Shown here: positions 1 through 64,000 of the stretch, in pieces
How the letters are laid out: every line of letters begins with the position of its first letter
Position numbering within the stretch: position 1 is the first letter of the stretch
DNA from: Rhizodiscina lignyota
Taxonomy: Eukaryota
Assembly (NCBI GenBank): GCA_010015805.1
Contig: ML978132.1
Span: 62,001-126,000, forward strand
DNA length: 64,000 nucleotides
Direction: 5' to 3'
Translations under genes and position numbers: made by a program
Notes under the pieces: generated by a model
Told to the model about the DNA's origin: nothing
What the model saw: only the letters and a program-made list of their open reading frames with translations
Database searches by the model: none

Positions 1-854
1 TTTATCAACAGGACCCTAACAAGCGGGAGCATTTCCACTGGATAGTGGAAGGAGCTAAAGGGTGAGGAATCAGTGAAGAAATATTCCAAGGCGATGGACT
101 CACTTATACCTTGTGAATCGCGTGCAACATGCTGCTTAGGTAGGCAGGCAGCCCGTAGCAGGTCGGATGGGAAACCGTAAGCACCGGTTTCCAGTCACTC
201 GCGCCACTAGATAGTTGAGCTGCCATTTGCCAGTTTGACAACAATGAAGACATAAACCCCATTGGGTAACGAACAGCATCAATGCGCGAAAATATTAATT
301 TTACAGGTAAGAGAGCAAGTGCTCCTTTTATGGTTGAAAAACAGCCACTCTCAGTCCTCCGTAATCAGACCGACAGCGGGTCCTCAGGCCAGATGGAGTA
401 ACGACGTCGTAACCGACTCGGACGAGAAAGCCTCAGAAATATCCTATCTATGACTCAATCCAGTAATGTCTCTAGGCAAGTGGGCGACAAAAAAGCTGAG
501 CCATGGCTACAATATGTCGAACCGTGACGATGCATATACTCTTTATTTTATATAGATTATATTCACTAAGTCCAAGTTTTTTAGATAAATACTGTCTAGT
601 GTATATTTAATCGGACTTTCAGAGATGCTCTCACTGGTGTAGAAGAAGATATCTCATATCTACTGCACGCATTCAAATTCACGACTCCACGAGACTCAAG
701 TATTGTCACTTTTCTCATATCGAAGTCTAGTTCGTAAGCTACTTGCTCTCTAGAGTCGTGTGAATGAAGTCTAAGAAATGCAATCAGTGAATCATGCAGC
801 TCATGAAAATCCGTCTTTTGGTTCCAATTCATCAAAAGATCGCATTCCGAAGAT

Positions 855-2581
855 CTAAGAAACCCCATCACTAAACTCGACAACTGCCCATTTCCCAGTC
901 CAAGCCCACTTCCTCGCTCCACTATCACCGCCGCCTCCCTCCATTGCTCGAAGCTCCTCGTCCCTTCCCTCAGGCAAGCCAACGACGACATCGCCTTTAC
1001 AAGTTCGCAACGCCAACACACGCAATCCAGATGAACCGCCAAGCGGGCCAAGCGCTTGCGAGAATGGGGTCGTGGCGGGCCACATTGCCTATCCAAAGCT
1101 GATTAGCACATATCCCCCGCTATTGTTCTTTTAAGAAGATGACTTACGTCGCCAGTCAGCTTCCTGTAGTTCAAATCTCCTTTGAAGATTGCCAATTCGC
1201 TCTTCTTCAGGTCGTCCCACAGATCCGGCGCACTCGTTGGTAGACGCCAGAAGCTTCCACCCTCCGTCCAGAAGGTGTTGGGTCTCAACACCAGTTGGCC
1301 TTCGGCATGAAAGGTACTCCATTGCTGGAATAAGAATTTCACATTATCGACTTCCTGATCAGACAGAGGCTTAGGCGTTCTTTCGGCATGCTTATCATCG
1401 TCCGAGAGCGAGGTGTAGAACGTTTGCGGATCCGCTAGAGCATTCAACAGTGCGCTGAAATCCGCTGGCACAACGTCCGACACAAACCATGGTATCGTCT
1501 TCGGGTGCAGCACAATGGTTGTGGCAAGACCGGAGGTCAGGAGATACCCGGCAAGAATGAGGTCGACGAAAAGCTCGAAGCCGGCATTGTCCAGGACGAA
1601 ATCAACTCTTCTCTCCGGCTTGCCCTCCTTTTGCAATTCCCGCAACGCTGCGAATGCAGCTGGTAGGTCGTTGACGAGTATATTCTTCTCTGATGCCTTC
1701 CTAGCCTCTGCGCCTTGTAGCTTCTGAAAGTCAACGTATGACAGGTTCGTGAGCAGCGATAAATCGGTCGCATTGCCCCAAAGACAGATCTCGCACATCT
1801 CAATGAAGAGCAGTTTCTCCGCAGCCTCGACCTCGTCTGCAGACTTGGATTCTGACGGAGGCGCAGTCTTGTCCTTCTCTATTTGTGCGACAATGTCTTT
1901 ATATTTCGCGGCAAGTTCAAGGATGGCGGGACGTGAGGAGCGTATGGAGGCGGTCTTTTGGCGTGCGAAGATGTCGTATGTCTTCCAGTGCTTGGAGAGG
2001 GAGAACAGACTGTTCATTCGCCTATCTTGTACTCATCAGCATCAATTGGTGCAGAATTCGAACGTTGAGCGACGATGAGACAGTACCTATACATGTAGCA
2101 CTCTGAATATAGCCATGCAACATCTAACCAGTTCGGATTACCTCGCTGCTCGAGCTCCTGATTGTAGCCTGCGATATCCGGCTGTCCGTCGTCTGGAAGA
2201 GGTCTTCGCCAAGTTAGGGCATTGCCAGGACTGAAGCGGAGGATACACACGTCAATTGTCTGCCATGTTGTAGCTCATACTTCAGCTTGGCGAGGTCCGA
2301 TACGATCCGCTTCCCTTCTTCAATGACACCTGCGTCGCTCGCGGCGGCGGTGGATCGATGGACATCGTCAATTGCTGCTGTCTGCGGGGTTTCGTTTAGG
2401 ACGATGTCTCATTCGAAAAGTTTGGAGGTATCATACAACGATCACTGGCCAGCGCTCTCTGGCAGAGGGATATGCGAACGAGAGCTCGTCTGCTGTGCTC
2501 CACAGTGCTATCGTACAAGAGTCAGCACTCTGTCAATGGACACGGAGGGTTAAGCCTACGGGTCTTGGTGTCGAACTCCAT
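855..2581 (-). CDS. DUF89/ARMT1-like damage-control phosphatase (multi-exon)
   Basis: Exonic ORFs carry EICLWGNATDLSLL, FVLDNAGFELFVDL, HPKTIPWFVSD, IFKGDLNYRKL and LRTCKGDVVVGL, typical of the DUF89/YMR027W family. ATG at 2581 (MEFDTKT) is followed by a GT donor. Confidence 0.88.
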
Positions 2582-2904
2582 CTTCTGCGACGTTGATCGA
2601 GGGGTGGACAGAGCGTTGAGATGCTGGAGTACCGTAACTTATTTATTTCCTGTCGCAATTGCCGCAATAGGTACTCCGCCTCGAAATTTTCGGTGCTTGC
2701 TCGATCGAAAACGCCGACGAAAACGCCATGTGAAGGAACTTAGCGGGTTGTGGCGCATGACGTCGCCTGCATCCATGTCAAGCAGCCGCAAAAAGCATGC
2801 AAGCATTCGCACTTCAATCTCGACGGCATCATCGCCGTCTGCCTCCCAAGAAATGCTCTGGAGACATGCCTCATCTGCTACAGCATGATACACCTGTGCT
2901 CTAG

Positions 2905-4080
2905 ATGCCTCGAGTCGTGCCGCCCATCGATGGGCGCACTTCCAACTCCTCCCTCAACCCATCCTTCGTCGAGTCGGTAGCCGGCTTTTCTGCAGGTGTC
3001 GTCGCGACGTTGGTCGTGCATCCCTTCGACATCCTCAAGACCCGCCTTCAACGTATGCACTCTCCCAACATCCGATCCGAGTGTGCGAGGCAAACTCAGA
3101 GCCGAGGCTGACCAGACGCGCAGTGGACCAGTCAACCAAAGCACAATGGGGCAGCTCGTGGAAAATTCTACGGAAGATTGTGCGCGAAGAGGGCAATGTT
3201 ACAGCACTGTATAGAGGCCTCTGGCCGAATATGATCGGGAATTCTGTTAGCTGGGCACTGTATTTCCTCTGGTACGTTGGGATGGGCTGATCCGGCGGAG
3301 TATGAGGCGCTGACACGCGTACCAGGTATCGCAACATCAAAGACTTCTTCCAGGCTCAGAGAGGCCCCGGCGGTCGGCTATCATCGGCAGACTATCTGCT
3401 GGCATCTGGGACATCAGGTACCGTAAAACGGCGTTGCGGTGTATAATCATCTGACAGTGATAGGCATCCTAACCGCTGTGTGCACCAATCCAATATGGGT
3501 CATAAAGACTCGAATGATCTCGACCGGTCGGAACACACCCGGAGCGTATACGGGCATGTGGCACGGCACAAAAGAAATAGCACGGACTGAAGGGCTGCGT
3601 GGCTTCTATCGAGGCCTCTTACCCAGCCTTTTCGGCGTGTCTCATGGCGCAATACAATTCATGGCCTACGAGCAACTAAAGCTCAGGCGTAGCGCACAAA
3701 TCAACAATGCTGAATTGAGTAATTGGGATTACCTCACGCTGAGTGCCGTCTCAAAAATATTTGCTGGCAGTATTACGTATCCATATCAAGTGGTGCGGTC
3801 GCGACTTCAGACGTACGATGCTCAAATCGCCTACACGTCCGCGGGCGACGTTGTCACACAAGTTTGGCGGAAAGAGGGAATACGAGGATTTTACAAAGGG
3901 TGAGTCAATGACGACCTGCCTTACATCCATTATTTTTGGCTGATACCCTCTCAAATCAGTCTTGTGCCAAATATTGTTCGCGTCCTGCCATCAACTTGCG
4001 TTACGTTTCTGGTCTACGAGAACACGAAATTCTACCTTCCCCGATTTTATGATACCCACAATACAGCGGAATTAGAATAA
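2905..4080 (+). CDS. Mitochondrial carrier, folate/FAD transporter (FLX1/SLC25A32-like), multi-exon
   Basis: Three carrier signature repeats (HPFDILKTRLQ, NPIWVIKTRM, YPYQVVRSRLQ). The last exon ends LVPNIVRVLPSTCVTFLVYENTKF...ELE*. Confidence 0.85.
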
Positions 4081-4446
4081 TCGGATCGGCCTCAGTGGCT
4101 ACCAAAATGAGGGGCATTTGGATGTGTGGTCGACGAAAATATGCGAAGCCGACCTCTTTCTAACGGCTGCAAGATCATTTGATGACTCGAGCTTGCATTG
4201 TACATTACCTGATGCCGACTTGGCCACAGATGATTTTTTGATAACTGGGTACCATTAAACGTTCACCGTTATTTTCTCAGTGAATTTATATATTTATGCG
4301 CTCGCCGGCACCACTGCTGCGAGCACTTTCACTCTTGTTAGCAAACCATTCAGCGCTACATTGTAGGCTTTTGTCGCGCCAAAATTTGGACTTTTTCGCG
4401 GACTCTATTTCCAAGACTTTCTGGTTAGCTTCCTGGGTTTCTCATC

Positions 4447-5331
4447 ATGTCTCACGGGGGTTCGGATAGGGTTGGCGGACCCAAAAGAATCGGTAGTCCT
4501 CCAATCCGCAATCTTCCAAAGGTCTTCAGTCCATATATATGCGACCGACCAAAGGAAGTCACGAAGGCATCAAACAACTCTCGAGGCCTTTGTCCGATAT
4601 CCGCCGATTTGCAAGCCGTTCTCTCACACCTCGACGAAAGAGAGCTCTCACGCTTCCTTCTGTGGTATCTTTACCACGATCTAGCCTGGTCTCCCCCCGC
4701 CGAGGAACCAAATCTCTCACTCCCCATCTCTCCCAACCCCGGATTCATCCGTCTGGGCGCGGAGCTCCGTCACTGTGCCCCAAAAGGCCCGATCACGTTT
4801 CCAAAGCGATTGCAGGAACTCTGCGACTCGCTATATGTCGATGTTGAGCATGTGCGAAATTGCATCGAGCGCGTCGCCGACCTAGAGAGATTAGTCCTCA
4901 CTGATGCCGCTGAACTCCGTAGAGTGAACAGTGGCTCTAAGGCCGCAATGGCACTGCTAGAGCGTCACTACTCGCTTCTCAGCCGCCTGTACCTTTCCAC
5001 CCCGCAGGAGGAAGAAAGACGTTCACATATCAAGGAGGTTATCGAGAATTTCCGTCACAAGTTGAAGAATCCGCATGACAGATGCCTCAAGTCGACGGAA
5101 ACCCATCTGTTTGTCATCACGAGGTCATATTGTTATTGTTTCATCGACGACGAGTGGACTGCGAGGTTTCTAGGGAGGTACGTCGATGACCAGACCAGGT
5201 CCACCATGTTCGAGGAGAAAGAGAGAGTTGCACAGATGATCAAGAAGCATGAGAGCAGCGACCATTTGGGAGCGAAGACGTTCGGAGTAATTGGAGATCG
5301 GAGACCTCGAAAGTCGTCGCAGAGCTCGTAG
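4447..5331 (+). CDS. Hypothetical protein, 294 aa
   Basis: Long intronless ORF with an ATG start; no motif recognised. Confidence 0.5.
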   Translation: MSHGGSDRVGGPKRIGSPPIRNLPKVFSPYICDRPKEVTKASNNSRGLCPISADLQAVLSHLDERELSRFLLWYLYHDLAWSPPAEEPNLSLPISPNPGFIRLGAELRHCAPKGPITFPKRLQELCDSLYVDVEHVRNCIERVADLERLVLTDAAELRRVNSGSKAAMALLERHYSLLSRLYLSTPQEEERRSHIKEVIENFRHKLKNPHDRCLKSTETHLFVITRSYCYCFIDDEWTARFLGRYVDDQTRSTMFEEKERVAQMIKKHESSDHLGAKTFGVIGDRRPRKSSQSS

Positions 5332-5993
5332 AAGAGAAACTAACCAGATGTCAGCAGCACTGAACAGATACGATACGCTTATTCATTTTCATTTTACAAG
5401 AGAATTTCGGGGGCGCATTGGTGAATGTAATTAATATGGCAAAAGACACTCCAGCGACTTTATTTTCCACTTTTAGACCTCTGTCTTCTGCGAGTTCCGT
5501 CTGCGAACTACTTTTGGCCTAGAGATACCACCTGGTAGCATTATGTAGGCCAGCGCAATTCGAATATATTCGAAAGTTTGAAAGTTCAAAGACTTGAAGT
5601 AATATATCGACGGTGAAGCTTCTGGAACGGTCTTCCTCTTGAATTCCCATTTCGGGGACCGATATTAAATAATTTAATATATTGATTGAGCAAAGCAAAG
5701 AAGCAATGTAAGCGATCAAAATTTCCGATGATAGAAAAAGTTGCAAAGAGAATCTGCAAGAAAATATAGAGAGAGGAAAGGAAATACTTTACTTATACTT
5801 GCAAACCCTGTGACGTGGTCGGCGCTTGCAGGTGAATGAAAGTCGACCGATTCCATCATTTGCAACAAACAATGACTGAAATCAAGGCACGAGGTGTTCG
5901 GCACTTCAGGGGCGACTAATTTGAGCACCAAGTGACTGAACACCCTCCGTGTCACGGAAAACCTCAGGATCGGACTGAGTTGCTTGGTCGCCC

Positions 5994-6611
5994 CTAAGGA
6001 TACCATTGCTCCCACGGTAGCAAGTTTGCACCCTTCTCCTGCAATTCTTCGTCGATGTCTCTCTCGATTTCCACGGCCTTCTTCTCCTCCGTATCGTATG
6101 TAGAGTGCGCACCGGAGAGAACAGTGACATCGAATCCAGCGCCAAGAGCGCCTTTTGATGTGGCCTGCACGCAGCAGTCACTCTGAATGCCAAAGGTCAC
6201 GATTCTCTTCACACCGCTTTGCTTCAGTTGTGAAGCAAGCTCCGGGTTCGATTCGAAGGTGTCTCTGCGTATGCGTAAGGAGGCAAGACATGGAACCTCG
6301 GAATCCGATGTAGCTTACTGGGTCTGCTTCCCAACCAACATCTCATGATCATCTTCTTCTCGAGGCTTGAACACAAGCTCCCATGGCTTGCTTCCCTTAA
6401 TCAACGTCCCATCTGTTTCTTCATGCTGGACAAAGACAATCTCCAAGTCAGAAGGAGCGCCATTTGAACGGCCCTTATCAATGTAGGATCTGGCTCTATC
6501 CAGAAGGGCAGTCCCAGCGTCGCAAATGCGCGAGGCGTCCGGTATCCTCGTTTGTGGATCAAGCGCAAGCTCGTCCTGGATATCGATCACGAAGAGGGCT
6601 GTTTTGGCCAT
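5994..6611 (-). CDS. Isochorismatase-family cysteine hydrolase (one intron)
   Basis: KTALFVIDIQ, IVFVQHEE, then after the intron DTFESNPEL...IVTFGIQSDCCVQATSKGA...GAHSTY. Confidence 0.85.
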
Positions 6612-7099
6612 TGCATTATCCTGTGAAAAGAGCAGTGATAGGAAGGGAGACGCGTTCCTTATTATAAATCCGCACAACCTCTGCCGAATGCACGAGTCAT
6701 GCATGGAACGCGTCGCGCGTGCACATGATGTGTCAAGTGGATGGCACAAAAGCTCAGTCGCGCCTGCAATATGGCCACGAGGATACACAGGCCTGTCAGT
6801 TGACATAGAATTATACTGTTAATCATGGTGTACATAGCACCTAATCACCCTGTCTTCATCTAACGCGAAAACAGGATCAATGCTCAGCAATTTGGGAACC
6901 CTCCCTCTCGTCATTTCTACACCAGTTGCGCAACTGGTTCCATCCCTTAGTTAAGTGGACAGCAACCGAGAGCCGCAAACTTCGGAATCAACACTGATAC
7001 TAGCCGATAAATCTTGAATGTGCATTCCTCGAAACGATTTCAAATCAGACGCTCTTAAACTCAATTGCTCTTCTCGACTTCCAAACTTTACAAACGCTC

Positions 7100-8716
7100 T
7101 TACAGTCGACTTGACATGCGCAGTTCATGCGGCACTCTCACCAGATCTGGACTCAACTGCTTGAGGTCCGTAACCCCCAGTAATTTCATTGTTATCTCAA
7201 TTTCGTCGGCCAATACTAGTCCGAGTCAGCATCCATCCATAAAGTATGATATCTTGTACTTACTGTCAATGACTCTCTCGATACCCTTCACCCCGTATAC
7301 AGCTGCCGCATACATGAAGGGTCTCCCAACCGCAACCGAAGTCGCTCCGAGGCATAGTGCTTTCAAGATATCCGCACCAGTTCGGAAGCTCCCATCACAG
7401 TAAATTTCCATTCGACCCAGAATTTCCGGGGCCATTGAACGGATCTCCAATAGCGTTTCAAGCGAGCTCGGCGCATCCTGGAGCTGTCTACCGCCATGAT
7501 TGCTCAGATAGATGCCCTGGCAGCCCGTATCATACGCCATCTTCGCATCCGCGGCAGATTGGATGCCCTTGAGCACGATGGGTCCGTCCCACTCTTTCCG
7601 GATCCATTTGAGGTCGTCCCAGTTCAGTGCCTGCGATATGACACCTGGTCGGGAACGGCCTCCAGTTTGCGGTCTGCCATCTTTGGCCTTACCATCTTTC
7701 CCATCTGAGACCAAATTCCCAACCGGCCGTTCCGTTATGCCCGCTTCGATCAATTCACGAGATTGGAGCCTGCGGTCCTGGATGCGCTTGCCTAAAATAT
7801 GGGTGTCGACTGTAATGAAGAGGCCCTTGTAGCCGAGCGCACGTGCACGCCGGAGGAAGTCCTGTGTGATTTTTTGGTTCGAGTTCACGTAGAGCTGCAG
7901 AAACAGCTGGCTCCGGTCCCGCATATTCGACTCGGCCTGCGCCGTTCTAAATGATTCCATAATAACATCATGCGTCAGCGTTGCCGACGTACTCACACAA
8001 TAATGCGTGGCTTTCTGTGCTGCACCTCTTGCAACCACACGCTCTGCATCACTGTGCATCGAGCCCGCCAGACCCATTGGTGCGATGAAGAACGGAAACC
8101 GGCTTTGATGGGACAGCATACAGCGTGTCGAATTCACGTGCTCTACATTTCGCATGACGCGAGGGCGGAAAGAGAGGCTGGACCAGGTGCGGTGATATGA
8201 ATTGATCCGATCCTCTAAGCTGGAGAATGAGTGGACGTAAGTGAACGCTCGATCGGAGAGCAGTGCTTTCGCAACTGGCTCGAAATCGTGAGTCATAACC
8301 ATGGAGACTATTGGAGGAATCTCATTCTCCGATCCTGTATTCCCGGTGGTCGATTTCTTTGGTTGAGCAAGTGCCGAAGGATTACCAGTGAGTTTCCCCA
8401 GACATTGTCCTAAATCACACTCAGCATATTCAGAACTATGAAGACGAACATGCGACGAGACTAACCCTGAGTCATATGCTCATCCAGAGTTTGCTGTGTA
8501 TGGACTTCGTTAAATGCCTCCGAGGCGTCCTAGCAGCTGTCAATGTCGTCTCTTGTCTCACGCCTCAGAGGAACCCACAGCTCCGGCATATTTAAGAATA
8601 AGACTAGGGCCTCCAGGATGTTCGTCGACGAAAGAAGTCACATCGTACACCTTCGAATTGACTACTATCCAACATGACTGCATTCCGTTGTGCTTTGCGA
8701 CCTCTGCGGCGTCCAT
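7100..8716 (-). CDS. Flavocytochrome b2-like FMN-dependent alpha-hydroxy acid dehydrogenase with N-terminal cytochrome b5 domain
   Basis: N-terminus MDAAEVAKHNGMQSCWIVVNSKVYDVTSFVDEHPGG (b5 heme motif); FRPRV, LFITVD, LKGIQ, LSNHGGRQL and DGSFRTGADILKAL motifs. The spliced last exon ends ...HELRMSSRL*. Confidence 0.9.
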
Positions 8717-9665
8717 GGCTTACAAGCTCGAAATTACAGGAACAATGCTCGCTGAGAGTTGGGGATGATGCTCAGCAGTGTACACGGGCAGAGAGGATAA
8801 AATGCTAACAATGACCGAAAAGTTCAGAACGCTACGAAGTGATGTATGAGATGCGCCAAATGAATCTCCAAAGCTTGAGGTCTCGAAAAGTGCGCGACAG
8901 GAGTTCACCAAGGTCTCCTAATCGATGCAAATCGAATTGGAAGTGATGCAATTGGATCAAAGGTTTCCGGGATATCAGGAGTCGCTCTTAAAGATTCTTA
9001 CCCTCCGCATAATCGGCATTCTGTCCTGTGTGTACAGTCTGTCGCCCGTTGTGATTGCGGAGATCTTGCTGGTGAGAACCTCGGGAAAAGCTGCTGGCGG
9101 AAAACGCGGGGAGGTGCATAACGAAATCCGTTAAGGCCGACCCATGTTGCCATAGTCGTGGAGAGACGACGAGACTCGTGGCGGAGAACTACATATGCAA
9201 TTTTGCTATTGTTGCATGAACAGATGTTTTGGTTGTTCTATCATATTACCCTTGTAATAGGATTCGTTCTCCAGGTGTGGTCAAAGGAATGTGTTCCTTC
9301 AGAGACAGAAATAAGAAGAAACCATGGCGGTTTGAAATGCTGACTCTAAATTTCTGATAGTTTTAACTGCGAATTCGAACCGACTGTCAACTCCACTGTC
9401 ATCAGCGTCAAATGATATTCCATTTGAGCGGCCCGATGGAACATCCTCACTCGATCGTTGCGATATCAGTTTCTTCGCTTTGTCGGGAGCATTGGCTATA
9501 TTCTTTGTCATCTCACCGACTCGATAGTTCATACATATTTCACCGCTTGTCTCATATGCTGCTTCTCAGAAATGTAGAATATACCACGGTATTATCTGTG
9601 TGCGACGGGCAAATAAAGTACCACTTGGACAGACGCAATCCGGCAAATCTCGAACTCCATAACCA

Positions 9666-10298
9666 TTAATCAACTTTCATAGCCTCTGTCCTTGCCGCGT
9701 AACCTCTGTCTGCAATCATCTGGCCTCCTCCCTTCAATTTCTCGACGTCATCCGGCATCGCTCCTGTAAGGCCGTCCACATATCGGTTAAACATGCAGAA
9801 GAGGGCCGCAATGAGGACAGTGTCATGAATATCCATATCAGTGGCGCCAGATTCTTTGGCATCGGCGACGGCTTCTGGAGTGATATTCAGGCCACTGTCG
9901 CGCACCTGAGACGCGATCTTTAAGAGTCGCTTCAATTTTGGACTAGCCTCAGTCTCTTCGGCCGCAATATCACGTCTGATGCAGATGGTGTTGACTGTTT
10001 CCTCGGCCTTGGTTTTGAGGGTTTCAGGGTCCTGCCCGGTGCTCTCGGTATTAGCATTGCAGATATGGGCAGCCGCCACGGCTCCATGGATGGTTGCGCA
10101 ATAGTTGCAACGGTTTAGAGAAGAAACATAGGTTGCGATCATTTCCCTCTCGCTCGGTATCAAGGTCGACTCTGGATGAGAAGTTCGTAGCATATTGTCG
10201 GCCAACGCAGCGAGTTGCATGTAGACATCTGGACGATATGCACCCAACGCCAGCATGCCTGGTAGGTTCACGGGCAACGTTGGAAGACGTGGCGACAT
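9666..10298 (-). CDS. AhpD/carboxymuconolactone decarboxylase-like (peroxidase-related) protein
   Basis: EREMIATYVSSLNRCNYCATIHG (CxxC-H motif) and IHDTVLIAALFCMFNRYVDGL; intronless. Confidence 0.85.
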   Translation of the reverse strand: MSPRLPTLPVNLPGMLALGAYRPDVYMQLAALADNMLRTSHPESTLIPSEREMIATYVSSLNRCNYCATIHGAVAAAHICNANTESTGQDPETLKTKAEETVNTICIRRDIAAEETEASPKLKRLLKIASQVRDSGLNITPEAVADAKESGATDMDIHDTVLIAALFCMFNRYVDGLTGAMPDDVEKLKGGGQMIADRGYAARTEAMKVD

Positions 10299-10673
10299 CT
10301 TGAACCCGGTGTGATAGTTGATAATGTTTATATTGACCAGCTATATTATTGGATACCAGGACAGAAGCAAAACCAGATTGATTGAGACCTTCATGCATGA
10401 TGCCGGGGACGTACATGAGCCGCATATCCGCCCGTGTACTTACAATCTTGCTAAGCTGCAAAAGTCGACAAAGAAGCGCCGGGGCGGGGTAACTGAGTGG
10501 GCAATATCGTGATACTATGTACTCCGTAAAATGCTTTTGTGCGGACTATAAATGTATTCTATGTGCTACCTTCCATTTCAAGGTTTCGTTCCTCGTATTT
10601 CTTCACCAGAAGCCCGTCCAACTACTGGAGGCGGAGCAGCATTAAGCGCTGAAATCAGCGGTGTGAAATTCGA

Positions 10674-11759
10674 ATGCCTGATGGTATAGTGATATGTTTC
10701 TCTTTCTTACCGCTGTCTATACTCTCTGAATCGTTTGAGTTCATGTCTCGTGTTACAATTCCGCCTTTCTCCAAGGAGGTGGAGCTCGTTGCAGACAGCG
10801 ACAATGTAGCTGTACCCAATGAACCGTTTATTCTGTCAGATGAGCGTGCTGTAAACAAGTTCATCCGCCAGGAAGTTGAATGTCGCATCCTTGACGAGCT
10901 CGCTCCTTACTTCTTTATATTTGCAAAGCGCTCTGCTTCTCATATTGATACCCTTCACGACTATGTCGGCACGCGCCGTGGCATTACCATTTCTGAAGAT
11001 CCGGGTCTACATTTGGTTCGCGATCACGCCGTCTTCTATATCAAGCCACTCCCACATTGTCTTCTGAACTATTCGTTTTGGAAGCAATATCTTGTGCCGC
11101 CATCATCTTCAGCTTCTTCAAGCCCGACCATCTCCACCGCATACCGCTCTGCTCTTGGCTTCCTTCGATCTTATGGGTGCCTTATACGGCATGAATCGGA
11201 TTTTCGACTTGCTCAAACGGCACTACTCATCCCGCAACATGTATCTTATACCACGTTTCAGCATTTCATCCAACCCTTCAGAGAGCTACCCGATACCACC
11301 GTTTCTCCGCGCTATCAGTACGGTCACATTCGTCTCACGCGACTCAACCTCGCCGTGCGACTACTCCGCCCCGTGTCAACGGGCAAGAGATTCCCGTGGC
11401 CATACCATCGAATGCATTGGCATTCCGATCAGTACCTCGCGCAATTTGCCGCCCCGTTACTGTTTCTGTTCGCGTGCTTGACGCTGGTGCTATCGAGCAT
11501 GCAGGTAGGACTTGCGGCGCAACCAACGGGAGCAGATAGCGCCGAGGAAGTGCAAGGTTCGGGGAAGTGGGAGGTGTTTTCGAAGGCAAGTTTATGGTTC
11601 TCGGTGGTCGTGATCCTAGGTATCGTGGGCATGGGATGCTTTGTGATATTGGGGTTTTCGATGTACGTTCTGAATCGAATCCTTGTCGGGGTTAAGGTGC
11701 ACCAAGCATGGTCAAAACGAGAGATGATTACAGACTTAGAAAGAGGAGAAAAGGGCTAA
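10674..11759 (+). CDS. Fungal membrane protein, DUF6601-like
   Basis: ISEDPGLHLV...FYIKPLPHCLLNYSFW, ALGFLRSYGCLIRHESDFRLA, RYQYGHIRLTRLN, plus two C-terminal TM segments. The true start may be a downstream ATG (~10743). Confidence 0.7.
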   Translation: MPDGIVICFSFLPLSILSESFEFMSRVTIPPFSKEVELVADSDNVAVPNEPFILSDERAVNKFIRQEVECRILDELAPYFFIFAKRSASHIDTLHDYVGTRRGITISEDPGLHLVRDHAVFYIKPLPHCLLNYSFWKQYLVPPSSSASSSPTISTAYRSALGFLRSYGCLIRHESDFRLAQTALLIPQHVSYTTFQHFIQPFRELPDTTVSPRYQYGHIRLTRLNLAVRLLRPVSTGKRFPWPYHRMHWHSDQYLAQFAAPLLFLFACLTLVLSSMQVGLAAQPTGADSAEEVQGSGKWEVFSKASLWFSVVVILGIVGMGCFVILGFSMYVLNRILVGVKVHQAWSKREMITDLERGEKG

Positions 11760-12203
11760 TAAATAATGCAAAAGGATCGTGGACAGATCATTGTCTATAA
11801 GATAGGTACGAAAGACTTATCGTCGACTCATTCTGGTGGTTTGAGGATATTATGGGTGACGCCGGTCCCCAACAGTAGTTAGAAACAAGATAGATTGATT
11901 CTTAATTAGAGATTCGAGTAATTCTTGCTGCTTCCGAGTTGGCGTGTAATGTGAATGGGATATGACCACAACAGAATCGCAATGGTTCGATAAAGGACCC
12001 TTACGAAGTAGACTTACAATAACCGGACCCACAATTTTCCACTTTCGCTTGACCACTTTACGCGCCTTGACGCGTCGCGTCTGCCGACGACCACTTCTCG
12101 AAGTATCACGTCACCTAGCTCCGCAGACTCGCTTGACCAAATTTCGACCTTCTTAAGCCTCAGTGGCCCTCGTTCAGCCTCAGGTCCACATTGACAAGCA
12201 GAC

Positions 12204-13539
12204 ATGTCTGACTTTGAAGACGAGATGGACGTGGACGCGCCCGCCGTCCAAAGCGCCATCACGTTCAGCTCAAACGACGCCAATACGAAAGGAAAGAGGT
12301 CGGCAGCGAATCTTCCCGTCGAAGCCGAGGATTCTCTACCATGGTGAGGCTTCAAAAGCAGGATTTGTGAAACTCTGCGCTTACTGCCCCGAAGGGTTGA
12401 GAAATATCGGCCCAGCACTCTTGAGGACGTCTCTGGTCACCATGACATCCTCGCAACGATTAACAAATTCGTCGACACGAATGTATGTATACGTACTTGG
12501 ATCTGAGGTTAATGGAGCTCACACACTCTAGCGACTGCCTCACTTACTACTGTATGGTCCTCCGGGTACTGGCAAAACGTCTACAGTCCTTGCGCTCGCT
12601 CGACGAATATATGGAAACAAGAACATGCGACAGATGGTTCTTGAGCTCAATGCATCGGATGATCGAGGAATTGACGTCGTTAGGCAAGTATACGGTCACT
12701 ATGGAATTCCACGTGGCTAACAAGCTGTCAGAGAACAAATCAAGACCTTCTCAAGTACCAAGCAGATCTTCTCCATTGCCCCGGCTGCTGGCTCCTCCTC
12801 CTTAGCTACATTCAAGCTTATTATCCTCGACGAAGCCGACGCCATGACTTCCACTGCACAGATGGCATTGCGACGCATCATGGAGAAGTACACCGCGAAC
12901 ACCAGATTCTGCATCATTGCAAACTACACGCACAAGCTCTCTCCTGCCCTACTCTCGCGGTGCACACGGTTCCGATTCAGTCCGCTGAAGGAAGATGATA
13001 TAAGACAGTTGGTTGACCAAGTCATCGAGAAGGAGGAGATTCAGATCGTTCCAGAAGCAGTGGATGCACTTGTGCGGCTGAGCAAAGGTGATATGAGAAG
13101 AGCACTGAATGTTCTCCAAGCGTGCCATGCGAGCAGTACACCGCTACAGCCACCGGGACAACCTCCACCGGATCCAAAAACCATCAAGCGTGATACCATC
13201 ACAGAGGAGACAATCTACGACTGCATTGCGGCACCACATCCTGCCGACATCCGACTAATACGCGACACTCTCCTTCAGACATCAAATGTGACGAGTTGTC
13301 TGCATACGATCAACACACTCAAAACTACGAAGGGCTTAGCCTTGGCAGACATTCTCACGGCTTTGGCGGAAGAATTGGGCAAACTGGATGTACCAGCTCA
13401 GACGAGAGTGACGTGGTTAGAAGGGCTGAGCGAAGTGGAGTATAGGCTAAGTGGAGGAGGCAGTGAAGGCATACAGACGGGCGCCGTGATTGGGGTTGTT
13501 AGGAATGGCACAGATTTGGTGGAAAAGAGCAGGAAATGA
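12204..13539 (+). CDS. RFC3: Replication factor C small subunit (yeast Rfc3/human RFC5 type), multi-exon
   Basis: [21 protein letters not shown]alker [26 protein letters not shown] and SRC motifs across GT-AG introns. Confidence 0.93.
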
Positions 13540-14742
13540 TTCCATTTCGAATCCAAGCGAACGTCAACTATCTCCCAAGAGCAGCATCGATCCTCAATCG
13601 CAGCGAAGCGACCGATAAACTACTCATCGGTATCGCTATGGTCCGGTTTGCATCTGAAGTTCTGCGCCTCTCCAGCGAATTCGAACAAATCCATTCTGGC
13701 TCAGATGTCGCTCCCGCCTCAGACACAATTAGGACATTGATACAAGGTACACAAAGTTCTAGAATCTGGCCTGAAGCTTTAAACTTTTGACACGGTGGCC
13801 CAGGGATGGTCTTTCATGTCATTGCATTTATCAGGCAGCCGCCTCGGAATTGAACCTGAGGGCAGATGTAGACCGACCTTAATGTCAGCAATATTACATT
13901 AACCAGAACAAAGAACATACCTTTACTCGTCTTAGAAAGGCCTGCCTCCGCATCAAAGGAACGCTTTCGTCGAAAACTAAGTCTTGATTCGCGTGAAGTA
14001 CTTGCCTATATTTTTAATCAAATATATGATTCCCCACACCCCGCACAACATTAAGCCATTGAACATCCAGGCAGAGTCAGGAAGGTTAGGGGGTCGTGCT
14101 TCTTGGCAGGCCTGGAGATATGAATACTACACATACTGAAACCCGTGGTGTTGGCCATCGTGCAACCCAATGACGAGGTCTTGCACTACTTCAAGGTTGC
14201 GCCCTGCATGTGGTCCAGTCCCTTCGACCAAAAAAGTTGATGTTGGCCAATCATACCGCCGGATCGCAGAGGTTTTCTCCTTTCGTACAATTTCAACCGA
14301 GCCACCGATTGCCAGAGATTAGCCGTGCAAAACGGAGCTCGCCGCGGCGCTGTGGTTGGCTGCCACACGCGCATTGTAGACGGCAGCCACAATAGCAGGG
14401 TCCGTGCCACGCCAAGACCACGCGGCTCTTAGCTCTTTAGATCAGCGGCCACCACTTTTACACAAACGCAGAACGAACACCCGCACAACCTCTCTCACTA
14501 CAAAACCTCACCACTTCTTCTTCCTCTTGCACTGCTTCTGCAAACCTCCAACCTTCTACCTTTCCCAATTACCCTGCTCGGCACATTTTCTGTCGACGTG
14601 ACACGCGCAATCAGCGCCAAACTCACATTGCACGCCTCGCGTCTTTCACTCTTCAAGCTACTTTCGACACCAACATCTTGCGCGAACAGCACGCGTTTCC
14701 GCACAACACCCCTCGCCGGGCATTCGGCAGACCTTTGTCGAA

Positions 14743-17700
14743 ATGCCGCCCGGCCAGAAGCGCAAGCGCGGCGACGCAAACTATCCAACAGATCGAAATG
14801 ACAGCAACTCGCAGCGGCCATCCCCGCATCGGCCTCAGAATATGGGCCTCGCACAGCACAACCAGCTGCAACACCCAGGCGGTCGTGGTGGCAGGCAAGC
14901 AAGTGGAAATCGAGGTGGCAGGCGCGGCTCTGCTTCCTTCGGATCCAGGGAGCCTGGAAGCGCAAACGCGTCTGCTGCTGGTCAAGGTCCAGCATCGAAC
15001 ACCACAATGTCTCCTCCGGCGACAAATCCTCCCCCAACCCGAGCTCCGCCGGTGAGCACACCTAACACTCCGACCATGACGCCAGCAAATCCGCAATCGA
15101 CTGCGGGAATTCCACTTGGAACAGCAGGAAAGATCTTGCCGACAAACTTCTACTACCGCTCTCTCACAAAGGATCGTGTCGCAGCATGGCAGGATACTGG
15201 AAAGGCTGTCGTCCTCCAGGAGACAAAGGCAGCGTTAGAAGAAGGAAAGGCAGCCTTAAAGGCAGCCTTGGCGGTCATCGAAGCAACGGCGGCCGGAGAA
15301 GCAAAGGCAGCTATAGAAGCAAAGGTCGCTGTCGTCCAAGAAGCAAACAAGGAGCTTCAGAAGGGCATTCTTCCAGATGCGCTCTTCGAAGAGCTCATTC
15401 GAGCCACGATCGAAAACCGGCTGCCTGCCAAGGAAGCCGGCTCTGTGGTGAAAGAGCTCTTAGCATCTCAGACTGCATCCGCGCAAGAGCATCTTGCAGA
15501 AATCTTCCTCGACACACTCTCGGTCATGACTCTCAACTTCGAGGCTCGTAGAGCCGAGGCCGCCATACCTGACGTTCCTAATCCCGGCGCTATCCATGAT
15601 CTCGTAGTCGCAACCGACATTTCCGCCGACACAATGCGGGACCAGCTTGAGACATACCTTCTCATGGCTTGTGGTCTCACACGTCAGACTTTCGACCGAG
15701 CGATCATTCGATACACGACGAATCATGTTTACCGCCAAGCTGCATTCAATTTGCTCAGAGAAGAGTCTGAGGGCTACAGCAAGCTTGTGACGGAATACTT
15801 CACGACTGTACAAGGCCACATAGTCGCCGTACCAAGCCAAGAGCTTGTTGATGAGACCTTTATGAAGGTGAAAGCCCTGATCGGCACTTTCGATCTTGAC
15901 GTGGGAAGAGTGCTGGATGTCACCCTCGACGTGTTCTCAAACCTTTTGGTGAAGCATCATCGATTCTTCATCAAGTTTCTGAGGTCCAGCTCCTGGTGGC
16001 CCGCAGAGAAGACATTTGAGCAGGCTGAGTGGACAGACAAGCCCTTCGGCTCGTTGCCGGCGTGGGCAGAGCGTGATTACGACCCAACTGCCGTCAATGA
16101 GGAAGAGCAGAAGGCCAAGAAGTCTCAGTTGAGAGAGGTCCGGGATATTGCATTCTGGCAGCGTGTTGAAGAAGTCGGACTTGCGGCATGGTTCGAGCTT
16201 GGCGGTCGTCGACTAATGGACCCAGAAGAAAAGGCAAAGTTCGAGAACATGGAGCAACCTGGTTCGAAGGATGAGAAAGAGCAGGAGTCCTTGATGGACA
16301 ACAATTGGATCGCTGTAACCGGAACCATGCCACCGCAAGGCAATCGCATTGCTGCTCAGCTCATGGGATTCAAGTTGCGCAATTACACCGATCCTGCTCG
16401 CAAGACCAAGGACCACCTCCTCGACAATCTTATCTTTCTCGCAGCGCTCCTCATCAAGATCGGTTTCATCTCTCTGCGCGATCTTTACCCTCACCTTTAC
16501 CCAGATCCCGAGACTATGGAGAAAGAAATCAAGCCCAAGCTCGAGAAGGAGAAGGCAGAGCGCGAGAGAAAGAGTAGGCCTGGAGGAGGCATGAATGCTT
16601 TGTTGACAGCGGGGGCACTTGTCGATGACACTCTACCTACGCAACAACACTCAAGACTGCGAGACTCCAACACAGGCCACTCTACACCCAAGTCGGATCC
16701 TCCTGGTAAACCCGAGGAAAATGCGAAGAAGGAACTTCCACCACCTGCAGACCAAGTGATTGCTCTATTGAAGAGTCTCCTCATGATCGGAGCGCTTCCA
16801 GAATCGCTCTTCATCCTCAGCAAGCACAAGTGGCTGATGGATTTGCAACCAGAACTTCCCCAGTACGTCCACCGAGTCTTGCATCAGTCGATCTCCAAGG
16901 TCTACGAATCCGTGCGATCAGCATCGGAGTGCAATCGCGATCAAACGCACAAACCGGTCTATGTCCACAATGCAGGCATGCCCCAGGGTGAATTCGAAAT
17001 GTCGGCCGCAGTTCCGAAGAAATCATTGAAGTGGGCAAGAATGGAGAAGTACAATGACGAGGGTACTGACTACATCTTCTACTGGGAAGACTGGATCGAC
17101 AACGTTCCGATTTGTCAGACTGTCAACGACGTCTTCCTGCTTTGCAATAGCTTCCTCAACGTCTCAGGCGCCAAGATCGGCGAAGACTCCAACCTTCTGG
17201 ATAAGCTTGTGCGAATCGGCAAGTACTCGCTGGCAAATGACTCCAGCGAAGAGAACTTTAACCGCTGGGCCGATCTGTGCAAGCGCCTGCTAGTACCTGC
17301 TCTTTCTCTCACCAAGTGCAACCCTGGCATTGTTAATGAAGTTTGGGATCTCATCAAGATGTTCCCCGCTGCAACGCGGTACAGCATGTATGCTGAGTGG
17401 CATAGCGGGCCGACTTCTAGACAGCCTGCTATCCTTTCCGCATTCAACCAAGCAAGAGCTGAGACGAAAGACGTTCTGAAACGCATCAGCAAAACCAATA
17501 CCAAGCAAATGGCGCGCTTACTAGCTAAAGTTGCCTATGCGAATCCTGGTGTCGTCTTCGCTGTCACTTTCAATCAGATTGAAAGCTACAACAACCTCAT
17601 CGAAGTTGTTGTTGAATGCGTGCGCTATTTCGCCTTCCTGGGTTACGATGTGCTCATTTGGTCACTTTTGGCCTCACTTGGCGGCAAGAGTCGAGACGCT

Positions 17701-20700
17701 AAGCAAGGCGACGGCATGCTCACTTCGACTTGGCTGCAAGCGCTCAGCCATTTCACTGGCAAAGTCTTCCACCGCTACGCCGTTCTGAATCTCAACCCCA
17801 TTCTCCGCTACGTATGCTTCCAGCTTCGTCAAGGAAACAGCTCTGATCTTGACATTCTCCAAAACCTCGTCGAGGTTATGGCTGGCATCTCACCTCCAAT
17901 CAGCTACAATGAGTGGCAGATACAAGCCTTGGCCGGCGGAGGTGCACTGCTCCGGGAGATTGTTTTCACGCAGACTCAGGACAACCGCAACAAGGAAAAG
18001 ACCACGGCGAAGAGACTAATGCGCTCCTTAACTGAATTGCCGAGTGGAAACGATTCACAAGGCCTACTTGGTCCTCAACTGCTCGTCATGCTGGCGCAGG
18101 AGCTGTTGCTCTTCCCAAATCGGGACGATGTCCGGAACGATCCGCTCAAGGTGATGGCGAACAACCTCGACAGGATCTACCAGGCATTTTGCCAATACCT
18201 TGAGATGTTGAGATGGAACATGACTCCGTCAGAGTTTGACGCAATCATCCCCGATGTCGCTGCTTTGATAGAGGACTTTGGAATATCTCCAGAGATTGCG
18301 TGGACCATCGCGAGACCAAGCATCAACGCACAAATCGAGAGAGTCAAACTCGCGCAAACCGCAAAGGAGGCCGATACCCAAAAGACCCTCGAGAACGGCG
18401 ATGTTGAAATGACCGATGCACCTTCGCCCGCAGAGAAGCCTGTTGGTGCCAATGGCTCATCCGAAGGAGGACCAGCTGCTGATCAAGTCATGATCGAGGA
18501 GGCAAAGCCGACACCAGAGGTTTCTTCCGTCGATGCTCAATCTGTGCCACTTGCGAATGGCACTCCTCCGGTCCAAACGCCGACCCCTCCAGTGTCTGCG
18601 CAAACTTCGACCCCAACAGCAGAGGAGATCATGGCTTCAGCACTTACGCCATACATCGACCGCTTTAAGCAGATTCTCCCAATCGATTTTGAGGATAACC
18701 TTGGCATCCAGTTCTATGTCACGTTCTGGCAGTTCGAGCTCGGCGATATTATTTCCCCAACGAAACTGTACTCGGCCGAGATGCTGAAGCATAGTCAGAA
18801 GTATCAGATGATAGAAGAGAAACTGAAGCCGTTGCGAGCTCGCCTGGCACGCACTGGGTCCAAAGCAACACCTCAAGTTACTGCCCTGGAGAAAGAAAGC
18901 GACGACGAGCGCAAAAAGGCTAGTGACATCTTGTCTGAGCTTAATGTCTGCGTTGCTAGATATCAACGTGGCATGAAGCGTTTGGCGCAGGAGAAAAAGA
19001 CTTGGTTCGATGCCTACCTTGGAGAAGGAAACGATCCGATACACGGTATTTTGCACCAGGCTCTTTGGCAACACTGCTTCCTTCCTCGGATCCTTTTATC
19101 TGCCAGCGACGGGCTCTATGTCTTCAACCTGATCATGTATCTGCACAACAATAACGTGCCTGGTTTCCGATTGATGAGGTTGCTCGACTTCATATTCCAA
19201 ACGGACCAGATGATCGCGACAATATTCCACTTCACGACGCGTGAAGCGGAGAACTTTTCGCGCTTCCTGGCTATGCTGCTGAAGCTTCTGAAATCATGGT
19301 ACTCAAGCAAGGAGACCTTCGAGAATGCTGCACTTGGCATCAAGGATAAGAATCCGACTGGCTCTGTCGGATTTGCGATGAAATGGACTAAGGAGCCTTG
19401 GTCGCCAACGCTTCATCTCACATTCGCGCAGTTCCTTAATGTGATCACGAAGTGGCAGGGTCAGCTTTGCCGTTCTATCAGCAACTGCATGAAAGGCGGA
19501 GAATACATGCATATCCGAAACGCCATCGTACTCCTCAAGGCCACGGATCAGTTCATTCCGAACATTGATGCGCATGCTGATATGATTTTCGATGCACTCA
19601 CGCCCTTGAAGACCCACGAGGAGAGGCAGGATATCAAGCTTGCAGCGACAGGTGTGTTTGGTGATCTGGACAAGAGGCGGGACAAGGAGGATTTTGTCAC
19701 AGTTCAGGCTTTCAAGGGAGTGGCACCTGCGAATGATCAGACAACGACCACCACTGTGAAGCCGCCGATTGCAAAGGCCGGAACACCACGAGCAAACACG
19801 CCACAGCCGCCAAGCAATACAAAGGTGCTCAGTGCCTCAGCGCCAACGTTCAAGCCTGGTGTCAACGGGACAACGAAGCCGCCTGTATCTGGGAAGCAGG
19901 ATGTTGAGGATGGCGAGATTGGGGAGACCGAGGAGTCAAAGAAGACGGAAGCTCAGGACAAGAAGGCGACGGAAGTAACAACAGCGGATATACAGAAATC
20001 TGATTCTACCAAACCGGTCGAAGCACCAAAGATCTCTGCCCCAGCTACCTCCGCACCGCCTTCGAAGCCGGCTACTCCTGCGCCTCCTGCTGCGAAGCCT
20101 CCATTGCCATCTCAAGCTTCGCACTCTGCACCGCGTGCAGATCCCCCGAAGTCAGGTCCATCCCTATCTACAGCACCATCCATTCATCCAAGAACTGAGG
20201 GTAGTCGACCGCCTTCCACTCAGCCTCCTGTTGGCCGAGCGCCTCATGCTCTACCAAACCGACCTGAAGGCCGCATCCCCAGCGGAAGAGTCAATGATCG
20301 ACCAGGAGACCGAAGCCATGACTATGGTAGAGGTGATCGACCGGGAGAACGAGGCGATGACTATGGTAGACTTGATCGGCCAGGCGAGCTGAAGCGAGAT
20401 GAGCGACAAGGTCGTTCTCCGGCGGCAAATCGGAGCCGCAGCCGTTCCCCAGATCGAAGTGCAGCGAACTATCGCGACCGAGAACCCTTACATGGTCCAT
20501 CAAGAGACGCTCGTAACGGTCCAGATGATAGAAGATTCCCACCTCGGGATACCCGCGCTCCACCGGCACCAATAAGCACTCCCCGTGATCGAATGCAAGA
20601 GTCGTCGCGTCCGTCTCCGGCATCAGACAGCAGGGCTCGTCCATCTCAAGGCGTATCTTCGAATGCAGCTGCTCCCACTCAGCAAGAACATGGTTCTATG

Positions 20701-22008
20701 CTCAATCCCGAGCGTGCAGCCTTGATGGAGCAATCAGAGCGCGGCCCCCCACCTCAGCATGACCGTCCACCCATCAACGGCGACCGCTCAAGATTCCGTG
20801 ACGATCGTGGACCACCGAGCGATCGAGACTTTGGCCGACGCACTGATGGTACTAGCGAGCGAGAGACACGCAGCCAGCGAGGCTCCCGACATCAGTCTCC
20901 TCGTCGTGACGATCGTGGATCTCTCCGCAACGAGCCAGGCCGAGATGACCGTGGATCTCTCCGCAACGAGCCAGGCCGGGATGATCGTGGATCTCTCCGC
21001 AGCGAGCCAGGCCGAGATGGCAGGCGGGACGATCGTGCTGCTCCACCCGAGCGCGCCCCTCCTCCAAGTCCAGCTCCGAGCCGAGATGCTCGTGATAATG
21101 CTCCAACGGGCCCTCGTGACACGCACACTTCGCGCGGTAGTCGAGACTTGTTCCATCAGCCACCGCCTCCTCGTCAGCCAGTTGATCTCAACCATGGCCG
21201 CTTGTCGCAGGACTTCGCAGTGCCTCCTCGTCCTAGTGATCCGAATTACGGTCGATTGAGCACAGGCGGTGCAGCACCTACTGGTCCTGACATTCCCTCT
21301 GGCCCTCGTGGACGTCCTACCCCGCGTGGAGGACGCAACTACAACGCACCAGCTGACACTACTGGCATTCATCCAAGCCGACTGGCCAACATCAACGCGC
21401 CGCCTTCGAAGTTGCAGACGCAGAACTTGCCCTCGCCATCCTCGCATTCGTCCGGCTTCCCTCCGTCTGGCCCTCCGTCTGGCCCACGCAGCGCACGCGG
21501 TGGTGCAACCAACAATCCTTTCGGCGCAGGAGCTTCTCCTGTTTCAGCTAGGCCAGGCCCACCAGGTGCCCCCACCGGCCCAGGCGCTAGCGCAGGCGAT
21601 CGCGACCGAGAGCGAAGGCAAGGAGACGATGCTAGAGACAAGCGCTTCTCTGGCTTGAACAGCATTCTGCAGGGAGCTCCCGGAAGCGAGGAGCGTGAGC
21701 GTCGTACCGATCTGATGCATTCGCGCGCTCCCTCGGACCACCGCGAGCGTCCCGACATGGACGAGCGCGGTGGCAGAAAGCGTGAGGCGCGTCGACGGTC
21801 AAGAAGCGCACATGAGCGTGGCGGTGAGAGGGATGGTGCCCGGCGGGTACCAAGCAGCAGCGGCGGACAGGGCGAGCGCGGCGCTCGCCGTCGCGAGGAT
21901 CGTGGTCGTGAGCGGGATGCACAATGGGGGGAGAGGGAGAGGAAGAGAGGTCGTGGTGCTGGGGATGAAGGCCCCAGCCCCGACGTGAAGAGGAGTCGGC
22001 GGGGATAG
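14743..22008 (+). CDS. THO2: THO complex subunit 2, 2421 aa, single exon
   Basis: YRQAAFNLLREESEGYSKL, LIGTFDLDVGRVLD, ETKDVLKRISKTN...AYANPG, FYVTFWQ, EYMHIRNAIVLL, and a long R/D/P-rich disordered C-terminus. Confidence 0.95.
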   Translation: MPPGQKRKRGDANYPTDRNDSNSQRPSPHRPQNMGLAQHNQLQHPGGRGGRQASGNRGGRRGSASFGSREPGSANASAAGQGPASNTTMSPPATNPPPTRAPPVSTPNTPTMTPANPQSTAGIPLGTAGKILPTNFYYRSLTKDRVAAWQDTGKAVVLQETKAALEEGKAALKAALAVIEATAAGEAKAAIEAKVAVVQEANKELQKGILPDALFEELIRATIENRLPAKEAGSVVKELLASQTASAQEHLAEIFLDTLSVMTLNFEARRAEAAIPDVPNPGAIHDLVVATDISADTMRDQLETYLLMACGLTRQTFDRAIIRYTTNHVYRQAAFNLLREESEGYSKLVTEYFTTVQGHIVAVPSQELVDETFMKVKALIGTFDLDVGRVLDVTLDVFSNLLVKHHRFFIKFLRSSSWWPAEKTFEQAEWTDKPFGSLPAWAERDYDPTAVNEEEQKAKKSQLREVRDIAFWQRVEEVGLAAWFELGGRRLMDPEEKAKFENMEQPGSKDEKEQESLMDNNWIAVTGTMPPQGNRIAAQLMGFKLRNYTDPARKTKDHLLDNLIFLAALLIKIGFISLRDLYPHLYPDPETMEKEIKPKLEKEKAERERKSRPGGGMNALLTAGALVDDTLPTQQHSRLRDSNTGHSTPKSDPPGKPEENAKKELPPPADQVIALLKSLLMIGALPESLFILSKHKWLMDLQPELPQYVHRVLHQSISKVYESVRSASECNRDQTHKPVYVHNAGMPQGEFEMSAAVPKKSLKWARMEKYNDEGTDYIFYWEDWIDNVPICQTVNDVFLLCNSFLNVSGAKIGEDSNLLDKLVRIGKYSLANDSSEENFNRWADLCKRLLVPALSLTKCNPGIVNEVWDLIKMFPAATRYSMYAEWHSGPTSRQPAILSAFNQARAETKDVLKRISKTNTKQMARLLAKVAYANPGVVFAVTFNQIESYNNLIEVVVECVRYFAFLGYDVLIWSLLASLGGKSRDAKQGDGMLTSTWLQALSHFTGKVFHRYAVLNLNPILRYVCFQLRQGNSSDLDILQNLVEVMAGISPPISYNEWQIQALAGGGALLREIVFTQTQDNRNKEKTTAKRLMRSLTELPSGNDSQGLLGPQLLVMLAQELLLFPNRDDVRNDPLKVMANNLDRIYQAFCQYLEMLRWNMTPSEFDAIIPDVAALIEDFGISPEIAWTIARPSINAQIERVKLAQTAKEADTQKTLENGDVEMTDAPSPAEKPVGANGSSEGGPAADQVMIEEAKPTPEVSSVDAQSVPLANGTPPVQTPTPPVSAQTSTPTAEEIMASALTPYIDRFKQILPIDFEDNLGIQFYVTFWQFELGDIISPTKLYSAEMLKHSQKYQMIEEKLKPLRARLARTGSKATPQVTALEKESDDERKKASDILSELNVCVARYQRGMKRLAQEKKTWFDAYLGEGNDPIHGILHQALWQHCFLPRILLSASDGLYVFNLIMYLHNNNVPGFRLMRLLDFIFQTDQMIATIFHFTTREAENFSRFLAMLLKLLKSWYSSKETFENAALGIKDKNPTGSVGFAMKWTKEPWSPTLHLTFAQFLNVITKWQGQLCRSISNCMKGGEYMHIRNAIVLLKATDQFIPNIDAHADMIFDALTPLKTHEERQDIKLAATGVFGDLDKRRDKEDFVTVQAFKGVAPANDQTTTTTVKPPIAKAGTPRANTPQPPSNTKVLSASAPTFKPGVNGTTKPPVSGKQDVEDGEIGETEESKKTEAQDKKATEVTTADIQKSDSTKPVEAPKISAPATSAPPSKPATPAPPAAKPPLPSQASHSAPRADPPKSGPSLSTAPSIHPRTEGSRPPSTQPPVGRAPHALPNRPEGRIPSGRVNDRPGDRSHDYGRGDRPGERGDDYGRLDRPGELKRDERQGRSPAANRSRSRSPDRSAANYRDREPLHGPSRDARNGPDDRRFPPRDTRAPPAPISTPRDRMQESSRPSPASDSRARPSQGVSSNAAAPTQQEHGSMLNPERAALMEQSERGPPPQHDRPPINGDRSRFRDDRGPPSDRDFGRRTDGTSERETRSQRGSRHQSPRRDDRGSLRNEPGRDDRGSLRNEPGRDDRGSLRSEPGRDGRRDDRAAPPERAPPPSPAPSRDARDNAPTGPRDTHTSRGSRDLFHQPPPPRQPVDLNHGRLSQDFAVPPRPSDPNYGRLSTGGAAPTGPDIPSGPRGRPTPRGGRNYNAPADTTGIHPSRLANINAPPSKLQTQNLPSPSSHSSGFPPSGPPSGPRSARGGATNNPFGAGASPVSARPGPPGAPTGPGASAGDRDRERRQGDDARDKRFSGLNSILQGAPGSEERERRTDLMHSRAPSDHRERPDMDERGGRKREARRRSRSAHERGGERDGARRVPSSSGGQGERGARRREDRGRERDAQWGERERKRGRGAGDEGPSPDVKRSRRG
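20905..21015 (+). repeat. Three 36-bp tandem repeats in THO2 encoding DDRGSLRNEPGR
   Basis: Directly visible repeated GAY CGT GGA TCT CTC CGC ARC GAG CCA GGC CGR units. Confidence 0.9.
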
Positions 22009-22834
22009 GGGGGTGTGCGGACGGCGGTTTTTTGGGTGTTTTTAGAACTTCTTGCGTGTGCCCAAAGGGGCAAAAAATGGATCTTCTTTTTGCGTGCACA
22101 TTCTCAAGAGTACAACATGCTTTAACGTGATATACTTACATGCCGAACCGCTTGTACCATGCCTCGAGAGTGACATAATAGTTGGCCCTCAGCTGTGCTA
22201 TACGGGCCTATTGAAATGCACAGTTACCACACTAGAGATAAGTTACATTTATTAAAGTCATCTGGTCGTGGTAAACACTGGCTAAGGATGATAATACTGT
22301 GCTTTCAACGATACACTTATTCCTATTGTCGAGCAAAACACGCATTTGTTAATACACTTTCAGTGTTTAGCGAGTTAGCTAGTGTATTAGTGACATAATA
22401 GTTGACCTTTGGCTATGATATATACTAAAACATTCAGAGACAGTCTCGCCTGCTTCGAGGAGTAAGAATTCTTTACTCTTAGGCGTTACAGACTTGCCCG
22501 GTGGCAAACCAGTCAGTCGCTCTTAAGTGTGTGCATACATATCTATGCTATCAAGAGATCATTAAGGAGCACATAGACGTAATATTTGCAGAGAAGGTAA
22601 TGATGTCACGTGTAAACCTTTACCCTCTGCTATAGTATTAATGTTTTAATTTCCATGAAGTCAGTCACTTCAGTTAAGTACGCACCAAAGAGTATAGAAC
22701 TAAATTTTCAGCAATGGTCTCGATTACTTTGAATTACTAGAGCTACTCGCCTTTGGAAGCTACAGCTTGCCTGACGGCCAAAGATATATCACCCCCAGCC
22801 CCTCAAGGCTACACATCCCAACATTCAGTGATGA

Positions 22835-23789
22835 CTAGTCGTCCTCATTCATCAGCGCGTTCAAGATTGCCTTTCCTTCCGAGCAGTCCTCATCGTCGAA
22901 CGGCTTCAACCCGTAAGACAAGAGGAAGTTACCAGAGTGTTGGTAATGCTTCTTAATCCAGTCGAGTTGCTCCTGCGAGAATTGGTAGTCTGCCACATGA
23001 GACATTGGGTCGGCCTCAAGCTCGTCGAGGAAGCTATTCGAATCATCGTCCTCCTCCTGATCATCATCACTGTCCCCGTTGGCCATAATGGACCGTGCCA
23101 AAGACCTACCCTCTTCGCGGTCTTCGTCTTTGTGCATCGATAGATCCTGTTCTTGCAGGAAGTGATATTCACCTCCATAATGCTCTTTGAGCCATGCCTT
23201 CTCCTCGCTTGTATAAGGCTTCACAGCCTCCCAGCGAGCGCCTGTTGAAACGTCAAAGGTTTGAACTCTGCATGTGTATCAAGGGCCAAAACATACGCTC
23301 GGAATCGGGCCAGTAAGCACCTATGGTGTAGACGTTCCCTGGATCTCTCGTTTCTTTTAGAAAGAGCGAAGGTGAAGTGACAAGGCCGACTGGTGGTCCG
23401 CTGAGCTTGAGACAGAGCAGTGTCTTCTTCTCATCGAAATGAGCAGCAATACGGCCTTCATGATCTTCGATTGGGCCCTTAAATCCTCGAACCGGATATC
23501 GATTCAGAAAGTCTGCTCCGAGGATGTTACATACGGAGTTTGGGCGTGGAGAACACCGTCAAGGCGAATGGTGCTATGCATGCTGCCATTCCGCGGGGAA
23601 CGTAGCTTGACGGGAATTTCGACGTTACCCAATGCCCTGTACGGCCATATCGCTGTTGTCAAAATATGGGTGACCGATGTGGGTGGTGAAAGAGGTGTAA
23701 GTGGTGAACCATGCACGGTTTTTTGCAACAGAAACATTGGAGGTGTTGGAGAAGACCCAGTCGGGACTCATTGGGGCGTCAGTATCCAT
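22835..23789 (-). pseudogene. Fungal conserved protein with a copia-Pol-like beta-barrel N-terminus and duplicated acidic C-terminal repeats; two frameshifts (pseudogene or assembly error)
   Basis: MDTDAPMSPDWVFSNTSNVSVAKNRAWFTTYTSF...VQGIG[+1 G]NVEIPVK...LDGVLHA[-1 C]PNSVCNILG...YWPDSE, then a GTATGT..CAG intron, then RARWEAVKPYTSEEKAWLKEHYGGEYHFL... and a second repeat EQLDWIKKHYQHSGNFL. Confidence 0.65.
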
Positions 23790-24147
23790 TGCTTCTCCTG
23801 GGTACAATCCTCGTTGGCTTGCTCGTGTCGTATTATCGTATTTGACTGCCTATTGAAAGGGTGGAGAGAAGAGAAGACTATATACCGTTACGCAAACAAT
23901 GAAGTTGAGACCTGAAACACGCGCTAACCTAGTTCGGCTCGGACGTGTAAAGCGAACAAAGCATCAAGCAAACTATCTGCGCGCATTCGAATACTCGAGC
24001 CGCCAACTGGGTTTGCGGTAAGAAGGTTCTGATCGTTCTATAAATCTGCAATATTCTGCGTCTAAATGCGTGGTGTTGTATTACGACCGAGCTCAAATTC
24101 GCGTCGCCGTCTACCAAAGCCACATCCCACCGTGCTGCGAAGGGGCG

Positions 24148-26009
24148 ATGGCCACCAAAGAGCTTCCATTTGAGTTTCAAAGGTCGCTCATTAACAGTGA
24201 GGCGTATCCAGAGAACATCATTGTGAGAACGGTCAGCTCATACCCTGGTGCTCTGTCCTCCTACAAGCATCGGTTGTATGAGCTTGAGCGAGGCCTGTTT
24301 TCAAGCGAAGACTCATGCAAAGTGCCATTCAGAGAATTTGGAAAAGATAATGGCAATGGCGAAGGAATGCTAATGATTCTCTAAGAGAGTACAATGCCTA
24401 CTGACGAATAAACAGAAATGGACTTTGCATTTGTCCATTCAGCCGCAAATTTGGCCGACTGGCTGGGGATCCAGTCAACTCAACGCCAAAATGGCACTCA
24501 GGGCATCACTATCACTGCTCGGTTTATGGATCCAAAGCGTCGGTTCATGTATGTAGCCACACCACTTAAGTATCTTCAGACCTGAAGTCCTCTAGCTACA
24601 TATACGGCGATAGTTCTCGGACGCGACTCAAGATCACCCGGTCAATGTTAGCCCAAATCTTTACTTACCACCAGGTCATGCCAGACTATCTTGACTTTAT
24701 CTTTGCATTCGGATTTTCTGGCTCCTCTCGTCTCCTGAAATTCAGCAGTTTTCGCGAGCACACATCTCTTCGTGTTCCGCAACCAGGTTCTGCCATTCCG
24801 CAACTCGGCCGGTCGGGGCGACAGTTCCAGTTGTGTTATAATTTAAAAGGGACATGGCAAATGGGTGTTCCTGATGATGTTGTGTGGATGGCACAGGAAG
24901 CGGCGTTTTACCATCAATTCGATGTCCTTAGTGGGAATATGTTGTGGATTGTAACGAAGGGCAGACTGGATCTCCACTCGCGGATTAAGGACTGGACGAA
25001 TGTCTCTGAAAATCCGGATAACAGAGCGTTCGGAACTGTCGAAGACTGCTTTCGATCAAGTTTGTCAACTCAGTTGCTGTTCTCTCACTGGTCAACCGAG
25101 GGCTGGCGAAACCATATCGAATGGTTGTATCATAAAGAGGTATTTTCGTCACTTCATGATTATTTTACTATCGGACATATAACTAACGGTTCAGTAGCAA
25201 CAAGGTACATACGAAATGAGCGAAAGATCTGAAGGACCGGGTGAGGATAAACTCGGCTCTGGAGGTGCTGACATCCAGCAACTTCAATGGTTGGAAGATC
25301 GAGCAAATGAGATAATTGGACTGCTCGAGGGCAATGTCTATGTGTTAGGGGCTTTGCAGAAATTCTATCTTGCCCTTTCAACAGACAGCGATTTTCCATT
25401 ACGACCATGCGGCTCTGACATCAACACCTTTTCGAACAAGCTCGGCCATTTCATGGAAGAGTTTAGGATGCAGGTCGCTAGTACGCGGACATTTGTGAAG
25501 AGCGTGGCGGATAGGAAAGAGTTGGTGAGTTGAGTACAAGTTCAGATCTCATACCTTACTGGATGCTAATGCACAACAAGATAAACAAATACATTGAGCG
25601 GCAAGCCGCACAGCGAGCAGAGAGATTGAACCGTAATATGGAACGGGAAGCTGTTGTTGTGCGCATTGTCACTATAGTCACTTTGATATACCTCCCAGCA
25701 ACCTTTGTATCGGTAAATATTCCTGGGGACTGAATGTGAACCTGTATTGACAAGGCGCAGACATTCTTCAGCACCGACATCATCAAATACCAGAGCGGAG
25801 ACAAGAACGGCACTTTCTCGCCAATCGCAATGAACAGATGGCTCCAAGTGACACTACCGCTCACATTCCTGACCATCCTTGTTGCCTGGCTCGGAGACAG
25901 GTGGGCACAAACTCACAGACCAGCGGACAACAGGCTAAGAGAGGGAGAGCGCCCGTGCGTATGGAGAAGAAGATTTTGGCCCAACGCCATTTTCGAGAAA
26001 GAACCCTGA
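24148..26009 (+). CDS. Fungal CorA-like-domain protein with two C-terminal TM helices (multi-exon)
   Basis: QIFTYHQVMPDYLDFIFAFG, LGRSGRQFQLCYNLK, AFYHQFD, VVRIVTIVTLIYLPATFVS|TFFSTDII and RWLQVTLPLTFLT. Confidence 0.75.
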
Positions 26010-26315
26010 AATAGAGTCGTTCCGGTTCGATATTTGCCAATTAGCGACAATCTGAAGAAATGCCATGTTTCACGTTCATGGGATGACGGAATAGTTGAAC
26101 CCGAGTGATTGAAAGGCTGCAGATAAAGCGAGTTTTATTCTTCAGCACCGCCGAGAGTATCTCTGAAAGCTCGATAGAGTATATACAAGGCTGTATTTAT
26201 CTAAAATACATGCTATCAATGGATATAATCTATATTGACTATTAAGGATATGCATTCTTGCCGTTCCACACATTGTAGCCACAACTCGACGTTTTGCGTC
26301 ACCCACTTGCATGCC

Positions 26316-27336
26316 TTAACCATGTCCAGCAGAGTTACCGGGAGGGATAATATGTGGCTGACGGCTGATAGCCCACTGGGAGATGGCTTCGAAGCTCCGA
26401 CACTTCTTCTTGACAGTCGTATCAAAAGAAGCGTAGATGGCTTTCGTCTCTGGATTCCAGCTCTGTGGCAAGATACTGACGTCGGCAAAACACATTAGAT
26501 TCTGTCTTAGATAGTCGAAACAATGTTCTGTATTGGCGAATTAGTTACAATCTTCAAACGCTGGTGGCTCGGTGGCTCGTACCGTCGTGATTTAAGGAGA
26601 ATTCAGGCGTAGGATCTCCATGCATTTCCGCTGTGCGATTGTAGAAATGCCTTCTTATACGATTCTGGGAAAAAAAATTCATCAGCTAAGGCCGCTAGGG
26701 GTAATCAAAGAGGGATCCCTTACGAGACAATGCAGTTGGTGATAGACTTCAAGAAAGCCTGCGTAACTATCCTTGTCTTCGCCCCACAAGTGAGCGGTTT
26801 CTATCGGTAGACGACGCGCTTCACTCTCTGTCAACCGAATCACACTAGCGACTACAACCTCAGCATCGATGAGCAACTTCAACGGCCTTTCATTCTGTTT
26901 TATACTCACTACTAAGCAGCTCGTCCCATTTAGCGTCGGCTTCCGGACTTGATCCACCCCATGAATCGTCAAAGGTTCCGGTGCTAAATTGAAATGGAGT
27001 TTGAAGCGTTTTTTCCTCCCAAACGATCGGGACATCCACAAATGCTAATGGTTTGATTTGTTAACCGCCACATGTTACATAGACAACAGCATTAAAATGA
27101 ACCGTAGGTAACGTACCATCGAAGCATTGTAGAGAGGCTTTCCAGAACCATTGGAGTGCTACAATGAAGCATGTTGTAATGAGAGCGCCATGAATGAAAC
27201 ACAAGTAGCTCCTCGAGGTCAGGATTTCTGTAATTCTAGACCCGGTCCGATGTTCATGTTGCTCGCCCGGGGTATCGATGGGCTCTTCTTCATCTTGAAT
27301 ACTCGTATATCCTGCTATGCTCTTTGCAAGCAACAT
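26316..27336 (-). CDS. UstYa/DUF3328-family oxidase (5 exons)
   Basis: The spliced product has an N-terminal TM helix, SPEADAKWDELL, a first HxxHC (EVYHQLHCLNRIRR), a second HxxHC (NHDEHCFDYLRQNLMCFADVS) and KCRSFEAISQWA. All four introns are GT-AG and the frame stays open. Confidence 0.92.
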
Positions 27337-28258
27337 TTTAACCAAACGCACTTAGAGAAGGAAGAAAAGATTCCAACCGAAGATAAGACATGATAATCAA
27401 AATCTACGTGAGAGTCGTCAGCTCAATACGACAATGTTCCGCAATCTCCCAATGATCAATCGTCTCTCTGCATACGGTAAGAGGGCAATGCAGTAAAGCA
27501 TTGACCATAGTCCGAACCGCCTTGGATTTTTTCGGTCTGCAGATACGGGCCGGATACCTATCAGTAAGTCTGAAACCTTTCGCGAGGAATAATTTGTCAA
27601 CTTGTCAAGGGTACCTAAGAAAACAGAAACGCCGAGTGGTCGCCTCTCTCCACAGGCCCATACCGTAATCCTTGGCTCGTATACGAGGAACTGGCTGCTG
27701 GATCGGTTGAAGTAATGCTTCACAGGAAGGACAGGATTCTAATTTGTTGTAGGCGAGTCGATATTGTATGACTGTGACAGGAGATGTCCAGTTTATGTCA
27801 ATCAGAGCATTATTAGTCATCCACAACTGGAATTGAGTAGTTTATCAAGCAATCTTGTAATCACGGTTGAGGTGTATAGTCATGATGATACAACTTGAAT
27901 GTTGATTGTCACACCTTTACCGCCCTCTGAGCAAATGCCTAGATCCAAGTTCCAGCCTTCCCTCGAAGTCAACCCATGCCACATGATGCATTCCGATTTT
28001 GGAAATTACCTCTGACAAGTGCACAATTTCAAATACTTCGGGATACTTTAGCGGCCGCACCGCAATCCGCCATGCAATTCCTTTTGGTGTCTCATGCTAG
28101 ACTGGGAACATGAGAAAGTGCACATTCCCATCCACTCGGGCTCTCGACTACTAGACCTAACGATCCCTATACTGCTTCTCCTGGCTGATATCATTCGCAG
28201 TTCCCACACCCTATCATGACCACCAGTTTCTCCCTCTCTGATGCAACCAGCCCCTTGC

Positions 28259-28458
28259 TTATTTATCCTGTGGTTTTCAGATGTTAGTTTGAACATATGC
28301 AGCACAGCCAACAGGTTCCTTACCAGCCCAGGAGGACGTGCCGGACCGCTGTATACATATTCGAATGTGTGAACTCCTGAGGCCTGTGGAGCAGGAGCGG
28401 CTTTGGCAACACTGAAAAGGATCGCCGCAAGGGCGAAAATGTAGAGTTTGGCCTGCAT
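28259..28458 (-). CDS. 47-aa secreted peptide, candidate RiPP precursor
   Basis: MQAKLYIFALAAILFSVAKA-APAPQASGVHTFEYVYSGPARPPGLDK*. It has a signal peptide, a 56-nt intron at 28268-28323 (GTAAGG...CTAAC...CAG) and TATATA ~130 bp upstream. Confidence 0.7.
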
Positions 28459-28914
28459 GTTTGATGAGAGACGAATGACGCGGTACCGCTCGTAGTGGAG
28501 TTGCTTCAATGAGTGATGGCCAGTCGGAATGGCAAAGTTACTGAGAAAGTCCTAAGTAATAGGTTGCCGAGGGGGGCGTTGGGTATATATGGCACTCCCA
28601 GTTCTCGTAGCCCGATCCGGTCAGAAACTACCCACTTCGTGCTACAAGGTGGAACGGCATGAGTCGTTCCTGCTGACGCGGGACAGTATTGGCCCCTCGC
28701 TAATAGTTCGTATTGTACAATTATTCTCGCTAAGGTAGCATTTGCCTCTTTCAGTGAGATGTGGTGAATAATAGCGTCGGGCAACTATTACAAACATTAG
28801 GCTTTCCTCACTCCCTCAGAACATTAATACACTTGCCAAAGCATTTTAACCCTTTATTGTCTGACTACAACCTTCTTTTTCGCAGCTCGCAATTCCCTCA
28901 CTACTGAAGAAGAT

Positions 28915-29193
28915 ATGCTGTTTTGCCGTCTTTTGCTTGCTGCGGCCTTCGCAGCCACAGGTCTTTCATTCCCGAATCCATCTTTGGGTATTTATGGCGG
29001 CGAATGTTGCGCAGAAGGGGTGTGCTGTCTTTCGCCAAACCTTGATGGGCGGGTTCGTAGATGTTTCCCATCTCAATCATTAGGTCTAACGCAAAAGTTG
29101 TAGAGAATAGCATGCGACTGCGGAGATTGTGTGGTCTACGACGGATCGGATTGCGCCTGTGATGGTTCTCCGACAAAGATGATCAAAGTCTGA
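28915..29193 (+). CDS. 75-aa small secreted cysteine-rich protein
   Basis: MLFCRLLLAAAFAATGLS-FPNPSLGIYGGECCAEGVCCLSPNLDGR|RIACDCGDCVVYDGSDCACDGSPTKMIKV*. It has a 51-nt intron at 29053-29103 (GTTCGT...CTAAC...TAG). Confidence 0.72.
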
Positions 29194-29570
29194 CCTTTAC
29201 GGCTTTGAGGAAACTCGGCTCCACGGATGGGATCGAACTAGGAGACTGAGAGTATCTGTTGAAAGGGTAGCAGCGAATGCTTATATTGTTAGCCAGGATA
29301 ACCAACAGTGGCCAATTTCGACGCTTTGAGAAACTCTGCGGGGAAGGCGGAAGGAAGCTGAGAATCAAAAGGAGATGAGATTAGCGAGATTGAACCACGA
29401 AACTGTATTACATGAAGCTTAGGCTGCAAATGTATCAAGGCAACATCCAGCCTGAATTCTATGGAAACGGCTCGCTCATGACAATCTACCACAGCTTCAA
29501 CAAGCTTGTCATGTTGGCGCCAACTTAAAATGCTGCAATCCATGATTACTTAAAGGGGACCGGATACATG

Positions 29571-30910
29571 TCATAAGCCGACAACATCCCGTACCAGGTT
29601 CATTGTTCCTGTAGCACTTGTGGACGCTTTCTTTGCACCTAGCTCTGCAACAGAGCTGAGATATTTCCCATTCTCCCTCTGAAGAGTCTCGTGGAAGCGC
29701 TCGCGAACTGGCCCAATTTCGGTTTCAATGGCCTCGGCGACTCTCGACTTGAATGCTCGCATAGATAGATTCTGACAATCGGCCACGAGGTCTTCGCGCG
29801 AGCCAAACGTACTCCCGGTCATGTGAAAAAGAATGTCCAGCAAATTTGAGACTCCCGGACGCGCCACAGGATCATAAGAAACGCCCTCGGTCGAGTCTGT
29901 CAAAGCGGATTTGATTTTCTTCGAAATATCCTCTTCAGTATCCGTAATCAGAATACGAGACTTGGGGTTGTCATCAGACTTTGACATTTTTTGCTCCGGT
30001 TTCGTCAGCGACATCACACGCTTCGCAGGGGCTGCTGTGCAATTAGAGTAGATACCCACAGGATCTATCATTGTTTACTTACAAATGATTGTCTCCGGCG
30101 ATACGAGGACTTGTCCGAAGTGATGGTTAAAACTTGTCGCGCACTCACGTGCGAATTCAAGATGCTGGGCCTGATCTGATCCAACAGGAACATGCGTTGC
30201 CCTAAGGATAGTTAGAAGCATAGCGAGTCAACTCTAGAATCTCCACAGACCGATGGACAAGGATATCTGCTGCTTGTAGCACTGGGTACGAGAAGAGACC
30301 AAGCTTCAGTGGAGTCTTGGTTGTTGGATCCAAGGGAGACACATTCTCAGGAAGCGACAGCTTACTCTATTCCCGAATAAGTATCGATCTTCAAAGAGTG
30401 AGTATGAGGTTTCAACATACCTTCCACTGCGTCATCCGTGACAAGTACCCTACGGAGGCATTGCAGCTGAGAATCCACATCAATTCTGAATGTGCTGGGA
30501 CCTATTAAAACTTGTCAGCCACTGACCGCTAGTGTATAGGGGTGACTCTGCCTTACAGCGGACTGATAGAAGATGATTGATCTTTCAGGATCCAGGCCAA
30601 CAGCCAGTAGAGACGCCAGCATCTCCTTTTTCCATAGTCTCAGCTGATGTGGATCTTGACGAATGGTGATAGCGTGCAGATCAACGACTGAGTAGAGAAG
30701 GGTCGTCCCTTGTGACGCTTGCTCTTGGAGATCCACCCATTGCTTGAAAGCTCCCAGGTAGTTTCCAAGATGAGGAATGCCAGTTGGTTGTATTCCGGAG
30801 AAGACGACCTTTTTCTCTGCTTGGGACAATGTTGATGCGGCGGCCCTCTGGCCGGCCTTGAATGGAACCTGCAGACTGGTCCAGCTTCGATGGGCCAGTG
30901 ATCGAAGCAT
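29571..30910 (-). CDS. MSW1: Mitochondrial tryptophanyl-tRNA synthetase (multi-exon)
   Basis: [19 protein letters not shown] (HIGH), [28 protein letters not shown], and an N-terminal presequence-like leader. Confidence 0.94.
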
Positions 30911-31685
30911 CTGCAGACGGGAGTGAGGGGGAGATGTGAGATTAATGCAGGTGTCGTCGTGAGAAAGATTTCCAATGGCAGGGATACGCGACCGGGACGC
31001 TCGGACATCAACCCAAAGTGGACGACGTTTTTAAGCCACGGCCCACGGAAGGCGAGCCTCTCGCCATGACGATCTCATGACTCTCATTCCATCTGGATAT
31101 ATGGAGTGTGCCAATCTCGTTAGCTTATATTTGCTTGCTGATCAAGTTAGAATACAAGTAATCCCGCAACAAAGTACCTTCTTTTGCTTCTTGCGGTTAC
31201 CGTCAGGCGTAGAACCCCTTCTCCTGTTGTGAAGATGTGTTTTATCGTACTGACTCTCTCCTCTCTGAGGAACATCAATCACTCCGAATAATCTCTATAA
31301 TAACCTTAGGGTATTGCGCATTTTCGCGTTCTCGCTCTCAGATGCTATCAAACGCCGTTCTACGATGCTTTTAGTCCTGGAGTTCTGCCTCTCAACTTCA
31401 ACAGTGCTTGGTATCTGAGACTCTTGTTTCGAAACGTATGAACAGGCTTCGGAGAATAGATACAACATATGTGGGGTATCATCGTCTCCAAAGAAGCCGT
31501 AGACGCCGATCCCTCCTTTCCGAAGGATTCAAATTTTCCGGGAATTCATGGCGGTGCGGGGGTTCGGCTTGAGAAAGCGCGAATGCTCAAGACGATCATG
31601 GTTTGGATGATATTCTATTATCCTCTAAATATGCAAGTGGGTGCTTGGTGACCGGTACCTGCTTGCAGAAATCCCTTCCCACAAA

Positions 31686-33469
31686 ATGCTCTTCGTACTG
31701 CCTCTCCTGGCTCTCACTCTGTCAAATATAAAGGCAGTATCTGCTACCTTCCATGCTCCTGCAATTAAGCTCTCATATGGTACATTCAGTGGCTCATACT
31801 CTGACGAATACAACATTTCGTATTATCGAAAAATACCATATGTGGCCCCTCCGGTAGGCGAAAACCGCTGGCGCGCTCCGCAACCTCCACATCACATCCA
31901 GTATGGCACGTATGATACAGACCAGTCATTTCCGCTATGCCCCCAAGGATCAAATGGCACTGGCTCAGAGGACTGTCTATATCTCGGCATCTACTCTAGG
32001 CCATGGAAGGAGGGTGCCAAACGACCCGTTGTGGTAGAGATCCATGGAGGCGCGTATTCAGCAGGACTAGCATCGTTCAATATCCCACCGTTTGGGTACC
32101 CCACATTGAATGCCAGCGTGCAGAATGATTTTATCTTTGTCTATCCAGCGTATCGATTGAACGTGTTTGGCTTCCTGCCTGGTAAAGAGATTAAGCAGGC
32201 AAAAGATACCTGCTTAAATATCGGCCTGCTGGACCAGCAAGCAGCGCTTCGTTGGGTGTATGAGAATATTGAGCAGTTCGGAGGGGATCCGCGAAACGTC
32301 AGCATTTGGGGTCAGTCTGCTGGTGGAGGTTCTGTTCTCGCACAGACGATAGCGAACGGCGGCAAAACAACTCCGAAGCTATTCTCAAGGGCGCTGGCAA
32401 GCAGCCCGTACTGGGTGAAGCAATACAAGTACGACGATCCTGAGGCCGAATGGATATTCACCAGTCTCGTCAATTTAACCGGGTGTGCAGGTGCAGCTGA
32501 CAGTATCGCGTGCATGAGAGCATTGGACACGCAGACAATATACAATGCTAGCATGCAGATCCCATTGTATCGGCCTTGGTACACCAGTACCAATACTTGG
32601 TCTCCTGTTGTTGATGGAGATTTTCTACAGACGCATCTCTCAACAGCCGTATCAGAACGAAAGTTGAATGCGGAACTTGTCTGGGGCATGTACAACACTC
32701 ACGAGGGTGAAGGATTCGTACCGACACAACTCCTCAATATGACAGGAGGACCAATGAACTCGTCTGAGGCAGGTTTTGATTACTGGCTTCGCGGATACCT
32801 GCCGAGGTTTTCTGCGGCGGAGTTGGATCAGGTCAAGAAGCTTTACCCGGCAGTGGGCACGACCGAGACTATGACGTACAACGCAACAGATCAGAGAGCA
32901 GGATTGATTTATCGTGATACAGTACTGGCATGCTCCGGCTATTGGGTGGCTTCCGCAGCACCTAAAGGATGGCAGGGAGAGTACACGATACCTCCTGCCC
33001 TTCACGTAAGTATTCGAGCCTGGACGTAACTTTAACCGCTCATATCCGGCCAGGGGAGTGAGCAAGTGTATGTCTGCGGGGAACCAGGGTACAACTCAAC
33101 TTGCGAGGTGCGTAGATATACATACCTAAAATATGTCGCCAGCTAACGAACAATCAGTGGAACCACTGGCCCACGAACAATGAGACAGAAGTTGAGCGCT
33201 ACCTCGGCATTGCGGGAGCTTTCTCAAGCTTCCTCCAAACAGGTGATCCAAATGCGCACAAGGTACGATCTTCGACAGTGTGATCATATGCCAGAGTTGC
33301 TTGCTTACGACACATACAGCTAACGAATCCTTCTGTGCCCGGAGTGCCGCCGTTATCCAAGGATCTGTTGTGGACGATGGATCCAAATGGCTTTCACCAG
33401 AGACCGATCAAGCAATTGAAAGAACGGTGCAAGTTCTGGCATGAGCTGGCGCTCAAGGTACCCGAGTAG
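31686..33469 (+). CDS. Secreted type-B carboxylesterase/lipase
   Basis: Signal peptide, IPYVAPPVGENRWRAPQ, SEDCLYL, IHGGAY, FGGDPRNVSIWGQSAGG (catalytic Ser). The 3' exon structure is partly uncertain. Confidence 0.88.
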
Positions 33470-33546
33470 TGAAAGAGGAGATTTTGGGTAGATGGCGTTC
33501 GTCCATAGTTCTTGTTTCCAGAATTTAGCCCGTAGCTCTTACAGTA

Positions 33547-33723
33547 CGCAGGAGCTAGTTTCCGACGAGCGAACAGTCCTCATAGCCACTCTATAAGGTC
33601 GCCTTTCAGCACTTCCAAGAAGCTTCCACATGTTGTTGAGTGCGTATTAAAAGCTATTAGGGAGTAGTAGGCCCGCCTTAAGAAGATTTGCTTCTCGCTG
33701 TGCTAGAAAAGAGACGCTCTTCG
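33547..33723. mobile_element. MITE copy 1 (TA-flanked, right end partly deleted)
   Basis: TA|CGCAGGAGCTAGTTTCC...GCTCTTCG|TA. The internal sequence (AGCACTTCCAAGAAGCTTCC, TATTAGGGAGTAG) matches the copies at 55688 and 56009. Confidence 0.8.
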
Positions 33724-34633
33724 TACACTTTTTTGCCATGTAAAACCATCGCGGCAAGCACAGACAGAAATCTGTATCTTGAGTCAATCACTAGCTGGTC
33801 TGAAGCAGAACAAAGAGTCTCGTGATCCGCTACACTAATAGCCTGTCAAAAAGTGAAGTTAGGTGTGGACATCCTCTGGTTAGACATTCCGAGCATCGTA
33901 TTGATGCCGGCGTTGCAGAAACCACAATTGGCAAAATCCTTTTCCAGTAGAAACTCCGATGCTGGTCCAGACTCGTAGGAAAGAGTTGATCTATCAATAT
34001 GTAAATAGCGTTTGTAGACAGCGTATAATAAGAAGGAGCACCAGTAAAGGTATTTTGGGGATGTGGCTCAGACACGGGGCGCACTTCCGGCATTTCTCGT
34101 TTCGTCTTCTCTCTAGTCGGCACTTGAAATAACACTAAGGACACCAAGGTCAAAGAGTCTCTCGATGAGTCTCGGTAGGCTCGCTTAGCAATGCTTTGTC
34201 TACATTATTTTCAGCGCAAGTCGTACGAGTCGAGTGATGTGTTACGTTTCCTTCCCAGACCGAAACAAGGCAAGGGCATGCCATGACGGGAAACATTGCA
34301 GGCAGAGCGGTCTGTGTTTGAATATCAAACTGGCCAGAACCGCTCAAACATGCAGGGGAGATAGTTTTATCCAATAAGGTATGGTACAAATGCTGCTTAC
34401 GCGCTTACTGTTGCATTGCGAGAGTCCGAGGCTGGCCTGCGGCCCGCCGCCTCTCCGCAAAACCCTGGTGTGTGTATCGCACTCCGCCAGACATAACCGA
34501 CTACTTTTCTCTCCACCACTTCCCACACTACCCACTGTGTCTTCATTTTTCTTTCCTTTGGCGATTGACTCGCCCAAACAACCAACTCGCAAATAATTGA
34601 TTTGCACCAACAGCAACTGCGAATACCGCAAGC

Positions 34634-36559
34634 ATGGAAGCCCTTCTCCGCCAGTCCAGGGCAATGTGTCCATTTTTGAAGAAGACGTCCCCCGCGACGC
34701 TTCGTAGTCTCTCGACCTCGACGGCTCAGAGCGCCTCGACCGGTGGTAGCACCATGTCCAACCTTCAGGTTGTTGCCCGCCGCTGCCCAGTTATGGGCAA
34801 AGCGCTCGCCGTACAGAGCGCTCGTGCTGGAAACGCCGCCCTTGCCGGAGCGTACGGAACGGCCTTTGTCAGGGCTTATCACGCGAAGGTGAACAGAGCC
34901 AATCTGCACACTAGCAGTGCCAAAGAGGCTCAGGCCGTCGATGTGGGTGTGGGACGTGAGGTTGAAAGTATGTACTATGCTGTGGCATTCGCCACACCCC
35001 GCAGTTGACCGGAGCATTCGTTAACAAGTCGAACAGCCCCATTTCCTAGCAAGTACAAGCCTGCCACGGCCGAACATATCCAGGAGCCTCAATGTATCCC
35101 TCCAGCGGCTCCCAAGCCTGCCAAGTTCGACTACGAAAGGTTTTATGGCAATGAACTTGACAAGAAACACAAGGACAGGTCTTACCGCTACTTCAACAAT
35201 ATCAACCGCCTTGCGAAAGAGTTCCCGCGAGCTCATACGGCCGATAAGGATGAGCGTGTGACAGTGTGGTGCTCCAACGACTACCTTGGCATGGGCCGCA
35301 ATGCACACGTACTGAAGACTATGCACGAGACGCTTGATAATTATGGTGCCGGAGCAGGTGGAACAAGGAACATCAGCGGTCACAATCAGCATGCTGTGGG
35401 ATTGGAGAACACTCTGGCCAAACTGCACTCGAAAGAGGCAGCATTGGTCTTCACCAGCTGCTTTGTCGCCAATGACGCTACCCTCGCGACCTTGGGGAGC
35501 AAACTTCCCAACTGCGTCATTCTCTCCGACAGCCTCAACCACGCCAGCATGATCCAGGGTATCCGCCACTCTGGCACCAAGAAAATGGTGTTCAAACACA
35601 ACGACATGGTTGACCTGGAGAATAAACTCGCAAGTCTGCCGCCTGACCAGCCTAAGATCATCGCGTTCGAGTCTGTGTACAGCATGTGTGGTTCCATCGG
35701 ACCAATTGAACAGATCTGTGACTTGGCTGAGAAGTACGGTGCGGTCACTTTTCTCGATGAAGTCCATGCTGTTGGCATGTATGGACCACACGGTGCAGGC
35801 GTTGCAGAGCATCTCGACTATGAAGCCCATGTCGCTGGCAAGCCCAAAGGCACTGTCATGGACCGCATCGACATCATCACTGGCACATTAGGCAAGGCAT
35901 ATGGCTGTGTTGGTGGCTACATTGCTGGGTCTGCCAAGATGGTCGACACCATCCGTAGTCTTGCGCCAGGTTTCATCTTCACCACCAGTCTTCCACCTGC
36001 GACAATGGCGGGTGCCCAGGCCGCAATTGAGTACCAGCGCGCATACCAGGGCGATAGGAGGCTCCAGCAGCTCCATACTCGTGCAGTTAAAGAGGCTCTC
36101 AATGCTCGAGACATTCCTGTAATTCCGAATCCGAGTCACATCGTCCCAATCCTGGTTGGAGATGCTGAGACCGCGAAGAAGGCGAGTGACATGCTACTGG
36201 ACAACTGGGGAATCTACGTTCAAGCCATTAATTATCCTACTGTTCCAGTTGGACAGGAGAGGCTCAGGATCACGCCAACGCCAGGGCACACGAAGGAGTT
36301 GAGGGACCATTTGGTCGAGGCCATCCAGACTGTCTGGAAGGACCTGGGCATCAAAAAGACCAGCCAGTGGGCTGAACAGGGCGGATTCATTGGAGTTGGA
36401 GTGAAGGACGCGGCGGCTGAGGAGCCGTTGTGGACCGATGAACAGCTCGGTCTTGAGGATGCGGTCAAGGAGATGAAGACTGGGAACGCCTTGGGCGTTT
36501 TGGAGAGTGTGCTGGAGAATGATGCACACAGGGCTGCACCAATCGCTGCGGCTGCTTGA
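34634..36559 (+). CDS. HEM1: 5-aminolevulinate synthase, mitochondrial (one intron)
   Basis: Presequence with CP heme-regulatory motifs (MCPF, RCPV), [32 protein letters not shown] and GTLGKA (PLP lysine). Confidence 0.97.
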
Positions 36560-37225
36560 ATATAGGCTCCGTCTACGAGGCCTGCCCGAATGATGTGGAT
36601 ATGAAGATGATATGTGCAGATGGAAATGTGGATCAGATCAGTGATGCAAAGACCGTGCCGATCTTTGCTCAATATACTACGTTCGATCTGACGCTTTGCA
36701 TTTCCAAACTGCTCTGTTCCTCCATTTGCACCCTTTGATGTGGCTGTCACTGAAACAAAACCTTGGACGCTCCGCTATGTGTACGATTTCCAAACGTTCA
36801 CTGAACTCGTGCTGTAGCCACCATGTGCTCGCTGCAAGCCACATTCCGTTGTTGATCAACTCCCCTTGCAACCTATGCCCGCCCGCATACTATTCTGGAA
36901 GTCCAATGCAACAGTCTTAGTTGTCTTTGGCATGCTGGGTCTGGATCTCAGACTCGAAGAGGCATCGATGTCTGCTTAACTCGTGCCCATTACTACCTAA
37001 TATCATAGAATGGATGGGCATAGCTGATATCTTTTCAAGATCACAACCAGCCAAAAAATAAATATATAATAATAAGAGTGGATTCGACTTTGCGTATGTC
37101 TCCCACAGATAAGTTATGCATTTTTATAAGTGCCTCGGGTAGCTGTGATAGAGTGGGTCTACCGACGAGCTGCCCCGCCGTCGAGCACCTATCAAGAGCG
37201 TTGTCTTCGAAAACTAAATCTTTAG

Positions 37226-37232
37226 TATATAT
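37226..37232 (+). promoter_or_regulatory. TATA-like element upstream of the tRNA-Leu gene
   Basis: TATATAT lies 33-39 bp upstream of the mature tRNA 5' end; function is inferred. Confidence 0.45.
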
Positions 37233-37264
37233 TGAACATGACAATTTCAGAAAGCCAACAAATT

Positions 37265-37469
37265 GGTGAGATGGCCGAGTTGGTTATGGCGTGTAAGTTT
37301 CCATTACGCACTAAACAATTAGTCCATGTCCTGACAACCATACAGCAGGTTAAGGTTATACCTTAATACGACTCTCCTGATGGGGTAATCCCGCGTGGGG
37401 TATGTTAACTCGTCCAAATTTATAATACATTATTCTAACTAGTGAAAAGTTCGAATCCCACTCTCATCA
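37265..37469 (+). tRNA. tRNA-Leu(AAG) with one canonical intron (37356-37374) and two spliceosomal-type introns (37293-37345, 37400-37449)
   Basis: Joining exons 37265-37292, 37346-37355, 37375-37399 and 37450-37469 gives an 83-nt cloverleaf: acceptor GGTGAGA/TCTCATC+A, A-box TGGCCGAGTTGG, anticodon stem TCAGG/CCTGA with loop TT-AAG-GT, a long variable arm, and T-arm GTGGG-TTCGAAT-CCCAC. Confidence 0.9.
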
Positions 37470-37475
37470 TCATTC

Positions 37476-37483
37476 TTTTTTTT
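37476..37483 (+). terminator. Oligo-T RNA polymerase III terminator
   Basis: A run of 8 T begins a few nucleotides after the tRNA discriminator base. Confidence 0.75.
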
Positions 37484-37652
37484 GCCCTTTTCTCCGTCTC
37501 TCTCAGACTCATGGCAATCTTTGAGTCTTTTAGCCTTTTGGCTCTATAGCCTCTTGCTCTATATATATATCTCTCTCTGGAGGTGCAATTCGAGACGAAG
37601 ATCATCTTATTTTGCTTCATTTTGATGAAGGTTGTGTGTGTGCCATGAGATA

Positions 37653-37694
37653 GCCCCCCTGCCCCCCCCCTTCTTTTTTTTTTTTTTTTTTTTT
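37653..37694. repeat. Poly-C/poly-T homopolymer tract
   Basis: C runs followed by a ~20-nt T run. Confidence 0.85.
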
Positions 37695-38268
37695 TGGCTC
37701 TGCCGTCTCAACTGATGACCTCCACATAGAACTTCACCACTTTCCTTCAGGTGCTCAATTCAAATCTTTAGTAGACTCGATTCACTAATTGTCAGTAAAC
37801 CAGCAATTATACCAGGACGTTCTCAAAAAGGCGTTCAGTCACTATCAGCATAAGTTAATTCCATCCGGAGAGGATAGATATGATGCTCTCTCACAAAGAC
37901 CTACTTTATAAGAAGCTATGTCGGGAAGCTCGACTAACGGAGTCCACTTCCCCAGTACACACAGTCTTAAGTGACGAAACCCTAAGCCACCGACAGTTCG
38001 TGGTATGATGCAACACCACCAAGGGTGCAACATCATTCTCATATTACAGCCCCGGTGTCAGTGTTCGCATTGATCATGAGTTCACGTTCCTGCACTTCAA
38101 CACCCTGCCCTCTATTTAAATCAGGGCTCATTAAGATTCTCCCACTTTGCAACTTCAAATCCATTCATCAAAGCAGGCAACAAGCACGACAGGTTGCATC
38201 TGCAAGCTTGATCAAAGTCTATACACACAACACCTTCAAGCAATTACCCGCATCACAAACCGAACACG

Positions 38269-39036
38269 ATGGCCTTTGGCGGCGTTCGTGGCATACCCAC
38301 GGGTCCCAATGGAACTCTGGGGGTCGTCATCAATGGTATGATGATCCCCCTCGAAGTATTTCAAGCCTCCGGGGCGAACCCTTGTAAACACCTCGTCCGC
38401 GAGGATTCATATTGCTTTAAGGGATGCTACGGCCCTGGTCCGGGAGGAATGTTCGCCGATATCCTAGGCAGAGACCCCATGATGGGTAGAGGAAGAGCGG
38501 GTGGTGGCATGATGGCAGGGGCCCAGTTCGTGAACCCTCGAGAACCACGCATGATGGACCCGCGACTGGATATGGGCCATCAAGAAGATCCGACAATAAG
38601 GTTTCTGAACCCTCGAAGCCCGAGATTGTTGGACCACATAGCGAGCATGCACCCGAGAGACCAAGAAATTGCGTGTGCGCGAATGGGTATAAGTCCATGT
38701 CCGTTTGTGGGTGTACCGTTAGGTATGCGCCGTCCAGATCCGACGATGATGGATCAACGAATGGGTATGGGGCCTCGAGACCCGAGAATGATGGATCAGA
38801 GAATGGGTATGGGGCCTCGAGACCCGAGAATGATGGCACAAATGGGCATGCGTCGTCCAGATCCAAGAATGATTACCGAGCAGTACGGCATGGATCCGGA
38901 GGAGCTTGACGAGCTCACGGGTCTGGACCCTCAACCTGTAGATGATCTGGGTCTAGGGATCTATGAAGGCGACGGATTTCCTCCTCGGGGTCGCGGCTTC
39001 AGGCGTCCATTCAATTACCTCGAACGGGGATACTGA
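38269..39036 (+). CDS. Met/Gly/Pro/Arg-rich low-complexity protein with tandem repeats
   Basis: Intronless 255-aa ORF with 42-bp repeats encoding MMDQRMGMGPRDPR; TATTTAAA upstream at ~38113. Confidence 0.65.
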   Translation: MAFGGVRGIPTGPNGTLGVVINGMMIPLEVFQASGANPCKHLVREDSYCFKGCYGPGPGGMFADILGRDPMMGRGRAGGGMMAGAQFVNPREPRMMDPRLDMGHQEDPTIRFLNPRSPRLLDHIASMHPRDQEIACARMGISPCPFVGVPLGMRRPDPTMMDQRMGMGPRDPRMMDQRMGMGPRDPRMMAQMGMRRPDPRMITEQYGMDPEELDELTGLDPQPVDDLGLGIYEGDGFPPRGRGFRRPFNYLERGY

Positions 39037-39356
39037 TGAGTTCAGCATACGAGCTCGGCGAATTATGCGGAATGCAACTTTGGATGTCCTTTAGCAACAA
39101 TTCGGCGTTGGAAACTTGGAAGAATCAGCATCCAAGACAATAGGGATATTTAATGAGTTGGTTGATGGGTCGTCATATTGTTCAGGTATATCGACGAACG
39201 TTGGTTCTGCTGGGCTTCTTTGAGAGACATGGTTCAAAGGACAAAGAAAATGAGCAAAGAACATACCGAATGCAGAAATTGGACAATGGGAACAAATTTC
39301 ACTTTGATATTTGTCATGTCTAACTTTCAAGCGCCATTGAAATGCGTGTGCCCGAG

Positions 39357-40626
39357 CTAGTCGTAGTACTTGACCTTGATGCCCCCGACTACAGCCTTCT
39401 CTTTGAGACCCCCTTCAACGGCCTTGTCTGAGTTACCCTTGACACGGGCTTTGACCCAGTCACCAGCCTTAATTCCTGCGGCTTTCTCATCGCCCTCTAA
39501 GCCCAAACGCTTCAGTAACGGGCTGTCAAGCGACTTCAATGTAGTATCGCCTGACGGGCGGGCAAAGTACATCAGGCCGAGGCGATCCAGATGTGCCTGG
39601 TCTGGAGGCGGCGCCACGACGCGGTGGATACTGCTCTTAAGGTATCCGTTCGTCCAGAATTGCAGGACATCGGCAATGTTGACCGTGATACTTCCTGGAT
39701 AAGGCTTCACCCACTTCCAGGTTCCATCTCCTGTGCGGATCTGGAGAGCCGCAATCGGCTGACGGAAGAGGAGTGTCTGCGAGTCTTGTCAGAGAGCCTG
39801 CTTTAAATCTCATAACGCCCATGGAATCACATACCAGGCTTCCAAAGTCAGTGTGACCCTTTGAGTAAAGATTCTGGTACTTTTCATTCTCCTCGGCGGT
39901 GCGTGCGCGATATGTAATGTATCGAAGATGGCACTCGCTGACGTCGTCAAACTTATGTGCGTTGAGGAGAGTGTCTTCCGGCACTTCTAAGATGATGGCG
40001 ATGAGACTAAGCAGCTTTGGAATAATGTCCTCTGCAATGTGACGCTGGAATCTTTCAATCTCGGGTCGGTTCTCGTTCACGATATCGACTTGTGATCGCT
40101 CCAGTTCCGGAATGAACTTGAACATGTTGTACATCTCGACATTGTCCCGAAGACCGGGGAATAACTCAATGGTGCCACGAGGACGATAGCCATTGTAGTT
40201 ACCGTGCTCGAGGTCCGCGCGATGCTTCAGTCTGTCCTCGACCGGAAGGTCAAAGACTTGCTTTCCAATGGCAAACTGGCGGTCGACTTCCTCCTGGGAA
40301 AGGCCAAAGTTGGTGATGTAGAAGAAGCCTTCACTATATCAGTTTTATACATCGGTCGTCGGACAGATCCGGACTTACCAACATTGTGGACGGCGTCTCG
40401 AAGCTGATGTGCTAGCTTCTCCTTGCCACCCGGAACGTCAAACTGTGAGAGATCGAGGGTGACAAGGTCGGCCCAATCCACTACTAGCAGTCAGTGACGA
40501 TCTAAAGCGCCACGATATTGTACTCCTGAACTAACATTCATACTTCGACTCGGCGACTTGCTGGTATTTTGGAATGGATTTTGGCGTCGAGGTCGGCACT
40601 CCAGGTGCTCTCTGAACTGCGGTCAT
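39357..40626 (-). CDS. 2-oxoglutarate/Fe(II) dioxygenase (IPNS/DIOX_N-like), multi-exon
   Basis: DWADLVTLDLSQFD, GHTDFGSL (HxD), LFRQPIAALQI, VNIADVLQFWTNGYLKSSIHRV and RLGLMYF. Confidence 0.9.
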
Positions 40627-42576
40627 GGTGAAGAATCAGGTGAGAATTGAATGTTAGAATGTCAACTATGGTACAATGGAACAATGAGATCAAAAGTAGA
40701 GTGGATGGAAGTCGCGGAGTAAGATTTGAGATGAACACGGCCCTTTTTTATGATTACCGAGCTTCAGCAATTTGGGTGATTCTTTAGAAGGAGTCTTTCA
40801 TCCCGCCCGCATTTAGTTCTGGAGGCCGATGGTGTAATCGCTCCAAGCCCAGCCGACTATCCGAACGACCACGCTCCTTTCCCCGCAAAGTCTGTGGAAC
40901 ATTGCGGGTGAAGCTAATGATTCTAGTGGTTTTCATGCATATTTAAGGACTACGATTCATGACTTCGGCGACGTTTGAAGCCTTTCGGCGGCACAGCCAG
41001 TCAAGTGGAATCCCTCGGGCTTCTCCAGCGACCGGTTTGCCACAAGGACAGCCAATTGTGTATCGCAACAGCGTGGAAATCTTGTTCCTGCGATCTGTAG
41101 AAATATGGCCGATGGCATAGTGGCCTCGATTGAGAGCTGGATCTCTTGGAGAGGGTTATTGATGGCTGGGTCGACGGAGCCGTAGAGAGCAGCTTCTGGA
41201 CTGTATGACCATGCCCAGACTCTTCGTGTTGGAGTATTCGCAGTTAGGGAGCTCATAGCAGAGTTGACAGGTGTTAGGACGCTGAGAATAACGGGGAGTG
41301 AAGTTGAGACAGGAGGTGATGATGAGCCTCGACGTTTATATAGAAGGGTCAAAGCGCACCTTGTTGCGGTGAGGCGCCTCCTCCCCCGCGCTCGGGGACG
41401 TAATTCTTGAACAGTTCGAGAGCAACGAGGCACTGCTTAAAGTTTGTGATACTGCACGACACGCTCCTTAACGCCATGCTTTAGATATAGGATACCTGGA
41501 GGCTCCTGTCGCTCAGTTTCAATTACGTCTCTCATATTTGAGTTCGAAAAATGAGCAAGACTGCGCATTAGAACAACACCTTTCAACACCAGACTTCCTG
41601 TGCATTAATTTTGATTTCAAACTCACAATCTCTCGTCACCGAGCATAACTCACCGCTAGGTCTCAAAAGATTCACAAAGCGCATATGTTTCTCTCCCTTT
41701 TCTCCACCTCATTCTGCTGCTAGCAGTAGTGGATGCAAATAGCCACATCGTCACCGTGAAAGGACGTGAAATATATATATTTGAAAAGCCCTATCTCGCG
41801 GTTAGCAATATGCGATCAAAGATCTATTAAGATCTGTGTCTTGAAACATATTACAAGACATCTCACGTGCTCTCAAGTCTCGACATGAAAGCGACAGTTA
41901 GAGCTTTTGGTCAAGATTCAAGATTCGCGAGCCACAAATGCCCTTGGCCTGCTCGGCTGCTGGCCGTTCTGTCCAGTCGGAAATTATGCTTCGAGCAAGT
42001 GCAGTGCTCTGCCTTTTGTTTACATTTCAAGAGCCCAGAGAGGTTTGGCAGAACATGTCGCTCCAGAGTCTGCCGAGGATCTGCCGAGAGGCCTTCCAAG
42101 TTCCTCCTCGCCGCGAGCGAACGAGTCGTGCAACGGCGCCCCTTTTCTACAATAATATCGAGAAGTAAATCTCCTAAGGAAGGCTGGGTAGGCAACTCCC
42201 TAACAATCTCGTATGGCAACTTCGCTAACGCGAGGAAGTTTCTTAGAAGTGCTAAGAGCGACTTTGACAGCGTGCCTCCGAAGCTGTGCGCTCGCTGGAA
42301 ACTAGCTCCTTCGTAGTATGGATAGTTATTTGACGGAAGTAGGCTGCTACGCTCTTCTTTCTTGAATAGTGATCAGCTATTATGATCTCACGCTGAGCCG
42401 TTACGAGATGGGTCTTAGTAAAGGCTGTGCAGACCGTGCTGCCCCAGTTCATGGAGGCGCAGTCACGATCCTGGACAGCTGCAGATATCTATAGCGCTTA
42501 TCCTGAAGCTTGCGGAGCTTTGGAACAGTTCGTACCTCAACCGCTCCAGAATCACCGGCCTTTGTGCTGTGTATCC

Positions 42577-44565
42577 ATGGATCCATTATCAATTACGACT
42601 GCAGTTGTTCGTTGACTCCACACACTCCTCGCATCTGTAGCTTGCTAATAAGTAGACGAGCCATTAGGCTGGGTTGATTTCCGGATGCCTCTCAGCAGCG
42701 CAAGGCCTTAACACATTACGCTCAAAATATAATAATGCAACTTTATCACTCGGGTCACTCTGCACTGAGCTCTCACTCACAAGTGCGTCACTATCGCAGA
42801 TTCAGGATCTGCTTGGGTTCTCTGGTGGTGCCGCCGTCCGCCCGGAGGTATTTGTAGCCTTTGATACTGCCCTGATCGGATGCACTGTGGTCCTGTCGTG
42901 TATCGAGGAAGAAGTTAGAGCTCTTTATAGCCCTGAGGTTGGAGTGGAGATGACATGTGGAAAGAAGTTGAAGATGGCCTTCAAGGACGACACAATAAAA
43001 GAGCTTGTGCATCAATTGCGAGGACAGCAGTCCGCGATTAACCTGCTCATCCAGACTGCACAAATGTAGGTTCGTCACTAACGGTGCCAATGACAACGAC
43101 GCTGATATTTACAAATTGTAGGCGGTCAATATCGGATATCAAGCAACTGCTTAAAGACAACGCTATCGTCCTCGAGCGGGTTGCACGTGGCACTCGATCT
43201 CTCAGGAGCTCACGTCCCCAACTGAATGCTCCGAAGTCCACGCTCACCTACAGCCAATCGGTGCATTGCAGCTCAACTGAGGAAACCGGATCCTCGATTG
43301 ACTTGAGAACGGAATTCGAATTCGACGATCTCGTTGTCAACTCACGTGTATATCGACGAGCTCTACAAGCGGCATGGAGAGCGCAACCACGTGCTCCTGG
43401 TGTCTCCGTTAGATCAAAGTTTCTTGAGGGCGATGGAGACGGAGAGCTCGACGGAGGTATCGACAGGCTGAGAGCAGCCAAATGTAAAAACGAGGCCGGA
43501 AGAGACTTCATCGACGTGACTAACACATATTGCCTGGAATCACCCAGCAATGGTAGCCAAGTGGGAAATCCAAAGGACTTGAAGGTGATCGACAGAATAC
43601 AAGACGAATCTCCGAATGACGAGGTCCATTCATCTCGCGTTGACGTGCTGAGATATAGCATGAACAATTCTACAGAATCAACAAAGAGAGCGCGAGCGGC
43701 AGAAGAGCCTAGAATTATCGTACCTGCAGCAAAGAGCTCCACTGACGCTGACGAGTCTGAATGCACTCCATCTGCTCGCATTCAAGAGAGGAGGGTAAAG
43801 ACCTTGCTGACACGATTATTGCGTCCGATTTCTACCGAAACGAAACCACGACAAAGGCGAACGTGCGCAGTCAACCAAGAAGGGAAATACGCTAAATCCC
43901 ACGTGAAATTAACTGCTGACGACGACGTCTGTCTAAGACGCCGGAGGATAGCGGCAAGCCTCAAGCTAGAGGGCGATGTGGATAGCCACGAAGTGTCTGT
44001 TCGTACCATCACTGCACATGAGTCCATTTTGATCCAATTGGTGGATCATGGTCTAGGCACCGAGCTCCTGGATGTTCTGTCTGAAGTGTTGCAATACGTC
44101 CCTTCGATCAGAACACTCTGGACGAATTTGTCATCTCTTCGTCAACGCCTAGCTACTTTCAGTGACTACATCTCGACAAACGGAGGTTCAGAAGCAGCCA
44201 GAGCTGTTCCCGACATCGTCGAAGAGGTTTTAAGCCTTGTCAGAAACATTCATGCCGCTATCAAAGATTTCAGTGGACTTGGCCTTGCCGGATCTATGGA
44301 CTCGAAGCTCATTGAAAACATCTCGCAGGAAGTCCAAGGATCTGTGCGCGCAGTCCAAGCACTGGCTGATAAAGTGGCAACTTTGGTTCCGAAAGACTTC
44401 GAAAACGAGTTCCGCACGTTCCAACGGCTCAAGTTTTTCGTAAGCAGAGTAATCGAGCTCTCGAAGGTTCGGGGGTTACTTGGATCTTTTGGCCGACCGA
44501 GCGGCATCGGTATGAATATGCAGTCTCGATGGGAGGGACGGCCCGCTCTGATCGATGCCCTCTGA
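42577..44565 (+). CDS. Protein with a fungal HeLo-like/STAND N-terminal domain (multi-exon)
   Basis: MDPLSITTAV|AGLISGCL...SLCTELSLTSASLSQIQ...LRGQQSAINLL followed by FEFDDLVVNSRVYRRA; the C-terminus is not recognised. Confidence 0.65.
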
Positions 44566-44966
44566 TCATATAGCGCTGAGCGCTTGCCGGTATCTTTTAA
44601 GATGTATGGGCACCCCGGTGGCGAGGAGGCCGCGGAAGGGTGATACTGTGTAAGGGGTCCTTTTTACAGGGAACTCAGAGTGTGTGGATGTGGACGAACA
44701 GGTGCCGTTCCGAGCGATGGAAAGGCCTTCTTCCACCCATTTGGCGCCGCTATATCCCTGACACCAGTGGCGATAACGAATGCACAACACCATTGGTCTT
44801 GATTCACCTCTTGAAGACATGTACGTATTATGTGAAGAGTGGATTATAAATTCTAACGCCAAAAACAGCTACCTTACGATACATTCCGGCTTTGATGAGA
44901 GATTGATGTCATTTCTCAATCGTGCAAACCAATCTAAATTCTAACGGTTCCAACAAATCGAGCTTG

Positions 44967-46473
44967 TTACACAATTGCGAAGAGTTTTCTCTGCTGTCGG
45001 AATCGAGCGAGAATGAGGAATGTAGATCCGAGGACGAGGGTTGCACCGGCGTACATAGAGAGTGGCAGGTATCCGCGGGCGACGAGCTTTCCTGCTATGG
45101 GCGCGCCGACAAGTCCCCTTAAACCATGGTCAGCTCACTTTCGTTGGAGATACGAGACAAAATAGCACATACGTGATAGTTGCAGCACCCATACCCAGTC
45201 CAACTGCAGTTCCAGCCGTCTGAGGTGTCGCCAGCTTGGTTGCACATGTCGATTGGAGACTTAAGATTGACTGGGGATTGTTAACCGAAGAGCATTCGAA
45301 TTGTTTTTGCAAATACATACACCAGACGCGAACCCGTAAGCTAGGGCCCAGACAACGAGTCCCCCAACAGTGTCTGCAGCAGTCATGCAGAATGCCACGA
45401 CGCCAGAGAACATCGCGACAAGGGAGAGGAGGTTGAATGGACCGTATCGATCAGCTAAAAAGCCTGGAAGGATCCTGCCGAACAAGGATGCGCCATTGGC
45501 GATCGACAAGAGATGAAAGGATAGGCCTGTCGACATCCCAATATGAGCCGCATATGAGGTGACGAAGAAAAGAGGTGTGAACAGTCCAAGGAACATGAAA
45601 GCCAGCCCACCGCATAAGAGAAGGAAGGTAACATTCTTGGCGATAGAGAGGTCTGCCTTTGGACGGGCGTCTTTGTGAGTTTCTCCAGGGCGACTTATGG
45701 TCGGAGGCGCTCGTACGAGAATGATGGCCACAATGACGACGGGAAGTATAACGAAGCCAACCACGCGTAGGGTCCAACCAAAGCTTAATCCATCTTCATT
45801 GAGAAGCTGATCCAGAGCAATTGGCCAAATAACACCACCGACAGAAGAACCGGAAATTGTAGCGCCGATGGCGAGGCCTCGATTTTTGACGAACCATTTG
45901 GATACCATTGCTACCACCGGGATCGTGAGGAAGGATACGCCGACTCCTTGCAAGAAGCCTTGGGCGAGAAAGAACTGGTAGTATTCTTTGCAAAGAGATG
46001 TCATGAAGACGCCGATAAGAGTGCATACGCTTCCGATGCTCAGCGGGAGCTTCGAAATAATCAGTCAAGTAATCTTTGAGGATGCGGAGGCATCACTTAC
46101 AAATGGTCCAGTCCGGTCTGCAAGCACACCAGCAATGGGTGCGAAGAAGAACATGGCAAAATTCTGGAATGAGCCGATCCAGGTAATGTCAAATGCCGAT
46201 TTGTCTCTCAATTGATGAGTCTGGTAGTATTCCTGGAATATACCGAATGCGTTCAAGAAACCGACTGAACAGGAGAGCGAGAGGAATGCGCCGATGAGAA
46301 CGGCACATGAACGGAAACTGCAGGTAGTTTAGCTTGAGGAATAGTTTAGTTAATTATTTGAGAACATCGTACTTCCATTCGTTCGTAGACTGGGTTTGAT
46401 ATTCTTCATCTACGCTCCCTTTCTCCTCAACCTTCGCCATTGGGAGTGGCTCAGGCACTGTTTTGTCCGCCAT
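44967..46473 (-). CDS. MFS monocarboxylate-transporter-family protein (multi-exon)
   Basis: GFLNAFGIFQEYY, WIGS, YQFFLAQGFLQGVG, KWFVKNRGLAIG...GSSVGGVIWP and GRILPGFLADRYGPFN. Confidence 0.9.
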
Positions 46474-47540
46474 GATGCTACGAAGTATTTCTGTGTCAGT
46501 GAACAGGGAGCTAAGAAAAATCTGATAAGATGTAATGCATTATATCAAGTTCACCCTCTTCACATCGTCTCCAGTTCATATATGGAAGCCTCATGAGTGT
46601 CCTGTTCCGTGGACTATCCTCGGACGCACCCAGGCAACGCCACAAGAGGTATAAATATTGATCACTCTTCGATGTGCCATCCATGGTACCTCGCATTTAG
46701 TGCTGCAAATCTTGCGGGTGGCCGCGTGCGAATAGTGCGAAGCACCAGCACGGCTGGTGTGTATTTTCCACCGGGCTTAGAACGTGCCAAACCCCTTCGG
46801 ATATCTCTTTTCTCTCTCTTTAGGTATTCATCTATAGTCTGAACAATTGCGAATACACTGTTATTTGAGCTCCTTGTTTGGCAATCTTCTCAATTTCGTA
46901 CATCTCCAGACCAACTATTCAATTTGCCGCGTGTAATAACCTCCAATCAGAAGAGTATCCTTGCTTCTAGGTTCCCAATCCTACACGCACATTAGTCTGA
47001 ATCCCGAATAGCGTTACCGACTAGCTTCAGCCTCCTCTAACGGCCACCTCGGAGTGTCCATGAACCGACCATGGACACTGTTCGAGATGTTTCCACTCGA
47101 CCTTCATGCAGATTTTCAGGTTTGAGTCATCGCGAATCTGATAAGATAGGTTGCAGGCAAACTATCTGCACGTTTCAGGGGTCTCAATTGTGCTGCTGAC
47201 TTGCCGTTTTGCCAGACTTTGGTCGGTGAGCGGAAAGGTCTTCACACCAGGTACTCCGAACTCAGCCGCGACTGTTCCCACGCGACGGACACCCAAGAGG
47301 CCAAGTGACTAGAAAAGACGAAATACTCTTCGTTAGTTTCACTGGTTACAGCGCACTAGCAGTCTAGACCAGAGGGCTGCCGTTGCTGTCGACGCTGAAG
47401 AATACGGACACGTGACCAAGCAAGGACGGACGTTTGGTGTGTCTTCGGCAACGATGTTCAAACCTTCAGATGTCGCTTCTCCAACACCGTCAGTACACCT
47501 CTCAAGAGTCTTCGATTTGATCCAAGATTATGACCGCGCA

Positions 47541-49941
47541 ATGCAAAGACCGAGGCCACGTCAAGATCCAGTTTCGTGTCAGCTGTGTCGCTCGAAGAAG
47601 TTGAAATGCGATCGGCGGCAACCTTGTTCGAACTGCGTCGCCCGGGGAGTCACTTGCAAAAGCCAGAACAGCACCGATGCTGTCAGCACCGCCACAGAGC
47701 CATTACCGGACAATGCAAAAATTCTTGAACGATTGAAGCGCTTGGAGGATGCGGTATTTGGCGCAAATGGCTCAGATGTCAGGCCATCGCGTTATCCCGG
47801 TAAGAATGCTCTCCACGACCGTATTCCGATCCTGAAATTGTTGCATCAATACTACCAAGTGTTCCAGCAGTAGGAAAATGCTGCATTGTTTCAGTTGCCT
47901 CATCGAGTAAGATTGATGAGCATGTTTTAACTTTTAAGCTGCTACCTATTTGCAGCAATATTGGTCAAACGATGCGGAACTTTGCTAATATCCGCATCTT
48001 GCTTCTAGTCACCCAGGATAGTGAGCCGTCAACAAAACGTGTGGCTCTCACACCAGTCTCAGATCAAGGCATAAATAATGATTTGGATCTAAGTCGCCAA
48101 GAAGAAGCACATAAGTTCGAGCTTCTCGGCACTCGGGAGGATTCTGAAGTGCGTCCACTGCCTCTCTGTGCTCCAGGATCACATGCTGATGTACTGCACA
48201 GCTCCCCTGTCTCTCCAATGTTGTGGTCTTCCGGATCCAATCAATTCCGGAAATTCTGAGAGGCTCAACCGCCTCGAACCAATATGGACGAGCTTTTACA
48301 GGACTGCCTGGGTCATCGATTCTGGTATCGCTCCCGACACAGGCAGAAGCAGTGTATCTATTACGATGCTATGGTCGTGATGTTGATCCCCTAGTCCGGG
48401 TTTCACACGTCCCGTCGTCATTTGATCTCTTGAACGACTTCTACATGGATCTGAACCGCTCTCAACAGGTCCAACCAGGAAAGGCTGCATTTCTACTTGC
48501 AATGTTTGCGCTCACAGCCTACTTTTGGAGGTCGCCAAGCAACAACGAGATCGTCTCCCTCACTGAAGATGAGATGATTCTACTAGCACTGACATGGTCA
48601 AAAGCCGCTTTGGACGCCTTGGATTATTCCCGCCGAACAACATCTTTCACTCTTGAAGACGCTCAAGCCTCAATCATCATGTCATTTGTTGTATATCATA
48701 TTGAAGGGTTCTCTGCGAGAGGACGTTGGCTCACTGCGACAGCCGCGTCGATTGCAAAGGATTTATCACTCCATCGGATTGACGAAGAGCCATTAGCCGA
48801 CAACAGTAAGAAGGCTTTCATAGAGCGAGAAGTTAAGAGACGTGTGTGGTGGCACATTACGGCAACGGATTGGTTTGTCTTGTACTATGTTGAGTCATGC
48901 TTGGGTTAATTTTCAAACAGGTTGCTTGCTTTCATCGGAGGGCCGCAAGAAGGCTCATACTCAATTCAACCACGACAGATGCAGGTCAACCTTCCTTTGG
49001 ACTGCGACGATGACCAGCTTAGCGAGCGTTTCGGCACGTCGAGAAGTGCTTCTGTTGGGCCCACCTCCATGTCATACTTTCTCCAGCGAGTCCGACTTGC
49101 GGAGTTGAGTCGTGAGATAATAGATACAATACCTCTACCGATTTCACGGCTGAAGACCACCGACTATGACCAAATATTAGCCTTGGATCGGAAGCTGGTA
49201 ACATTTCTGGAGCAACTGCCCGATTTCTTGCGTGTCAAAGAGAACGCACAACCCTTCACGCCTCCAGACAGCAGATATCCTCACCTTCCAATGATGCGGT
49301 ACTATGTCAATGTCACTCTACACAGCAGGAGGTGCAGATTGCATCAACCCTTCTTAATCCGTCAGGGTGTTGATCCGAGATATGAATACTCGAGAAGGGT
49401 CTGTCTCGAGTCCGCAAGACTCATTATTCGAATCCAGAGGTTGCTTACTGAAGCGGGTCCGAGGCAACCGAACACACAGCAAGTAACCACCTGTGTAGTT
49501 CATTTCGCCTTCTTTGCAATCGTGGTCACGGTGATGGACCTCTGTTTCAACAGGATTGACGGAGACGATGCTGCTCGACTGACCGAAGTCATGGAAGCGT
49601 GCAAGATGATGGAGGAAGCCAAGAGTCATTCTCCCCTAGCAGGAAAGTTTCTAAGTTCCTTGTTAGAGACGCTTCAGAAATACAACATACGGCTCCCGCA
49701 GTTCAACCACCAGGGTGAAGGCCATGCTAGAGGCGTTCTGCCAGCACGGCCACATGAGGAGGCTGCCATAGCTGCAGCACCGACGCAGAACACGGTGCAG
49801 TCTTCTGCTTTTACTCCGACGAATATGCAATTTGAACCCAGCCTCGACTATTTCTTCGATACAACTAGTCAAGGCTCGCGGAACCTTGATATGCCGAGTT
49901 GGGACCAGCTATTCTCGGACATCGATACCCAAGGCCTGTGA
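47541..49941 (+). CDS. Zn(II)2Cys6 transcription factor with fungal middle homology region (multi-exon)
   Basis: CQLCRSKKLKCDRRQPCSNCVARGVTC, AKDLSLHRID...EREVKRRVWWHITATDW and RCRLHQPFL. The start may lie upstream (47454). Confidence 0.9.
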
Positions 49942-50661
49942 ACGCCAAGAGCGTCATGAACTTTCTCCCGGCATTGTTGCCAATACGTCTGAGGAAATAG
50001 TTCGCGTTCTGCCAGTCCAAGTGACTCCACCCCACGAAGTGTCAGTCGGCCATGTCATGTAGTCGTGGACACGCGATCGGTGGGAGTATCGACGTCAACA
50101 TCAACCACATATGCGTTGAACGTCTTCTTCAGCACTGCTGAAATGTGGTAGTCGTCATTTGCCAGACTTTGCCGATAATCCAGGACACAAATTCAGCGAG
50201 ATGAACTTCTCCTCGACTGGCGTGAGCGACTACTTGCATGGTAGAGTAGCTTATTATATAACTGGATATCCACTGGATTGGATTGGATTCGGAGGCACAT
50301 CCAATCCATTTCGATCACTGGCACGAACAGATTAAGTGATCTGAGAGATACTTTTCCGAAGATAGCTGAAGAGGATATGGGTTGAGTAAACGCTTCTATC
50401 AAGGCCACGAGTGTTGTTCATTCAACTTGAATACTCAATTCCAATCTTATTCTTGAGGGAACACTGGTTGGGACGTTTTTCTCTGTCTTTCTTCCGAAAA
50501 CTTCGAGTGTTATGCATCATTGTCGGCAGCAGTAGACCCAATTCCGGCGGCACAACCAGCTGAGATATGTTGCCATCTTTTCGCACAGGCCATCAAACTC
50601 CTGGGAACATACTTACTCATTTGTGAGAAAGTGTCACTCCATCTCACGTATCTTGCCATGT

Positions 50662-51500
50662 TCAACCAAGACAGATCAGTTCTAAGTTGGGCTGAGCAAG
50701 TGTCCAAGCGCTTTTCAGGATCCTGCCAACTCCAAGCCTCTTACTAATACCCGAGGCTGTGTCCTTCTCAACAAGCATGATGAGGTAGTAGTGGTAATCG
50801 TCCACGGCGATCTCGGAGTCGAGAAGCAGGCTTTGTGCCTCTCCTAGGAGAATGAAGCTATGTATCCCCGATTGTAGCTGATAAATACTTGGGAATGGGA
50901 TATCCCCGTCATATAGGATATTCCCGACCAGATTTGAGCCGAAGTCTTGCAGGGCAAATCGTTTTGGCAGAGCAGTGCCCGCCCAGGATTGATCGACCCT
51001 TTGACGAGGCAAGTTACCAAGCGTGAAAGCATTCGTGGTAATAAGTAAATTAGGCCTTAATACTACTAATATCTATACTAGGACGTATAGAACGGCTAAA
51101 ACTTTATATCTAAATAGCTTCAAGGTCACTTAAGAGGCGTGTATTAAGATAATTAGACAAGAATACTAACAAATTAGGTAGTAGGGTGTCGCAGTGCGCG
51201 CCACAAGGAATTCTTAGTACTTTTGCAAACGATGATACCTCATCCTATCACTAAAGAATCGGTGCCAGCATACGTCTTCTTATCCGATCTCGCCTTATAC
51301 TATATCAACAAGGCGCAGATCGACGGGCGTAGCAAGGGCCAGCGATAGTCTACCGACTTTACGACTACTAGGACTGTCAAACTGAACCGACCTTATCGTG
51401 GTAAGGCAGAGTGACGGTAGATGGTACATAGCCCTGTCGTGTTGGATGTGAACGTCAGGGAGTGGTGACCCTGACGGCGAAGACATGCTAACTATACACA
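50662..51500 (-). pseudogene. Degraded HET-domain (heterokaryon incompatibility) gene remnant
   Basis: LRLVDIV segment and C-terminal YLIMLVEKDTASGISKRLGVGRILKSAWTLAQPNLELICLG resemble HET-family proteins. The intervening sequence is stop-ridden and TA-rich. Confidence 0.5.
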
Positions 51501-51589
51501 CGCTCGTTCAGTCGTCCACAGTACGTGAGTACAATCTTTCGCATCTAATACTGTCCAGTGGAGGCGTTGGAGAGGAGATGCTTGGATAT

Positions 51590-52170
51590 CTGATTGGATA
51601 ATTATCTATGGATAATATTAGTAAGCTAGAATTATCTAGATAAATAATAAAGAAGTTATTCTCTAGATTATCCATGGATTATCTAGTGCTAGTCTAGTTA
51701 GGCTAGTATAATCCTAATTAGGCTAGTATTATCCTATTTTATTCTAGTAGAATATTATATTTAGTACGTACTTACTAAATATAGTATAAACCCCCGAGCT
51801 CCGAGCCTCTGCCTTTATTTATTATAAACGCGTCTTTAGACTTTTAAGTCGACGCGTTTATAATATAGTCTTAATTTATAAATATAAGTAGGACTTCTAA
51901 ATCTATATATAAAAGAAAGAATTCTACGCGTAAATCTATAGAATAAAGTATAATTTTAGAAATTTTAAAAGTCAACTCTAAAGCGGTCAAAATTAAGATA
52001 ATAAACGTATAGAACAACAACGTATATAAGGTAGATTAAGGTAAAAAGGCTTATAAGCCTAATAATAATAATAGTAATAAGTATTCTTAGTATAAAATAA
52101 TAGCGCATAAGGCGTTAGAGGCATAGTTATTAAGAAATTAAACAGATGAAGTTAATATCACTACTTCCTA
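51590..52170. mobile_element. AT-rich, RIP-like degraded repeat/transposon relic
   Basis: Abrupt GC drop, dense TpA/TAG/TAA, CpA/TpG depletion, short repeated GGATA/TATC motifs at the left end, and no ORFs. Confidence 0.65.
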
Positions 52171-53931
52171 ATTAGGCAAGTTTTCACCTGGAGACGATGG
52201 ATATCTGGGATCCCAATCAGCAAGTCATCTTTATTTTTTGGCAGCCAAGGTACGTCAATGAGCGGTGCTCCCTTGAGCCACCACAGCAAACAGCGCTCTG
52301 CTACCATGCTCCCCGAGGCCCGACAACAATCGCCGCTCCCGGGTTTGAGGACAAGAGAAGGAAAAAGCGCACCGCCAATCATGTATTTAGAGCTCTTTTA
52401 TTGTTTCATGGCCGCCTTGTCAGTCTTGTACTTAGCTACCCTCAACTCGAACTGCTCCTCTGATCGACCGCACACCAACTTTAACGTGCTGAGACGAGCC
52501 TCAGCCCCGCGGCTCTGATGTTTCTCACTATTCTAGCAGTAATATCATCAACAAGCGCCTGATCAACAACCACCGAATATGCCGAAGGACTATCGTCGCT
52601 CCATTTGAATGCTTTCGCGTATTCCGCATGCACACGAGCATGAATGTATCCCTTTGCTCTTGCCTTCGCTTCATTCCATTCATTCCTCTCGATATCCCAG
52701 GGAGACTTGAAGTAGCCAGTTCCGAAGCTATAACTCATTAGCATAGACCTAACCACGTTGCACCAGAGCTACAGGTAGCCACCTACAGTTCGTATTTAAC
52801 TCTCTCCCACATCCGGTTTCGTAAGATGTGTATCGCCGGGTGATAAAGGTGCTGTCGAGCCGGGAAGTATGTCCTCTGCGTCTGAATGGGACTAAGTGTG
52901 AGCTGCTAGCGTATACAAGTGCTCAGCAGAGGCAAAAAAAAAGCTCCTCACCAGTTCCAGAAAATGGAGCCATTTCTTCTCCGGTAGCCCGCTCCGTTCA
53001 ACCAGACTCCTCATCATCGGTACGACGATATCTTGCCGGCGTTGCTCGGCCCACGCGGCTCTGTTCCACTTCTTTCGCAACTTCTCGGCTTCCGGATGTC
53101 TCGAGCGATTTGTGACCATCACAAACCAAAGGTCTCTAAATTAAATCCGAATAGCCATTCCAAGAAAGGGAAGAATGATCAGAAGCATGATACCACCGAC
53201 AGCAGCGGGGACGGCGATCTTCGCGATTTGTGCGCCCGAGAGTTTTGGTACAGGCGCCATTAGGTCAGGATATCCTCTGTACAAGGCCTCGATGACGGTC
53301 GATAGTGTCTAGAATGAATAGATAAGATAAAGTAAGATGAGGTCTACGAGAATTTTTTACAATGAATGGATGAGACGAAGAAAGGTCAAATTTGTGAGGG
53401 TTTTCTACATTTTCTTCTACTTCAACGCCCACGTCCCGGTGGGTGGCCGCCGAACCAGTGATTCGGTCAATGAAAGCAACAGAAATTGTAAACCTTTCCA
53501 ACGGCATTTGGCCGCTCATCGTCGCAGAGATTAGATCTGCCACCGAAAGCGATTTCCGCAGCCCACCCAAGTTCTAGGGTTGCCCAATGTCTTCCCCTCT
53601 TCGGACGACCTTCACATGCCGAATCTGTATTCTATGCATTTACGGGGTGACTGAATCCGCCGGTACTTTGATGTGAGGGTCTTAGCATGTGACCAAATGT
53701 GCACCGAGTGTGAATGCATCGTCTGAGGAGGCACAACGACATTGAAATTGTAAGAGACTGGCGAACGGATGCGAACTTTTGGAAATTAGCAGCATTGCGT
53801 CTGACCTTCCTGTATCGTAGCGCGCCAAGGTTGCGGAATAACTGTACATGAGTTGCGTTGAAAGATACTCTATAAGCAGTCCCAAAAGGTATGAGACCGA
53901 GGGTCTGATCAAGAATGTGAGCTCAAATGGT

Positions 53932-54816
53932 CTATTGCTTTGGTGCCTGCGATGTATCTCCTCCTTCTTTGGCCTCTTCCTTGGAGGTTGCAAACCAGGC
54001 CGCGAGAGCAACAAACCCAGCAAAGCTCAAAGCAATAATGAATCTGCCGCGAGCACCCTGCTTCTTTTTCAATGCTTCATCCTCTCCGAGGATCTTGACG
54101 ACGTCCTTGCGCCAGGTATAACTGGCTCCGCTCCACACCGTCGTCGCTGCAACAATGTACTGCATCGCGGTGACTGCTCTGTTTACGTCCAAACCTAGGA
54201 TGACAGGTGGTGCGACTGGCAAAGTTGTCGTTGCACCGACAAGGACGAGCTGAAGAAATGTGTTGTACTTGGACACTGTCGTGGGATGGACTTCGGCCGA
54301 CGGCAGAGAGAAGTCCCAGTACCGCATAAATGTCTTCGGCGCAGGCAATGACGCCCATCTGTAGTAGATGGCAGCAATGCCGAGCGAAATATCTCTTCCC
54401 AGTATGATAGTCGCAAGAGAAACTAGAAGCAATTAGCAGCATTCGTTAACAGCACATGTAGAGCGAAGGTCAAACATACGTGGAAGAGCGCCCTTGAACG
54501 CTAGACATCCGATAAGCGTTATCATGAGGAATTTGTCCGCCATAGGGTCGATAACACTTCCCACAACGGTCTGGAGATTCCATCTACGTGCCATCCAGCC
54601 GTCGACGAGGTCACTGATGCCGGCGTACGCAAACAGCCCAATAGCCCAAGCATGCTGATCATGAAGGATGAGGTAGCCTATTACAGGAGTGGCAAGAAGG
54701 CGGGAGAAGGTGAGCAAGTTAGGAACTGTGTAGATATTCTCATGAGGGGTTAGTTTTGATATGCTTGATATCACTCGGTCTCGTATCGGAGTCTTGGAAG
54801 AAGTCTATTATATTGT
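53932..54816 (-). CDS. CRD1: Cardiolipin synthase (CDP-alcohol phosphatidyltransferase); 5' exons unresolved
   Basis: HENIYTVPNLLTFSRL, SDLVDGWMARRWNLQTVVGSVIDPMADK (DxxDGxxAR...GxxxDxxxD) and EVHPTTVSKYNT. Confidence 0.9.
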
Positions 54817-55687
54817 TAGATGCACCAACATATAACTGCAAGATTGCACAGTTGGAGATAGAATTTTTGCTGGAAGCGCAAAAAATCCTCTTGCGATAGA
54901 GATCCGAGTGTGACATTATAATTCTGGACGTGGAGCGGCTTAACGCAAAGTCTTAGGCGGAAGCTGACACTTTGGATGCTGTAGAGCATGCAAAGGGGTA
55001 CGAGAAAGAATAAACATTAATCTTCAGGAGTCTTTTCCTGGAATAGAAATATCATAAGTACCTTTGAGACCTCGTCGTTCCTTGACTTTTGCTCATTGTC
55101 GGTCGAATATCTCCGAACGGCAAGACTGACACGTTGCCTATGGTGGGACCGGAGAAAGAAACTTCTACACAATGTCAATTCGATTGCGGTTTAAATAACG
55201 TAAGGTCCTCGAGGGACTTACAGATCCCTCGTCGACGCGTTACCTGGTCCAACTGGTCCCGACTTGGGCCCACTGTACAGGGCTTTCGCTCGCAGAAGTG
55301 TTCCTGCGGCGTGTACGGATACCTTGTTAGGCTGCGAGAACAACCGCGCACAGCGCATGCAAAGCGTCATATTTCCCAAAGTGGACGTGTTGTATTGTGT
55401 ACGTTGCTGCGCATCTTATCAAAATTGTGTTGGACGTTGAACGATGTTGATTGTTGGAAGGAGCTCACGCGACAGGTCTGGCTTGAGGGTGACGGAAAAG
55501 GGACATATCCACTCTTTGCCTTAGAGAGTTAGCGCCCGCTTTTAGTGTATCAAAATGCCTGTTACGGTTATGAGCAACCGCTCAGAGACTTGCGGTAGAC
55601 GAGCATATTTGACTTGCAAATGGGCGAACGCGGCGGTAATTGATGACTAGCTACTGTTTGTCTATCTGTCTTCTACTATGCAACATA

Positions 55688-55899
55688 CAAAGGAGCTAGT
55701 TTCCAGCGAACGAACAGTCCATAGAGCTACGCTATTAAAGTTGCCCCGGGCACTTCTAAAAAGCTTCCCGTATCGGTAAAGTTGCATTCGAGATTATTAG
55801 GGAGTAGCTTACCTAGCCTGCCTTAGAAGATGTGCTTCTCGTTATAGAAATGGGCCGCTGTTGCAGCTCTCGTTCGCTCGCTGGAAACTAGCTGCTTCG
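55688..55899. mobile_element. MITE copy 2 (TA-flanked, ~28-bp TIRs)
   Basis: TA|CAAAGGAGCTAGTTTCCAGCGAACGAAC...GTTCGCTCGCTGGAAACTAGCTGCTTCG|TA. Confidence 0.85.
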
Positions 55900-56008
55900 T
55901 ACATGGCAAAGATCTTTTCTGCCCAGGCATGAATGGTGGGATGCGGTCTTTTGGGGCAGTTCCAATCCCCTTTGCTGTGTTTGCACTTTTTGGCGGTTTG
56001 TCCGTCTA

Positions 56009-56218
56009 CGAAGGAGCAAGTTTCCTGCAGGCAAACTGAACAGAACCACTCTATTACAGCCGCCTTTAGCACTTCCAAGAAGCTTCCAGATATTGGTGAG
56101 TTTACACTAGAGGTTGTCGGGGAGTAGCTTGCCAGGCTTGCCATAGAGGATTTGGTTCTCGTTGTTGCGGGAAAGGGACGTCGGTGCAAGTCTCATTCTC
56201 TCACGAGCAGCTCCTTCG
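56009..56218. mobile_element. MITE copy 3 (TA-flanked)
   Basis: TA|CGAAGGAGC...GCTCCTTCG|TA perfect terminal inverted repeat, with internal similarity to copies 1 and 2. Confidence 0.82.
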
Positions 56219-56637
56219 TACACATTCATTGCCCCTCTATGCAGCCTTCGCACTCTTCGGTTGTTTGTCGTATGGCCCATTCGACGCCTCGCCATCCGCA
56301 TCTTTCACACAAGTCCTGCCGAACGTCTCAATGACATCGGCGGTTGGAACGTCATTACTGAGTGACACGTAAGAGACAGGTGGAGCTGAAAGATGAAGGC
56401 ACGTACCTTAAATTGTAAGATTTGAGGCGAAATGCGTAGAAGACACATAACACATCGATAGATGGCTCTCAATACTGAAGGTGGCGCGTATTTGATTGAA
56501 ATTCATTCACATTCGCTTCGGCCTCATCCTCATTATGGCTTGGTGCAGTCTCGATAAGTCGCATCATCATACCGTTACGTCTTCGCCCAGTGCCCTTAGC
56601 CATTAACGTGCCCGCTTGAGTTCCGTTGGCGCCCATG

Positions 56638-57804
56638 CTAGAATTTATTCAGACTCTGTTCCTGACATTCGTCTTCTCGACCTTCGCCATATAAAATTTC
56701 ACAAACTCCTCCGATGGGCACGTCCATCACCGCATCCGTTCCTTCGCTCCACAGTGTCTTCCAATCCCTCCCAACCGCGGTCGTCTCTTTACAGGGTCCA
56801 ATCCCATCCTCTCCAGGAACGAGACTCTCAATCCCACCTTTCCCCATGCCTCTTCTCCGCACAATGTTGCCATCTGCATCCACGATTGCAATCTGGGCCA
56901 CGTCGTCGACCATATTCTCGACACTCGCCATCGGCCGCGTGAGATACTCCACATTGTAGCTCGCCAGCGCAACGTATATCCATCCCACCGCCATGACGAG
57001 CCATGCAGGGACTGCGAGGGCCCACCAGCGATCTGGGTAGTAGTATATGCCCAGCTGGTGCAAGAACGGCGAGGGAAGAAACGCCCAGAGCACGTACATG
57101 AGGAATGCGGCGGAGCTCGCGAGGTACAATGCGAAGCCGTAGTACTCGTATGTAGGAACCTTCGGAGAGGCGCGAGGGACGGTAGTAGCAATGCGCGCGG
57201 ACTTGGTCAGGCCAGCTGCTGTGGAGGACGGAGGCGTGGATGTGCCTGCTGCGCTGCCATTGGCTATGTGGGGTGAGTGAATTTCGACATCTGAGGAGTC
57301 AGGAGTTGTAGGACGGCTCGTCTGCGTGCTGAACGAGGGTCGGAGGAGAGAGGTCAAGGAGGGGGAGGGAGGGAGTGGCGTCGGCGGACGGTTGTAGAAG
57401 GGTGGGAAGAGACCCGAGGAGCTTGTGCTGTTAGGTCGAAGATGTGTGTACGAGCGAGAAGAAGGCAATGTCTGCGAACGCGTCGCAATTGGGAGAGTAT
57501 CGTCTTCATTGTCGGTGGAGTCTTCGCTGTCGTCTTCCGCATTGAATTCCGAGGTGATGGACTCGGTCAGCGCGTTATCTTCGACAGACGCCGATTCCGA
57601 AGGTTCTGACGGGCCAGAGGACGTGTTGGTCCTCGGCGAGAAGCCATCTTTATGATATTCCTGATTTCCATTAGAGTCCCTTGGAATGGGTGGTAGAGGG
57701 TCGTCGGAGAGGGAGATGCTGAAGGATCGAGCAGTTGGGAGCGTGGGCGTAGATTTGGACTGGAATCCCGTCGGGATAGGGCTGCCTCTACTCTGTGGTG
57801 GCAT
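56638..57804 (-). CDS. GPI19: GPI-GlcNAc transferase subunit P (PIG-P/Gpi19) with long disordered N-terminus
   Basis: PTYEYYGFALYL...YVLWAFLPSPFLHQLGIYYYPDRWWALAVP and DAVMDVPIGGVCEILY. Confidence 0.88.
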   Translation of the reverse strand: MPPQSRGSPIPTGFQSKSTPTLPTARSFSISLSDDPLPPIPRDSNGNQEYHKDGFSPRTNTSSGPSEPSESASVEDNALTESITSEFNAEDDSEDSTDNEDDTLPIATRSQTLPSSRSYTHLRPNSTSSSGLFPPFYNRPPTPLPPSPSLTSLLRPSFSTQTSRPTTPDSSDVEIHSPHIANGSAAGTSTPPSSTAAGLTKSARIATTVPRASPKVPTYEYYGFALYLASSAAFLMYVLWAFLPSPFLHQLGIYYYPDRWWALAVPAWLVMAVGWIYVALASYNVEYLTRPMASVENMVDDVAQIAIVDADGNIVRRRGMGKGGIESLVPGEDGIGPCKETTAVGRDWKTLWSEGTDAVMDVPIGGVCEILYGEGREDECQEQSLNKF

Positions 57805-59106
57805 CTTTAGACAGTAAGCCTTGGTTAAATGTGCTTTATAAAATTGAAGGGCACTCGAGATGATGAAGAGAGTTGTCCATCGCGCAATGCGCAGCACTGA
57901 TATGATGACGTGTCTGTTTATAATGTCGGAGCTAACACAAAACAGTCTCGTTGCGCGTTATGCTCCGCACGAGCTCGATGGTGCATGGGAGCTCTTGAAG
58001 GTCGGTGGTACGATTGTTTGAAGTCTTATAGAACTCCATCACATTCTAGCTCTACGATTTGCTCTGATGGGAGCGAAACACAAGTCAGTGTATGCATGAC
58101 GAAATTTCTTTCCCCTCGCCGCAACCTCCAGCGTATTTTCGAACATGCGCTGGAGCTTCATGAGCTTCGCAGCACTTGTGCAACAGGTGCCATTGAAGAA
58201 TCGTATGGTCAAGCTTCTACACTCTGATCTTAACAACACAAATCACCTGGGGTAGGTGATTCTGCCTCGGCCTTCAAACTCCAACTAGCTACTTGCAGAT
58301 AAATCAAGCCCTGGCTGAAGCTCAACGAACGTGACAGCACTCTGGTACGAATGTGCATTATGCCTCGCGTGGGAGCTCCACAACTCTAACGACACCGACG
58401 ATCTGTCGTCATACTTGACAGTTGGCTTTGGAACTCGCTTGATGTTCTTCGTTTATTGAAGGCAAATCCATGCCGGTGTCTTTCCCGTTTGGTTCCTTTT
58501 GGGGCCTCCCTCTTCAGCGGGTGTAACGACCAAAGCACAAACTTGCAGTCGATATCGGGGCATATATAGGTCTGGAGGCTGTAGTCTCCTTCAACGAGAA
58601 ACCAAGAAGCCGGTGGAGAATGTCTACGGCGTCAAGATGCACCAACGCTCTTCGAATGGTCGCGATGTAGAGCTGGCACTGGTAACTCCTGTATATTGTT
58701 TAGTTCGATACCGACAATATATGCACCAGTACTTCAGGATCCGCAGATGCGGGAATTGAGGCAAACGCCAGTGTCCAAAGAATAACGTACAGAACTTTGA
58801 AACACAGTCCTTGAGCTGGAAACGGCAGGTAGCACAGTAAAACAGTGCGGGGACTCTTGAGGAAAGAGGGGCCGCGATAGAATATACTTTTGCTTGTGTT
58901 GGTATCCAATTGCCAGAGGACAACGAACATTAAAAGCAGATCGAGTGCAATCTCTTTCTGTGCATGGAACCAAAATAACGAGACAGGAAATCGAAGCGCT
59001 CAAAACTTATTGTGGTATCCGGCGACTCCCCCATAGTAATAGACCCGCCGAATGATGCTAATGGTTAGTATACAGCCGTTACGATTGCGCCCTTCTACAG
59101 GCGCAG

Positions 59107-60554
59107 TTACTTCGCGCTCTTCCTCTTCATCTCCGTACCCGGCGGTACCTTCAACCCTCCAAATACCAGGCCCGCGACCGCCATCATGCCTGCACCGCCA
59201 ATCGCGTACGCTGTTTCTCTCCCAGCCCACCAGTATAACGTACAGAAGATCAACGGTCCGAGAGCGCGACCAACTTGACCTGTGACGCGTATCAGCTTAA
59301 AGGCAGTAAAAATCTAGAACATTTGACGTACCGAAACTTCTATGATTCCCCAGCTTTTCGCCCCTCTCGCCTGCACTTGCTTCGAAGCTGCTGAGGCTAT
59401 TCAGACCAGTCACAACTGTCGCGCTCGTCACAGCCAGCATACTCGCGGCCGCATACAGCATCCTTTCCGACTCCAGACGTCCCAGGAGAAGGAATGCTAC
59501 AGCGCATGCGATCACTCCCGTCTGCACCACCCTCAGGGGGTGCATCCTTCTTGTAACGCCACCCTGGAAAATCGAAGCCACCAGTCCAATGAATCCCAAA
59601 AGCTGGCCAGACTGTCTCGACGAGTATTGAAAGAGGTCATATGTCATAAATGGCAGGGAAAACTCCATTCCCGAGAAGAAGAGGATGAATGAGAAATGCG
59701 TGAGGTTGAGCAACCAATGCGGATTCGTCTTGGCCAGCTTCTTCTCCGCCTTGGTCTCGTCGTTCTTCTTGTCCACGCTGCCATTTGCCTTCTTACCGGC
59801 TGGCAGAGTCTCCGGCAGGTAGAAGTAGAGGTATATCGTCTCCGTGACGATCAAGAATAACGAGAATCCAGCCGCAGTCGCGAACGGATTCGCTGCTACC
59901 GTGGTGATCGTCGAGAGCCAGGCTCCAAGCGCAGGGCCAAACGTAAACGCAATGCTGAAGCATACGCCCACCAGCGCCATTGTGCTCCCCCTCTGACTCT
60001 CATCTGAGATATCCGTGGCAATCGCGAGTGCGAGCTGCACATTCCCCTCACTCAAGCCGCCGATTACCCTGTGCGCCAGGAATGTGCGGAAGTCGCTCGC
60101 AACAACCCACAGCGCAACAGAGAGGATGTTCCCCATCATGCTGTACAGCAGTGCGGTGCGCCGGCCATACTTGTCCGACAGCGTGCCGATGACGGGTGAG
60201 GCGATGGCCTGGCAAAGGGAGAAGAGCGAGCCGAGCGCGCCGCCGAGCAGGACAATGTCATAGCGGTCATTGATGGGTTTCGCGAACGAATTCTTATACG
60301 CGTTCAGACCCTCGAGCACGCGCGTAAGGAGGGAGGTAGAGCTGGGCGATGCAGCTTCTGTGCGGCGGTAGAACTCGAGGAGGGATGGGAACAGCGGGAG
60401 GATGAACGTGAACGAAATCTGGCAATGTTAACCTTTGCACGAAGCAGATGACGGAGAAGCATACCAAATCTAGCAGAAGAGATATGAAGAGCACTTTGAT
60501 AACCTGCTTCCTCCTCGCCGCGGTTACAGGAGGCCCTGATGCTGATGACGCCAT
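59107..60554 (-). CDS. MFS transporter, tetracycline-resistance/MFSD10-like (multi-exon)
   Basis: LFISLLLDL|ISFTFILPLFP, GTLSDKYGRR, GGLSEGNVQLA, AFTFGPALG and FSGMEFSL. Confidence 0.9.
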
Positions 60555-61527
60555 GCTTTTGAACCCCGGAATGAATTGCAATGAGGACTGAAGGGCACTA
60601 TTTTACATGCCAAAAGAGAATGCTAGAAAGGTCGCGTGTTTAAGTATGTGTCCATTCCGCGACAGCGACAGTGATTCAGGTACCCGGGGCTATTAATACG
60701 CTCGCTGTCAGATCGGCGTTGGGACTCGTCTCCACCGCGCTGGCGCGCGCGTTTGAGGCTGTTCCGAAACGTTGTGGCCAGGTGGGCCTCGCTTTGCTCC
60801 GCATTGGGTCGAGGTGTGAGACGTAAGCTGTAACGCGTGGTTACGAGCGTTCTGGAAACTCGAAAGAAGAGAACAGGTGTCAATCGACCGTTGATGAGGA
60901 AACAGTGGCAATCATTGCAGTGCCGAGTTAGAGTGCTCAGGCCAATTGTAGAAGCCCTACGTCAAGTATGTGCTCAGGTGCTGAGGTTCTAGAATTACTG
61001 CATCGACGCGTGCAAAAAGGGCAGAAGCCACCTCAATTGGGCCTTTACCACCGTCGAAGGATTTAAGGTCTGCTCTCGACATTATTAGCTACTGCCGCGA
61101 TGCCTTGCAACATGCTCTTGAACCTTTGGCCATTTCAACGGGCGGACCTCGTGCGGAATGAAGCCGTATTGCAGTCTCACACGCTGGACTTCCACCACCC
61201 GAAACATACACTGGAAGGCACAGATTACTCGTTCATCAGCGATGTGAAGTATGATCGTGAGCTGTCTCTAGATGCCTTCAATGGGAAATTGCTGGGCCAT
61301 ATCCATTCCCTAACATTATGCTCTCTCTCCGCCAAAATCTCGTAAGCCGAGGTCACTTACAAATGTCCTGCTGGAGACAATCTTCTCGGACTGCGAACCT
61401 TTCAAGTTCCGAGCCTCATAAATATAACACGTACAAGCGACACACGGTTCCTGTAAGCAGATATCTTTCTGGAAGAGCTTGGAGTTGGCGGGGATATTCC
61501 CCCCAAGCGCGGAGTTGGGAGACCAGT

Positions 61528-62250
61528 ATGGCATCGAAAGATGAGGCTAGACGAAAAGCAATTGCAGCGGTTAATGCAATATTTGAAAGGTCTCTGCACA
61601 AAGTTTGAGGTGATTTCAAGGTTCACTGTAGTTAAAAGAATCGCAGATATCGTCTCATTGTCAAGCAACGACCTGATGGTCATGTCGTTAGTCCCACTGC
61701 CGCTTATTCAATCCCCGTTTCCTGACCTTGACAGGATTTCGATCATGGCGTAATGAAGGATCTCAAACTCCTCGACGCTGGCCCCGAGGGTTCAACGCTG
61801 TATGAGATAAGAATTGACGAGAAATACTCCAACCTGAACAACATCATGCACGGTGGTGCGACGGCGACCATCTTCGACATGTCGACGATGAGTGCTTTAG
61901 GCCCGCTGCAAAGACCAGGATACTGGTACTTTATGGGTGGCATTACGAGAGCGCTAAATGTCAGCTACTTGAGAGCTGTGCCGATTGGAACGACTATTAG
62001 GGTACGAAATTGGGTTGTACAGCATGGGAGGACGATGGCGATGATTAGAGGCGAGATGTTTTCAGGAGGAGATGGAAAGGGCGGTGAGGGCGAGGGATTG
62101 CCCAAGAAGATAGTATATGCCGTGGCAGAGCATCATAAGGTTCATCTTCCGACACGAGCGGAGCACCTCAGCGTGAGGCTGAAATGGGACGACGATATTG
62201 AGGCGCAGGCTAGGGCCGAAGAAGAGCAGAAAACCAAAGCGAGAATATGA
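61528..62250 (+). CDS. Hotdog-fold thioesterase (PaaI/THEM2-like)
   Basis: SNLNNIMHGGATATIFDMSTM and GITRALNVSYLRAVPIG; the 5' exon boundaries are approximate. Confidence 0.85.
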
Positions 62251-62370
62251 CGGCATGATTCCAGTATGATACACCGTGGTGTATGGAATGACTTTTGAAC
62301 TGTATGTACAAGAATTCGGATCGTGAAAGTCGTAGAATACAAATCGCTGAAGCGCTATTATGCATTAGTG

Positions 62371-63722
62371 TCACCGCAGCGCGCGATGCGCGATATCTTT
62401 TCGATATTGCATCCCGTCGAAATGTATGCAATTCACTCCCTTGTACGCGGTCTGCACTGCATCTTCTAATGTCTCTCCACTCGCAGTCGAGGCAATCACT
62501 CGTCCACCAGATGTCTTAAGCACACCACCGTCTAATGTCGTCCCCGCGTGGAACAAGACAACACCGTTTGGTACGGAGTCGAGCTTCATCTCGACTCCCT
62601 TCTTGTACGAGCCAGGGTATCCGCCGGACGCAACAACTACTGTTGCAGCAAATTTTGAATCCACCTCGAGCTCGAAGGATTCCAACTTCTCGTCCATACA
62701 CGCCTCAATGACCTTTGCGAGGTCACTTTTCATCAGAACAACCAGGCTTTGCGTTTCTGGGTCGCCGAATCGCACGTTGTATTCGAGTACTCGAGGGCCG
62801 TTCTTGGTCATCATTAGACCCGTGAAGAGGCAGCCGACCATAGGATATCCTGATTACCGATATGTGAGCTATTAAACTCGGACAACGTGACGACGATCAT
62901 ACCTTCTTCTCTCATGCCATCAATTGTCGGCTGCAGAACCGTCTTGTGTATCTGTTCCAACTCTGCGTCCGAGGCAGCCTTGGTTGGTGCGTACGTGCCC
63001 ATGCCGCCAGTGTTCGGACCAGTATCTCCGTCACCAATTCTCTTATGGTCTTGTGCCGGCGGTAAGCTCTTGATGCTCTTACCATCGCAGAAGCTTAGTA
63101 TGCTAATCTCCTCTCCCTCGAGGAACTCCTCAATCACTACCTCGTCTCCTGCAGCACCAAACTCCTTGTCCAGCATGATATCCTTGAGCGCATCATGCGC
63201 TTCCTGTTTATTTTGAGGTATTATCACGCCTTTGCCCGCAGCCAGTCCAGATGCTTTAATCACCACATCGTGGGACACGGAGTCGAGATACTCCTTAGCT
63301 TCCTCATATTTATTGAAATTTCTGTATTCCGCCGTAGGAATATTGAATCGTCTCATGAAGTCCTTCGCATATGCCTTGCTCCCCTCCATCATTGCTGCAG
63401 CTTGTGTTGGGCCAAAGCACCATGTCCCTCTTCCTCTTGTATGATCGTTAACATAGTCGACGATGCCGTCTACGAGAGGCTGCTCTGGGCCCGGAAGGAC
63501 GACATTGACATCGTTGTCTTTCGCAAATTTCACCAGTTGCTCGAAATACTTAGGCGACGTCTCTGATATACTCGATACATTGGTGACTTTGTCGAGCGAC
63601 GCGGTGCCGCCATTCCCTGGGACAGTGAAGATGTGCTCGACGAGGGGCGATTGGGATAGCTTCCAGGCAAGCGCATGCTCGCGGCCGCCGCCGCCAACGA
63701 GGAGGATGCGAAAGGAGCTCAT
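62371..63722 (-). CDS. Phosphoribosylamine-glycine ligase (GAR synthetase, PurD/Ade5 domain only; one intron)
   Basis: LLVGGGGREHALAWKL, GPEQPLVDG, VIKASGLAAGKGV, QDHKRIGDGDTGPNTGGMG, LEYNVRFGDPETQ and QYRKDIAHRALR*. Confidence 0.95.
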
Positions 63723-64000
63723 GGCTGTGGTATGTCAGTCATGGTGAAGTTCAATTGAGATCAATGAGACGAGAAGAAGTTTGCGCGTCACGGAGCCCGA
63801 AAATTTCAGAGTGCCCCTCGTAGGGCTGAAATAGAGCTGGCGCGGGGCGAGCAAGGGTCACGAAAACGGTCGACCGCGAAAATCTGCTGCACCCGCGTGT
63901 CGCGAGACCACATGCACCGTCCTATAAGGTACATTCAATTCAACCAGGCTCCGTGACGATGAGTTTCAAGCAAACATTGGTGACGTTGTGGAGGCTCAAT

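Follow-up and report, generated by a model that had tools for sequence, protein, structure and literature searches.

Introns of nuclear tRNA genes are presented in two reviews as the task of the tRNA endonuclease and a ligase (PMC12530127; PMC10275265), and spliceosomal introns are reviewed as a feature of RNA polymerase II (Pol II) transcripts, with U6 snRNA as the odd exception made by Pol III (PMC5855946). According to the same source, fungal U6 snRNA genes also contain mRNA-type introns, up to four per gene, and in S. pombe it is the spliceosome that excises the intron of U6; in its promoter, U6 has a TATA box together with A and B blocks, like the gene described here (PMC5855946). Canonical GT-AG introns are described as well for U1, U2 and U5 snRNA, U3 snoRNA and ascomycete rRNA genes, where they were recognised computationally from their signals; in the rRNA genes they lie in genes outside the Pol II system, as is proposed below for tRNA-Leu (PMC5855946; PMC5832005). 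For most of these fungal introns in genes other than mRNA genes, splicing has been experimentally shown in a few species only. Unlike our case, the passages on these introns name no tRNA (PMC5855946; PMC5832005). The tRNAscan-SE 2.0 paper treats the search for non-canonical introns as archaeal and does not mention spliceosomes, and a literature search conducted mostly outside the subscription journals returned no earlier description of tRNA genes with spliceosomal introns.

Interrupted tRNA genes of another kind are known from Cyanidioschyzon merolae, whose nuclear tRNA genes are multiply interrupted, including their A and B boxes; it was proposed that Pol III is driven there without TFIIIC, by a TATA-like box upstream and a stretch of T downstream (PMC3978253). 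The introns of C. merolae, nucleomorphs and archaea are bulge-helix-bulge (BHB) substrates of the tRNA endonuclease, whereas the inserts described here have no BHB and carry full spliceosomal signals. In genes of the type found in our window (the whole 64-kb stretch of DNA analysed), unlike in C. merolae, no intron ever interrupts the A box, and in the DNA the B box can still be read.

A perfect tRNA-Leu(AAG) was found by ARAGORN on the forward strand of the window (positions 37265-37469) once two GT..AG inserts had been excised in silico. With only these two inserts taken out, the product was a class-II cloverleaf of 83 nt with A73, a long variable arm and a 19-nt intron at the canonical site. 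A73 is an identity element of tRNA-Leu. The features of the gene are, in window coordinates:

37226-37232, forward strand: TATATAT element, a candidate TBP/TFIIIB site, -39 to -33 from the mature 5′ end
37265-37292, forward strand: exon 1 (28 nt), with the acceptor 5′ strand, the D arm and nt 26-27
37272-37283, forward strand: A box TGGCCGAGTTGG, nt 8-19, uninterrupted on direct reading
37293-37345, forward strand: insert 1, a 53-nt GT-AG intron between nt 27 and 28
37346-37399, forward strand: exon 2 (54 nt), with the anticodon arm (AAG), the variable arm and the T stem 5′ strand, and with the canonical intron inside
37356-37374, forward strand: canonical 19-nt tRNA intron at 37/38, from ARAGORN on the gene spliced in silico
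37400-37449, forward strand: insert 2, a 50-nt GT-AG intron between G53 and T54
37448-37458, forward strand: B box as DNA, AGTTCGAATCC, made of the last two intron bases and nt 54-62
37450-37469, forward strand: exon 3 (20 nt), with the T loop, the T stem 3′ strand, the acceptor 3′ strand and the discriminator A73
37476-37483, forward strand: T8 run, a candidate Pol III terminator, +7 to +14 after the discriminator

That such a cloverleaf is obtained by removing exactly two segments is far beyond chance. The gene most likely carries three introns of two kinds, namely U2-type GT-AG introns at 27/28 and 53/54 and an ordinary tRNA intron at 37/38. A reading of the locus made earlier from the sequence only (hereafter the sequence-only reading) had noted two GT-AG inserts, a B box cut exactly at G53/T54 by the second of them, a TATATAT element 33-39 bp upstream and a T8 tract just downstream; all of these are present in the sequence, and the two inserts have the full set of spliceosomal signals. 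A placement of insert 1 at 26/27 had to be corrected to 27/28, since exon 1 is 28 nt long, and this insert sits past the first pair of the anticodon stem. The 19-nt intron contains a stretch complementary to the anticodon loop and is expected to be a substrate of the tRNA splicing endonuclease (TSEN). Before splicing, ARAGORN recognised no tRNA in the window DNA and Rfam none in the gene DNA even at E<=10, where just three chance matches to snoRNA/sRNA families appeared (E>4). The DNA of the locus is not an assembly error; positions 36900-37653 showed no differences to contigs of an independent public run with a depth of ~147, and these contigs were DNA-like, without joints; a second run yielded nothing at the locus.

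Relatives were sought in metagenomes with the pattern GTGGGGTNNGT-N{32,62}-AGTTCGAATCCCAC, i.e. a T arm split at 53/54. The pattern matched nine metagenome loci representing six distinct sequences, five of which (L002, L003, L006, L004 and L005=L007) gave a tRNA-Leu after in-silico splicing. L003 and L006 are ~95% alike, as judged by eye from the alignment, so that there are four distinct genes beside the window's and five with it. Environmental DNA thus contains four newly found further distinct tRNA-Leu genes, with anticodons AAG and UAG, all of which have an intron at 53/54. A second GT-AG intron lies elsewhere in two of the relatives, in the D loop of L002 and in the variable arm of L004, the latter having an internal exon of 13 nt. 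We read L003 and L006 as putative Leu(UAG) genes on account of their class-II shape, A73 and the pairing between intron and anticodon; for the same features, the ARAGORN call of Arg(TCT) with a 16-nt intron was set aside. The ‘Ile’, ‘Glu’, ‘Val’ and ‘Gly’ calls that ARAGORN made when long introns were allowed were false alternatives that appeared when the wrong segments were excised. The sixth sequence (L001=L008=L009, one sequence from three samples) formed no cloverleaf, whether or not one extra intron was taken out, and was excluded from all counts.

As a control of specificity, the same pattern was run on 596 Gb of prokaryote genomes and gave a single match (L010), which proved to be an ordinary tRNA-Pro of a bacterium next to a 5′ match that arose by chance and served as control only; viral contigs gave no match. 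By blastn, the similarity of the relatives to the window was limited to the last intron bases and exon 3, with a short piece of the trailer in addition in L002 and L004, and tblastx found nothing. Only this shared 3′ end of the gene was detected; the relatives are not orthologous loci with alignable flanks. The independence of the five genes rests on these non-alignable flanks and on their different stems. The position 53/54 is common to the five distinct genes; the bodies of the introns at this position were not aligned.

All eight distinct inserts are 49-55 nt long, start with GTRNGT and end with AG. In the window gene, insert 1 starts with GTAAGT, ends with CAG and contains CTGAC at 37331-37335, and insert 2 starts with GTATGT, ends with AAG and contains CTAAC at 37435-37439, the branch A lying 11 nt from the 3′ end in both. 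The 5′ splice sites of the relatives are GTACGT, GTATGT, GTAAGT and GTGAGT. For five 53/54 inserts the search pattern forced GTNNGT, but it did not force the purine at +3, and A or G occupies this position in all inserts. The pattern likewise did not force the YTRAY motif that is found in 8/8 distinct inserts, where the branch A precedes the 3′ end by 10-12 nt (CTAAC in five, CTGAC, CTGAT and TTAAT in one each). The background for this is 25 of 195 GTRNGT..AG segments, each 45-60 nt long and taken from the window, a set that includes real introns. The window also contains ten likely mRNA introns that join open reading frames, 50-79 nt long and with GTRNGT, CTRAY and YAG; this set is heuristic and informs on the size range and on the frequency of T4+ runs only, because the regular expression behind it demanded GTRNGT and YTRAY. 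Compared with this heuristic set, the inserts of the tRNA genes match the mRNA introns of the host in size and signals.

The stems were conserved across the relatives. The 12 pairs of the acceptor and anticodon stems in six sequences gave 72 cells, and all 72 were paired. Double (compensatory) changes occurred at 3-70, 4-69 and 7-66 in the acceptor stem and at 27-43, 28-42, 29-41 and 31-39 in the anticodon stem; pair 30-40 changed from GC to CG and also showed a single-sided TG. A73 was present in 6/6 sequences. Between L003 and L006 there was no difference in 96 exon nt, compared with two differences in the T-arm intron (GTATGT versus GTAAGT, both of which fit the consensus) and one in the canonical intron. 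As judged from these comparisons of sequence, the mature tRNAs are under structural selection. Because of the splice signals in 8/8 inserts and the stems kept by compensatory changes, the GT-AG inserts are very probably real spliceosomal-type introns in functional tRNA genes.

The internal promoter of the window gene is modified by these introns. The A box consensus is TRGCNNAGTGG, and the A box of the gene lies intact in exon 1. The B box, although cut by insert 2, is rebuilt in the DNA by the last G of the intron, as the sequence-only reading had stated: the DNA reads ...AAAAG|TTCGAATCC, and therefore 10 of the 11 positions of the B box GTTCGAATCC remain contiguous, with A in place of G52. 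Among 12 matches to B-box-like motifs in the 64-kb window, AGTTCGAATCC is the only one that precedes a T run. Introns of Schizosaccharomyces U6 genes reportedly hold a match to the B box, to go by the title of a 1990 report by Frendewey. Unlike in U6, the B box of the window gene is split and restored by a 3′ splice site, rather than being located inside an intron. The distance from T8 to T54 (positions 8 and 54 of the tRNA) is 178 bp in the gene compared with 56 nt in the 83-nt mature tRNA. The ‘~120’ extra nucleotides given for the spacing of the two boxes hold as a number, with 122 counted; the figure takes in the canonical intron, since 122 = 53 + 19 + 50.

Across the five genes the T8-to-T54 spacing is 122-180 bp, beyond the range usual for tRNA genes yet smaller than the ~200 bp of SNR6. 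Distances between A and B boxes are usually 30-90 bp. The split promoter had been presented as a paradox for transcription, but this is weaker than stated: S. cerevisiae SNR6, with ~200 bp between its A and B blocks and a TATA box, is still bound by TFIIIC and served by it (PMC5855946). The B block of SNR6 is located past the terminator, whereas in the window gene the B box is inside the transcribed gene and the additional spacing consists of introns. It is also described that S. cerevisiae tRNA genes with an upstream TATA element can be transcribed in vitro without TFIIIC (PMC3978253).

Which polymerase makes the precursor is a point on which two readings differ. The TATA promoter might belong to Pol II, whose transcript would be capped, possibly polyadenylated and spliced co-transcriptionally before RNase P and RNase Z free the tRNA, similarly to tRNA-like pieces that are cut from long Pol II transcripts; we regard this as unlikely, albeit worth consideration. 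The TATATAT at -39 to -33 is also where the TATA box of a Pol II gene would be, and two or three introns with a 13-nt internal exon, as in L004, are typical of Pol II genes. Moreover, the introns had been regarded as constrained to lack T4+ runs, and this did not hold up. T4+ was found in 0/8 distinct tRNA inserts, in 2/10 likely mRNA introns and in 12-13% of random 52-nt windows; with a probability of ~0.3 for zero in eight, the absence is not significant and therefore gives no argument for Pol III. L004 even has TTTT within its canonical intron. T4 is probably no terminator in fungi; to terminate, Pol III needs five T in S. pombe, and S. cerevisiae requires six (PMC5356446). At this greater length the T runs speak against a Pol II unit, which would not need them: a run of T5-T8 begins 6-27 nt past the discriminator, within 31 nt, in 5/5 distinct genes (T8 at +7 in the window, T5 at +6, +27, +6 and +17 in the relatives), compared with a background of 1.2-1.4% of 30-nt windows of the genome, and within the five genes themselves T5+ is absent, the longest run being 3-4 (3 in either insert and across the whole window gene). 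In the DNA, both the A box and the B box are also preserved. The introns spare the A box, which is intact in 5/5 genes, including L002 with its D-loop intron beginning right behind the box; the regenerated B box of the relatives gives no independent support, because the search pattern forced it. TATATAT is present in three of the five genes, at -39 in the window, -42 in L003 and L006 and -48 in L005, compared with a background of 0.16% per 20-nt window, and the remaining two have TATA-like AT boxes. At 30-40 bp upstream, a TATA box would be compatible with a promoter of Pol II too. Splicing of Pol III transcripts is known from U6 (PMC5855946), which further weakens the case for Pol II. Transcription by Pol III, which the sequence-only reading had proposed, thus appears as the better-supported option and is favoured over Pol II from the terminators, the A box and TATATAT, although not from the avoidance of T4.

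The remaining explanations do without the spliceosome, and we consider each of them very improbable. Removal by the tRNA endonuclease at non-canonical sites followed by ligation, the GT..AG ends being incidental, has precedents in C. merolae, nucleomorphs and archaea; for C. merolae, interrupted A/B boxes are likewise described, with a TATA-like box upstream of the gene and a T stretch behind it (PMC3978253; PMC9602550). In our inserts, minimum free energy (MFE) folds of each insert with 15-nt flanks, with junctions read by eye, contained no BHB, and on direct reading the four bases inside each junction were non-complementary. The eukaryotic enzyme measures from the mature tRNA body to 37/38 (PMC10275265). 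By these features the GT-AG inserts (27/28 and 53/54; no BHB) do not resemble TSEN or BHB introns, whereas the 19-nt intron at 37/38 does. The endonuclease route would also leave the combination of GTRNGT, YTRAY at 10-12 nt, AG and the size of host introns in 8/8 inserts unexplained. The sequences might otherwise be dead or never functional, i.e. pseudogenes or tRNA-derived repeats in which the inserts are merely intron-like and nothing is spliced. Standard tRNA finders reject the locus, and the tRNA-like fragment L001=L008=L009 has no cloverleaf, so that degenerate look-alikes do exist. This explanation is opposed by the perfect cloverleaf upon excision, by the compensatory changes that keep every stem pair, by the confinement of the L003/L006 differences to introns, and by the preservation of A73, splice signals, terminator and upstream AT box while the flanks are unalignable.

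The gene is most likely a working nuclear tRNA-Leu(AAG) gene of a fungus, and the style of its introns suggests an ascomycete-like one. From the structure of the gene, its splice signals and their conservation among relatives, and the signals for promoter and terminator, we infer the polymerase, the splicing and the order of steps as follows. Pol III would transcribe the entire 205-bp unit, with TFIIIB positioned over the upstream TATATAT and aided by TFIIIC on the intact A box and the rebuilt B box, whose spacing would be stretched to 178 bp in the manner of yeast SNR6; the T8 run would end transcription. In the nucleus, the spliceosome would take out both GT-AG introns from this short transcript without an m7G cap, comparably to fission-yeast U6. 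The T arm and the tRNA body would form only after this removal, and therefore end trimming, export and the cleavage of the 19-nt intron by TSEN would come later. The sequence-only reading had already put the spliceosome before TSEN, and this appears sound: TSEN54 is described to take its measure from the mature tRNA body, and both budding yeast and fission yeast have the SEN complex on the surface of their mitochondria (PMC10275265). The whole chain, from Pol III through the spliceosome to TSEN, seems to us rather probable. In contrast to U6, the gene in the window would also depend on TSEN, a splicing system unrelated to the first, for the intron at 37/38.

A wider reading, which we hold with moderate confidence, is that a fungal lineage keeps spliceosomal introns in nuclear tRNA genes that are Pol III units and are served by the spliceosome first and then by the tRNA endonuclease. 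On the same reading, one old intron at 53/54 would be shared, across at least five organisms, by genes for Leu(AAG) and Leu(UAG), and further introns would have been gained at the D loop, 27/28 and the variable arm; both points seem likely to a similar degree. If true, one small RNA passes both eukaryotic splicing systems, because the spliceosome acts before the tRNA endonuclease, and tRNA joins the list of spliceosome substrates. These genes would then be a natural system for how the spliceosome finds introns on a short, La-bound Pol III transcript that is not m7G-capped, and would show how much stretching and splitting the internal promoter of Pol III tolerates. They would also reveal a blind spot in the annotation of tRNA genes. 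Unspliced, none of the nine metagenome loci nor the window gene was recognised by standard tRNA finders; since these missed all of them, the tRNA sets of such genomes would be under-annotated, and further cases may hide in other tRNA families.

The findings would, if true, also bear on the origin of new introns. The host RNA of the window introns is a tRNA and, unlike U6, no component of the spliceosome; therefore the usual account of origin, by reverse splicing into an RNA of the catalytic centre, is not directly applicable. The introns are placed within a loop, where stem and loop meet, or a single pair deep in a stem, and these sites would fit an origin by reverse splicing into a folded tRNA followed by reverse transcription.

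The tRNA-Leu(AAG) gene of Rhizodiscina lignyota is split by two GT-AG inserts and is laid out as follows.

37265-37292, + strand: exon 1, 28 nt as cut by coordinates
37293-37345, + strand: insert 1, 53 nt
37346-37399, + strand: exon 2, 54 nt
37400-37449, + strand: insert 2, 50 nt
37450-37469, + strand: exon 3, 20 nt

After in silico removal of both inserts, ARAGORN recognized an 83-nt tRNA-Leu(AAG) plus a 19-nt intron in the anticodon loop, at the canonical site. This intron, located at 37/38, is paired to the anticodon loop as in an ordinary TSEN substrate. ARAGORN found no tRNA in the unspliced DNA, and Rfam found none in the whole window at the gathering score or in 36600-38200 at E ≤ 10. 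Insert 1 had been noticed in the sequence-only reading and is indeed present; its site, however, had to be corrected to between nucleotides 27 and 28. Over 36900-37653, contigs of an independent public sequencing run (X1) showed no differences at a depth of about 147. Therefore, the locus is not an assembly artefact. The X1 contigs break exactly at 37654-37705, where a C run is followed by a homopolymer of about 26 T, some 190 bp 3′ of the tRNA.

Insert 1 begins with GTAAGT and terminates in CAG; the A of its CTGAC lies 11 nt from the end. The corresponding signals of insert 2 are GTATGT, CTAAC (A again 11 nt from the end) and AAG. Ten likely mRNA introns of the window, a heuristic set built by joining open frames, are 50-79 nt long and carry signals of the same kinds. 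Minimum free energy folds of each insert with its flanks lacked a bulge-helix-bulge and, by direct reading, there is no complementarity between the bases immediately within the junctions. The inserts thus do not match the non-canonical tRNA introns of archaea or red algae.

We scanned metagenomes with a pattern that required only this T stem, split at 53/54 by GTNNGT ... AG over 40-70 nt. Nine loci were recovered, representing six distinct sequences, and five of the six became class-II tRNA-Leu genes once spliced in silico. Two of these (L003 and L006; about 95% alike by eye from the alignment) come from one metagenome and were counted as one gene, leaving four distinct split genes beyond that of the window.

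Split tRNA-Leu genes found in metagenomes (locus, tRNA, introns)
L002, Leu(AAG): D-loop GT-AG, 53 nt; canonical, 10 nt; 53/54 GT-AG, 49 nt
L003 and L006, Leu(UAG): canonical, 16 nt; 53/54 GT-AG, 53 nt
L004, Leu(UAG): canonical, 22 nt; variable-arm GT-AG, 55 nt; 53/54 GT-AG, 51 nt
L005 = L007, Leu(UAG): canonical, 19 nt; 53/54 GT-AG, 51 nt

For L003 and L006, ARAGORN gave the label Arg(TCT), which arose by a shifted intron; Leu(UAG) is our own preferred reading, indicated by A73, a long variable arm and pairing between intron and anticodon. In L004 (170-441, +), a 13-nt internal exon lies between the variable-arm and T-arm introns. The sixth sequence (L001 = L008 = L009) is an identical 1262-nt locus from three samples that matched the pattern. 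It gave no cloverleaf on in silico splicing and was left out of the counts. Its start resembles the 3′ half of another tRNA; the locus is possibly a repeat derived from a tRNA, or else a gene from another organism that is interrupted more heavily. Viral contigs contained no match to the pattern, and 596 Gb of prokaryote genomes contained one (L010). Therefore, the pattern rarely arises by chance. Positions 601-688 of L010 are a plain bacterial tRNA-Pro(TGG), whose upstream flank fits the 5′ part of the pattern by chance.

The T stem, the position of the split (53/54) and both ends of the intron were prescribed by the search pattern for the five genes, window gene included, but several shared features were not forced by it. 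All eight distinct inserts have a purine at +3 and a YTRAY motif whose branch A lies 10-12 nt from the 3′ end; for comparison, this motif occurs in 25 of the 195 GTRNGT..AG segments of 45-60 nt in the window, true introns included. The two further GT-AG introns at new positions in the relatives were likewise not forced. Intron bodies and flanks did not align between loci: blastn recovered the shared 3′ end of the gene only, and tblastx gave no matches. Twelve acceptor and anticodon stem pairs in six sequences formed standard pairs in 72 of 72 cells, with double changes at acceptor pairs 3-70, 4-69 and 7-66 and anticodon-stem pairs 27-43, 28-42, 29-41 and 31-39. Pair 30-40 changes from GC to CG and, single-sidedly, to TG. 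L003 and L006 differ at none of 96 exon positions, at two positions of the T-arm intron (one being GTATGT vs GTAAGT) and at one of the canonical intron. On these comparisons, the predicted mature tRNA sequences are under structural selection. Strong comparative evidence thus points to real spliceosomal introns in working tRNA genes, because the conserved cloverleaves need exact removal of the inserts and the inserts keep spliceosome signals. Exact removal is the only route to these cloverleaves, and the signals kept are exactly those that the spliceosome needs.

A G2-U71 wobble is present in the acceptor stem of all six sequences (window, L002-L006), while neighbouring pairs vary. It may be an identity or processing element.

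The sequence-only reading had proposed Pol III transcription despite a split B box, and its description of the locus was confirmed. The split in the B box falls between G53 and T54 (AAAAG|TTCGAATCC in the DNA), the A box is intact (37272-37283), TATATAT occupies -39 to -33, eight consecutive T occupy +7 to +14 downstream, and the longest T run anywhere in the gene is three. Nucleotides T8 and T54 are 178 bp apart vs 56 nt in the mature tRNA, the extra 122 nt being both inserts and the canonical intron (53 + 19 + 50). The split B box is no paradox, since the G of the 3′ splice site restores G53; the box reads AGTTCGAATCC in the DNA, a sequence forced by the search pattern in the relatives.

The comparative data favour Pol III as the likely polymerase. 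A T5-T8 run begins 6-27 nt past the discriminator base in all five genes (T5 or longer occurs in 1.2-1.4% of 30-nt windows in this genome), and none has such a run inside. A run of five T is reported to suffice for termination in S. pombe, against six for S. cerevisiae and four for humans (PMC5356446). The A box is uninterrupted in 5/5 genes, the D-loop intron of L002 starting directly after it. TATATAT occurs at -39, -42 and -48 in three genes (background 0.16% per 20-nt window); L004 has TATAAG at -47 and ATATAT at -38, and L002 has TATAAT at -62. A TATA box suits Pol II as well as Pol III, and a Pol II promoter is possible, but it would leave the conserved T-run terminator unexplained. The proposed constraint of the introns against T4 did not hold up: its absence from all eight inserts is not significant against 12-13% of random 52-nt windows. 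T4 or longer occurs in 2/10 of the heuristic set of mRNA introns, and the canonical 22-nt intron of L004 holds TTTT, the sole T4 inside any of the five genes.

With Pol III, TFIIIC stretched over the longer distance could deal with the rest of the promoter, as could TFIIIB placed directly, or the two together. The T8-to-T54 spacing of 122-180 bp over the genes is outside the 30-90 bp usual in tRNA genes. The spacing in S. cerevisiae SNR6 is larger still, and TFIIIC works there at about 200 bp; SNR6 carries a TATA box as well (PMC5855946). In vitro, transcription of S. cerevisiae tRNA genes can do without TFIIIC if they have an upstream TATA, and C. merolae tRNA genes with interrupted A/B boxes are thought to be driven by an upstream TATA-like box (PMC3978253).

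In L003 (680-745) and L006 (reverse strand), a 26-nt trailer precedes the first of two T5 runs. It includes a short segment similar to the 5′ end of the same tRNA (TGAGATG), which could be a tandem-duplication remnant.

The GT-AG introns would be removed first, by the spliceosome in the nucleus, and the 19-nt canonical intron last. This order, also suggested in the sequence-only reading, is plausible because insert 1 breaks the anticodon stem and insert 2 the T loop, whereas TSEN54 measures from the mature tRNA domain, tRNA exporters bind the mature tertiary structure, and the SEN complex of budding and fission yeast is on the cytoplasmic face of mitochondria (PMC10275265). That a Pol III transcript can be a spliceosome substrate is known from U6: the spliceosome excises the U6 intron in S. 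pombe, and U6 genes of fungi have up to four introns of this kind (PMC5855946).

The four GT-AG sites are in the D loop, at 27/28, in the variable arm at the stem-loop edge, and at 53/54, also at a stem-loop edge. In the folded tRNA, these sites fall within single-stranded parts or at their borders, 27/28 being one pair inside the anticodon stem. Speculatively, this pattern would fit an origin in which introns reverse-spliced into mature tRNA and the product was then reverse-transcribed; equally, the sites may be those that leave promoter and folding tolerable. The 53/54 intron is common to AAG and UAG genes with identical T arms, and the window gene and L003 also have identical acceptor stems. 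Therefore, the data suggest a single old gain at 53/54, which then reached other genes through gene conversion or through duplication accompanied by an anticodon change.

The literature searched, which covered few subscription journals and main texts rather than supplements, contained no report of spliceosomal introns in tRNA genes and no paper with the phrase "spliceosomal introns in tRNA". Within its first 300,000 characters, a 2023 tRNA review mentions the spliceosome once, as a contrast only (PMC10275265), and the tRNAscan-SE 2.0 paper, which never mentions spliceosomes, takes non-canonical introns as archaeal bulge-helix-bulge introns. U1, U2 and U5 snRNA genes and rRNA genes also carry spliceosomal introns, and the review cited above for U6 regards what determines intron insertion into non-coding RNAs as unclear (PMC5855946); U3 snoRNA introns are likewise treated as spliceosomal (PMC5832005). 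Our finding would add tRNA to the stable RNA genes known with mRNA-type introns.

The genes neighbouring the tRNA are ordinary.

14602-22008: THO complex subunit 2 homologue
31629-33029: carboxylesterase-family protein
35009-36559: class I/II aminotransferase

An ORF at 38212-39036 had no Pfam match, and the tRNA occupies the 1.65-kb gap between it and the aminotransferase gene.

Follow-up and report, generated by a model that had tools for sequence, protein, structure and literature searches.

Here, we report a tRNA-Leu(AAG) gene that lies in four pieces in a 64-kb stretch of fungal DNA (the window, i.e., the whole stretch that was analysed) and that is interrupted by two inserts with the features of spliceosomal introns and by one canonical tRNA intron. 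In our view, the gene is likely to be a nuclear one that is maintained and probably functional, and its pre-tRNA would lose two introns via the spliceosome and one via the tRNA splicing endonuclease. Beyond the single locus, we lean towards the broader reading that an ascomycete lineage (Dothideomycetes and probably relatives) routinely sends RNA polymerase III (Pol III) pre-tRNAs through the spliceosome, with introns at several positions of the tRNA, among which the site between positions 53 and 54 recurs and the terminal AG of the intron would keep the B-box. Such introns would form a fourth class next to the endonuclease-type, group I and group II introns of tRNA genes. The original prediction for this locus knew of no tRNA with spliceosomal introns; likewise, no report of such introns in tRNA genes was found in a full-text literature search, the coverage of which excludes most subscription journals and supplements.

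The gene occupies positions 37265-37469 of the + strand and encodes a class II tRNA. Its exons of 28, 10, 25 and 20 nt, as defined by coordinate cut, sum to 83 nt; direct reading of the sequence together with this cut reproduced the four-piece tRNA-Leu(AAG), the borders and the exon total that had been predicted. The elements of the locus are, in order:

37226..37232, + strand: TATATAT, possibly an upstream Pol III promoter element, 39 nt before the 5' end of the tRNA
37265..37292, + strand: exon 1, with the 5' strand of the acceptor stem, the D-arm and positions 26 and 27 (ARAGORN cloverleaf)
37293..37345, + strand: insert 1, 53 nt, spliceosomal-type, between tRNA positions 27 and 28 (coordinate cut, ARAGORN)
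37346..37355, + strand: exon 2, with the 5' strand of the anticodon stem (28-31) and the loop up to position 37, anticodon AAG (ARAGORN)
37356..37374, + strand: insert 2, canonical tRNA intron of 19 nt between positions 37 and 38 (intron site placed by ARAGORN)
37375..37399, + strand: exon 3, with position 38, the 3' strand of the anticodon stem, the long variable arm and the 5' strand of the T-stem (ARAGORN)
37400..37449, + strand: insert 3, 50 nt, spliceosomal-type, between positions 53 and 54 (coordinate cut, ARAGORN)
37450..37469, + strand: exon 4, with the T-loop, the 3' strands of the T-stem and of the acceptor stem, and discriminator A (ARAGORN)
37476..37483, + strand: run of eight T, Pol III terminator-like, 7 nt past the discriminator

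Insert 1 starts with GTAAGT, contains CTGAC at 37331-37335 and ends in CAG, while insert 3 starts with GTATGT, contains CTAAC at 37435-37439 and ends in AAG. Both branch motifs had been recognized correctly in the original prediction, but their distance to the intron end had been given as 10 nt, whereas each branch A (37334 and 37438, respectively) is located 11 nt before it. In donor, branch motif, acceptor and size, the two inserts have the appearance of U2-type GT-AG introns. The acceptor of insert 1 is a tandem CAG|CAG, with the second CAG at 37346-37348; use of this second AG would result in a broken anticodon stem. Insert 2 is an endonuclease-type intron of the canonical kind, i.e., it is short, interrupts the tRNA at 37/38 and pairs with the anticodon loop, for which it contains an exact 7-nt complement. 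Its description as an ordinary intron that pairs with the anticodon region agrees with this complement and with the placement by ARAGORN.

Removal of inserts 1 and 3 yields the cloverleaf expected of a tRNA gene. ARAGORN then calls a tRNA-Leu(AAG) with a 19-nt intron, a long variable arm, discriminator A and every stem paired, which is what had been claimed for exact excision at the GT and AG borders, namely that it restores the anticodon stem and the T-arm. With borders other than these GT/AG ones, no Leu cloverleaf is restored, and excision of just one of the two inserts gave no Leu call. In the raw locus, and in the entire 64-kb window, ARAGORN found no tRNA irrespective of whether introns were allowed, and the Rfam tRNA model had no match at its gathering score in the window or at E ≤ 10 in the segment 37100-37650. 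Folding of the raw 205 nt retained the acceptor stem alone (z -1.5). The suspicion that standard scanners would miss the gene was thus correct for both tools, and the proposed comparison of in silico spliced and raw sequence gave, with ARAGORN, a Leu(AAG) call after cutting and nothing before. As a control, we collected all candidate GT...branch...AG inserts on both strands of the whole window (262) and removed them singly or doubly, which gave 350 variants. tRNAs were called in three variants, all at this locus, and in none of the 347 others. Leu(AAG) is the best of the three calls; in the two remaining variants, AGs further downstream are used, so that part of the anticodon arm is deleted.

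The sequence neighbourhood places the host among the Dothideomycete fungi (ascomycetes). The gene upstream on the + strand (34634-36556) codes for 5-aminolevulinate synthase (ALAS). The best database match of its product, a Rhizodiscina lignyota protein, is 100% identical over 98% of the query, and the next best matches are 75-84% identical and derive mostly from Dothideomycetes and lichen-forming ascomycetes. The split tRNA gene is located ~700 nt downstream of the ALAS stop codon and ~750 nt upstream of the next open reading frame on the + strand. Protein alignment delimits an intron in the ALAS gene at 34968-35036 (69 nt, GTATGT...TTAAC...CAG), with its branch A 12 nt from the end. A heuristic search of the window for inserts that join open frames returned 40 candidate mRNA introns, some of which are surely false. 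Most are 44-72 nt long; many are 47-60 nt long, start with GTAAGT or GTATGT, contain a motif of the CTRAC/CTAAT type at a distance of 10-12 nt from the end and terminate in CAG, TAG or AAG. Because inserts 1 and 3 (53 and 50 nt) match the local mRNA introns in size, donor, branch spacing and acceptor, they look like ordinary introns of this genome in everything except the gene that hosts them. The similarity to introns of neighbouring genes noticed earlier is thereby borne out by the ALAS intron and by the 40 candidates, AAG acceptors included.

The original prediction also called for a search for tRNA halves that are separated by GT...branch...AG inserts. We scanned metagenome contigs for T-arms of the same sequence type that are interrupted at 53/54 by a GTRNGT...AG insert; the pattern specified neither a branch motif nor any of the remaining tRNA sequence. 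The scan returned ten loci, of which eight are tRNA genes after insert removal; given that the pattern fixed the 53/54 site, GTRNGT and AG, this count is not a measure of how frequent the class is. None of the ten raw loci gave a tRNA call. The other two (L001 and L003) gave none after removal either and represent one bacterial-looking coding sequence, which we rejected as a chance pattern match. The eight tRNA loci include two near-identical pairs (L004/L007 and L006/L008) and hence comprise six distinct genes, which have the same 53/54 site and intact exons:

L002: Leu-AAG, insert at 53/54 in the T-arm and a second GT-AG insert of 53 nt in the D-loop
L004 (with L007): Leu-UAG, insert at 53/54
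L005: Leu-UAG, insert at 53/54 and a second GT-AG insert of 55 nt in the variable arm
L006 (with L008): Leu-UAG, insert at 53/54
L009: Leu-CAG, insert at 53/54 and a second GT-AG insert of 54 nt between acceptor positions 6 and 7
L010: Ala-UGC, insert at 53/54

The second inserts of L002, L005 and L009 lie outside of what the pattern asked for. All stems pair after insert removal in each of the eight loci, in L009 even with a 5' acceptor strand that pairs across an intron, and all eight have a canonical intron of 10-34 nt beside the anticodon. ARAGORN labelled L004/L007 as 'Arg(tct)' and L002 as 'Leu(taa)', which we attribute to an artefact of canonical-intron placement; based on stem pairing, the long variable arm and the complement between intron and anticodon, we read these genes as Leu(UAG) and Leu(AAG), respectively. 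One of the eight split genes (L010, 36.5 bits) is detected by the Rfam tRNA model in its raw form. The 27/28 intron position of the window gene has no counterpart among the metagenome loci. In L005, two introns would be separated by a micro-exon of 13 nt, and in L009 the first exon would comprise only 6 nt plus leader; both arrangements seem difficult for a spliceosome to handle. The same pattern matched once in 596 billion bases of prokaryote genomes, at an ordinary bacterial tRNA with a chance match upstream, and not at all in viral contigs. Twelve open reading frames in the flanks of the metagenome loci matched no Pfam family. We propose that the window gene belongs to a wider class of split Leu and Ala tRNA genes in fungus-like environmental contigs.

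The splice signals are uniform across this set. All 11 distinct inserts of the window and the metagenome loci are 49-56 nt long and fit the donor GTRNGY, the extended 5' splice site consensus in fungi; each has a YTRAY motif, the A of which precedes the 3' end by 10-12 nt. The GTRNGY start is present in all five inserts that had not been selected by the pattern (the two of the window and the second inserts of L002, L005 and L009). If the four bases are taken as equally frequent, we calculate that GTRNGY, a terminal AG and a YTRAY whose A falls 10-12 nt from the end would coincide in about six of a million random inserts of 50 nt. The exons, too, bear marks of constraint. Acceptor and anticodon stem sequences vary between loci, with pairing always kept. 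L004 and L007, which share 97% identity over 461 nt and hence show very few substitutions overall, have no difference in the exons, one in the canonical intron, two in the T-arm intron and several in the flanks. One of the changes in the T-arm intron exchanges GTATGT and GTAAGT. The interiors of the inserts, on the other hand, are no more similar to each other than to shuffled sequences (highest z 2.4 among 55 pairs), and no second copy of insert 1 or 3 was found in the 64-kb window, where matches do not exceed 14 nt. Due to both observations, the inserts do not look like recent copies of one mobile element. An introner-like element would be expected to have many near-identical copies, and within the 64 kb no second one was found. 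Interior similarity was of no use as a sign of shared ancestry of the 53/54 introns, which are compatible with common descent as well as with parallel gain.

The layout of the loci resembles that of Pol III genes. Exon 1 of the window gene contains a stretch (37272-37283) that we take to be A-box-like. The B-box is split by insert 3, yet the AG end of this insert and exon 4 together form a B-box-like stretch at 37448-37458, which is presumably near the consensus. This restoration of the B-box by the terminal AG of the intron may be the reason why site 53/54 tolerates an intron. Considering the window gene and the eight metagenome tRNA loci together, a TATA-like element is present 37-62 nt upstream in eight of nine loci, and a run of at least five T follows 2-27 nt downstream in all nine, with no such run inside any of them. 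The window gene has no run of four or more T within its 205 nt; the longest T run in the inserts is three, and T4 is absent from all 11. Avoidance of T runs was nevertheless discarded as a sign of Pol III, being uninformative: T4 occurs in eight and T5 in one of the 40 heuristic mRNA introns.

We infer transcription of the gene, the polymerase responsible, removal of two introns by the spliceosome and the order of steps as follows. A precursor of ~205 nt would be transcribed, most likely by Pol III, from a gene whose putative Pol III signals are the upstream TATA-like element, the A-box of exon 1, the rebuilt B-box-like sequence and the T8 terminator. This precursor would be unable to fold into the tRNA body, as anticodon stem and T-arm are interrupted. 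The nuclear spliceosome would then remove the 53-nt and 50-nt GT-AG introns as lariats, comparable to the Pol III-made U6 of fission yeast. Only afterwards could the L-shaped body form, and the tRNA splicing endonuclease and ligase would take out the 19-nt intron at 37/38. The tRNA splicing endonuclease measures its cut sites from the tRNA body. The spliceosome is predicted to act before the endonuclease because the interrupted anticodon stem and T-arm would block formation of the body that this measuring needs.

Other explanations of the locus can be proposed. Dead or dying copies could result from intron insertion by reverse splicing or by an introner-like element; the genes would no longer be in use and would have kept their intact look only owing to the recency of the insertions, with the tRNA supplied by intact paralogues. 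An uninterrupted Leu-AAG copy may indeed exist elsewhere in the genome, outside of the 64-kb window, in which case the split copy may be dispensable or silent, and introner-like elements as well as parallel intron gains are described for Dothideomycetes (PMC4457414). Against dead copies, seven distinct genes (the window gene and six from metagenomes) keep paired cloverleaves, donor, branch and acceptor signals, a terminator and, in eight of nine loci, the upstream element, and all differences between L004 and L007 fall in flanks and introns, with none in the exons. Fresh copies of an element are hard to reconcile with the unrelated interiors and the missing second copy noted above. We therefore consider this explanation unlikely. 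The related idea of a tRNA pseudogene was rejected, given that all stems pair after insert removal in the window gene and in all eight metagenome loci and that the terminator is kept in nine of nine. As a rule, the spliceosome works in concert with Pol II, and the precursor might accordingly be a Pol II product, either a transcript of its own or a longer one between the flanking + strand genes, from which RNase P and RNase Z free the tRNA once the spliceosome has acted. The same-strand position between ALAS and the next + strand open reading frame, ~700 and ~750 nt away, and the split B-box would fit such a precursor, too. It is at odds with the downstream runs of at least five T and their absence from the gene interiors (nine of nine loci), with the upstream TATA-like element (eight of nine), and with the intact A-box-like stretch and the B-box-like sequence, presumably near-consensus, that AG and exon 4 rebuild. 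Moreover, Pol III transcripts that undergo splicing are known, such as the U6 RNA of S. pombe (PMC5855946), and we give a Pol II origin little credence.

Two further explanations concern the nature of the inserts and of the locus itself. Inserts 1 and 3 could be non-canonical introns that the tRNA endonuclease cuts at bulge-helix-bulge-like structures, with GT and AG being incidental; multiple and ectopic introns in D-arm and T-arm are known from Cyanidioschyzon, nucleomorphs and archaea (PMC9602550, PMC4090602). Yet each of the 11 inserts has a donor, an AG and, at fixed spacing, a branch motif, all of which would be superfluous in an endonuclease intron. We searched the inserts for a bulge-helix-bulge motif, which we took to consist of a 4-bp central helix between two 3-nt bulges that contain the cleavage positions, with 2 bp or more beyond either bulge. 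The full motif is present in none of the 11, and scores were no better than those of shuffled sequences (one of 11 at 0.03), so that we regard endonuclease cleavage of these inserts as very improbable. A chance resemblance or an assembly artefact is hardly conceivable. The 347 other removal variants of the window gave no tRNA call, and the split structure recurs in independent metagenome records. In addition, a contig of run X1 with a depth of 147 spans 36900-37653 with no differences; this contig looks DNA-like, with no joints at the locus, and, since X1 is possibly the source data of the assembly and hence not independent, its agreement argues against assembler error only. The evidence taken together favours a maintained gene whose Pol III-type precursor is spliced by both machineries.

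Precedents for spliceosomal introns in such a precursor come from other fungal non-coding RNAs. Fungal U6, which is transcribed by Pol III, contains between one and four introns, which have canonical splice and branch sites and are otherwise unconserved, and intron removal by the spliceosome was demonstrated for S. pombe U6 (PMC5855946). The genes for U1, U2, U5 and rRNA also carry spliceosomal introns, and the determinants of insertion into non-coding RNAs are called unclear in the same source (PMC5855946); fungal U3 genes carry them as well (PMC5832005). The split tRNA genes resemble fungal U6 in that a short structured RNA with Pol III features contains one to several introns at varied positions that are recognizable by their signals only (PMC5855946). 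In contrast to U6, the host is here a tRNA, which is not part of the spliceosome and contains a second type of intron that needs another machine, and the T-arm site recurs across isoacceptors. As a tRNA is not a spliceosome component, proximity to the catalytic centre cannot account for the presence of introns in it. The introns in ascomycete rRNA and in fungal U1, U2, U5 and U3 are similar in that they reside in abundant non-coding RNAs, have only their signals in common and have been proposed to originate from reverse splicing into an abundant RNA (PMC5855946, PMC5832005). These RNAs are, however, products of Pol I or Pol II (one abstract assigns U3 to Pol III), and there is neither a tRNA among them nor a molecule that uses two splicing systems. 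Conversely, tRNAs of Cyanidioschyzon merolae, nucleomorphs and archaea share with the genes described here the presence of two or three introns, the sites in D-arm and T-arm, and the fact that scanners miss them (PMC9602550, PMC4090602). Their introns have bulge-helix-bulge motifs and are cut by the endonuclease (PMC9602550, PMC4090602), whereas such motifs are absent from the inserts studied here, which have GT, branch and AG signals instead.

How the introns arrived in tRNA genes can be approached by analogy. Dothideomycetes are described as having introner-like elements and introns that different species gained in parallel, sometimes at sites only a few bases apart (PMC4457414), and parallel gain of this kind could be one route to the recurrent 53/54 site. 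Repeated gain of spliceosomal introns in the same fungal class is thus a possible parallel, although introner-like elements are multi-copy families in protein-coding genes (PMC4457414), whereas the tRNA inserts are of ordinary size, mutually unrelated and without a second copy in the window. Intron transposition has been suggested to proceed by reverse splicing into R-loop DNA (PMC11146597); it is speculative to extend this mechanism to tRNA genes, which as heavily transcribed genes might be targets of such events.

In recent texts, spliceosomal introns and tRNA introns are treated as separate and unrelated systems (PMC12530127, PMC10275265), and the two splicing mechanisms are contrasted in one of these sources (PMC10275265). 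A tRNA that needs both machines would break this separation. While spliceosomal introns are already known in fungal non-coding RNA genes, they would represent a new intron class for tRNA. If our interpretation is true, tRNAs would be the second class of Pol III transcripts for the spliceosome after U6, and a far more abundant one. They would further provide a natural system for studying intron gain in non-coding RNAs in which proximity to the catalytic centre is excluded as a reason. The supply of tRNA would depend on spliceosome activity, and that of tRNA-Leu might report on how much capacity the spliceosome has. Standard annotation would overlook some of the tRNA genes, at least for Leu and Ala, and tRNA gene counts would be too low in these fungi, as the Rfam model misses the window gene and seven of the eight split metagenome genes.

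Two CAG trinucleotides lie in tandem at the acceptor of insert 1 (37343-37348), the 53-nt GT-AG intron between tRNA positions 27 and 28 of the tRNA-Leu(AAG) gene; one ends the insert and the other opens exon 2. When splicing was placed at the second AG, the anticodon stem was short of 3 bases and ARAGORN no longer called a Leu tRNA.

Three metagenome tRNA-Leu genes carry a second GT-AG insert besides the one in the T-arm. In one of them (L005), the variable-arm insert and the T-arm insert are just 13 nt of exon apart; judged from the sequence, this piece would constitute a micro-exon within a tRNA if both GT-AG inserts are spliced. Acceptor-stem positions 6 and 7 of L009 are parted by a 54-nt GT-AG insert, which reduces the first exon to 6 nt plus leader. 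The same locus has the longest canonical, endonuclease-type intron among the metagenome tRNA loci (34 nt). The DNA of L002 reads CCA right after the discriminator, ahead of a T5 run; as CCA is normally not encoded in eukaryotic tRNA genes, its presence here is probably a coincidence.

Three chance matches to the search pattern, a T-arm split at 53/54 by a GTRNGT...AG insert, served as negative controls. The metagenome loci L001 and L003 were rejected as split tRNA genes, being one 425-codon, bacterial-looking open frame present in two records. The single match in prokaryote genomes, L011, comes from an Acidobacteria MAG and was rejected too, as an ordinary bacterial tRNA.

The surroundings of the tRNA gene in the window comprise the following features:

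34634-36556, + strand: gene for 5-aminolevulinate synthase, interrupted by a single 69-nt intron (34968-35036)
37563-37580: short microsatellite, (TA)n(TC)n, ~90 nt beyond the terminator of the tRNA gene
37654-37705: C-rich tract that leads into a 26-nt run of T (37671-37696), ~200 nt beyond the tRNA
38212-39036, + strand: open frame downstream of the tRNA, coding for a low-complexity protein

The 5-aminolevulinate synthase product shares 100% identity with a named Dothideomycete protein, which provides a taxonomic placement of the window. Read-derived contigs break at the tract at 37654-37705, and this tract was left out of the read comparison as a repeat. In the product of the downstream open frame, Pro/Arg/Met-rich units of the PRDPRMMDQRMGMG type recur.
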